A stretch of 64,000 bases of DNA, from positions 288,300,001-288,364,000 of the forward strand of contig OZ024741.1 in the NCBI GenBank assembly GCA_964016885.1, given 5' to 3'. Each line of letters opens with the position of its first letter. Within the stretch, counting starts at the first letter, position 1. A model generated the notes under the pieces. That model was not told where the DNA came from. It ran no database searches and saw only the letters and a program-made list of their open reading frames with translations. The position numbers were made by a program, and so were the translations under genes. Shown piece by piece: positions 1-64,000 of the stretch. This DNA is from Eledone cirrhosa (taxonomy: Eukaryota).

Positions 1-464
1 GGATCTTCCGATTTCTCTGGGTGAGAGATTTATATCAGGCTTTATTCCATATCTCTCCTCCAGATCAGTGGCTATTCTAATGATATTTTTTTTTTCATGC
101 TCATAAACCTGGGCAAGATGGTTGCCAACCATTTTCCTCTGTTGAAGGTGTTGCTTCAGTGTTACTATCCGGGTCTCATATGATGTTAATATGGATTTTA
201 GACCCAGGCCACCTTCCTTGCGTGAGAAGTATAGCCTATCCACATCACCATTGATGTTAAAGTTCCCAGTAACACTGAGAAGTTTGCGAGTTCTAACATC
301 CATCTCACTTAGTTCTTGCAATGACCAGTTCAGCAGGCCAAATGTTGGCGTTAGAATTGGCACATCATAAGTATTATGGGCAATGTATTTGTTGTACGCT
401 GACAGTTCTGATGACCATATTTTCTTTACTCTTCTGAGGTATGCAGTTCTGGTTCTCTCCTTAT
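1..464 (-). mobile_element. R4/Dong-like (RLE-clade) non-LTR retrotransposon fragment, post-RT/thumb region, 5'-truncated
   Basis: Minus-strand translation NKERTRTAYLRRVKKIWSSELSAYNKYIAHNTYDVPILTPTFGLLNWSLQELSEMDVRTRKLLSVTGNFNINGDVDRLYFSRKEGG aligns to the ORF at 4908-5801. It ends at the (TATG)n tract. Confidence 0.85.
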
Positions 465-552
465 TTGTATGTATGTATGTATGTATGTATGTATGTATGT
501 ATGTATGTATGTATGTATGTATGTATGTATGTATGTATGTATGTATGTATGT

Positions 553-1145
553 ATGTGCTACTGGTAACATGTATCCCAGTACAACCTGTCTCATGGTCGG
601 GTCGTTGGCGACTAAACTGGCAACCCCACCAAGGTTTCTTGGTGAGGAGGGTGACTTTGGACATTCTGCAGGACTAAAAACAAAACCTGTCAAAGGGCAA
701 AGGAGTTCTTAAGAGTCAATGGCCATCCAAAATCACCGGGAGAGATGACCCCTTAGCCTTTGTCAAGGCAGAATTCTAGGAGAAGGAAAACTCTGATATA
801 ACACCTGCAACCCTGATGGTATCCAATGATGTTGACTTGTTCTTCTTTTTGGTAAATATCATCTTGGTTAAGAGAGTGGGACTGGCTTTGTGCAGTGCCT
901 TTTCTCACTATAAAAGCTTCACGGCACAGGCATTGCTTTATATCTGGAGATCTCTCTGCACCTGTCGTCACATGGTACCATGGGACCAGCACTATGTGTC
1001 AATAATTGTCACAAGTGTAGTGTTTGTACCAGAGTTTTCAAGTCGCTGGCTGGACTAAAAAGTCACACTCGTTCAGCGCATCGGTAGGGGTTCTCCTACA
1101 TGGATATAAAGTAGTGGCCGTACTCGAAAACGAGTTGGCAGCCAT
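553..1145 (+). mobile_element. Non-autonomous bipartite RTE-derived retroposon (~590 bp), copy 1, with (TATG)n tail
   Basis: Near-identical copies elsewhere in the window. It has the RTE 5'UTR-like motif ctaggagaaggaaaactctga and a C2H2 finger remnant [22 protein letters not shown] at 1016-1087. A 3' hairpin ctcg-aaaa-cgag precedes the (TATG)n tail. Confidence 0.8.
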
Positions 1146-1686
1146 ACATGTATGTATGTATGTATGTATGTATGTATGTATGTATGTAGTCAAATATTCA
1201 TGCTGTTTTTACTGACCGACCTAACTATCGATTTTTTAATGTTAGCTATATTAATTTTTGCGTATTAATAGTTAATTTGTGAGATATATAAATAATTTTG
1301 ATGTCGTCATTGAATGATTTGATAACCGTTAGTTGCTTATCATATTAAACTTTACTTGATTATCCTATGAATTTTGTTCAATTTTACCGACTCTCTAAAG
1401 ATTCCATAGAGTAATATTCTGAAAATAATTAACTACATTTAGCATCGTGTCGGACAGTGTGGCAGGTTGTTGCAGTTCCATGTATGGGTGGAGCATTTCG
1501 TGGCATTGTGATATCGTCAACCTAGTATAAATATATATACATCAGGATGGATTCAGTTTGAAACTGGTTAGACCATTACTCAGCATTACCTGAGGTAGTA
1601 GAGTATGGTTATATTGAGTCCCGTCTCTTTATAATATATATATATATTTATTTATTTAATTATGTAATAAACAACACAATATAATT

Positions 1687-1759
1687 ATTCCATTACCCAA
1701 GGTTTCGCGAAGTCAGACGATTCTAACAGAAACGTCTGATTTCGCTCATCAGATGAAAT
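1687..1759 (-). ncRNA. Type I hammerhead ribozyme with long stem II
   Basis: Minus strand reads atttcat-CTGATGA-gcgaaatcagacg(tttctgttagaat)cgtctgacttcgc-GAAA-ccttggg-TA-atggaat. All three stems pair and the cleavage triplet is GUA. Confidence 0.85.
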
Positions 1760-1837
1760 ATCTTTATTATGGTTATAAGATACATATTTAAATAGCTCTG
1801 TACTATACATAGAGCACTCTTCTTTCCTTTACCTTTT

Positions 1838-2290
<453 letters not shown>

Positions 2291-2680
2291 ACGAGGATTC
2301 TAGTGCACATGTTCGCGGAACTGTCACAATTATTTATTGTATAATATCAATGTAATGAAAGTTTCGTTAATCGAACAACGGCAAAAATCGTTGATCGATG
2401 TGAAAGGAAGTGTCCGTTATATATCATATATTTATTTATGGATTTTTGTTAATGTCTTTAAATTAGTATTAATTGTTATTTTCTGCATCTTGTTAATAAT
2501 TGTGTCAATAAAATTATTGATTTCTGACTTGGAAAATTAGGGCAATGAGTGTAAACGATTGAACCTGCTTTAGTACATAAATTGCATTATATTCTATTGA
2601 CCATAAAGGTTGAAAGGAAACGTTGACCCTGACTCGATACCTTGCAGGTGCCTCTGTCCACGTTTTCCCGACCCTAAGAA

Positions 2681-2752
2681 TACGAGGGTCGGCTGAAAAG
2701 TTCATAGGCTGATCAAGATACTCCTCTGGAATGACCAAATGAGGTTAATTTT
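2681..2752 (+). mobile_element. Mariner-type terminal fragment (TIR)
   Basis: TA-cgagggtcggctgaaaagttcataggctga, the same terminus as the MITE at 27706-27900. Confidence 0.7.
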
Positions 2753-3699
2753 TCTGGGGGTCAGAACATTGCGTGTGGGCCCTCTAATTTTCAATAATTT
2801 TAAGGTGGAATTTCTGATTAAACATATCACCGTAAATGTAATTGAATCTAAGGGTGCACTATTGCTATTCTGTGCGTCCTTCCCCTGGTAATGGGGACTG
2901 GACTTCTATTTCAACTTGAGGTTGATCTTAGCGTGAGTAGAATTGGTTCGTAATCAAGTCGATATTTGTTTGTTTCACTTGCCAACCCATGCTCTAGCAG
3001 GGTTGGCCATATTGGATAAGCAAGGAGGCGGATTAAAATTATATGGGGTTCCGGGTTGAACATTTCATTAGGGTCCTTGCATGTTATTTATGGTAGTAAA
3101 AAGTTAATTTGGGACCTTTTAAACGTTAGTTTAGTCAGCACATACATTGCATTTAATCGGCCACTGTGGTGCCGATTAAACCATTGGTTCAGATCGACCA
3201 GAGTGAGGCTAGTGAGTCAAATCAGGTCATAATTCGTTTTAAGTATCTGTTAATCTCAATCGTCGCTCTAGGTTTGGTCATGTTGTGTGTCATATTAGGG
3301 TCCTCCTGGGTCATATGTGCGGCGTGTATCTTCTGCCACAAATACAAGTAATTAACACACACCGACGTGACGTAACAGTCCATTGTTTGAGGTGTATTTC
3401 ATTTACATTAACCCACAAATTTTGCCGAAACGGTGCTGATTCATTGCAGCATTAAAAGTTCTTCCAAAAACTGGACATAAAGTAATTGATTTTTCTTCAA
3501 ATCTCAACAAAAGGAGGTGGAGTAGGGGAGGAGGAGGAGGAGGAGGAGGAGGAGGAGGAAGCGGAGGGAAGAGAAGAGGAGGGAAATATGATACCATATA
3601 TAACACGCACATAATATAACAAGAGGAAAAGTCAATTGCATCAAAGATGACATAATATATTTGAATTCCACCAATCATAAATGAACAAGTAGCCATTTA

Positions 3700-3880
3700 G
3701 ATAAATTACTTTAGAAACGATACCAACAAGCGAGCAAGGCAAGAAACCTTTTCGTATAGTAAAATCTACAGAAGCAAATATCGATTACAGAGGGAGGTTG
3801 CAGAATCGAAGACAATCAGCCGATTCAAAAATAGACTGGATGAATATTGGAAGAACAATAAATTTGAAACGTTCTTCTTA
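3700..3880 (+). mobile_element. CR1-like LINE 3' end remnant
   Basis: Translates ...EVAESKTISRFKNRLDEYW..., typical of the CR1-clade ORF2 C-terminus. Confidence 0.55.
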
Positions 3881-4077
3881 ATGTAGAGAGCGGTCACACT
3901 ACAAATAACATGGTATTTACATGTATTGTCTAAAAGTGGTAAGAAACTGTGTAAATTGTGTTTTGTAAGCTACAAATTGCTTAGCTCTAATGCTATTATA
4001 TAATTATAGATTAGATAAGATCGTGTTAACATTTAATACATGCAGGCTTAAAAAGCTGACTAGATCTATGCATCTAG

Positions 4078-4175
<98 letters not shown>

Positions 4176-4269
4176 ATATATATGACCAAAAGTTTTTAAG
4201 GTTCGTTGATTATTCAAGGAATTCAATTTTACAGTAGATTAGAAACACTCGACAGTAAAATTTCTGGAG

Positions 4270-4550
4270 TATCTATAATATTATTCAAAATATTAATAAA
4301 TGGGAAATATCATAAGCAAAGTATATATTTTATTATACATATTTCAAAGGTACAATGGTGTTTCAGTACGTTTTCTTCAGAGAAATTTATAAGAAATTGG
4401 ATATGCGGTATGTCGCATATCCAACCTCTTATATATTTTATCTGATGAAAACGTACCGAAACACCATTGTACCTTTGAAATATGTATAATAAAATATATA
4501 ATTTGCTTATGATATTTCTCATTTATTAATATTTTGAATAATATTATATA
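4270..4550. mobile_element. Inverted pair of Penelope-type pseudo-LTRs, each with a hammerhead
   Basis: Arms of ~120 bp are reverse complements around gatatgcggtatgtcgcatatc. HHR on - at 4323-4390 (CTGAAGA core) and on + at 4431-4499. Confidence 0.75.
4431..4499 (+). ncRNA. Minimal type I hammerhead ribozyme
   Basis: atatattttat-CTGATGA-aaacgtac...gtaccttt-GAAA-tatgta-TA-ataaaatatat. Stem I is 11 bp and stem III is near-palindromic. Confidence 0.75.
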
Positions 4551-4559
4551 TATATATAT

Positions 4560-7500
4560 GTATATGGATGTCTTCCACATTGCTGTAGCTTTTAATGTGT
4601 TTATTATCGGGGCTATCCTTTCTACGGATTGCATTGTACAGTGTTTTGGCCACTACATAATGCCTCATAGGTAGATAGTACCGCGATGACATCTTTGGGC
4701 AGCTGCTGATGACATGGGTGACATCCTCGATGTTAATTCTGCAGAGTCTACACTTGTTATCACATCTAAGTGTTTTTCCTGCATCCCTATCTCTTTTGTG
4801 AATCAGGTATTTCGTGTTAATTTCCTGTTCTTGGATTACAAAAGCGTATCCTTCAAAGTGGGAGCCAATATAGCGGTTGGTGGTCCAAGATAGACTACTT
4901 TCCTTATCTATATTACTCTCACTCTGGAGCTTCCTGGCAACATATCCATGCATGATTTTTTGCTGATAAGTATGCAGTTTTTCATCCATGGATTCACTGC
5001 GATACTGCACAGGGAATATCTCTGGAGGAGTTCCCTCCCAATTCTCATGATCTTATCTGTTTCATGCAGATAGACTTGCTCGAGAGACGGGATCCTACGC
5101 TTCGAGGTTCGTAGATGTTGTCGGAGGGATATGATTCGACATTCAAATGTTGTCTGGACTGATGTTAGGCGTCTGCCTCCCTGCTTACGTTTCAAGTAAA
5201 GGCGGTCTATGTCACTGTTGATGTGGAAGTTTCCGGTGTTGTTTAGTATTTTTTGAGTTCTAACATCAACTGCTCGGATTTCGTCTATCGTCCAATTGAG
5301 TATTCCAAACGTTGGTGTTAGGACAGGCACAGCAAACACATTGTGAGCCACTGTTTTGTTTTGCGCAGAGAGTTCTGATGACCAAATCTTTCTTAATTGG
5401 GTGTAGTATTCCCTGGTAACGCGTTCCTTATTGCACATACCATTATAGGATATGTTCTCATCTATCCCCAGGTATCTGTAGCAGTCCTCATTAGATATAG
5501 GTGAAACAGTTAGGCCATTGATGACAATTTTGCTAGATTGGGTTGTTGTTTTCCCCCGCTTTACAGTCATATATGAGCATTTATCTTGGCCAAATTCCAT
5601 TCCTATATCCTTTGAGAACGTTGTAACCAGGTCAATATTTTTCTTTATCCCATCCATGTTCTTGGCATAGAGTTTCAGATCATCCACAAAAAAATTATGG
5701 GTTAGGTTCGTATTTCTGTCCCCCTGTGAGCCAATGATGTATCCTTCACATTTCTTGAGTAGAAAGGACAAGGGGTTTAATGACAGGATGAATAATATCA
5801 CAGACAGACTGTCTCCATGAGATATACCTCTGCGATATTTTATTTTATCAGTGAAAATAGAGTCCTCCCTCTCTGTCTTTAACCTTAGGATAGTAGCCCA
5901 AGAAGAAGACAGCTTCTATATGGCTCTGATAATAATGTCTGGGTCTTTAGCAAGTTGGAGGGCCTCTATCATCCAAGAGTGGGGAACAGAGTCGAAAGTT
6001 TTCCTGTAGTCCAGCCTGACTGTGGCCATATTCCTCCTAAGTTGTCGCACCTCCGACATCGCAGTTTTGTTGATTAGGAGTTGTTCAGCACATCCCCAAA
6101 CCCCTTTCTCTCCAACTGCTTGTTCATCTGTGATGATGTTATTATTTTCACAGTGATCTTGGAGGAATAGGTTCAGGCAGGCTGTATACATCTTATACAT
6201 CAGGTTCTGGCATGCAATGGGTCGGTAGTTTTTTGCCAAGTGGGTGTCTTTGTTCTTGGGGACCAGTAATGTTTGTGCTAATGTCAACCATTCTGGTATA
6301 AGTGTATCTCCCTTAAGAACTTGTTGGTAGAGGTCAGTAAGATACCTCCGATAGAATATCAGTTTTTTGTACCAGTAGCTGACAATCATGTCTCTTCCTG
6401 GTGTTTTCTTATCTTGGGTTTTTTTACTATCACAGTCTCAAGGGTTCCCTCACTTATTTCGTATGTTTTTATTGTAGTGTAGGAGCAATAGTTCTTTCGG
6501 ATTTCTTTTCGCCACACTGCACCCTGGTTGAAATTCTTCTTTTCACCCCATATTTTGCTCCAAAAGGAATCTATGTCTTTCTGGGATGGGGCCTCAGTGA
6601 CACTTATTATTTTGCCCTTCATATCTCTATAGACTGATGTTTGGTTTCGTCTGAATCTTTTATTAAGCACTTTTCTCTCATCTACCTTCTTTAGGTATCG
6701 GCGTTTTTCGCTAACAGTTCTCAATTCTTGTTTGGGGGTGATCAGCTTATATTGGAGAGTTCTGGTTCTACTGTTACCAAACATCGTCGCTATTTTATTT
6801 TTCACTCTTTGTGGTGAGGAGTGAGGTTTTTTTGTGCATGTAAGGAGCATTGTCACATATCCTATATTTTTTCGTAGGTCAGCAATCCTTTTTTCTATTT
6901 TAGTTATATATGATGGTATTTTTGGTGGTGTTTTGTTCTTGTTAATATCTCTGCTATCACCAAGATAATGCTTCACTGTCGTTGCTAAGGCATATAAACA
7001 GGCGTTGATTTGCCAAAATGTTGGGGTTTTATCCGTCGTAAATATTCATCCCCTATTTCGTCAATAACACGTAATATTTCATTATTTGTTTTTTTTTAAA
7101 TTCAACATTGTCGTTTTAACACGTTCAGCAAGAGAGATATTTATACGTGAGTTAATTTCTCTCTGGAAGATTTCGTTGAGGGAAATTTTCAATTGTTTAT
7201 ACTTTTGATTATCATTATCGATAGTATTTTCCACAATAGTCGAGGTAGACTCAGATGGTACACGTGGTGTCAAATTTCTTCGATTATTATTATTATCGAT
7301 AGTGTTTTCCCCAGCATTCGAGGTAGACTTAGATGGTACAGATGGTGTCAAGTATCTTACAGGCATAGTTGTTTCAAGACGCTGTTTGACCTGGCTGCTA
7401 GGAAGTCTAGTAGCATGGCGACCTGTAGCACGTGTTGTTGATAACATGTTTGTTGTGGGGGACTTACAATTAATAATATTTATCTTATTTTTACGTTCAA

Positions 7501-7993
7501 CAAACGTCGCTTGTTGGCGTAATTGTTTCGCTGTGAAATAATTTAGCTCTGGGTGCATTTCGTCCTAGTGTAGCTTCATTCTATTCATATAGCCAATGGA
7601 GGGATTGTTTTTTGCCATTTTATAACAATTAAATAAATCATTATTAAGTTCGCAACTCCAAGAGAAATGCGATTTATAATTTCGGTTTCTTCTGTAGCAA
7701 CAACTGAATAAAGTTTGATTAACTTCTTTGTTATTTGTCTTCGATACTTCCTTAATTTTCTTGTTGATGTTGTGTTCAGCCATACTGTTTGTAGCAAATC
7801 CTTGTAATATGAATTATGTATTTAGTCGGAAATCTCTACGAATTCGAATAAAAGGTGTCTTCAGAAGGGATAGTTGCATAACCAGTTATTCAACCTGACT
7901 GTAGTTGTGGCATTACTGTCGGAGATAGTATTCATCTTAAATTTAATAAATAGACTCCCACGCCAAAATATGCGACTGATCGCGTTGACTGTC
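4560..7993 (-). mobile_element. R4/Dong-like RLE-clade non-LTR retrotransposon, 5'-complete, 3'-truncated, frameshifted
   Basis: N-terminal W..E.N..L..CY..A....GY..RM motif. RT motifs NYRPIAC, LDYRKTFDSVPH, LFILSLNPLS and FFVDDLKLY. CCHC knuckle CRLC...EDVTHVISSC and RH..V motif. The PD..D nuclease is missing because of the truncation. Confidence 0.9.
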
Positions 7994-8268
7994 TATGTAT
8001 GTATGTATGTATGTATGTATGTATGTATGTATGTATGTATGTATGTATGTATGTATGTATGTATGTATGTATGTATGTATGTATGTATGTATGTATGTAT
8101 GTATGTATGTATGTATGTTGCTATCGTGTGTGTGTGTGTAGATATGCTTGTGTGTGTGCGTGTGTTTGTATATATATATGTATATGTATATTATTATTGT
8201 TGTTGTCGTTATTATTATTGTTGTTATTATTATTATTATTATTATTATTGTTATTAATGTATGTGTGT

Positions 8269-8344
<76 letters not shown>

Positions 8345-8486
8345 CTTTTTTTTTATTTTATTTTTATTTATTTAATATTATTATTATTATTTTTTTTTTT
8401 CTCGTGCAATGGCCATACTCGATAACGAGGGGGCAGCCATCATGTGTGTATGTATGTATGTATGTATGTATGTATGTATGTTTATG

Positions 8487-9094
8487 TCAGGTCACCACTT
8501 GGTGCTACTGGTAACATGTATCCCAGTACAACCTGTCTCATGGTCGGGTCGTTGGCGACTAAACTGGCAACCCCACTAAGGTTTCTTGGTGAGGAGGGTG
8601 ACTTTGGACATCCTGCAGGACTAAAGACAAAACCTGTCAAAGGGCAAAGGAGCTCTTAAGAGTCAATGGCCATCCAAAATCACCGGGAGAGATGACCCCT
8701 TAGCCTTTGTCAAGGCAGAATTCTAGGAGAAGGAAAACTCTGATATAACACCTGCAACCCTGATGGTATCCAATGATGTTGACTTGTTCTTCTTTTTGGT
8801 AAATATCATCTTGGTTAAGAGAGTGGGACTGGCTTTGTGCAGTGCCTTTGCTCACTATAAAAGCTTCACGGCACAGGCATTGCTTTGTATCTGGAGATCT
8901 CTCTGCACTTGTCATTACATGGTACCATGGGCCCAGCACTATGTGTCAATAATTGTCACAAGTGTAGTGTTTGTACCAGAGTTTTCAAGTTGCTGGCTGG
9001 ACTAAAAAGTCACACTCGTTCAGCGTATCGGTAGGGGTTCTCCTACATGGTTATAAAGTAGTGGCCGTACTCGAAAACGAGTTGGCAGCCACCA
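8487..9094 (+). mobile_element. Bipartite RTE-derived retroposon, copy 2
   Basis: Near-identical to 553-1145 and flanked by (TATG)n. A short 3'-end piece of a sister subfamily lies at 8400-8443. Confidence 0.85.
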
Positions 9095-9145
9095 TGTATG
9101 TATGTATGTATGTATGTATGTATGTATGTATGTATGTATGTATAC

Positions 9146-9576
9146 GGGAGAGATGACCCCTTAGACGGGAGAGATGACTCCTTAGCCTTTGTTAAGGAAG
9201 AATTCTAGGAGAAGGAAAACTCTGATATAACACCTGCAACCCTGATGGTATCCAATGATGTTGACTTGTTCTTCTTTTTGGTCAATTTCATCTTGGTTAA
9301 GAGAGTGGGACTGGCTTTGTGCAGTGCATTTGCTCACTATAAAAGCTTCAAGGCACAGGCATTGCTTTATATCTGGAGATCTCTCTGCACTTGTCCTTAC
9401 ATGGTACCATGGGACCAGCACTATGTGTCAATAATTGTCACAGGTGTAGTGTTTGTACCAGAGTTTTCAAGTCGCTGGCTGGACTAAAAAGTCACACTCG
9501 TTCAGTGCCTCGGTAGGGGTTCTCCTACATGGATATAAAGTAGTGGTCGTACTCGAAAACGAGTTGGCAGCCACCA
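9146..9576 (+). mobile_element. Bipartite RTE-derived retroposon, copy 3 (5'-truncated, short 5' duplication)
   Basis: Starts in the tail of copy 2 with a duplicated cgggagagatgacccccttag and ends in (TATG)n. Confidence 0.85.
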
Positions 9577-9625
9577 TGTATGTATGTATGTATGTATGTA
9601 TGTATGTATGTATGTATGTATGTAT

Positions 9626-9849
9626 GTATGCATATTAACGGCTGAGCAGCCTAATTTGCATATCGAGTGAGTTAATCGGCCGGGGTACCGAAAACGATAA
9701 ACGGAAAAAAATGAAACGAAATTTCATTTATCACTCTTAGTACGGCTGTTACTTAAAAATAAGTATGTATACGTACACACATATATGTATACAGCCGTAG
9801 AGTAGTATGTATATATATATATATACATACATGCACACATACTTATGTA

Positions 9850-9850
<1 letters not shown>
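9626..9850 (-). mobile_element. Partial copy of the 420-bp HHR repeat family
   Basis: Matches ~19826-20040 (gcatattaacggctgagc...cactcttagtacggctg). Confidence 0.75.
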
Positions 9851-12290
<2,440 letters not shown>

Positions 12291-12291
12291 A

Positions 12292-12853
12292 CCTGCTCAT
12301 GGTCGGGTCGTTGGCGACTAAACTGGCAACCCCACCAAGGTTTCTTGGTGAGGAGGGTGACTTTGGACATCCTGCAGGACTAAAAACAAAACCTGTCAAA
12401 GGGCAAAGGAGCTCTTAAGAGTCAATGGCCATCCAAAATCACCGGGAGAGATGACCCCTTAGCCTTTGTCAAGGCAGAATTCTAGGAGAAGGAAAACTAT
12501 GATATAACACCTGCAACCCTGATTGTATCCAATGATGTTGACTTGTTCTTCTTTTTGGTCAATTTCATCTTGGTTAAGAGAGTGGGACTGGCTTTGTGCA
12601 GTGCCTTTGCTCACTATAAAAGCTTCACGGCACAGGCATTGCTTTATATCTGGAGATCTCTCTGCACTTGTCGTCACATGGTACCATGGGCCCAGCACTA
12701 TGTGTCAATAATTGTCACAGGTGTAGTGTTTGTACCAGAGTTTTCAAGTCGCTGGCTGGACTAAAAAGTCACACTCGTTCAGCGCATCAGTAAGGGTTCT
12801 CCTACATGTATATAAAGTAGTGGCCGTACTCGAAAACGAGTTGGCAGTCACCA
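12292..12853 (+). mobile_element. Bipartite RTE-derived retroposon, copy 4
   Basis: Near-identical to copies 1-3 and followed by degenerate (TA/TATG)n to ~13300. Confidence 0.85.
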
Positions 12854-13008
12854 TATATGTATGTATATATGTGTATGTATATATATATGTCTGTATATAT
12901 ATGTATATATATATGTATATATATATATATATGTATGTATATATGTATGTGTATATATATATATATGTATATATGTATATATGTATCTATATGTATATAT
13001 ATATGTAT

Positions 13009-13042
<34 letters not shown>

Positions 13043-13339
13043 GTATATATGTATGTATATGTATGTATATATATGTATATATGTGTATATGTATGTGTAT
13101 ATATATCTATATGTATGTGTGTGTATATATGTATATGTATATGTATATGTATGTATATGTGTATGTACATGTATATGTATATATGTATATATCTATATAT
13201 ATGTACATATATATGTATATGTGTGTGTGTATATATATATGTATGTGTATATGTATGTATATATATATATGTATGTATGTGTATATATATGTATATATGT
13301 ATAAAACGAGTTGGCAGCCACCATGTATGTATGTATTAC

Positions 13340-13870
13340 TCTTGAGAGCTACTGGTAACATGTAACCCAGTACAACCTGTCGCATGGTCGGGTCGTCGGC
13401 GACTAAACCGGCAACCCCATCAAGTTTACCTGGTGAGGAGGGTGATTTTGGACACCCTGCAGGACAAAAAGCAAAACCTGACAAAAGGCGAAAGAACTCA
13501 TAAGAGTCAACGGCCATTCAAAAGTGTGTAAATATGTATATAGACATGTACCGCGTGGTTAAACCACTGGGGGTGAATGACCCCTAACCTTTGTCAGGGT
13601 ACTCTTCTAGGAGTAGGCAACTCAGGAAACTGGGATAACTCCGATATAAAACCTGCGGTTCAGTAGTTACCGATGATGTTGATCTTTTCTTCTTTTCGGG
13701 TTATAGCTACTGTCGCTCAGAGAGTGGGATTGGCTCAGTGCACAGTTTTTCCTCAATTTAAAAAATATCTTCACGCACAGGCATTGCACGATAGACTTAA
13801 TTAATAATTATTAATAATGGTATATCGTGCAATGGCCATACTCATTAACGAGGGGACAGCCATCATCATC
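13340..13870 (+). mobile_element. Diverged sister subfamily of the bipartite RTE-derived element
   Basis: Homologous 5' part. The 3' end gtgcaatggccatactcattaacgaggggacagcc(atc)n matches 8400-8443. Confidence 0.7.
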
Positions 13871-13921
<51 letters not shown>

Positions 13922-14216
13922 TAGAGAGAGACATATGTTTGTAAGTTTGTGTTATAATATTTCATAAAAGGTTTACTAGAAATAATTATCTCATGAGATA
14001 TACAGACTAACAAACTGATACTGAGGTAGATATATTGATAGCTAGATCGATCGTCGATCTATCTATATAGCTATCTAACCTGGTGTATATATGTCTTCCT
14101 ACTTATCTCTATTTATATATCTATCTATCAATCTGTATGTCTGCCATTCTATTTGTCTGTCGGACTGTCAATTTGAAGTCATATCTCTCTCGCCCCCTTC
14201 TCTTTTGCTCTCTCTT

Positions 14217-14303
<87 letters not shown>

Positions 14304-14603
14304 GTACATATATATATATGTATGTGTGTGTGTATATTCAAAATAGAGGGTGCACAGGTCAAAGACAAAGAGAAAAAAACGCAAAGGCGGATAAGCCCAT
14401 CTCCTCAGTCAATCTATAGAAATCACTACGGTTTCGGCTCTTTAAGTGTGAAACCATCCACTCTAGTGTACATTGGGACACAAGAAAACAATGGGCCGAA
14501 ATATTTGCTTGATGGGTGTTTCTTCTTTGAAGACCTTCAGCTGACCAGCTCTCCTGAGAGTTTCTTGCCACTATATATGTATGTATACAAAACAGACACA
14601 AAT

Positions 14604-14690
<87 letters not shown>

Positions 14691-14774
14691 AACAATGAGT
14701 TATATGCTTTGTTGATGATTATTCAACAGAGTTATATTCATAACAGATATGAAGCACTCTACAGTAGAAATTTT

Positions 14775-15770
<996 letters not shown>

Positions 15771-15789
15771 ATCTTTATATGTATAAAAG

Positions 15790-15930
15790 ATGAGTTCAAA
15801 TCCCACCGAGGTTAACTTTGCCTTTCATCCTTACGGGGTCGATAAAATAAGGTACCAGTCACGCACTGGGGTCGATTTAATCGACTTCCCCCTCCCCCCA
15901 AATTGCTTGCTTTATACCGATATAAGAAAC
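15790..15930 (+). mobile_element. tRNA-like SINE, 5'-truncated
   Basis: B-box gagttcaaatccc followed by gaggttaactttgcctttcatccttacggggtcgataaaata. Confidence 0.8.
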
Positions 15931-15979
15931 CATTATATGTATAAAAGAACAATTTATATAAATGGAAAAAATGAATATA

Positions 15980-16334
15980 CATTTATCGTTTTCGGTGCGC
16001 CCGGCCGACTAACTCATTCGATATGCAAATTAGGCTGCTCAGCCGTTAATATGCATAAGGAAAGTATATACTTTCAAACGTTCAATCAACTGATGACAAC
16101 TAAGAAGCTAGAAACTAGTTCATCGTTCCTTTGTCAGTGTTGAACAAAAGGGCAAAGATGGTTGCCGAACACTGTACGGCTTAATTCGGGCTGTTTGTTT
16201 ACAAACAAACCGAACATTATAATAAATGTTCGGTAAACCCATACGTACATATATATATGTGTGCATGTATGTATGTATATACATACTACTGTACGTCTGT
16301 ATACATATATGTATGTACGCATACATATTTATAT

Positions 16335-16335
<1 letters not shown>
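15980..16335 (+). mobile_element. 420-bp HHR repeat family copy (HHR core 16090-16126, stem I 5' arm deleted)
   Basis: CTGATGA-caactaagaagcta-GAAA-ctag-TT-catcg. The rest matches 20358-20740. Confidence 0.75.
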
Positions 16336-16398
<63 letters not shown>

Positions 16399-16419
16399 TA
16401 ATACTGGAATTGAATGATC

Positions 16420-16745
16420 AAGACCGCAGCGGTATGTCATATATCAAATCATATATTTTGTCTGATGAGGACGTACTGAAAAAACAACACAGTATCTTTG
16501 AAATATCTCTATATATAAAACTTAGGATGTCTGTCTCTGTGTGTGTGTGTGTGAGTTTGAATCCCTAAAACTCGAGAACCACCCAACCGACTGTTTTCAA
16601 ACTTTACACATGTAATACTTATGTCTCAGGGAGTGTTCTGTGCAAAAGAAATTTCAAATTTTCAATGCCCTAGGGACCGCATTAGGCGATTTAGCGATCT
16701 TTCTTTATAATTCTTAGTCTTTCTCTTTTTAGATGAATACATACA
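16420..16745 (+). mobile_element. pLTR/HHR remnant (CTGATGA at 16462) interrupted by a Helitron-like 5' end at ~16505
   Basis: Similar to the HHR at 4431, then TCTCTATATATAAAA...tgtctgtc...aaactttacac. Confidence 0.45.
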
Positions 16746-16747
16746 TG

Positions 16748-17118
16748 CAGGGTGGGGTATAATTCCTGTTACAAAGTTTAAATCAATTTTAAAATACATT
16801 ATGTTGCTAATATAACTAATATATTTGTATCAAATCCATGCACTATAACCATATTAACTATTTTTCAGAACATTACGCCATTAACAATTTGCAATGTCCA
16901 TAGAATTGAAAAGAAAGTTTATAATAGAGAAGCATGAAAAAGGCCTGACTCCACCCGAGATATTTAAACTGGGGAAAACTCTTAAGATCAATAGAATGTT
17001 GATCAAAAGGACAATCGATCGATTTAAGTGTAATCCAAGAAGGTGTAATCCAAGAAAGTCCACGAGAAAAATAGCAGAAGAAGCAGAAACATCGCCGAGA
17101 ACTATGCGGAGGATAATA
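16748..17118 (+). mobile_element. Tc1/mariner-superfamily transposase 5' fragment (HTH)
   Basis: ORF 16894-17136, MSIELKRKFIIEKHEKG..PEIFK...NPRKSTRKIAEEAETSPRTMRRI, resembles a paired HTH with an internal deletion. Confidence 0.6.
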
Positions 17119-19440
17119 TTAATATTGTTTATTTAATTAAAGTAAGTTTGGCAAAATTATATTTAACCAGAATCTGTTAATAGTTGTAAGTCCAATCTTA
17201 AACACCTAAATAGACACATAGGTATCACTCAATCTTTAACAGACATACAATTAAACTATCATATTCTACCATTATGGATTTAGCGCAGAATATAAATAGA
17301 ATTAATAATAGAAACTTAAAACTTAACCAGAATAACATTAATACCTCTAGCAATATCCAATATAATGATACTGTTCCCAATAATATAAATTCTGATAAAT
17401 GTAATTGTAGAAATAACTGTCCTTTAAATAATAACTGTTTAGTTAAAAATGTAGTATACAATTGCAATGTCAAAACCAATGATAATTCCTTTAACTATGT
17501 CGGCTCTATTTCGACAGACTTCAAATCTCGTTTCAATAACCACAAATGTTCCTTTACGAATATTGGTAAAAAATTCTTCAACCTCTCTATCCAACTTATT
17601 ATGGAACATAAAATCCAAGAATATAAACTATTCTTTATCTTTGAAAATTGTTTCCAAAGCACCAGCCTACACAGCTTTATCCAAATTTTGCAGCCTATGC
17701 GTCGAAGAAATATTCTTTATACTAAAATGTAAGAACTCTATTAATTTGCGTAATAATTTATTTAGTTCTTGTAAACATCGTTTAAATTCAACTTTTAGAT
17801 ATATATATAAAATGTAATATATGGTTAATCTTCCTTACATAATGTTTTCTATATCCAAACACCGATAATCCCATCCCTCAGATTACATCTATATATGATT
17901 CAAGAATTTAATATAATTCTAACCTTCATAACTTCCTAAATATATAAAATACACTTATTAAATTTTTAATTTACTCCTTAAAACCTTTACTTTCTAATAT
18001 TTCTACTTCATAAATATACTTTGTATTATTACACATATCAATCCTACCTCCAAAAATATATCATAACTTTTTTGTATGACTACTTGAAATTCTTTTCAGA
18101 AAGGGTTTTGAAAAACCATTATTTTCATATCTTCCAATATTTTTATATCTTCCAATATTTTAAACATTTTTAATATTTATGTATTTTCATATATTTCCAA
18201 ATATTTATATATATGTGGAATAATGTATGGTTTATGTTTTAATTATATTTTAAGATGAATTTTTATAACTTTTTATAACTTCTTATAAATTTTTAAAGAG
18301 ATTTTTATGTATCCTTGGAGTCATTTGAGTTTTTAAAAAAATCTCTTTTAACTTCCTTTAAACTTCCTTATTGTTTTTATAATCTCAATTTTTATAGTCT
18401 TAATTTATAGTCTGAAATTTTAATTTGTTTTAGTATATACTTCTAATTTAGTATATACTTATTCCTTTGTAAACTCTCGTAATTTTTCGTAATCTTTGGA
18501 ATTATTTAGGTGTTTAAGATTGGACTTACAACTATTAACAAATTCTGGTTAATATAATTTTGCCAAACTTACTTTAATTAAATAAACAATATTATGTTTT
18601 TTTCCAATGTAAAAATACTATACATTTAAATAATTTATAAACTATAACATAACATACCCATCTAAACCTATATATTATTAATACATCTTAATATATTTTA
18701 AATACTTCTTTTTGTAATATATCCTATTTTTAATTAAATTTTTAATTAAATTTTAACAATATTTTTAAATTTTAACAATATTTCTATTTATTTTTATTTA
18801 TTCTTAATTTAATTTTTAACTTATTATAAATATTATAAACATAGCATAATGAACGTTATATTTACGATTTGAGTATTCATCCATGAAAAACTAATTTCTT
18901 CGCTCGCTTCACTTCACTATCACTATGCATAATCTTGTCTTTCTTTCTCCCTTTTTTATCACCCTTTCTCTTTCTTCTTCTCTCTTTCTCTTTTCTTCTC
19001 TCTCCTTTTCACTATTCTTTCTCTCTCCCTTTCAATATTTTCTCTCTCTCCCTTTTATATCTCCTTTTCACTACTTTCTTCCAACAGCTTAATTTAAATA
19101 AACCATTGTTTTTTCAATTTTTCTGACACTCATTTGCATACTCCCTCATAACTTTGAATCACCCCCAATAACATATTATTCCCACTATCCCGCGAACCTC
19201 AACCGTTAAGGTTGTCTTTTTGCGGGTATGTCAATATTTATTTATAAAACAAATTTATATTTTATCTGATGAAAGCGCACCATAATTTTCCTTGGTTGCC
19301 ATTGAAATATATATAATAAAATAATTATGGTTTTATAAATACAGTTTCCATTTATTAATATATTGAATATTTACTCCACTTACAGTTGAGTGCTTTATAT
19401 CAGTTATATAATTTTTAAAACTTGTTGAATCCCAACAAAT
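17119..19440 (+). mobile_element. Penelope-like element 3' part: GIY-YIG endonuclease remnant, AT-rich 3' region and HHR-bearing pLTR
   Basis: CNCRNNCPLNNNCLVKNVVY..YVGS..FKSRFNNH and FCSLC..E...SCKH (frameshifted). 17119-17215 is inverted at 18505-18595. HHR CTGATGA..GAAAtatataTA at 19258-19323. Confidence 0.8.
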
Positions 19441-19477
19441 TAAATATAACCTCTGCATATATATATATATATATATA

Positions 19478-20732
19478 AACGGAGAAAATGAAACGAAATT
19501 TCATTTCCCAGTCTTAGTACGGCTGTTAATTAAATATAAGTATGTACACGTACATACATATATGTATACAGATGTACAGTAGTATGTATATATATATATA
19601 CATGCACCTATATATATATATATGTACGTATAGATTCACCAAACATTTATTATAATGCTCGGTGTGTTTGTAAACAAACATCCCGTATTAAGCCATAGTG
19701 TCCAGCAACCATCGTTGCTCTTTTGTTCAACACTGACAAAGGAACGCTGTACTAGTTTCAAGCTTATTAGCTATCGTCAGCAACGTATACCTTCCTGCCA
19801 GATTGGTGAACGTATATACTTACCTTATGCATATTAACGGCCGAGTAGCCCAATTTGCATATCGAGTGAGTTAATCGGCCGGGTGCACCGAAAACGATAA
19901 ACGGAAAAAATGAAAAGAAATTTCATTTCCCACTCTTAGTACGGCTGTTACTTAAATATAAGTATGTACACGTACATACATATATGTATACAGACGTACA
20001 GTAGTATGTATATATATATACATACATGCACACATATATATATGTACGTATAGATTCACCAAACATTTATTATAATGCTCGGTGTGTTTGTAAACAAACA
20101 TCCCGTATTAAGCCGTAGTGTCCAGCAACCATCGTTTCTCGTTTGTTCAACACTGACAAAGGAACGCTGTACTAGTTTCAAGCTTATTAGCTATCGTCAG
20201 CAACGTATACCTTCCTGCCAGATTGTTGAACGTATATACTTACCTTATGCATATTAACGGCTGAGTAGCCCAATTTGCATATCGAGTGGGTTAATCGGCC
20301 GGGTGCACCGAAAACGATAAACGGAAAAAATGAAACGAAATTTCATTTCCCACTCTTCCGTTTATCGTTTTCAGTGCACCCGGCCGATTAACCCACTCGA
20401 TATGCAAATTGGGCTACTCAGCCGTTAATATGCATCAGGTAAGTATATACGTTCAACAATCTGGCAGGAAGGTATACGTTGCTGACGATAGCTAATAAGC
20501 TTGAAACTAGTACAGCGTTCCTTTGTCAGTGTTGAACAAACGAGCAACGATGGTTGCTGGACACTACGGCTTAATACGGGATGTTTGTTTACAAACACAC
20601 CGAGCATTATAATAAATGTTCGGTGAATCCATATGTACATATATATATGTGTGCATGTATGTATATATACTATATACACATGTATATATACTACTGTACG
20701 TCTGTATACATATATGTATGTACGTGTACATA

Positions 20733-20740
<8 letters not shown>
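19478..20740. mobile_element. Retrozyme-like 420-bp ORF-less repeat: ~2.1 tandem units plus one inverted unit, inside (TA)n
   Basis: HHRs on - at 19744-19786 and 20164-20206, exactly 420 bp apart. The inversion junction is at ~20357, with an HHR on + at 20476-20518. Confidence 0.85.
20476..20518 (+). ncRNA. Minimal type I hammerhead ribozyme (GUA site)
   Basis: acgttg-CTGACGA-tagct(aata)agctt-GAAA-ctag-TA-cagcgt, with palindromic ACTAGT as stem III. Confidence 0.85.
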
Positions 20741-20781
<41 letters not shown>

Positions 20782-20856
20782 CGAGAGAGTTGTGGTAAGG
20801 AACCAGATGGAACATAACGCACCAGAGTACTCAATACTTAGGGTAGTAGAGTGGGT

Positions 20857-20964
20857 AATAGGAAAATGTATGAACGACGGCAGAGCTCAAGCCATTTCGA
20901 CGGCTATTTCTGGCCAGAAATAGCCGTCGAAACGGCTTGAGCTCTGCCGTCGTTCATACATTTT

Positions 20965-20968
<4 letters not shown>
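20857..20968. repeat. Near-perfect palindrome made from the 3' half of the 35032-type hammerhead
   Basis: Centre tctgg|ccaga. Each arm contains GAAA-cggc-ttgagctct-gccg-TC, with one mismatch in the left arm. Confidence 0.85.
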
Positions 20969-21030
<62 letters not shown>

Positions 21031-21305
21031 TGAATGTATGACTGGTTGGTTGTACACACACACATCTAATGATTTTATTGACGGTGACTTCGAAGTTTCA
21101 CTGCGTATGCGGTTTCTTAAAACCATGAAGAGGTCTATGTTTTCTGTTTCTAAGTGTATATGAATATGTGTGTGTGTGTGTGTGTGTATGAGCATGTGTA
21201 CGTATATACGTAAACACAAACACGCGTAGACCGCTACTACTACTGCTGCTGCTGCTTCTGCTACTACTACTACTACTACTACTACTACCACTACTACTAC
21301 TACTG

Positions 21306-21430
<125 letters not shown>

Positions 21431-21509
21431 GCTGCTGCTGCTACTACTACTACTGCTGCTGCTGCTACTACTACTACTACTACTACCACTACTTCTACTG
21501 CTGCTTCTG

Positions 21510-21551
<42 letters not shown>

Positions 21552-21624
21552 TATTACTACTCACACATTTGAACACATACGGAAACACAAACACAAATCC
21601 CCCCCCCCTCATCATAACAAATTA

Positions 21625-22640
21625 CTCCTCGCAAGCCTCACACCTGCGGGTAGCCAACTCTGTGCCGTTGGTGTTTCGGGAGGTGGCCCAAGGGCCAAGG
21701 ATACCAGAAGTTTCCACTGCTACGGGCTCGATCGCAAACCTGTCGGAGAGCGACTGATATTTGCAGTAGAGCCTGGGTTAGTTGCCGACTGCACCAGGTT
21801 GCCGTTGGAGAATGTGTCGCTGCATGTGGCATCCCAGATGAGGGGTTTACCACCACGGAACGGGAAGATAGTCATGCCGTTCGGCCTTTTGCTGTCCCCT
21901 CGGTCCAGCTCCGCAGGTTCGAGCTGGAAGGAGAAGCCTGCAGCATCCAAGCCATGCTTTATGACCTCGTTGAGAGCAGCATGGCGTGGAAGGCGGTCGA
22001 TACTGTAGCCACAGAACAGCGGGTGGAGGCCGAAAGAGTCTACGGTGGAACCGCAGCGACATTTGTGTGGCTCGCAGATCCGGACGCCGAGACACAGGGA
22101 AACCCCGATTCGTAGGCTATCATTATTCCACTGCGTGCCAGTTGAAAAGGAGGATAAGTCATTGAGCCAGACTCCACTGTGAGGTTGCAAGGCCGAGCAA
22201 AAACATGTGAGGCGGTGCTGGTCGAGCTGGCACGCTAGCCTGTCCGAGGTCATGTTGCATTGGATGGCATCTCATATATTCTGGGAGGGGGGGGGGGGGT
22301 GATATCAACGGGGGAAAGAGGAAAGGGGACGTCTACTGGGCGGGGTCTGAGCCGGTTCCAACCGATGGGTGCTTGCCCAAAGGACGAAACGTTGGCTTTG
22401 CAAAAAGATGCTGTCGAAGGGGATGGACGGTGGGGCATGGAGCCGAGGACTGGAGCACTATACGGCAACATGGGTGTGTTACTGGTTGTCTCTGGCAAAG
22501 GCGCTTGGTTCACCGGTGGAGGTGAGAAACTGGAATCACGGGTAAGTAGGCAAGGTGATGATATGAAGGAGGCATCTCATTTACACCAGATCCGGAGGCA
22601 ACAGAAAACAAGACAAAAGGTGGGAGAGGAGTAGAGGCAT
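21625..22640 (-). mobile_element. CRE-like RLE non-LTR retrotransposon remnant (Zn knuckle plus restriction-like endonuclease)
   Basis: CRCGS..D.FGLHPLFC, RHAALNEVIK and EP..LDRGDSKRPNGMTIFPFRGGKPLIWDATCSDT. The catalytic PD is mutated to PN. Confidence 0.75.
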
Positions 22641-23146
22641 GGAAGGGGATCTAAAAAAGAACCCAGTGTGTGTTCCAAGGAAAAATCTTAGAGATCGATA
22701 TGTATATATGTATACACACGCACACACCCTCACCAACACACACACGCACTCCCAAGTTTGGGCCGTGACACCAAAGTATATGTTGTCTGTACATGCTTGT
22801 ATGTGGACATTCTCATGTTCATGTGTATGTTTGTTTGCACACATACAATTCTTGGTCTGATTATAAAATTTATCAATAGTTAATAATATATTATGCAGTA
22901 ATCGAAATTACGTCAATCACAGAATTCAGTTACTTGAATCTATGATTGCCTCTCCAACGATAGGCCGTCGTTTGACCCGCTAGAAATAGCAACCAAATTT
23001 TTTCAAAGCACGCCATACCATCTTGTATTTATACACCGCTCTCTCTCTCTCTCTCTTTCTCTCGTCCTCTTTCTGTCTCTATCTCTCTCTATGTCTGTCT
23101 GTATGTCTGTCTTTGTCTCTCTCTCTATCTCTTTCTCTTTCTCTCG

Positions 23147-23210
<64 letters not shown>

Positions 23211-23229
23211 TTCTCTTTCTCTCGCTGAC

Positions 23230-23320
<91 letters not shown>

Positions 23321-23617
23321 ATGGTCTGCCACATCTGCAAAGACAGCTGCAACTTGTAAAGAAATAGCTATTTCAGGCGGCACATGAGTTACCCTGACCT
23401 TCGTCAATCTTCGACGACAGTCGGATGGCACGAAGATAATATCCTCCCTCCCTTCATACTGTTGTTAGAGAGTGGTGGGATTGCCCTCCTGTGTCATGGC
23501 AAACTTAACCTTCACTGTCACAAATATTTTACCTCCGATGATGTGGGTTTTGCGTTCCTGCAGCATCCCATGGCTTTTTGGATTTCTACCAACTTAATAA
23601 TAACAACAACAACACAA

Positions 23618-23671
<54 letters not shown>

Positions 23672-23673
<2 letters not shown>

Positions 23674-23895
23674 GAGGTTTCTGATTTAGGCAAAAGGCCA
23701 ATCATTTTAGGGATGGGGAAAGTCGATTAAATTGACCCCAGTGCATTACTGGTACTTTATTTTATCGACGCCGTAAAGATGAAAGGTAAAGCTAACCTCG
23801 GCGGGATTTGAATTCAGAACGTAAAGGGCCGTAATTCTATGCTTGCAAAGCATGGTGTCCGACACTCTAACGATTCTGCCAATCCATCGCCTTTA
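23672..23895 (-). mobile_element. tRNA-like SINE
   Basis: Reverse complement of the SINE consensus, with A and B boxes and a (TAG)n tail. Confidence 0.8.
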
Positions 23896-24239
23896 CTACA
23901 ACTAATAATAATAATTAAAAAAAACAACAAACAATGAATGTAAAAATTAAAGAAAGACAAACAAAATAATAAGACAAAATAATAATAAGACAAAATAATA
24001 ACATACAAAAAGGGGAAATATAAAAATGCGAATAACAATACAATAGAGTAAAGAAAAGCTTGGGACAGGAAAATGAATTGTTTTGTTGGGGAGGTCGTCA
24101 GTAACAACATACCGTTTAAAACAACACATATGTCGTCTTAACTCTACCTTACATCTCAACCAATCAGCAGATACTTTACAAGGAAGCTATGAACCCCCCC
24201 CCCCCACACACACACACATATACATACATATACACACAT

Positions 24240-24311
<72 letters not shown>

Positions 24312-24480
24312 AGATCAAAAGATGGTTAGAGGAGTTCCATGTATTTTATTATGCGCATTGCTTTATTGTACTACAATAAAACTCACCTCCTACATATATA
24401 TATATATATATATATATATGAATTAGAACCCTGTAACCATTAAGCTCTAAGTATAAAGTACAAATAAATACTGAGCCGAT

Positions 24481-24589
24481 TAACAATATATAGTAAGAAA
24501 CACAGTAAACCGTGTGTCTAAAATTACGGTTTTTCAACCCTTGTAATTTTAGACACACGGTTTACTGTGTTTCTTACTATACATTGTTA
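24481..24589. repeat. 47-bp-arm inverted repeat
   Basis: 24481-24527 is the reverse complement of 24543-24589. The arm contains GAAA-cac...gtg-TC, resembling an HHR stem III. Confidence 0.85.
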
Positions 24590-24649
24590 TATATATATAT
24601 ATATATGAAAAGTATAGAAATTATTGTAGCAAGAAGCCAACAGTATTCC

Positions 24650-24691
<42 letters not shown>

Positions 24692-25787
24692 TACATACAT
24701 ACACCCATACATACGCACATATATATATTCACACACATACGCACATATATATTCACACACACACACACGCATACATACATTCATACCTACACACATACAT
24801 ACAAACAAACATAAATACATACATACATATACACATACACACATACATACGCATATATATATATATACTCATACATACATACATACATACATACATACAT
24901 GCATACAAACAAATACAAACATACATATATATGCATATACACACAAATATGCACACACATACATACATATATACATACATACAAACATAAATACATACAT
25001 ATATACATATGCATACACACACAAATACATATGCATATACACACATACATATATGCACAAACATATTCACATACACTCATACATATGCATATACACATAC
25101 ATATATACACATGCATACATACATGCATACACATACATACACATACATACAGATATATGCACTCACATATACACACAGATGCATACACATACATACACAC
25201 ACATACATATACACTTACATATACACACATATGCATACACATATATATACGCACGCACACACAAACTCACACTACTCATGCATGCATACCCGCACGCATA
25301 TATACACGCATACTACTCACATACACAGGGACATATTAAACTATCCGGCGATATTTCTTTTATTACGCGGCTTTAAAAGGTAACGCTTACACACACATAT
25401 ACGCACGCACACACAATTACTCACAAACTCACACATACTCGCGCACGCATATACACATACATAAAGACAATACACATACTCACATTCACAGGGACATATT
25501 AAACTATCCGTTCATCCTTACGCGGTCGATAAAATAATGTACCAGTAATACACTGAGATAATTGCTGGCATTATGCCAAAAGTAGAAACAATTATTTCTT
25601 TTATTACGCGGCTTTAAAAGGTGATGCTTACACACACATATACGCAGGCACACACACACACACAATTACACACAAATTCACACATACTCGTGCACGCATA
25701 TCCGCATGCACATATACACACATACGCATACACTACTCGCATACACAGGGACATATTAAACTACCCGGCGTTATTTCTTTTACTATG

Positions 25788-25975
25788 GGCGGTGGATTGG
25801 CAGTATCGGTAGAGGGTCGGACGTCATGCTTTGACGTATAGAATTACGGCCCTTTCCATTCTGAGTTCAAATCCCGCCGAGGTTAACTTTGCCTTTCATC
25901 CTTACGGGGTCGATAAAATAAAGTACCAGTAATGCACTGGGTAATTGCTGGCCTTGTGCCAAAAGTAGAAACAGT
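25788..25975 (+). mobile_element. tRNA-like SINE, full-length
   Basis: A-box tggcagtatcgg, B-box gagttcaaatccc and the conserved 3' body. Confidence 0.85.
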
Positions 25976-26039
25976 TATTTCTTTTACTACGCATCTTTAA
26001 AAGGAGATGCTTATTGCGTTTTGCCTGATTGCACACATC

Positions 26040-26330
26040 CTCAACAAAAGCGACGACGTTCTTTCGGAGACTCTGGAAATGAACTGGCCGCTTTTTTTTC
26101 AGGAGGATTTTTGGCCCAGAGCCAATGGTTAATTTCCAGAAATCCCTAGCCTGGTAGTGCTACCGAGGAACATTGTCGGTCCAAAATAAACTCTACAAGC
26201 ACTGAGGTGCCGTCAGTCGAGCTTGTCCGATATGCATGCAGAGCAACAAAACCTTACAACACGTTCTACTCAACAGGTGTGCAAGCATTGCTGACTTGTG
26301 GAGTTATATTGAACACTTGCCGTTACATGT
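26040..26330 (+). mobile_element. Tx1/L1-like LINE fragment (zf-RVT region)
   Basis: LSVQNKLYKH*GAVSRACPICMQSNKTLQHVLL, homologous to 27420-27540. Confidence 0.55.
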
Positions 26331-26949
26331 AGGAAGGATCCGCCTATAAGCTGAGTCCAGAGGTATATCTAGTATATAGCAAACATGGCACGGGCCATGG
26401 AGACACTTGAAAGTGTGCTCTACCTGGATTAGGAGCATTTTCTATTGAAGTCAGATAAGCTATCGCCAGAGAGTGAAAAAAGAAACTTCTTCGGGTGTAA
26501 GATCTGTCTTTGATTATCATGGGTGAGAAACAATATGGTGGCTGGATCATTAAACCATTTACATAAATTAGTAGGCCCATAAGTAAAAATGGGAACTACA
26601 TGATCACAGAGGCATACTTTATAGTATGACTTGTCAAATATTTTAATAGGGTTTTACTATTTGTCAAAGATCAGTATTACACAGATCACTCACTTTAAAT
26701 ACACTAACACTTTTGCCAATACTTTACGTATACTTAGGTGTAAAGGATATCTTGTAGAACAAATAAAATACAGTTTAATACCCTAAACCTTCATTTATTA
26801 AAACCTCGCTGTCAATCTTATTGTCTAACAACTACTATATAGCTTGCTGCATATGCAGGGGCACAATTTCAATGTTTGCCATAGGCGTTATTTTTTCTTG
26901 TTACACTCCCAGCTGAGTCTATTGTGAAGATCGCCCTGCCGCTTGCCTT

Positions 26950-27700
26950 TGCACTAGAAGGACAGGCTATTTTTACCTGGAAGCTATGACAAAAGAGGTT
27001 TTTATCTGGTTGCTATGGGGAAAGAAGTTGTGTTGTGGGCAATAATTAAAAGGGTTGAAGACAAACACGTTCTTCTTTGTCCAAGACCTCATAGACCTTT
27101 TCAAATTTTACTTGTGAAGGAAATTGAAGATGGAGATGGGAGGTGGACGAGAGTGGCGTGCATGGTCCGAGTGAATGGGCTTGCTCTTAGTATACACCTG
27201 TAGATTGGAGGAAGACAAGAGAGAGAAGACACTTGCCTTAACCGTCAGTGACCATGACTTTTTTGTTTTATTTTTCCACTTGTACCTCTCAGGGGTCTCC
27301 CCCACATATTGAGGAATTTGTTTCGTTTTCGTTTTATTGTTAGCTATTTTTGTTTTATTTTATTTAGTGTTTTTTTTTTTTCGAGCTGAGGAAAATGAAC
27401 AACTTGCAGAAATCCCTGGTTTGGCACTGCCGGTTCATGATAAACTCTACAGGCACAGAAGTGCTGTTAAACGGACCAATCCGAGATGCGTACAGAGCGA
27501 CGAAGCCGTTCTGCACTCACTCGTCCAGTGTCCGGGCATTGCTGACGTAGAGTTTTGTCGAACAGCTATTGTCGTGTGTATGACAGATCCAGCTATTGAT
27601 CAACACCATCGTAAAGATCGCCACGTCGCCTCCTTTTGTTCAGAAAGGGCAGGCAGTTTTTCCTCTGCTTGGAGGCTCTAAAGAAAGAGGTTGTGTTATT
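26950..27700 (+). mobile_element. Tx1/L1-like LINE 3' fragments
   Basis: LPVHDKLYRH..PRCVQSDEAVLHSLVQC (zf-RVT-like). A C-terminal ...RWTRVACMVRVNG segment is followed by a T-rich UTR. Confidence 0.55.
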
Positions 27701-27705
27701 ATGTA

Positions 27706-27900
27706 CGAGGGTCAGCTGAGAATGTCATAGGCTGACCAAGATACTCTCATGGAATGACCAAATGAGATTTATTTTTCAACATAGTCCCTGAAATGAAACA
27801 ATGCAGTTATTAATAAGAGTTGAAATTAATGCATGTAAGAGTTCACAGCTCTAGCATTACTCCTTCATAGTCAGTCTATGAACTTTCCAGTCGACCCTCG
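27706..27900. mobile_element. Mariner-derived MITE with TA target duplication
   Basis: TA|cgagggtcagctgagaatgtcataggctga ... tcagtctatgaactttccagtcgaccctcg|TA. Confidence 0.85.
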
Positions 27901-28357
27901 TACAGCCTGTATTACCAAGGGAGGTGGAAGCATTTCTGAATTGGGGTGGGGGTGGGGGTGGGGGTGGGGGTGGAGGCAAATTTGGTCAATTTAGTTATAG
28001 TGATTAGTTTAGTTCTTTGAAATCTAAAATGGTCAGAAAACCTCGATATGCGATAAACATAACATGTACATAAATTGTAACGTATCTACAAATAGATGAA
28101 TGTTTTGGTAGTTTGGGGAGAAACATATAATTATGGGGGAGGGTGAATGCCTCGCCTCCCCCAGTTCCCTCTGACTATGGGATATCCCCGGGAGATCTAA
28201 AAGATTTCGCATACTCACAATATAACACTCCCTCTCCCACCCATAGGTGCCGGGCGGTGTAGAAGCTACTTGTGAATATCCGGATTCTTTTAGCCCAGTC
28301 TCTAGCATGTTTTCTCTCTCATCGTCACCCATTTACGCAGTACGCGCGCGCGCGCAC

Positions 28358-28431
<74 letters not shown>

Positions 28432-29271
28432 ATGTATGCGTGTTTGTGAGTGTGTGCGTGCGTATATATATATATTGTACAAGATAAAGATATATAAATA
28501 TAAAAATGCCGACATACATATCCACCCACTCATCCATCAATTATCCATCCATACATATATATATGCTTATACATAATTATACATACATAGATGTGTATAT
28601 CATATATACATACTTACATACAGACATATATGTGTACATACATATACGTACGTACATACATACATGCATACATATATACATACATACATATATCTGTACA
28701 TACATACATACATACATACATACATGCATACATACATACATACATACATACGTACGTAGATTCATATGTATTTAACTATCACCTTGAAGGACGACCCGTT
28801 AAAATCCTCGACAATGAAGTGTAAGCGCCATGAACGACAAGGTAAATTGCACGTATGTCGGTTTAAAAACAATGCCGGCTTTAACGAATATAACAGCCAA
28901 TTTGAATAAGGATGATGATGATGATGATTATGTTGATGATAATGATGATGGTTGTGGGGATGATGATGATGATGATGTTGGAGATGATGGTGTTTGTGGT
29001 GATTATGATGTTTATGACGACGACGATGATGATGATGATGATAGTGGTGGTGGTGGTGGTGGTGGTGGCGGTGGTAGTGGGGGTAGCAATGGCAATGATA
29101 GTGGCGGTTGACAGCGTTTGGGGTGTCGACGATGGTAGCTGCTAATAGTGTTATAAGTAAGTGTTGTAGTCAAAAGGTAACGTGAGAAAAAGAGGGAGGA
29201 AGGGGGAGAGAGATTGAGAACGAGAGAGAGAGAGAAAGAAAGAAGGAGAGAGAGAGAGAGAGAGAGAGAGT

Positions 29272-29341
<70 letters not shown>

Positions 29342-29683
29342 TGCAGCTGCCCTGCTACTCGCATTTTTTGAAACTGCTTGCACCGCTGCTGCTGCTGCTG
29401 CTGCTGCTGTTGAAGGGAATTAATCCACAGACATGCAAACGTACACAGACAGGTGTTTATGAACATATGGCTGCATATATATATATTTTGATTTTTCCCT
29501 GGATTTCACAAAATTCTGTGGATAAATCTATGTCTTGATTTTTTTTTAATTGAGTTTGAATTATTTCCCCACATCTTACGTTAATTATTTTTCCATTTTG
29601 ACGTTATAGTCACTTATATATTGTGAAATACTGTTGGCTTCACGCTCACGATAATTTCTATACTTTCATATATATATATATAT

Positions 29684-29738
<55 letters not shown>

Positions 29739-29889
29739 TCTACGGTGCTGTGACCGGGGAGACCACTAATCATGGGGAGACACAAGCTGAAACCGCTTGG
29801 CGCCGCATTCTGGATTTTACATCTCTCTCTCTCTCTCCCTCTCTCTCTCTCTCTGTATATACACATATATATATATATATGTATATATA

Positions 29890-30083
29890 TATGTATATAT
29901 AATATAAAAGATAGATGTTTAATGGGTGGTTGGCTGGTGGAATCAGACGATAATTACACACACACACACACACACACAAATACATACACACACATCTAAA
30001 GAGAGAAAGAGACAGAGTGATAGGCAGAAAGCGAGAGATTGACCGTTATATAGAGAGAGATACAATTGAAGTGTTAAATATTC

Positions 30084-30155
<72 letters not shown>

Positions 30156-30651
30156 GTCCAACAAAAGTCTAGAAACGGCTTAAACTATAGATCCTTTGAT
30201 CTATAGGAAGGTTTAACAATATTGTGTTAGTTTTTATGAAGTCGTTTTACAGTCTTTGATTTTACAGAACAAAGAAAAATTGATACTATTTGAAATTAAT
30301 CTACCCTCCAGCTTTTATCCATATACTACTTACAGACCGTACTAACGAAGCTAAACACTTCGGAAGCAATGTTATGCGGTATATTGCTGCGTTTCAGATG
30401 ACGTCTTTTGGAGGTGACAAAGATCATACTGACTATGGTTATTTCACAACATTTAAAATCCAAGGCCAAAGCTACCATTTAATCAGCAGTTTTATGATTA
30501 TTATTTTTTTTTATGTCTCTCTCACACACATTCACACATCCACATATTACGGTCTCACCTCGTACCAGACAACACATCCAATACTGTCGTTTTCTCTTTT
30601 ATCCGTCTTCTCTTAACTATTCTCCCGGGCGAAACCGGGTACCTCAGCTAG
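29890..30651 (+). mobile_element. Non-autonomous Helitron
   Basis: RepHel N-terminal remnant AAFQMTSFG..TTFKIQGQSYHLI. The 3' end has a hairpin cccgg-gcgaaa-ccggg and CTAG|T. Sister copy at 45786-46596. Confidence 0.85.
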
Positions 30652-30669
30652 TATACACACACACACGCG

Positions 30670-30753
<84 letters not shown>

Positions 30754-30949
30754 AATAGATTGGGAGTTACCAGTTTAGACCAGTAAGATCATGTTCGCCA
30801 GAGTAACCGATACTTGGGAAAGTATAATCGATTATATGCATAGCGAAAAGTTAACTTTTCACTATACTTATATATATATATCTATATATTAGAAAGTGAG
30901 GTTTTTTTACAAAATGAAAAATAAGCGAGGTGTCCTACACGAGTGAAAG

Positions 30950-31927
30950 TATAAAGAAAAAGAGATGAAATCGAAAATGCAACTGGAGTCTTATTTTTTT
31001 AAAAAAATATATATATTTATTTGGTTCCTTTACCGGTTTCGCAGTTCTTCTGCTTTTCAAAAGGTGAGTTGAGATGGCGGGTCTGTGGTTTTTCTCACAT
31101 CTGGTTGGTCTCTGAATGTTACTTGTTTTATATGGAAAAAGTGGCTCGAAATGCCAGGTTTTTCGAGAAGTAATTTGATTGGTTTGTCAATAATTATAAT
31201 AAATTTCGCGCCAGTTCGCGTTACAATAGGTCTTCAAATAAGAGGGGGGGGGGTTGTCACAGGTTGTTTTTTCATACATGATTGTTTGAATTTCTTTTTA
31301 CTTGAAAAAAGGGGCTCACGAAGGCTTTTTTTTTGGTTGGTTATAAATGAAATTATGGCAGTCACGTGAACAAGTTTTCATTAAATTTTTGTGTCCTTAT
31401 TTGGAAATCCATTCTGTAGCCTTTTTAGAGAATTTTATGATAAGTGAAAGATAATGGTCAAGAGAAAGGGATGGGAGAATTGTTCTGGTTCAGTGAATAT
31501 GGTTAGTTCGCTGGGGTGTCAGAATTCAGATTTTCTATTGAATAAAGAAAGTAAAGATATGTATGTTTATTTGTGTGCTTGTGATTGTGTGTGCGCGTGT
31601 GTGTGTGTGTGTTGTATGTGTGTGTGTTTGAATTTCATTACTTTAAAAAAAGGGTGGCTCACGAAGGCTTTTTTTTAATAAACGTGATTTGATTGGTTAT
31701 AAATGAAATTTGGCTGTCACGTGAACAAGTTTTCATTACATTTTTGCGCCCTTATTTGGAAATCTATTCTGTAGCCTTTATAGAGAATGTTATGACAATG
31801 GAAAGATAGAGGTCAAGAGAAATGGGATTGGGAGAATTGTTCTGGTTCAGTGAATATGGTTAGTTCGCTGGGGTGTCAGAGTTCAGATTTTCTATTGAAG
31901 TAAAGATATGTATGTTTATTTGTGTGC

Positions 31928-31996
<69 letters not shown>

Positions 31997-34165
31997 TGTG
32001 TATGTGTGTATTGGAAGATGATTCTATTAGTAGAAATGGGGGAGGGAGTTGTGTGTGTGTGTATATGGGTGTTATGTGTGTGTTTGCGAGTATGTTAAGA
32101 TGGAGAGAATATATATTTTGTGTGTGTGTATATATGTGTAGGAAAGAGGTTCTATTAGTAGAAATGGGGGAGGGAGTTGTGGGTGTGGGGGTTGTCATGT
32201 GTGTGTATTGGTGTTATGTGTGTGGGAGTATGGTTAGCATGTTAAGATGAAGAGAATATATATATATATATATATTGTGTGTGTGTGTGTGTGTAAGAAA
32301 ATGATTCCTTTAGTAGGAATATTTTTGAATGAACATATTTTCCTTACTTATTCGTATTTGTTCTGTGCAAACGTATGTTAAGGTTTATTTAGTTCGGGTT
32401 TTTATTTTCTAAAGTAGAAGGTGTTATGTGTGTGTGTGTATGTCATATTATGGTGTTGACATAATGTATATTAAACCATATGTAATGCTGGTCTATATTT
32501 TTGAATAAACATATTTTCCTTATTTATTTGTATTTGTTCTATTGTATTGTTAGCGCAAAGGTAAAATGGGTAGACTTGGAATTTGGGTGTCTTATTACTT
32601 GCGCAAATGTCTAGATGTGCACTTAGTGGTATCTGTCTCGTGGTTGGATCTCGTAATTGTTGGCGATGAACTGTCATTCTGTTTCTGAGTGTGAGTTTAG
32701 TTTGTCCTATATAATCTTCATTGCATCCTTTACATTTAATGGCATAAACTAGATTTTTTAATGAGCAAGTGAAGTGATTTTTTACAGTAAAATTTGGTCC
32801 TGATTTAAATGTATACGTGTTGCCTTAAATGAGGTGAGTGCAGGTTCCACAATTAGAGCGACCACATTTTTTGATACTTGGTTGTGGGTTTGTGGTAGGT
32901 TATTTGGCATTGGTGAGTAATGTTTTCAGTGATTTTGGTTGTCTTTTGCTTTTGATTATTTTGTGTGTTTCAAGGGCTTTTTTCATTCTTGGGTTTTGTT
33001 TTAGTAGTGGGATGTTCTTGTGAATAGTGTTGTAAGCTTCCGCATTTCTTGGGTTGTGTGTTGAGATATATGATAGAATATTGGACGTACCTTGAATTTG
33101 TTTCTGTTTCCGTAATTCATCAATGCCTATTGCTTTAGCCCTTTCTATTCCATTATTTATTAGTAATAGTGGGTACTCTCTCTCGAGTAGAATTTCCTTT
33201 AATTATTGAAGTCTTTTATTTCGCATTTCATAATTGGAGACAATTGTGCAAATTCTTCTTGCTAGGTTAAAAGGAATGTTCGTCTTCTTGTGCTTTGGTT
33301 GGTTGGAGGCGAATAGCAGGTATTGTTTGGGATCTGTTGGTTTGTAGTGTATGTCAGTTTCGATATTTGTGTCTTTTTTTAAGATTAAGATGTCCAGAAA
33401 TGTGAGTTGATCTTGGCTGCATTCCATTGTGAATTGGATGTGGTTATTGATGCCGTTTATTAAGTTTTTGAAATCCTTCAGTTGGTCGAGTGTGTGGGAC
33501 CAAAGAATGAGGCAATCATCCAAGTAGCGTTTCCAATTCTCTGATAAATATTTGTGGAAGTTTAATCCGTATTTTGATTTGGACTGTTCATATATCTGGA
33601 CTTCTAAGTATGCCATGACTAAGTTGGCATAAGTTTGAGCGGCTTTTGTACCCATCGCAGTCCCCGATATTTGCTTGTAAGTATTGCCATCGAAATCAAA
33701 AAAGTTGTTCTGTAAGATGAATTTTAATCCCTCGGTGATGAAGCTTTTTTCTATTCTGTCAGGTATCTCATTGGGATATTTCTTTAGCCAGAATCCTATT
33801 GCTTCTAGTCCTTATTGGTGTGGGATCGTTGTGTAGAGATTCACTACATCGAAAGACACAATAATAGTGTCGTTGTTGACATGTTTTGGGGGGTGGTTTA
33901 AGAGGTCCAGATCGTCTCTTACAAGGCTTGGTATGTGTTTCAGTATTGGTTTCAGTATTATGTCTATAAAGTTTCTCAGTCTGTGTGTTTCACATTGTGG
34001 GCCCGCTACAATTGGTCTTAATTTAAGGTCTGTGGGGTATTGTGTGTTCACGCAGGCTGAGGTGGATTGTTTACAGGCATCGTTGATTATTTTACACTTG
34101 TGGATCTTCGGAAGTCCGTAAAGGTTGGTGGTTTTGTGTTCAAAATTTGTTAAATAATCGCGTTC

Positions 34166-34168
<3 letters not shown>
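30950..34168 (-). mobile_element. Penelope-like element (RT plus C-terminal GIY-YIG), 5'-truncated at (TA)n, disrupted
   Basis: RT motifs SFDVVNLYTTIP, GTAMGTKAAQTYANL and RYLDDC. Endonuclease CGRSNCGTC..LVYAIKCKGCNEDYIGQT..RMTVH. Direct repeat at 31305-31600/31645-31930 and an HHR at the 3' end. Confidence 0.9.
31027..31064 (-). ncRNA. Minimal hammerhead ribozyme, U3-A8 core variant
   Basis: cctt-TTGAAAA-gcag(aagaa)ctgc-GAAA-ccgg-TA-aagg, with palindromic ACCGGT as stem III. Confidence 0.75.
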
Positions 34169-34246
<78 letters not shown>

Positions 34247-34444
34247 TATATGCCTTCTGTCTTTACACACAGCACTAGACAAAATCGGTTCCTTCCTCAT
34301 TCACTCTTATCCTGGAACAGTTTTGTATGGCGTCAGTTTGCGATTTGAACTCGGGAATTTTATATTCTCCGAGCGAGAAGAACCTTCTGACGAGAATCCC
34401 CTTCTCAATGGTGGTCCGCCTGGATTATAGATTTATTTTGGGAT

Positions 34445-35283
<839 letters not shown>

Positions 35284-35285
<2 letters not shown>

Positions 35286-36230
35286 CGAATTAAGCCGTAC
35301 AGTGTTTAGCAACCATCGTTGCCCTTTTGTTCAACACTGACAAAGGAATGATGAACTAGTTTCAAGCTTATTAGCTACCATCAGCATCGTATACCTTCCT
35401 GTCAGATGATTGAACGTTTGAAAGTATATACTTTCCTTATGCATATTAACGGCTGAGCAGCCTAATTTGCATATCGAGTGAGTTAGTCGGCCGGGCGCAC
35501 CGAAAACTATAAATGGAAAACATGAAACGAAATTTCATTTCTCACTCTTAGTACGGCTGTTACTTAAATATAAGTATGTATACGTACATGGTGGCTGCCA
35601 ACTCGTTTTCGAGTACGGCCACTACTTTATATCCATGTAGGAGAACCCCTACTGATGCGCTGAACGAGTGTGACTTTTTAGTCCAGCCAGCGACTTGAAA
35701 ACTCTGGTACAAACACTACACTTGTGACAATTATTGACACATAGTGTTGGGCCCATGGTACCATGTGACGACAAGTGCAGAGAGATCTCCAGATATAAAG
35801 CAATGCCTGTGCCGTGAAGCTTTTATAGTGAGCAAAGGCACTGCACAAAGCCAGTCCCACTCTCTTAACCAAGATGATATTTACCAAAAAGAAGAACAAG
35901 TCAACATCATTGGATACCATCAGGGTTGCAGGTGTTATATCAGAGTTTTCCTTCTCCTAGAATTCTGCCTTGACAAAGGCTAAGGGGTCATCTCTCCCGG
36001 TGATTTTGGATGGCCATTGACTCTTAAGAGCTCCTTTGCCCTTTGACAGGTTTTGTTTTTAGTCCTGCAGGATGTCCAAAGTCACCCATATATAAGTATG
36101 TATACGTACATACATATATGTATACAGACGTACAGTAGTATGTATATATATACATACATGCACACATATATATATGTACGTATGGGTTTACCGAACATTT
36201 ATTATAATGCTCGGTTTGTTTGTAAACAAT
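35284..36230 (-). mobile_element. 420-bp HHR repeat copy (HHR 35348-35390) split by an RTE-derived insertion
   Basis: The family sequence resumes after the insertion, and a 22-bp target is duplicated. Confidence 0.8.
35590..36087 (-). mobile_element. Bipartite RTE-derived retroposon, 5'-truncated, with TSD
   Basis: Reverse complement of copies 1-4. atataagtatgtatacgtacat is duplicated at 35568-35589 and 36090-36111. Confidence 0.9.
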
Positions 36231-36239
36231 ATATATATA

Positions 36240-37475
<1,236 letters not shown>

Positions 37476-37479
37476 ATAA

Positions 37480-38040
37480 TAAATTAGAAGACTAAAATCC
37501 AAAGAGGGCTCGATAAGAATAAATATATATCAAATATATAAGAACCGTAGAACAAATATTTATTAAAATAACAGATTAAAGTTTAAGCAAAGAATCGCTG
37601 CTTTCACCCTTAACGGGATCTTCGGAAACTAAAAAAATCAATCTGTGAACGCGGAAGTAAATATTTCAAAAAACGTTGCAACCGAAGGAAGACAGGAAGA
37701 CGATAACACTTTGGTTCGTGGAAACGTTCCCTGGCAAAGAACGGAAAAAAACGAAGATAATACGTCATTATTTGGAGCGGTGAAAACAATTACACGCAGA
37801 GACAAAACCATGTGTATGGTATAAATGAAGTCGTAGACTAATATTCTATTAGGTGGTTCGTGGAGACGTTCTCTGGCAATGAACGAAAAAACGAAGATAA
37901 TACGTCATTACGTGGACCGTTGAGAACAATTACACGCAAAGACAAATCCACGTATATGGTATAACTGAAGTCGTAGACTAAAATTCTAACTAGGAAACCG
38001 AATGATTCTCGGCTTCAGAGTTAAGAATAAAGTAAATAAA
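37480..38040 (-). mobile_element. pLTR-like repeat with hammerhead (37580-37630); other copies at 44925-45360 and 62850-63110
   Basis: agttt-CCGAAGA-tccc(gttaa)gggt-GAAA-gca..tgc-TT-aaact. The second copy (45043-45093) has a CAGAAGA core. Confidence 0.65.
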
Positions 38041-38639
38041 TTACAGAGGGAATTGAAATTAAATAAATACATGTATGCATCCAAATACGTACATACACAA
38101 GCATACGCGAAAACACTCGCCATGGGTATGCAAATACAAGCACGTACACAAAAAAAAAACACGCACGCACATACAGAACCCACGCAACGCCTGTACCCGC
38201 ACACGAACGTATACACCAAATACACATAAAAATATATATTTAAAAAAAATATATATATGTGTGTGTGTGTGCGTGTATACATATAATTTTATAAACGTAT
38301 ATAAATATACACAGATAAATACGGATATAACGCGCGCACACACATACCTACATGTAAATACACATATATTCGCAGACGTCCGTCAACCAAAACACAAAGT
38401 ACACATACACACACACCCTACATACTTACGAACCCGTATACTCACACAGACGCAAAACTCACGTATACACATAACCATATGCACATGTACCAGTATACAT
38501 AAAAATATACGCCAAACATATACAAGCAAATATACGTACGAGAAAGTATACGTACCTTCACAAAACATACAGGTGATATATACTTACCTATACAAATAAG
38601 TAATGGTATAAACATAACATATACTTAGCTACCACATCA

Positions 38640-40045
38640 AGACGTAAAATATCCGCGTATAGTTCGTACTATCCGTTAGGGTATAATGTGGGGCTGTAAT
38701 ACAGGAAAGTTTTGTGCAATTTATGTTTACAAGCCGAAATTGCCTCAGATTTTTTGTTTAAGATGTGGTCTTTGGCGTAGAGTATTTCCAGGGTCTCAGC
38801 GGCGCAGAGGTCACATGGTCTTTTATTTCCGTTATACGATCTAGCCCTATCTAGGATCTCCCAGTGTAGCTTATATTGGGTGTGGTTGTCTTTTAGACTT
38901 CAGATATAAGCTGGAAATTACGTTATATTCCTTCTTAAAGGGTTAAGAAAAGAATGGGTATGCATGTAAAGACGCTGCTTGAATCTATTGGCAGTTAACC
39001 TTATGTAGGCCCTACGGGACGTGGGTGTTTCAACCTTACATTTGTAGACAATGTTACTAGAGAGGCATTTCCCGGATAGGGGGCAGTGAACCCGATTCCT
39101 ACAATTACAGTTAGTACTAGCTACAGGGTTGCAGGTGTTCCTACGGCTAGGCAATTTAGCTAAATTTGAAGCAATGATGTTATGTGCAAGGTTAGGAGTC
39201 GTTGAGTAAGAAATGTTAATAGTATTTCTATTAAAAAATTTACTATATTTATGTGCTGGTGGGGGGGGGGGGGATGCTTCATAATAAGGGAGAGAAAGAT
39301 CTTAGCTAATCTTAGCTAATGGTGTGGCCACCTCCATATTATATGGTGGGTTATACCATATAATGCGTCGGGATCTATTTTTCCTAGGTCTATTCTCGTA
39401 CTCTGTATATGCTACCTTATCGACAAATCCACTCCGAGCAAGAGCTTCATTGTAATATGTGGAATGGTCGTTGAAAATATGCTCGTTTGTAGATAGACGG
39501 GAAAGTCTCAAAGAAACGTTTCTTACCATGTTCTTGGTTATGCTGGCAGGATGGTTAGAATGCTTACTAATGTAATTAAGCGTATCATTCGGCTTTCTAT
39601 ACGGGTAGTGCAAACCATTCGACAAATTGAGGGTAACGTCGAGGTAATTAACGACCGAGAGGCTGGCCTCAATCTGTATGGAGAGGTTGAAGCCTTTAAA
39701 GAAGGCTGTGAGTTCTTTTCTGAACCTGTCGCAAGCACGTGGGCCGCACTTTGTCATGGTCAAAAGACCGTCATCACGGTACAAACCACCGCCTACGTTG
39801 GGGAATTCTTCCTTGATAGAGAAAAGAAGGAAAAGGCCAATAAAATCAGTAACCTCCGCAGAATCGCTGGCGCCCATACTCACGTGGAATGGGGTACTAT
39901 TAGTTTTTTAATCCAAATAGAGTCGTCGAAATTAATCACCGACTTACGGGCATTGAGGATGACATCAACTTCGAAATCCTTAACCACTGTGAGTGTTTTA
40001 GCGAAATTGATAGCTCTAAGAAGAAATCCGGCCTTCTATTACAGG
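38640..40045 (-). mobile_element. Penelope-like element fragment (RT plus GIY-YIG), frameshifted
   Basis: MGASDSAEVTDFIG..GGGLYRDDGL..NYLDVTLNL..IIWYNPPY, then CNCR..CPLSGKCL..IVYKC..YI...FKQR...H and PCDLC..E. Confidence 0.88.
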
Positions 40046-40094
40046 TGAAACTCCAGTATAACAAGACTCATCACTTAACCATTACAAAAAAATA

Positions 40095-40250
40095 ATTGTT
40101 TCTACTTTCGGCACAAGGCCAGCAATTACCCCAGTGCATTACTTGTGCTTTATTTTTAACGACCCCGTAATGATGAAAGGCAAAGCTAACCTCAGCTGGA
40201 TTTGAACTCATAAAGGGCGTAATTCTATGCCACAAAACATGGTGTCCAAT
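40095..40250 (-). mobile_element. tRNA-like SINE
   Basis: Reverse complement of the SINE body. Confidence 0.75.
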
Positions 40251-40353
40251 CCTAATAATAATGCACACACAAGCACACACACACACATGCACACACACAC
40301 ACACACACACGCACGCACGCACGCGCGCGCACACACACACGCACGCACGCACG

Positions 40354-40454
<101 letters not shown>

Positions 40455-40514
40455 TCAGGTATGCATATTTTGTATATTTAATGGTGTACGATATGTTAAC
40501 GAATAAAAATTTGA

Positions 40515-41325
40515 AAGCCGGGCGTACCGAAAACGATAAATGGAAAAGAATGAAACGAAATTTCATTTCACACTCTTAGTACGGCTGACACTTAAATAGT
40601 ATGTATACATACATACATATATGTATACAGACGTACAGTAGTATGTATATATATACATACATGCACACATATAAATATGTACGTATGGGTTTACCGAACA
40701 TTTATTATAATGTTCGGTTTGTTTGTAAACAAACAGCCGAATTAAGCCGTACAGTGTTCGGCAACCATCGTTGCCATTTTGTTCAACACTGACACGTCTG
40801 TATACATATATGTATACATCACTGACAAAGGAACGATGTATATATATACATACTACTGTACGTCTGTATACATATATGTATCTACGTATACATACTGATA
40901 TTTAAGTATCAGCCGTACTAAGAGTGAGAAATGAAATTTCGTTTCATTCTTTTTCATTTATCGTTTTCGGTACGCCCGGCCGACTAACTCACTCGATATG
41001 CAAATTAGGCTGCTCAGCCGTTAATATGCTTAAGGAAAGTATATACTTTCAAACGTTCAATCATCTGACAGGAAGGTATACGATGCTGACGATAGCTAAT
41101 AAGCTTGAAACTAGTTCATCGTTCCTTTGTCAGTGTTGAACAAAATGGCAACGATGGTTGCCGAACACTGTACGGCTTAATTCGGGCTGTTTGTTTACAA
41201 ACAAACCGAGCATTATAATAAATGTTCGGTAAACCCATACGTACATATATATATGTGTGGTTGTATCTATATATATATACATACTACTGTACGTCTGTAT
41301 ACATATATGTATGTACGTATACATA

Positions 41326-41330
<5 letters not shown>
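40515..41330. mobile_element. Inverted pair of 420-bp HHR repeat copies (HHR on + at 41080-41122)
   Basis: acgatg-CTGACGA-tagct(aata)agctt-GAAA-ctag-TT-catcgt. 40515-40795 is in the opposite orientation. Confidence 0.85.
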
Positions 41331-41379
<49 letters not shown>

Positions 41380-41382
<3 letters not shown>

Positions 41383-41546
41383 ATTGCCTTGTCCGATGAA
41401 CGAATGAGGACGTTTTTTCGTATTCATCTTATTCGGGAAACCTCTGGTAATTACATTGTATTGTTTATTATACATTAAATTTTGCTCTGGTACTTACATA
41501 GAGCACTCTTCACTCCTATGACTTTTTCAATTTTCAACGGAAATTT

Positions 41547-41550
<4 letters not shown>
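41380..41550 (+). mobile_element. Short (TA)n-embedded element with a degenerate HHR of the 1687-type
   Basis: CCGATGA-acgaatgagg..tcttattcgg-GAAA-cctctgg-TA. The downstream gctctggtacttacatagagcactc is shared with 1795-1820. Confidence 0.5.
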
Positions 41551-41629
<79 letters not shown>

Positions 41630-41630
<1 letters not shown>

Positions 41631-41955
41631 CCTTTACCATCCCAATGAACGGTCTTTCCGAGTTAGGGACTTCTTCAGCTGCACCTCCACCAGCCTTTTC
41701 TATGGGCTCCGTTCTACTCTGTGCGGAGCCATCTACCTTGGTCAAACTGGCTGTCGTCTGGTCGACTGATTTGCTGAACACCTTCAGGACATCCGGGTCG
41801 GCAACACGACTCCTATCTCCCGACATTTTCGATCCGCCGTCCACTCCACCCGCCACCTCAGTATCTTCGGGCTCTCACAATGTGCTGCACCCTCTGTCTG
41901 ACTCGTGCTGGCAGAAAGAGCAGCAACTTATTTTTTCCTTACACACCTTTCTTTC
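41630..41955 (+). mobile_element. Penelope-like GIY-YIG 3' fragment
   Basis: [42 protein letters not shown]...KEQQLIFSLHT. Confidence 0.7.
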
Positions 41956-42850
41956 CCCTAACCTTCTTCCTTTAGTCTGCTCTGTCATATCCCCTAACCT
42001 TCTTTCTTTAGTCTGCTCTGTCATATCCCCTAACCTTCTTCCTTTAGTCTGCTCTGTCATATCCCCTAACCTTCTTCCTTTAGTCTACTCTGTCATATCC
42101 CCTAACCTTCTTCCTTTAGTCTGCTCTGTCATATCCCCTAACCTTCTTCCTTTAGTCTGCTCTGTCATATCCCCTAACCTTCTTCCTTTAGTCTGCTCTG
42201 TCATATCCCCTAACCTTCTTTCTTTAGTCTGCTCTGTCATATCCCCTAACCTTCTTCCTTTAGTCTACTCTGTCATATCCCCTAACCTTCTTCCTTTAGT
42301 CTGCTCTGTCATATCCCCTAACCTTCTTCCTTTAGTCTGCTCTGTCATATCCCCTAACCTTCTTCCTTTAGTCTACTCTGTCATATCCCCTAACCTTCCT
42401 TTAGTCTGCTCTGTCATATCCCCTAACCTTCTTCCTTTAGTCTGCTCTGTCATATCCCCTAACCTTCTTCCTTTAGTCTGCTCTGTCATATCCCCTAACC
42501 TTCTTCCTTTAGTCTGCTCTGTCATATCCCCTAACCTTCTTCCTTTAGTCTGCTCTGTCATATCCCCTAACCTTCTTCCTTTAGTCTGCTCTGTCATATC
42601 CCCTAACCTTCTTCCTTTAGTCTGCTCTGTCATATCCCCTAACCTTCTTCCTTTAGTCTGCTCTGTCATATCCCCTAACCTTCTTCCTTTAGTCTGCTCT
42701 GTCATATCCCCTAACCTTCTTCCTTTAGTCTGCTCTGTCATATCCCCTAACCTTCTTCCTTTAATCTGCCCTGTCATATCCCCTAACCTTCTTCCTTTAG
42801 TCTACTCTGTCATATCCCCTAACCTTCTTCCTTTAGTCTACTCTGTCATA
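41954..42850. repeat. 36-bp minisatellite, ~25 copies
   Basis: Unit tcccctaaccttcttcctttagtctgctctgtcata. Confidence 0.95.
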
Positions 42851-43973
42851 TACACTCTATCACACACTAAATACTTTCTTTATCCTATGACACATACCCG
42901 TTAATGCATACACACTTACATACAAATCACAGTTAGATACTTTACACGTACACAATATAAACGTCAACATAAATACACACGTTAAAATGTAATAATTGAC
43001 TCACACATACAAATACTCACATCTCACGGACATACGCAAACACTGCCAGATATTTACACACACAAAATTACTTGATACTCTCCGCCGGGGCTGTGGGGAG
43101 GCCAGCACGTGGGACCCCATTTGCTCACCATACAGAGAGATGGGGGAGGGCGAGAGAGATGGGGGTGAGGACAGTGGGAGTTCGGCTCTTCCACGTTCAG
43201 ACCATATCCTTGTGGTTGTATTTATTATCTAGATAGGAAATTATTAACTATTTTACCAGGACACTATGATTGTTGATATGATACATTTATTCATTTACAC
43301 TGGATTAATAGGACTTTAACACTTATTCTGGAGATTCTATCTGAACATGAGAAGCTGATGAAACATATTACATATTTCTATATATGAGTATATTTTTCCT
43401 CTCAATTCTACGTGGTAATATCAGCGTCTCTAGTACACACATTCAAACTTATATTCACTCACACATACAAGTCCACTACCGCTACTATACGGATATACAC
43501 ATACACTCGCTATCTTTGATAATATACGCAAATTTTATATTTTCATTCTGAAGGAACTTATCCACTTGTGTTGATATAAGTGATTTTATGACTTTCCTGT
43601 AAGCATTGTGTCATTATATATGTTATAAGCGTGAATAAAAAATATACACATATATACCTTAAAAATTATACCTTAAAAAATCACACACGTTTAAACATCC
43701 ACTTACACCCACACATAATATCGACAGTATATACACACTTCACTCCAACTCGTTACCAAGACTACCTAACGGTTTGTCTTGTTTACATTCTTCATTTTCG
43801 ATTTATTTTCTTTACTTGGACTTCCTATATTTCTGTTTCACCTTTGTGATCCTGTCTCTATTTTGTACTCCTGAAGAAGGACTAAAGCCCAACACGTCGA
43901 ACTTTCTTTCCTCTTTTCCATATAAAGTGTGAAACTAATAAGACTCTTTGTACCCCTGTTTGTTGTCTCCTTG

Positions 43974-44036
<63 letters not shown>

Positions 44037-44041
44037 AACCT

Positions 44042-44109
44042 CTCTGTCTGATGAGCGAACTACACATATGTTAATATTGTCTAGGGTCCCGAAACCTTTG
44101 GTAATGGAG
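44042..44109 (+). ncRNA. Hammerhead ribozyme (1687-type, imperfect stem II) within (TA)n
   Basis: ctctgt-CTGATGA-gcgaac...ggtccc-GAAA-cctttgg-TA-atggag. Confidence 0.6.
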
Positions 44110-44132
44110 TAGTTATATATTGTGTTCACTTA

Positions 44133-44220
<88 letters not shown>

Positions 44221-44223
<3 letters not shown>

Positions 44224-44588
44224 ACTCTGGATGTCGGTGAGCATGTCCAGCTAACCTCAGTCTCCTCTGTGTCACTTTTGAGCTGACTTTTGGGATGCTC
44301 CCATACAGCTCTGAGTTTTTCAACCTCAGTGTATACTGATTAATGTTCAGAGCCATCCTCAGCATTCTCGTGTAGCACCCATCCGCCATCTGAGTGGGTT
44401 TCTTGGTCAGTGTCCAAGTCTCAGACCCATACATGGACACACTAGAAGAGGAAGACCAAGGTTAACGTATGTTGATGCCCTAAGGACAGACACTGGTCTG
44501 TTGGAGACGCAGGACATGGCAGCGATAATGAGGGACAGAGACCGCTGGAGAGAACTCGTCCATGGATCTCGGAAATTTTACCCGCCTT

Positions 44589-44590
<2 letters not shown>
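44221..44590 (-). mobile_element. RTE-clade LINE fragment
   Basis: MYGSETWTLTK..DGCYTRMLRMALNI..NSELYG..RRLRLAGH..RH, the post-RT region of RTE. Confidence 0.8.
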
Positions 44591-44638
<48 letters not shown>

Positions 44639-45374
44639 ATATATACAATATAAACATACATATATATTTGATATCAGAGAAAACAACAACAATTCATTGA
44701 ATTTAATACATGATATTTAATACATGTTTTTAAGCTCTGCTTATGATATTTCTGCTTGACAAATCTACGAATCATTCTCCCTTTTCGTCTGACTTGCTAA
44801 CTCTACACATCGGGCACACTAGCCCTCTCTCTACTGGCTTGTAATTTTCGTAACTAATCCATTACCTCTCTTCCTTGATTCGTTTGCCTACTTCACCCCC
44901 CCCCCCCCCACACACACACATTTAGTAATAATAATGTGTGAAGACTAAAAGCCGAAGTGGGCTCGATAAGGATAATATATATATATATATATAAAAATAT
45001 ATAAAAACCGTAGAGCAAATATTCATTAAAATAACAGATTAAAGTTTAAGCAAAGAATCGCTGCTTTCACCCTTAACGGGATCTTCTGAAACTAAAAAAA
45101 TCAATCTGTGGACGCAGAAGTAAATATTTCGAAAAACGTTGCAACCGAAGGAAAACAGGAAGACGATACTTTGGTTTGTGAAGACGTTGCCTGGCAATGA
45201 ACGGAAAAAAGCGGGTATAATTACGCCGTTATGTGGAGCGATGAGAACAATACCACGCAAAGACCCCCCCCCCCCCCCCCAACAAACAAAAACGTTTATG
45301 GTATAAATGGAGTCATTAGACTAATATTCAATTTAGGAAACCGAATGATTCTCAGTTCCATATTTGTATATGAT

Positions 45375-45478
<104 letters not shown>

Positions 45479-45546
45479 ACACACACATACACACACACAC
45501 ACACACGCACACACACACATACACACACACACATATAATATAGTAT

Positions 45547-45752
45547 ACTTAAGCCAAAATTTCATTTTTGAGGGATATAAGCTAAATCGGCTAAAAAAAG
45601 GTTGATCTTTACTTATATAATACTCCGACCATGGTTTCTAGAACTCAAGATACATCGGCGATTCCAAGACATTGCAATAACCAATAAGTAAAAACTGACT
45701 TTCTTTTTAACCAATTTAGCTTATATCCCCAAAATGAGATTTTGGCTTAAGT
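45547..45752. mobile_element. MITE-like element with ~50-bp imperfect TIRs
   Basis: acttaagccaaaatttcatttttgagggatataagctaaat ... atttagcttatatccccaaaatgagattttggcttaagt. Confidence 0.65.
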
Positions 45753-45785
45753 TTAATATATGTTAATACTTCCCTGAGTAAATAA

Positions 45786-45900
45786 TCTTTATATATAAAA
45801 GAGAGATGTTTATTAGTTGGCTGGTTGGTTATTTGGTTGAATTACACGAATACTACACACACACACACATACACACACACAAATACATACTCACACATAT

Positions 45901-45941
<41 letters not shown>

Positions 45942-46596
45942 CACAGAGGGATAGGCAGAAAGCGAGAGATAGGAAGTTATACAGAGAGAGATACAATTAA
46001 AGTGCTAGATATTCAGAGAGAGAGAGAGAGGGGGTGAGAGAGAGTAACGTCCCACCGAAGTCTAGAAACGGCTTAAACTATAGATCCTTTGATCTATACT
46101 ATAGATCAAAGGATCTATTGTTTAAGCCGTTTCTAGATTCTATGGGAAGGTTTAACAATATTGCGTAAGCTTTTATAAATTCGTTTTACAGTCTTTGATT
46201 TTACAGAACAAAGAAAAAATGATATTATTTGAAATTAATCTACCCTCCAGCTTTTATCCATATACTACTTACAGACCGTACTAACGAAGCTAAACACTTC
46301 AGAAGCAATGTTATGCTGCGTTTCAGATGACGTCTTTTGGAGTTGAAAAAGATCATACTGACTATGGTTATTTCACATTTAAAATCCAAGAGCAATGCTA
46401 CCATTTAATCGGCAGTTTACTCCCCCAGCCTAATAAGGAAGTTTTATGATTGTTTTGTTTTTGTCTCTCTCACACAGAATCACACACTCACATATTACCA
46501 TCTCACCTCATATCAGACAACACATCCAATATAGTCGTTTTCTCTTTTATCCATCTTATAACTATTCTCCCGGGCAAGGCCGGGTCCCTCGGCTAG
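45786..46596 (+). mobile_element. Non-autonomous Helitron, complete termini
   Basis: A|TC...hairpin-CTAG|T. RepHel remnant FKIQEQCYHLIGSLLP. Confidence 0.88.
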
Positions 46597-47048
46597 TATA
46601 TTAATATACCTTATCCATTCATTGAACTGTTTGCGTATTAGAGATAGTTAACTTTGTAGAGTTAATATAAGTTGTTTTTTTTCTTTCATTTTCTTTGTCC
46701 TGTTCACTCCCTATTTTGAATTTATATTCTAAAGCCCTTTTTAAAACTATCATATAATAGATATCACATGGCCCGCTCTGTTTTTTCCTATTCTCCCTTC
46801 TTGCCTTTTCTACGCCTCAATGTCCTTCTTTGTCTGCATATTGTACTATAATCTTCTGTTTTACTATTCCTTTCCTCTCTATATTTTTCTCCTTTGGCTA
46901 AGCCCTTGTGCACTCTATATTTGTGTAATTTGCCTGAAGGTATAACTTGTCTCTACCTGTTTTGTTATATCTCAGAAATAACAACACAATCGGTACAGTA
47001 TATGCAAGGAATATATTAGTTTAACGCTTGAAATAGAAGGAAGAGGGT

Positions 47049-47082
47049 CTTAACATTTCGGACGCTAGTCTTTCATCAGAAG
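47049..47082 (-). ncRNA. Minimal hammerhead motif (Penelope pLTR type)
   Basis: ctt-CTGATGA-aagac(tagc)gtcc-GAAA-tg-TT-aag. Confidence 0.55.
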
Positions 47083-47289
47083 AAAGAATGAGAAATTAGA
47101 AAGAGTGAAGGGACGGGCAGGGCGGAATCGGAAAAAATGTTTTTTGAGAAAAATAACAGGTCCATTCATATTGGAAAATTTTATTAGTATTTCTATGGTT
47201 CTTTGTGTAATTTCAGTGCCCAGCTTAAGGCGTCTTCTATTTCCGTTTCAATCTTCGGACACCGGCTATGACATCAATTTTTCGTGACA

Positions 47290-48575
47290 TTTTTCATGTT
47301 TAGCTGGTGGCTAACACATCCAGACATCACAGAAACCATAGTTATGCTGGTGGCTAATTCATCCAGATCTCCCAGACGTCATGGTCTCGCTGATAGCTAA
47401 CACATTTAGATGTCGTGGAAACCTTAATCTCGCTGATGGCTCATCTAGATGTCGTGGAAACCTTAATCACGCTGATGGCTAACACATCTAGATGTCACAG
47501 ACGCCCTGGTCTTGCTGATGGCTAACATATCCTGACTCTTAGGAACACTGGTCTTGCTGATGGCTAACACATCTAGACGTCACAGACTCCCTGGTTTCGC
47601 TGATGGCTAACACATTCTAGACGTCACAAACACCCTGGTTTCGCTGATGGCTAACATATCCTGACTCTTAGGAACACTGGTCTTGCTGATTGCTAACACA
47701 TCTAGACGTCACATACATGTGGTGTTGCTGATGGCTAACACACCTAGACGTCACAGACACCCTGGTCTTGCTGATGGCTAACATATCCTGACTCTTAGGA
47801 ACACTGGTCTTGCTGATGGCTAACATCTAACATCTAGACATCACAGACACCCTGGTCTTGCTGATGGCTAACACATCTAGACGTCACAGACACCCTGGTC
47901 TTGCTTATGGCTAACACATCTAGACGTCACAGACACCCTGGTCTTGCTGATGGTTAACACATCTAGACGTCACAGACACCCTGGTCTTGCTGGTGGCTAA
48001 CACATCTAGATGTCAAAGATACCCTGGTCTTGCTGATGGCTAACACATCTAGACGTCACAGAGACCCTGGTCTTGCTGGTGGCTAACACATCTAGATGTC
48101 ACAGACACCCTGGTCTTGCTGATGGCTAACACATCTAGACGTCACAGACACCCTGGTCTTGCTGGTGGCTAACACATCTAGATGTCAAAGATACCCTGGT
48201 CTTGCTGATGGCTAACACATCTAGACGTCACAGACACCCTGGTCTTGCTGATGGCTAACACATCTAGATGTCACAGACACCCTGGTCTTGCTGATGGCTA
48301 ACACATCTAGACATCACAGACACCCTGGTCTTGCTTATGGCTAACACATCTAGACGTCACAGACACCCTGGTCTTGCTGATGGCTAACACACCTAGACGT
48401 CACAGACACCCTGGTCTTGCTGATGGCTAACACATCTAGACGCCACAGACACCCTGGTCTTGCTGATGGATAACATATCTAGACGTCACAGAGACCCTGG
48501 TCTTGCTGATGGCTAACACATCTAGACCACACAGACACGCTGGTTTCGCTGATGGCGAATCTCACCTAGACATAG
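47290..48575. repeat. 43-bp minisatellite, ~30 copies, degenerate at the left edge
   Basis: Unit cctggtcttgctgatggctaacacatctagacgtcacagacac, with starts at 47851, 47894 and 47937. Confidence 0.95.
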
Positions 48576-49109
48576 TGACTCGATATCATAAAGCAGCTGC
48601 CACCGCCTCAACGTCGCTTCGCGCAGTAATTTGGTTTTATGCAGCCTTATTCTCAGTGTAGCCATATTAAGAGTGGAAAAAGAAGGAAAAGAAAAACAGT
48701 CTGGATGGTCACTTATTCTGGTCTAATTGTAATTCTGGTCTATTTTTCGGGATCCTTGAAAAGACTCTTGCAAAACGCCTTGTCCACATTTGTTTTATAA
48801 CGACCATTTCATGGGGTAAATGTTTTCACTTGAAGCGACTGGTTTCTGGTGGGCTTCTCATTTGAGGTCTTACTATTGGTATATTTTGGAGGGCAAAGGA
48901 ATTTAAAACCTCGTATATCGTATTGTTTCTTTGTATGTACCAATATCATCAATTTTCTGAGACAGGGTAGTTGAGGAAATCGTCAAAGCGTTATTGTCGG
49001 CGCAATTGTTGATGCTGTTGTATCTGCTCTTGTTTTTGTTGTTGATATTAACAGCAATGGAGCTTTCATACACTAGAAGTTATGCCATCATTAGGAAATA
49101 CCAACAAGG

Positions 49110-49325
49110 GTGGTAGATTAGTAGAAATGTTAGAGCGCCGGACAAATGGTTTGCAGTATTTATTCTTGTTCTTTACATTCTGAATTTAAATCTCGCCGAG
49201 GTCAACTTTGCCGAAGTCGATAAAATAATAACTTCCAAAGTCGATAAAATAATGTACTTGTTAAGTACTGGAGTCAATATACCCTCCCCCCTTAAAATAC
49301 TAGCCTTGTTGCTAATATTAGAAAG
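49110..49325 (+). mobile_element. Diverged tRNA-like SINE
   Basis: ctgaatttaaatctcgccgaggtcaactttgcc..gtcgataaaata. Confidence 0.6.
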
Positions 49326-49462
49326 TAAACTGAAATACCAACAAAAAGATATGAACATAAACTAAATCAAGTTTCAGGGGTTGATATATCAGTTGATATA
49401 TGGGTTGATATATCAGTTGATGTGTTAATCGACACAAACAGAAGCTCAAGCATAAATGACCT

Positions 49463-52400
49463 TGTGGCGGCCCCTTACGGCTGTGACTCAGCACGTATAG
49501 GAGTTGCGTCCCTTTACGATGGTCGTAACTCAGCACGTATAGGAGTTACGTCCCTTTGCGACGGGCGTGACTCCCATTGGCAGATTCATGTACTAAATGG
49601 AGTTACGTCCTCCTGGGGACTATATATTTGAGGACATCAAGGCATAACTCTCTCTCGCTTCCTGAACTTCGAAGGGACAAGCAGAACCTTACCAAGAGAA
49701 GATTTCTGTTCTTCTCTACACACTCCAGTCTGGGAGTTGTGACCAACTGAACATCAACATGTGGTAACAATTATTTATATCAATTTATTTGACTTCTGTG
49801 AAGTAAAACCATGTCACAACACTCACCTGCAGTTATTGTCATTCTTGATAATTTATCTGATATGGCTGTATTGACCGATCTAAACATATTTGTACGAATG
49901 TTTTTTCTTTTTTTTTCTCCTTTTCTTCTTTTCTTCTTTTCTCTGGCTAAAATGTTTGAGGATGACCAGATGGCGGCTTTCTTCTCTATCAATAGTGTTT
50001 TTGGCGCGAAATAGTCCGCCATGTTGGTTTTAGTTTTAAATTCCCTGCCTATACCTTATTAATGACATCGCTCGGTTAGTCGCTCCTTTGCATATTGTCT
50101 CGGATGCATTCTTTTTCCTGTCCAGTTGTTTGAAAGAGAAAAATAAGCGATTTTGTTTTCCTTTTCTGTTGTGTTGGAGACATTTTTCCAAACGGAGAAG
50201 ATTTTTTTTTTTTGCAAATTACCTACGGCATAACAATGGCATCTCATTCAGCCATTATGGCGATGCAGGAGTCCATTCAGGAACTCACCCTGGAGCTCCA
50301 GAAGATGAAGGTCTGGTGTGGTGCCCGTTCGCGCCCGCGCAGCCGCGGGGGATTTCAATCTTTTAGACGCCGTCCAAAGTCACCAGCTTCATCTTTATGC
50401 GGGTACCATGAGCGATTTGCCGAGAGCGCGAACCACTGCGTGCAACCTTTCTCGTTTCATAAGGCGGGAAACGCCAGAGAGGTCTGCTGACGGGGGTAGT
50501 TGGCCTCAACATAAAGCCACCAAACTGCCATTTCTTCATTAAGGACCTTATGTCGGGAAGAGGTTTCCTCGTGCATACAGGAGCCTCCTGTAGTATTTGG
50601 CCGGTCCATTGCCTGAAAGATACCCCTGTAGAGTCATCCGTTACTCTGCAGGCTGTTAATCACTCGTTTATAAAGACGTACGGGAAAATCTCGCTTCCTC
50701 CCAAATTCCTAAATCTTCGTAGAGATTTTAACTGGATTTTTACGGTTGCCGATTTGCCATACCCTATCTTAGGAGCGGATTTCCTCCACAACTTCTCTTT
50801 GACTGTGGACATCCGTAGCCAACGCCTGGTGGATGACATCACCGGTTTTTCAATTCGTGGCCGGAAAGCCAATACTCCAACAGTCAGCCCCATATTCTTC
50901 ATCGCTGCTGCTGGTGACGCCTACCATTCGTTGTTAGGTTCTTTCCCGGAGCTCACCGATGGAAATTTTCGAGTCACTGAGCCAACACACTCAACTGAAC
51001 ATTTCATTTCCACCACCGGTGCTCCAGTGTTTTCGCGTCCACGCCGCTTACCGGCGGACAAATTAAAGGCAGCACGGTCCGAGTTCGACCATATGCTACA
51101 GCTGGGCATTATTCGCCCATCTACGAATCCTTGGGCTTCACCGTTACACATGGTGCCCAAGACTTCCGGCGACTGGAGACCCACTGGGGATTATAGAAGG
51201 TTAAATGCGATGACCGTCCCGGATAGGTATCCCATTCCCCATCTCCACGATTTAGCATCTTCATTGCAGGGGTGTAAGATTTTCTCAAAACTAGATTTAG
51301 TGCGAGCCGACCACCAAATTCCGGTCAGGAAGGAGGATATTCCGAAAACGGCGATTACAACTCCTTTCGGATCCTTCGAATTTTTGACCATGCCTTTCGG
51401 ACTCAGGAACGCCGCTAACACTTTTCAGCGGTTCATAGATGAATCACTCGTGGTCTGGACTTCGTTTATGCTTACGTAGACGATATTCTCGTCGCTAGTT
51501 CCTCTCCGGAAGAGCATATGCGCCACATGCATCTCTTATTTCGGCGACTTCAGGATTACCGCGTTCGTGTGAATCCCGCAAAGTGTGTTTTCGGTTCCAC
51601 TTCGCTAAATTTTTTAGGCCACCTCATCGACGCCGAAGGTATTAGGCCGCTCCCTCAGCGAGTTCAAGCCATACAGGATTTACCTCCGCCTACTACACTT
51701 CACCAGTTGCGTCACTTCTTAGGCCTAATCAATTTCTATAGGCGTTTCGTTCCTCATTGTGCTAATTTGCTATCTTCCCGTACGGACATATTGAAAAATC
51801 GTCGTAAGAAGAATGAGGATATTTCCTTGACACAAGGACAGCTTCAAGACTTCCAGACTGCCAAGACAGCACTCGCTAGTTCATCTTTTCTAGCCCACCC
51901 GGTACCAGAGGCCAAGCTTTCGCTTTGTGTTGATGCATCTGATACCGCTGTGGGAGCAGTTTTACAGCAGTTCAACGCTGGAAACCAACAATCATTGGCA
52001 TTTTTCTCGAGGAAGCTGAAACCAGCAGAAACGCGTTACAGCACGTTTGGGCTGGAATTATTAGTCATATATCTGTCGGTGAAACATTTCTCTCATATTC
52101 TTGAGGGGAGAAATTTTACTGTTTTAACCGACCACAAACCTCTGACCTTCGCTTTGAGGGCTAAAGCCGACAGATATTCGCCCAGAGAGACAAGGCACGT
52201 GGATTACGTTTCGCAATTTACAAATGATATCCAGCACATTGCTGGCTCGCATAACATAGCTGCAGACGCATTGTCACGTTTGTCAATCAGCTCCATCTCG
52301 TCATCCCAGGAGATCGACTTAGGTCGTTTAGCTGCAGACCAACCTGAACTCCAATCGTTGGATACTCTTTCTGCCGAATTTGCGACTTGCATCTTCAAAT

Positions 52401-54135
52401 ATCTGCCCTTGTCGACCACCGACAGGCAGATTCTATGTGATGTATCTACAGATTCACCACGACCACTTGTTCCTGAGACTGACCGTCGAATTGTGTTCCT
52501 TGCTTTGCACAGCATTTCTCACCCAGGAATTTCTGCCACAGTAAAGCTTATAACGGCTAGATTTTTCTGGCCCAATATGAGGCGAGAAATTACTGTCTGG
52601 TGCCGTTCCTGCACACAGTGTCAGATATCTAAAATCCACAGACACATCCGGACTCCACTTGGTACTTTCAGTACTCCAAATGCTCGGTTTCAACACATCC
52701 ACATTGATATTGTTGGACCTTGGCCATTCGTACCTCTTGACCTGTATCGATCGTTTTTCGCGATGGCCTGAAGCCATCCCCTTACAAGATATAACTGCTG
52801 AGACTGTAGCGCGTGCCCTGGTATCAGGGTGGATTACCCGCTTTGGGGTACCAACTACAGTGACCACAGACCGTGGTAGACAATTTGAGTCTCATCTCTT
52901 CTCTGAGCTCACAAAAATCATTGGCGCTAGGAATTCGGTCATCAATAAAGGAGGACCTTGGGTTCTCCCCGGCCGAATTACTGTATGGTGCTCCTCTAGC
53001 GTTTCCTGGGCAAATGCTTGCCCCTGTTGATCTTGCTTTCCAGGACCCTGTTTCCTACGTATCTCGTTTGCGCTCCTATTTTCAGGACTTACCGCCCATG
53101 AATACTAGGAAACAAACTATTAAAGCTGCAGTCCCGAGGGATATTGCCTCGTGGACACATGTATTCGTCAGAAACGATGCGGTTACTCCACCCCTCACAC
53201 AACCGTACTTTGGACCCTACCGTGTGTTATCACGTACTGACAAACATTTCACTGTAGACATTAAGGGGTCCAGAGAGACAATTTCGGTGGATAGACTAAA
53301 AAGGGCATACAATGACGCTCATACACCCGATCCACAAATACCCCAATCTTTCTCTCTTGTGCATACACCTGCTCCTTCTGCCCCACCTTCACCTACATAC
53401 AAGACCACGACCCGTTCCGGTCGAAGAGTCCACTGGCCCAAAAAACTCTGCTAAACTGTTTTCACGTGAACTGGCCACTGGAGCCTTATTTTTTTTGTTT
53501 TTCTCTTTATTGTATTACCATGTACCTTTCGTTAGCATTTCATGCCTGTACCTTCTCGTTACCATTTCATGCCTGTGCTGGGAGCCCATGCTTGTGGTTT
53601 CGCTACAGTTACCTTCGGGCTTTTCACCTAGCGTCCGGAGGAGGGTACTGTAGCGGCCCCTTACGGCTGTGACTCGGCACGTATAGAAGTTGCGTCCCTT
53701 TACGACGGTCGTAACTCAGCACGTATAGGAGTTACGTCCCTTTGCGACGGGCGCGACTCCCATTGGCAGATTCATGTACTAAATGGAGCTGCGTCCCCCT
53801 GGGGACTATATATTTGAGGACAATCAAGGCATAACTCTCTCTCGCATCCTGAACTTCGAAGGGACAAGAACACCTGAGACCTTGTCAAGAGATGACTCCT
53901 GTCTCACTTCCTTCGCCTGCAAGAAGAAGAACACCGGCAGCCTAAAGAAATACTTGAACACCTCCAAGAGAAGATTTCTGTTCTTCTCTACACACTCCAG
54001 TTTGGGAGTTGTGACCAACTGAACATCTACATGTGGTAACAATTATTCATATTAATTTATTTGACTTCTGTGAAGTAAAACCATGTCACAACACTCACCT
54101 GCATTTATTGTCATTCTTGATAATATATATATACA
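49463..54135 (+). mobile_element. Ty3/Gypsy LTR retrotransposon, decayed
   Basis: LTRs at 49463-~49852 and 53649-~54135, both starting TG. PPT ggaggaggg precedes the 3' LTR. Internal order is PR-RT-RH-IN. Confidence 0.92.
50212..53454 (+). pseudogene. Gypsy gag C-terminus/pol, frameshifted
   Basis: Gag end CGYHERF...C. PR LVHTGAS (D to H). [16 protein letters not shown] and YVDD at ~51474. RNase H DAS..TDHKPL..ADALSR. IN H.ISH..CTQC, TTDRGRQF, internal deletion, then GPY. Confidence 0.9.
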
Positions 54136-54769
54136 CTGATACTAATCTCCTAAAACCTTTTGCGTCTTGTCTGCGGGGTGCAGCCTCAATTCTGCCGCGC
54201 CCTAGGCCCAGTGCCCATCACCCTCGTCTTCCTTCTCCCCATTCTTCTGTGACACTAGAGCCCATGCCTTTCTCTTCCTTTTTCTGTTTTCATAACCACA
54301 AAAGACACTTGAATATTCAATGTAACTCTACTTTGTGTAGTGAGTACTGTTTTATTTACTTATATATATTCAATATTTGAATAAACCTTTTAAGATATTA
54401 AAAATTGACCAGCTGCTTCCTAATCGACTTGTCAGTTTCCGCAGATGATAATGTATGTTTCAAATAAATGGAGAAATTATCCAAATTTAAAGATTTGGAA
54501 ATAGAGATACTTACGTTATAGTAACTGGAAACAGAAACAATTCCTATAACATGTGCTTTGAAAATGATTGATAACATGCAGAGAATGATAAAATTAAAAC
54601 AATTTTTGTTTAATATATGAGGTTAGTGGAAAAAAGACAGTGGAAAAAACGATTTAGGTTATGATGTTTCTTTTTCAACATATGTTCCATCTAGGTCACT
54701 AAACTTCTGCAAGTGTTGATACTAGCCTTTAAACCATGTCAAAGCATGTTTTTTTACATCTGCAACTAG

Positions 54770-55104
54770 AGATCATCTTCAACCTCATCTCTTCCACTTC
54801 TAAAACGACTTATCCATTTGTAGGTTGTTGATTTATTTGGGGCATTGTCTCCATAAACTTGCTCCAGAGCATCAATGATTTGGCTGCTCTTCCATCCTAG
54901 CTTCACCATGAATTTGATGTTTTGATGGAGGTCATGTTGCTCGAGCGGGTGCTGACTTCCGACTGGCGGCGCCGCGTTACAACATGTATTTAAGGGTTCA
55001 TGTTAGAACATGTTATGACACGTTAGTACGAGAACGTACAGGTGCATTGAGATCAAAATCCCTGCTATGTAATTTTTTCACGAAGTTTTTGACGCCCCCT
55101 CGTA
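54770..55104 (-). mobile_element. Mariner (irritans/Hsmar2-like) 5' fragment
   Basis: TIR TA-cgagggggcgtcaaaaacttcgtgaaaa. Transposase start NIKFMVKLGWKSSQIIDALEQVYGDNAPNKSTTYKWISRFRSGRDEVEDD. Confidence 0.75.
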
Positions 55105-55184
55105 TACACAATCGAAAATATAAAGCCGAAACAAAATACTGCACAAACTTTAGGCACAATACGCCCGCAATAATGATAATGATG

Positions 55185-55380
55185 GCTTCTGATTTAAGCA
55201 CAAGGCCATCAATTTTGAGGGAGGGAAAGGTCGATTAAATTGAACCAGCGAGTTACTGGTATCTTAATTTATCGACCCCGTAAGGATAAAAGCAAAGCTA
55301 ACTTCGGCAGGATTTGAACTCAGAACGTAATAGACTTAACTATATATCGCAAAACATGTTGTGCGACGCTCTACCAATTC
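55185..55380 (-). mobile_element. tRNA-like SINE
   Basis: Reverse complement of the SINE body. Confidence 0.7.
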
Positions 55381-55463
55381 GATAATATTAGATATAATAT
55401 ATAATTCTTCCTAAAAAGTCAACTTCGAAGAATATAACATCAAAGTATATATATATATACAAA

Positions 55464-55541
<78 letters not shown>

Positions 55542-55710
55542 AAATATATACATACACACACCCACACACATATATATATATACATATATATACATACATA
55601 CATACATACATACATACACGCAAACACATCTGTAGAATATTTGTAATAATGAGACAGTCATGACATATTTCTCTCTCGGTGAAACTAGGTATGTATGAGT
55701 GTGTGTGTAT

Positions 55711-55804
<94 letters not shown>

Positions 55805-56661
55805 ATGACGAGCCGGTGGTGCTGAAAATGTTAGCTTTCTGCACCCTTCCCTTGAACACACATTTACGTACTATCTAAAATACAATTCATTCTACAACAA
55901 CCGCTGTTTCACGTACACCAAGCTTGCTAAATAACCTTCACTGGATTTGAATGTCAAACACTCATTCTGTCTTTTTAAAACGAAGTTAATGGGGTAGATG
56001 GAGGGCTGCCAGGATTAGGCGGAGAATTACAGAGAGGGTCAGGGATAGCGGTGTGAGCGGGTGGCGGTTAGGGGGAGATGAAGGTGAAACTCCATGCTTC
56101 GTTGAATTTAAACTAACTTTGACCAGGAAGAATAAAAAATAAAAAGGTATTCAACACACTTATATATACTGCCTCTTCGCTTCCACGTTGTTTTTTTGTT
56201 TTCTGTTTACTGTGTCAACTATAATATATATATATATATATATAAGTAAATAATCGAGAATCAGAATCTCGGCCCACGAAATAATGATAAACAATCTTCG
56301 ACATGTGTGGCAGAGGACTCAATAGTTTGGATGAACCAGAGCTATAACTATCGTTAAAATACCAACACATAGAGACGATGCCTAGATCATTCGCACAACC
56401 GAAAAAAACGACCACGAAAATTCGGGTCACTCAAATAATAAATTAATAAATTAATAAATTAAATGAATGTAAAAACTCACACGGACCCGCTAGAAGGATG
56501 TTAAATTCTAGCTTTTTGGGTTTCTGCAGTTCCTTAATCAATTACTGTCAGCCCACATAAAAAATATATCTGACTTCTAGTAAAGAGATGAACGTGGAAA
56601 ACTGCTTTCTCAACGGATGTTTCGTTCAAAAATACAGGGGCACCTGTTACTGGACGCACGT

Positions 56662-56692
<31 letters not shown>

Positions 56693-56736
56693 AAAAAAGA
56701 ACACAAAAGCGTCTACAACATCAAAAGATTTTTATT

Positions 56737-56785
56737 GGCTAACAATGTTTCTTCCTTACGTGTAACCGTAGGATTCATCAGAGCT
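56737..56785 (-). ncRNA. Type I hammerhead ribozyme
   Basis: agct-CTGATGA-atcctacg(gttaca)cgtaaggaa-GAAA-cattg-TT-agcc. Confidence 0.7.
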
Positions 56786-57117
56786 ATAAAAGGGGTTTGA
56801 TTGGTGTTATGAACTCTACCAACCAAACACCCAAGAACAAAGAGTAAAGAGAGTAAAGAGCAAAAGTAGGGGACGATAAGTCTAATTTTGGTGCGGGAGG
56901 GTGGGGTGTTGGTCCTTGTTTACTAGCTGCGGTCATATTCATTCCCGGGGGTCGGGTTGTTAGCTGAACCATAGATGGGGTGGCGTGGATAGTATGGTGC
57001 AGAGGGTGCGCAGAGGCTACACAAAGGGCGTAGAATACATATATACATATAGCGGAGGAGAAGGTACATGAGGTAATTAGAAATGGAAAAAGAGTAATAA
57101 TAATAATCTATAATTAA

Positions 57118-57300
57118 TTGTTTCTACTTTAGGCACAAGGCCAGCAATTACCCAGTGCATTACTGGTACTTTATTTTATCGACCCCGTAAGGATGAAAGG
57201 CAAAGTCAACCTCGACGGGATTTGAACTCAGATCGTAAAGGGACGTAACTATGCTGGAAAGCATGGCGTCTGACCCTCTACCGATACTGCCAATCCACCT
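57118..57300 (-). mobile_element. tRNA-like SINE
   Basis: Nearly the exact reverse complement of 61307-61488. Confidence 0.85.
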
Positions 57301-57639
57301 ATAATTAATAGTGTATAATAAGGCATGGGGAAGATTACACTATAATAAGGTATAAAGGTAAGAATAAGGTAAAATATAAAGGAGGATAAAAGTGGAAATA
57401 ATAATAAAGATAAAAAAATATATAGAGAATATATAAGGAAATATAAGCGAATATTTGGAGGGGAAAACACAATGTAAAAAAACCGATTTTTTTCAAACAA
57501 TAATAAAAAATAATAAAAATATAATAATTATGGGGGGAGAAAACAGGATAGAGAAATATGATCAAGTGTGATTCGTTGAGAGAATATAGGATGATAACAG
57601 TTGTGTCCGGTTTATACATCTTAATAATAAATAATAAAC

Positions 57640-58190
57640 AATATGTGTATCAGAGTTGCAGAACCTTCAATTCACTTACGGGTTCAAGCCACGTGGCATG
57701 GTCCATTGTTTATCTGTGCGGTCATGTGCGTTTGTTTTTGACACCACAGCAGATGCACAAGTTTGTAAATTCCAATGCAGATAGAAGTCAATTTTTGCTC
57801 ACCCGGACATTGACCGAGGATCCAATATTCCTAGTTCAATATGTGTTTGGTGTTATTTTGTTCGCACAAATCAATCAATTGGTTCAATATATGGAGTATA
57901 GTTTCCTGGTCTTCGTGACAGTGTCAGTGGTTGTATATTTGGAAGTCACAAGGATCACAGTACTCCGGTTTGGTGTGATACCCAAACGTTGAACTTTGGT
58001 GTCGATAGGACATCAACGAAGCAGGGTGATATCGCATCTGTGGTACAAAACGGTGCGGAAGGAAATTCTTCGTCTTCGTTTCATCCGGGTCCAGTAGTCA
58101 ATCCATGCAAGAACCGCTACGTAGTAATTGTGGGGTTAATCAGTCAAGTCAGCAACTGACCGAAAATTCAGGCAGGCATAACAGCTTTTT
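57640..58190 (-). mobile_element. Degenerate L1/Tx1-like 3' fragment
   Basis: CPIDTKVQRLGI..HCHEDQETILHIL (zf-RVT-like), broken by stops and frameshifts. 58450-58740 on + may be an APE endonuclease remnant. Confidence 0.4.
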
Positions 58191-59099
58191 CATGTGTGTA
58201 CGTGTGTCCGACACACACACACATATCTATATGTATTTCAACCCAAAAAACTCAAATGATTCACCCAGTGGTACTACAATCGGTCAAGATAGTAACTGGC
58301 CAGCAGTTCCCTTAGGGATTCAGACAGGCATGACAGATATATTTAGGTCAAGAGCCTCCTTATGTGTTCGTGTGTTCGATACACACAGACACATATCCAC
58401 ATGTATTTCAACTCAAAAAATTTCAGTTGATTCCCCCATTGATATCATATCTGTGCTGTTTGGATATGCATGCTGTGGTGTTCTGGTCGTGCATATCATT
58501 CACTGTATTTTGCCACTACATTGGAATGTGATGTTATGGTCATCAATAGTCCGGCAAGCGCATTTCGCTCTTATATTGCGAAGAATGGTGTTCTGGTCCT
58601 CAGTAAACATCCAGGTCAGCAGGAGGGGTGGTGGTTCTCAGTTTCAACTTCGGCAATACATATGTGTTACTCTGCATATCGTGCTCCTCTCAGAGAAGAG
58701 TATTATAGGGGGAATTCATGCCACACAGCACACATAGAGAGAATTTCTACAGAAGAGTATACATACATATATACATACATACACACACACATTATACACT
58801 TACACATACCCACTCATACGCATACATACATATATTCACATACATGTCACACATACACATACACACAATATAATACGCATGCATACAATATACACATACA
58901 CACACACACATGCATATACATATATATACATACATATACACACAATATACTTACATACAATGCACGCACACATGCGTGCATGCATGCACACACGCACGCA
59001 CACCCACACATATGTCTGCGTGTGCGTAGGTGTGAGAGATAAAAGGAGAATACACACACACACACACACACACACGCAAGAGCACCAACCTTGTAGGGG

Positions 59100-59930
59100 A
59101 CTGCACCACCCTTACGGTACCTATCTATCTAGGTTACGGGTTGGGGGGGAAGGGGGGGGGGGGGGGCTATAGTCTAGGTGGGGGTTGCGTGATATATGTT
59201 ACGTCTATGTGCTAGGTTTAAAATAGAAGAAGGAACTCAGGATTTTGTGTTGGCATGAGGAGAAAATTTCCGATTTCCTGTTAAGCAGGTTCAGTTTAGA
59301 GTGTATTATGGCATGGCATTCCAGTAAACAGAGGTCACAACTTCCGCTCTGTGGTCGGTATGGCGTGGATCTAGTAAGCTTCCTCCAAAAAAGTTTGTAT
59401 GGGGTACTATTATTTTTTAAGAAGGAGATGTATCCCGCCAGTGAGGTGGCATTCTTATGTCTGTCGTGTCTAAATGTGTACATATGCGCGTTAAATCTAG
59501 TTTTAAATGTATTGGACGTTGCTCCTCTATATGTTTTGGTAGAGTTGTGTGTGGTTACGTCACATGCATATACTATGTTTTTCGTGAGGCAATCCCCCCT
59601 TAGGGGACAGTTACTACTCCGCCTACAATTGCAACTGCGGGTTCGATTAGTTAGCATACCTCCCGAAGTTTGGTTACTCGCATTATCACTAGGTGCCTCT
59701 ATATCATTAGATGGCTCATTGATGCTATTATGTTGCCCATTTTCTAGTGCAGTCGGTTGCTGGTGGTTAACTGCCATTTTAATTGCTTCGAATCCCTCCT
59801 TAGTTTTCCTAATGTTCGTACGTGCTAGGTGTGATGCGAGGTTAGGTGTGGTCGAATAGGATAATTTAATTACGTTTTTGTTAATTATGTTGCGGTATCT
59901 ATTGCCTGGTGGGAAATTTTTGTTTAATGT
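59100..59930 (-). mobile_element. Penelope-like GIY-YIG endonuclease 3' fragment
   Basis: ORF 59205-59777: CNCRRSSNCPLRGDCL..IVYAC..TYRGAT..FKTRFNAH..CDLCLLE..LLN..SCQH. Confidence 0.85.
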
Positions 59931-60189
59931 ACTATATACTGTTACTGGTTTCAGTCATTAGATTTCGATCTTGATGGGTACCAGCTAAAAGGGATTTAGT
60001 TGAACACACTTCCAAGTCGATACGAGATAATAAACCTAAACTCACACACATACACACACACATATTTATATATATATACACGCTCAAACACAAACACGCA
60101 CACATACATATATATACGCACAAAGACACACACACACACATATACGCACAAACACACACATACAGACATATGTATATATACACGCACAA

Positions 60190-60220
<31 letters not shown>

Positions 60221-60399
60221 CACGCACAAACTCACGCACACGCACACACATACGCACAAACACAGACACAGACAGACACAGACAGACAGACAGACACACA
60301 CACACACACATATATATATATATCAGATAGGGTGTGGTAAAAACCAGCTAGACCATAACCCACAAGAGTACACGATACTTGGAGTATATATATATATAT

Positions 60400-61020
60400 A
60401 TATATCTAATATATATTTGTGAAATGGGTGGTGATTGAAATTCAGATGTGCACGGTTAAATGGTAGTAGACGCGGTCGGACTGACATGAAAATTTACACA
60501 CCTATGTAAAAAGTGCCAAGGAAGCAAATAGACGAGGTTTCAAATCTCTAACTTGAAAAATGTGGTCCCTGGGGCCCCAAAACTATCGCGTTCGGTGAGT
60601 TATTTCCCTCTGTTCTAATACTTTTGTCTTATTTACAATATCAATACTTCAGTGCTGCTTCGAAAACTATACTTTTACAAAATCATCGGCTTTTTCCAAA
60701 AGGAGGTTCCTTCCCCCAGGGGTCCCCTACCCAATATGTGCCAATTCTGAGAGTTCACATTCATCTGTAGGACAAACGTAGCCCATGTGTCAAGTTTTGT
60801 GAATATCGGTTGCGAACTCCAGAAGTTATGACGTTTTGTTACATTGCACTGCAGTGCTTCAGTCGACTCCAAGGAAGTGGTTAAAGTGGTTAAAGGGGTT
60901 ATCTGTCGGGGGGCCCTATAATCAATATCTGGAAAAATAACAGTGCCCATGGCCATCCGGAGTACATAAGTAACCTATGTACCTATGTCTTAAGTTTGTT
61001 GAAAATACTGTAGAAATGCA
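60400..61020 (+). mobile_element. Helitron/Helentron-like non-autonomous repeat (shared ~250 bp also at 62060-62310 and 63400-63650)
   Basis: Three near-identical copies start atatatctaatatatatttgtgaaatgg. The class assignment is tentative. Confidence 0.5.
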
Positions 61021-61306
61021 TAAGGTTTATACATACGCGCGTGTGTGTGTGTGTGTGTGTGGGGGGGGGTATGTATTTGTGTGTGCGTATGTATGTGTAT
61101 GTCCGTCGGGGCATACGTATGTACTGGCCTAAATCTTCACTATTTACTTAACCCGGGACTCTCACACACACACATATATATATACATGTGTACGAAAGAG
61201 CGAGTGACAGGTAGGAGCAGAAAATTCGCCTGATGGAGAAATAGAGATAAAGACAGTGAGATGTCACATTTACATATAAATCGAACATACTCACACACAT
61301 TATATA

Positions 61307-61613
61307 TGTGGATTGGCAGTATCGGTAGAGGGTCGGACGCCATGCTTTCCAGCATAGTTACGTCCCTTTACCATCTGAGTTCAAATCCCGCCGAGGTTGA
61401 CTTTGCCTTTCATCCTTACGGGGTCGATAAAATAAAGTACCAGTAATGCACTGGGTAATTGCTGGCCTTGTGCCTAAAGTAGAAACAATTATATATATAT
61501 AATGAGTTCAAATCCCGCCGAGGTTGAGTTTGCCTTTCATCCTTACGGGGTCGATAAAATAAAGTACCAGTAATGCACTGGGTAATTGCTGGCCTTGTGC
61601 CTAAAGTAGAAAC

Positions 61614-61617
<4 letters not shown>
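61307..61617 (+). mobile_element. tRNA-like SINE with a tandem partial copy (61503-61617)
   Basis: A and B boxes are present and the 3' body is duplicated. Confidence 0.85.
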
Positions 61618-61702
<85 letters not shown>

Positions 61703-62356
61703 CGCATACATACGCACACACACAAAATTGGAGAGAGTCTAAGTGAAACATCCGCAAACACTGGCCCGCTCTCACAAATGTATAAACAGATAATCATACG
61801 CATACAGTCAGTTACACACAAAACGATATAAAGTTAGTGACCTCTATAACACATATATACAAACATGTATATAAATATACACACGTTTTCTTACATAAAT
61901 ACATTGCTGCATACCTGTACAGAGAAAACACGAATGAAAGGAGATACACATTAACAAAGACAAATAGAAATTTGAGGAACTCACAGATAAACGTATATAA
62001 TATACACAACTTGAGACACATACATACTGCCAAATGAACATAGTTAGACACATTATATATATCTAATATATATTTGTGAAATGGGTGGTGGTGGAAATTC
62101 AGATGTGCACGGTTAAATGGTAGTAGACGCGGTCGGACTGACATGAAAATTTACACACCTATGTAAAAAGTGCCAAGGAAGCAAATAGACGAGGTTTCAA
62201 ATCTCTAACTTGAAAAATGTGGTCTCTGGGGCCCCAAAACTATCGCGTTCGGTGAGTTATTTCCCCCTGTTCTAATACTTTTGTCTTATTTACAATTTCA
62301 TACAAATAAAGCAGTAAATAAAGGATTATGAGTTCATGCAATTGACTTATGTTTCG

Positions 62357-62387
<31 letters not shown>

Positions 62388-62827
62388 GATATGAAAACGC
62401 TTTAATAAAAAAAAATATCAACTGTAATGTATGTATGCATGTATTTATGTGTTTATATGAGCGGAGATGTGCAAGTAAATCTTATTTTGTGAACAGCTTA
62501 TCCTTAGCGTAATATTCATGCTAGAACAGCATATATTTGAAAATTTTCAGGGAGTTGAATTACTGATTTTGGATCGGCAGCTTTAGCTTTGAAAAAATGA
62601 AATGTGCAGTGTAAACATTTTTTATTATTCCTCCGGGGATGAATCTTCTCTGCCTTTTTCCATCTCTTTCTTTCTCTCTGGAAGAAATCAGCCGTAGTAA
62701 GACCTAAAAAAATGGTTAGATACACCATGACGCACCGTGCATCACGGTGGAGTTAAAAAGCAGACTCAGAACATGGCGTTGTGTGGGGGTGGCTCGCAGC
62801 CCAATGCTCCAGGGGGAGCAGAAGAAG

Positions 62828-62858
<31 letters not shown>

Positions 62859-64000
62859 TATTTCGAGAAACGTTGCAACCGTACGAAAACAGGAAGACGA
62901 TATTTTGGTTCGTTGAGACGTTCCCTGGCAATGAACGGGAAAAAAGCGAGGATAATACATCGTTATGTGGTGCGTAAAGAACAATTTCATGCAAAGACAA
63001 GACCAAGTTTATGGTATAAATGGCGTCGTTAGACTAATATTCTATTTAAAATAACAGAATGATTTCCAGCCCCGGAGTTTAAGAATGATGTAAATAAAAT
63101 TGAAAACGAAAATGACAGAGGTTATTAAAATAGTAAAAGTAAATAGTGAAGATTTAGGCTAGTACATACGTATGCCCCGACGGACATACACATACATACG
63201 CACACACATATACATACCCCCCCCCCCCGCACACACACATACAAACACACTGCACACCTGTATAGAGAAAACACGAATGAAAGGAGATACACATTATCAG
63301 AGACAAATAGAAATTTGAGGAACTCACAGATAAACTTCAATATACACAACTTGAGACACATACATACTGCTAAATGAACATAGTTAGACACATTATATAT
63401 ATCTAATATATATTTGTGAAATGGGTGGTGGTTGAAATTCAGATGTGCACGGTTAAATGGTAGTAGACGCGGTCGGACTGACATGAAAATTTACACACCT
63501 ATGTAAAAAGTGCCAAGGAAGCAAATAGACGAGGTTTCAAATCTCTAACTTGAAAAATGTGGTCCCTGGGGCCCCAAAGCTATCGCGTTCGGTGAGTTAT
63601 TTCCCCCTGTTCTAATACTTTTGTTTTATTTACAATTTCATACAAATTTTTAAATTCATCAACGTTCTTTCGCTGTTAACATACAAATAATTTGAAAAAT
63701 ATTATTGAAAGTTTATTATAAAGAAGCAGTTTCAGGAAAAAGTGTAAACTATCATACAAACCTTCATAATATGCATTTTTAAACTTGCATATCATCAACA
63801 TTGCTATTTCGCTGTTAATAAACTATCATCCTTCTACATTTAACGATCATACAGTACCGTTTTATGAAATCGATTCTGCAGTACGGTCACTGTTTTCCAT
63901 CAAAAGAAATAAAACCCTTAAATTGCGAAGAAGGGACGCGTGTTTTTATTTTAATTCTAATACATGTTAACCACCACTAACAATAAGTAGTATTTTTCAA

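Follow-up and report, generated by a model that had tools for sequence, protein, structure and literature searches.

A 420-bp tandem and inverted repeat with hammerhead motifs

The stretch of Eledone cirrhosa DNA analysed here, 64,000 nucleotides long and hereafter called the window, contains at 19475–20357 a tandem repeat of period 420 (2.1 copies, 95% matches by TRF), to which an inverted 0.95 copy is joined head-to-head, reaching 20742. The longest stop-free frame in the unit is 67 codons, which bears out an earlier note on this DNA that had described an ORF-less, 420-bp unit in tandem and inverted orientation. With position 1 of the unit set at the first base past the predicted hammerhead cleavage site, arm 1 (19475–20357, minus strand, 2.1 tandem units) is 5′ truncated at unit position 233 and has its 3′ end at 273, the long site, and arm 2 (20358–20742, plus strand, 0.95 unit) has its 3′ end at 217, the short site. 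The 56-nt “tail”, the stretch that separates the short from the long 3′ end (19475–19530, minus strand), holds a hairpin that is also present in a 467-bp sister family, and it is missing from the outer end of arm 2. The insertion lies between (TA)n target sequence on the left (19457–19476) and on the right (20739–20780). Three type I hammerhead motifs are found here: one with an extended stem I at 19733–19801 (minus strand, C3 at 19780, predicted cleavage after the GUA at 19750), a second 420 nt from the first at 20153–20221 (minus strand, C3 at 20200, predicted cleavage after 20170), and a third in the inverted arm at 20461–20529 (plus strand, C3 at 20482, predicted cleavage after 20512).

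Four other loci in the window carry sequence of the unit. A 235-bp minus-strand fragment at 9627–9861 (unit 114–344) is interrupted by another repeat and has no hammerhead. At 15950–16334 (plus strand), a head-to-head pair joins a short minus arm with a long end (~15950–15980) to a plus arm (15982–16334, unit 269 to 214) whose hammerhead is damaged by the loss of the stem I 5′ arm. Two minus-strand fragments at 35282–36229 (35282–35589 and 36090–36229) are separated by an unrelated 500-bp repeat, and the core of the first has A9 changed to G. The head-to-head pair at 40517–41335 (plus strand) consists of a minus arm (40517–40794, unit 12–292) and a plus arm (40839–41335, 152 to 217) whose hammerhead is intact and belongs to the A-U subfamily (C3 at 41086, GUU triplet). 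The earlier count of five loci thus stands for the sequence, but whole units occur only at 19475–20742 and 40839–41335; likewise the motif is present as had been claimed for most copies, but its four intact examples (19780 and 20200 on the minus strand, 20482 and 41086 on the plus strand) fall at just two of the five loci.

Further repeats were noted in the window. An LTR-retrotransposon-like pol at 50463–53454, with protease, RT, RNase H and integrase motifs recognised by eye, is broken into several frames, and minisatellites occupy 41954–42851 (36 bp x 25) and 47303–48571 (43 bp x 29.5). A fold-back with inverted arms of several hundred bases lies at 34440–35290, between a fragment of a Penelope element (PLE) and the unit fragment at 35282. 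Short elements at 20781–20966 and 34690–35140 (also at two loci elsewhere, L105 and L148) form inverted pairs in (TA)n with two 3′ ends ~80 nt apart; they may hold a variant-core hammerhead, seen by eye and not recovered by the computed scan.

The hammerhead is of canonical size

A structural scan of the window for type I hammerheads (stem I at least 6, stem II at least 4, stem III at least 2) returned five matches, four in the 420-bp unit and one unrelated; none was returned by any of 30 shuffled windows. Read on the hammerhead strand, the motif comprises a 6-bp stem I, a 3-nt/1-nt bulge and a 10-bp extension, the core CUGACGA, a U-U pair below a 4-bp stem II, GAAA, a palindromic stem III of 2 bp, and GUA. 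The core CTGACGA is found in 112 of 139 dispersed motifs, at loci picked by an adjacent 21-mer. Measured against the definitions in the available text of PMC4209133, where the minimal hammerheads (min-HHR) of PLE pLTRs have a stem II of 7–8 bp, a stem I of 4–5 bp and a poorly defined loop 1, the 4-bp stem II and the 6-bp stem I with its bulged 10-bp extension mark the motif, as judged from its sequence, as the canonical retrozyme/metazoan kind and not the “minimal” Penelope kind, a label that the earlier note had given it. The palindromic stem III of that description is indeed present, weak and 2 bp long, and it is a feature shared with the min-HHR described there, in which such a stem III is suited to dimer cleavage. 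Searches with Rfam, which had been proposed as a check, gave no hammerhead in 20060–20620 at E≤10, none in the whole window at E≤1 among 150 matches listed of 283, and none in two sister-family loci at the gathering score.

Stem I had also been said to covary between subfamilies. This is true, but it rests on a single base pair: among 70 distinct rows from 85 aligned copies, the pair is U-G in 35, A-U in 21, G-U in 9, U-A in 2, C-G in 1 and unpaired in 2. Two-sided change, which within the motif is nearly confined to this pair, affects just 2 of 27 pairs, a number reached by 455 of 500 shuffles, and variation in stems II and III was fixed beforehand by the way in which most loci were selected. 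Elsewhere in the unit, two-sided changes are seen at the predicted pairs 240–301 (G-C 51, A-U 30, G-U 8, other 1) and 59–224. Across three families, stems I–III of the hammerhead are rewritten with pairing kept, and this rewriting is stronger support for a hammerhead than the covariation within the 420-bp family.

The predicted circular fold of the 420-nt unit (−134.3 kcal/mol) forms stems I and II with high probability and includes as helices the three further hairpins pointed out earlier, cgaacatt..aatgttcg among them. In the same prediction for the monomer, stem III stays open (probability 0.0), as expected of a motif that needs a dimer (PMC4209133). As in known retrozymes, GC content is low and the circle, in prediction only, is self-paired and exposes the ribozyme. 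Overall folding is strong (z −7.2); with the AT core removed, the z-score is −3.5 on the hammerhead strand and −4.2 on the opposite strand, so there is no strand preference. Hammerheads have reportedly been described to cleave as dimers by Lunse in 2017. We also observed a consensus-like splice donor and acceptor flanking the hammerhead at unit positions 346 and 17 (window ~19824 and ~19733, minus strand). About half of the copies no longer have the donor, and splicing around the ribozyme was rejected, with no spliced junction in 168 loci.

An abundant family with no attached RT gene

In the 2,995,841,428-base assembly, an exact 21-mer of the hammerhead core has 13,555 matches and a second 21-mer of the unit 17,487 (control 0 in both cases), so that the genome-wide check called for earlier yields thousands of exact matches. 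We studied ~94 loci out of these many thousands, namely the 72 loci represented by the first 100 listed hammerhead matches in genome order and 22 best-hit loci.

The unit has neither LTRs nor an attached RT ORF, as judged from 60 unpaired 5′ flanks, 0 of which encode a same-strand PLE protein. Two of the 60 hold an unrelated RT and four (three independent) hold opposite-strand PLE pieces from three families; no upstream coding sequence common to these flanks was found, and no contiguous RT plus GIY-YIG ORF was found upstream or downstream of long copies. The sequence preceding a unit is again unit sequence, with up to 5.35 units in dispersed copies and ~250 in an array on C28. Since extension runs into further units and the flanks lack PLE protein, the bulk of copies are not truncated PLE tails, and the possibility foreseen in the earlier note, that the unit is always attached to a coding element and hence simply a pLTR, does not agree with the flanks. 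The copies instead have the make-up of retrozymes: a non-coding unit within the 150–450-bp range, in tandems of 2–5 units and one 111-kb array, with the hammerheads of consecutive units 420 nt apart.

The 111-kb array (C28:109,956,629-110,067,798) starts with a head-to-head junction and shows higher-order repeats, a 3.7-kb interruption and an internal rearrangement; neighbouring units are 6.3% divergent, as much as distant ones. A prediction that the array ends at the long site failed, short ends being found on both sides. An older, more diverged subfamily was seen at two loci (L284, L288), in which the AT core is expanded to long (TA)n and the period is ~487–604 bp.

Two fixed 3′ ends joined in inverted pairs

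The 3′ ends of the copies are largely fixed. Across the 72 loci, 53 of 127 lie at 258–275 (mostly 273), 53 at 204–222 (mostly 217) and 21 elsewhere; the two sites are 56 nt apart, and TA/TC runs follow 99 of the 106 canonical ends. The 5′ ends are spread evenly: 5 of the 127 come within 12 nt of the cleavage site, where 3.6 would be expected. Segments one unit or more in length account for 57 of 126. The lack of a 5′ pile-up at the cleavage site, together with these long segments, indicates that inserted copies do not derive from cleaved linear monomers.

Head-to-head pairs number 40, of which 27 have both ends canonical and 13 have one broken end. A long end is joined with a short end in 27/27 intact pairs (26 independent), an outcome with a chance of ~1 in 7 × 10⁷ for the 26 if ends were drawn independently; in the best-hit set, 8 of 9 pairs are long plus short and two further pairs are broken. 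Arm lengths are independent, the long-end arm being the longer in 18 of 35. The junctions (52 in all) overlap by 9–55 nt in 7 cases, by 1–6 nt in 21 and not at all in 24. Target-site duplications are unreadable, as the insertions sit in (TA)n. Priming of the L1 twin type was considered and rejected, given that 5′ ends of long arms do not cluster beside the short site.

Fixed 3′ ends with variable 5′ truncation, one-tail inverted pairs and a (TA)n target are the marks of PLE insertion. An inverted 5′ copy, a tail often on one end and a (TA)n bias are described as PLE traits in the available text of Craig 2021 (PMC8557442) and Arkhipova 2013 (PMC3846280). From the two fixed 3′ ends, the one-tail pairs and the (TA)n target, read beside these published traits, we conclude that the end pattern is the PLE “tail” signature and that the 420-bp unit inserts like a PLE. 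The earlier proposal of a retrozyme-like, non-coding family mobilised by Penelope elements is strengthened by the same observations.

Sister families and coding PLEs obey the same rule

The pairing of a long with a short end extends beyond the 420-bp family. It holds in 11/11 insertions of the 467-bp sister family, in 6/6 pairs with intact ends (among 15 pairs) of a ~435-bp sister family, and in 7/7 readable pairs of coding PLEs from two families of the Eledone cirrhosa genome, in which the tail is ~90 nt. The 467-bp family ends at 229–234 and 301–303 and has a homologous tail hairpin. In the window, a distantly related ~435-bp sister unit with its own hammerhead lies at 36571–37385 (minus strand) as a head-to-head pair that joins a long to a short end.

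Several further observations concern these families. The ~435–441-bp family is also present at 36245–36308; its stem III is 3 bp and its ends lie near 140 and 163–188. The 467-bp family (for example C11:9507528-9510799) is very young, at ~1–2% divergence. At C5:62.05 Mb, seven-plus tandem 467-bp units are drawn alternately from two variant sets, and the same pair closes the inverted arm; this alternation reflects either a dimeric template or a later dimer duplication. The coding PLE studied has a hammerhead with a long stem II, unlike the canonical motif of the 420-bp unit. Other hammerhead families with a long stem II occur in the window at 4442, 14937 and 19266 (plus strand), 1752 (minus strand) and 44048 (plus strand); of these, the 19266 motif is followed after ~190 nt by a 3′ end and lies downstream of a GIY-YIG fragment (17214–17817), an arrangement typical of PLE tails.

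The neighbouring PLEs, which had been put forward as partners, are not supported in that role. Comparison of the 420-bp unit with five PLE families, of the many more in the genome, by BLAST and profile search gave no homology other than 22 matching nt at an AG|GTAAGT motif, a match that was rejected since 10 and 5 of 300 shuffles attain it too. PLE fragments abut the unit head-to-head at three independent loci, yet they belong to three different families (33–52% amino acid identity) and single out no partner; where the unit sits next to a PLE 3′ end, at three loci (L148, L284 and L288), the two are separate insertions across (TA)n. One of the five families has many intact 775-codon frames and is a partner candidate, by age only. 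Pfam searches with seven window peptides recovered only GIY-YIG (below cut-off) and RVT_1; with so low a yield, elements were assigned to PLEs by their motifs, the order of their domains and the structure of their ends.

Variants shared between arms

The two arms of an insertion match one another as closely as do tandem units within one arm (median rank 0.076 and 0.074 against other loci). Rare variants are common to two copies at 32 of 18,877 sites within an arm, 23 of 12,695 between arms and 81 of 545,125 between loci, or 1.7, 1.8 and 0.15 per 1000 sites (~12-fold), counts that are not independent in that the same variant is recounted; no more than 11 of 41 arm pairs, and 11 of 50 arms, have any rare variant in common. 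Gene conversion could add to this sharing. In the young 467-bp family, locus-private variants are common to both arms in 4 of 11 insertions. As read from these sequences, the pattern suggests two priming events on one RNA, one per start site. One young 467-bp insertion alternates two monomer types, which means that it was copied from something other than a single monomer circle.

Discussion

By sequence criteria, the 420-bp family belongs to the animal non-LTR retrozymes. In the available text of Cervera and De la Pena 2020 (PMC7229834), type I repeats of coral, mussel and axolotl self-cleave and accumulate as circles, mussel retrozymes measuring 350–390 bp and the axolotl representative being HHR_Amex2. 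The likeness extends to a non-coding 150–450-bp tandem unit of low GC with a canonical type I hammerhead per unit, to copies that range from dimers to long multimers, and to the coexistence of PLEs; in HHR_Amex2, as in the present motif, a U-U lies at the foot of stem II and stem III has 2 bp. Expression, cleavage and circles were shown for those retrozymes, whereas the 420-bp family is known from its sequence, and self-cleavage and circle formation of the 420-nt RNA are predicted. Conversely, that text describes neither fixed 3′ ends nor a tail nor inverted pairs, and it names PLEs only as strong candidates, a hypothesis repeated in PMC11722881 (available text). A recent preprint (bioRxiv 10.64898/2026.07.22.740005) argues, in the text available, from co-occurrence and Xenopus pLTR homology that vertebrate retrozymes are non-autonomous PLE derivatives, and it reports cleavage in 1 of 9 frog dimers. 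It shares with our analysis a dependence of retrozymes on PLEs, with dispersed monomers and local long arrays; it differs in that it covers no molluscs and builds on co-occurrence and pLTR homology, whereas our argument builds on an insertion signature and no homologous pLTR was found among the families compared. The open papers searched describe no cephalopod retrozyme and no retrozyme end signature, and the available text of the 2026 Octopus vulgaris repeat annotation (PMC13282606) mentions neither hammerhead nor ribozyme.

We regard it as very probable that the 420-bp family is a non-autonomous element driven by PLEs. As described in the portions cited of the papers above, insertions of EN+ PLEs share with it 5′ truncation, partial tandems, an inverted 5′ copy, a one-end tail, (TA)n and two RT starts; they differ in possessing an ORF and in a tail cited as 30–40 nt against 56 nt here. 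The one-end tail is called “often” present or “optional” in those PLEs, whereas it is near-absolute in the 420-bp family. Chlamys elements such as MRC1 (PMC8557442, available text) are likewise non-coding PLE dependants with multicopy head-to-tail insertions; they are found in green algae, generally have no canonical hammerhead, and have a known 3′ similarity to an autonomous family, whereas none was found for the 420-bp unit among five PLE families.

A plausible route of propagation can be outlined, and we consider the whole chain, in which a self-cleaving, probably circular RNA is copied by a PLE RT/endonuclease into (TA)n, to be reasonably probable. Tandem copies would be transcribed on the hammerhead strand, whereupon ribozymes 420 nt apart would cut, probably as dimers via the palindromic stem III, and the monomer would be ligated. 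A PLE protein dimer may then bind near the tail hairpin and nick both strands of (TA)n, the two nicks priming cDNA on the same RNA at 273 and at 217, each at a UUAU(AU) target match. Each cDNA would extend along the circle over part of a unit or as many as several units, and the cDNA ends would be joined, often over a few matching bases, to give an inverted insertion. In the available text of Frangieh 2024 (PMC11167929), a PLE protein, predicted to be a dimer, cuts and extends both target strands, and the tail is the span between two internal RT start sites. Somewhat less probable, though credible, is a radiation of at least three related hammerhead circles, one of them very young, in which a PLE dimer primes twice on the same circle, at one and then the other of two fixed start sites, and leaves exactly one tail in every inverted insertion.

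Because copies read through the cleavage site, the template is either a circle or an uncleaved multimer. A PLE-driven element could be copied from an uncleaved linear multimer transcribed from the arrays, with a hammerhead that is slow, late or used for trimming and with circles that are not intermediates. Arrays of up to 111 kb exist, monomer types alternate in one sister insertion, stem III is missing from the predicted monomer, and for one PLE studied in vitro (PMC11167929, available text) unprocessed RNA was the main substrate, with no reads ending at its cleavage site. Such a template nonetheless sits awkwardly with the dispersed copies, in which only 7 of 126 segments reach two units, and with units that are closer within one arm than to other loci (median rank 0.07) when neighbours in the C28 array differ by as much as distant units; nor does it account well for a hammerhead kept by compensatory change across three families. 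We consider it rather unlikely. With conserved ribozymes, homogeneity of units within arms and the published circles of mussel, coral and axolotl in its favour, a circular template is placed somewhat ahead.

That the copies are 5′-truncated pLTR ends of an autonomous PLE whose coding part was unsampled is improbable. Their ends behave exactly as in coding PLEs of this genome, and the loci studied are few among many thousands; against this, 5′ extension always runs into another unit, both in dispersed copies and in the C28 array, the unpaired flanks yielded neither same-strand PLE protein nor a common upstream coding sequence, and the canonical hammerhead is distinct from the long-stem-II motif of the coding PLE. 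Still less do we expect the inverted arm to stem from fold-back or self-priming of an antisense template in place of a second target-primed cDNA. For rotifer PLEs, the available text of PMC3846280 proposes that palindromes at the inverted junctions self-prime, and the 9–55-nt overlaps at 7 of 52 junctions and the variants common to both arms would suit it, yet fold-back alone predicts neither the tail difference between outer ends nor the independent arm lengths, and most junctions overlap by just 1–6 nt or not at all. A DNA-level satellite or MITE/Helitron-like repeat with the hammerhead as a passenger and no RNA stage is extremely improbable and largely refuted for dispersed copies, which have fixed 3′ ends, random 5′ truncation, the end rule of coding PLEs and no terminal inverted repeats in common, and it applies only to array growth, for which the higher-order repeats of the 111-kb array indicate DNA-level expansion.

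The class of animal non-LTR retrozymes and the PLE hypothesis are already in print; what is new is direct, insertion-level genomic evidence for a link between retrozymes and PLEs, for which co-occurrence and homology had been the earlier arguments. The family bears on two questions, the identity of the enzyme behind the spread of animal retrozymes and the assembly of inverted, one-tailed PLE insertions; the near-absolute pairing of long with short ends constrains the mechanism to different start sites on a seemingly single template. A small substrate is offered by the young 467-bp family, and candidate enzymes by the numerous PLE copies with long ORFs in this genome. If true, double priming on one circle would tie animal retrozymes directly to the PLE machinery, and one rule would explain the long-unexplained inverted-repeat-plus-tail structure of PLE insertions.
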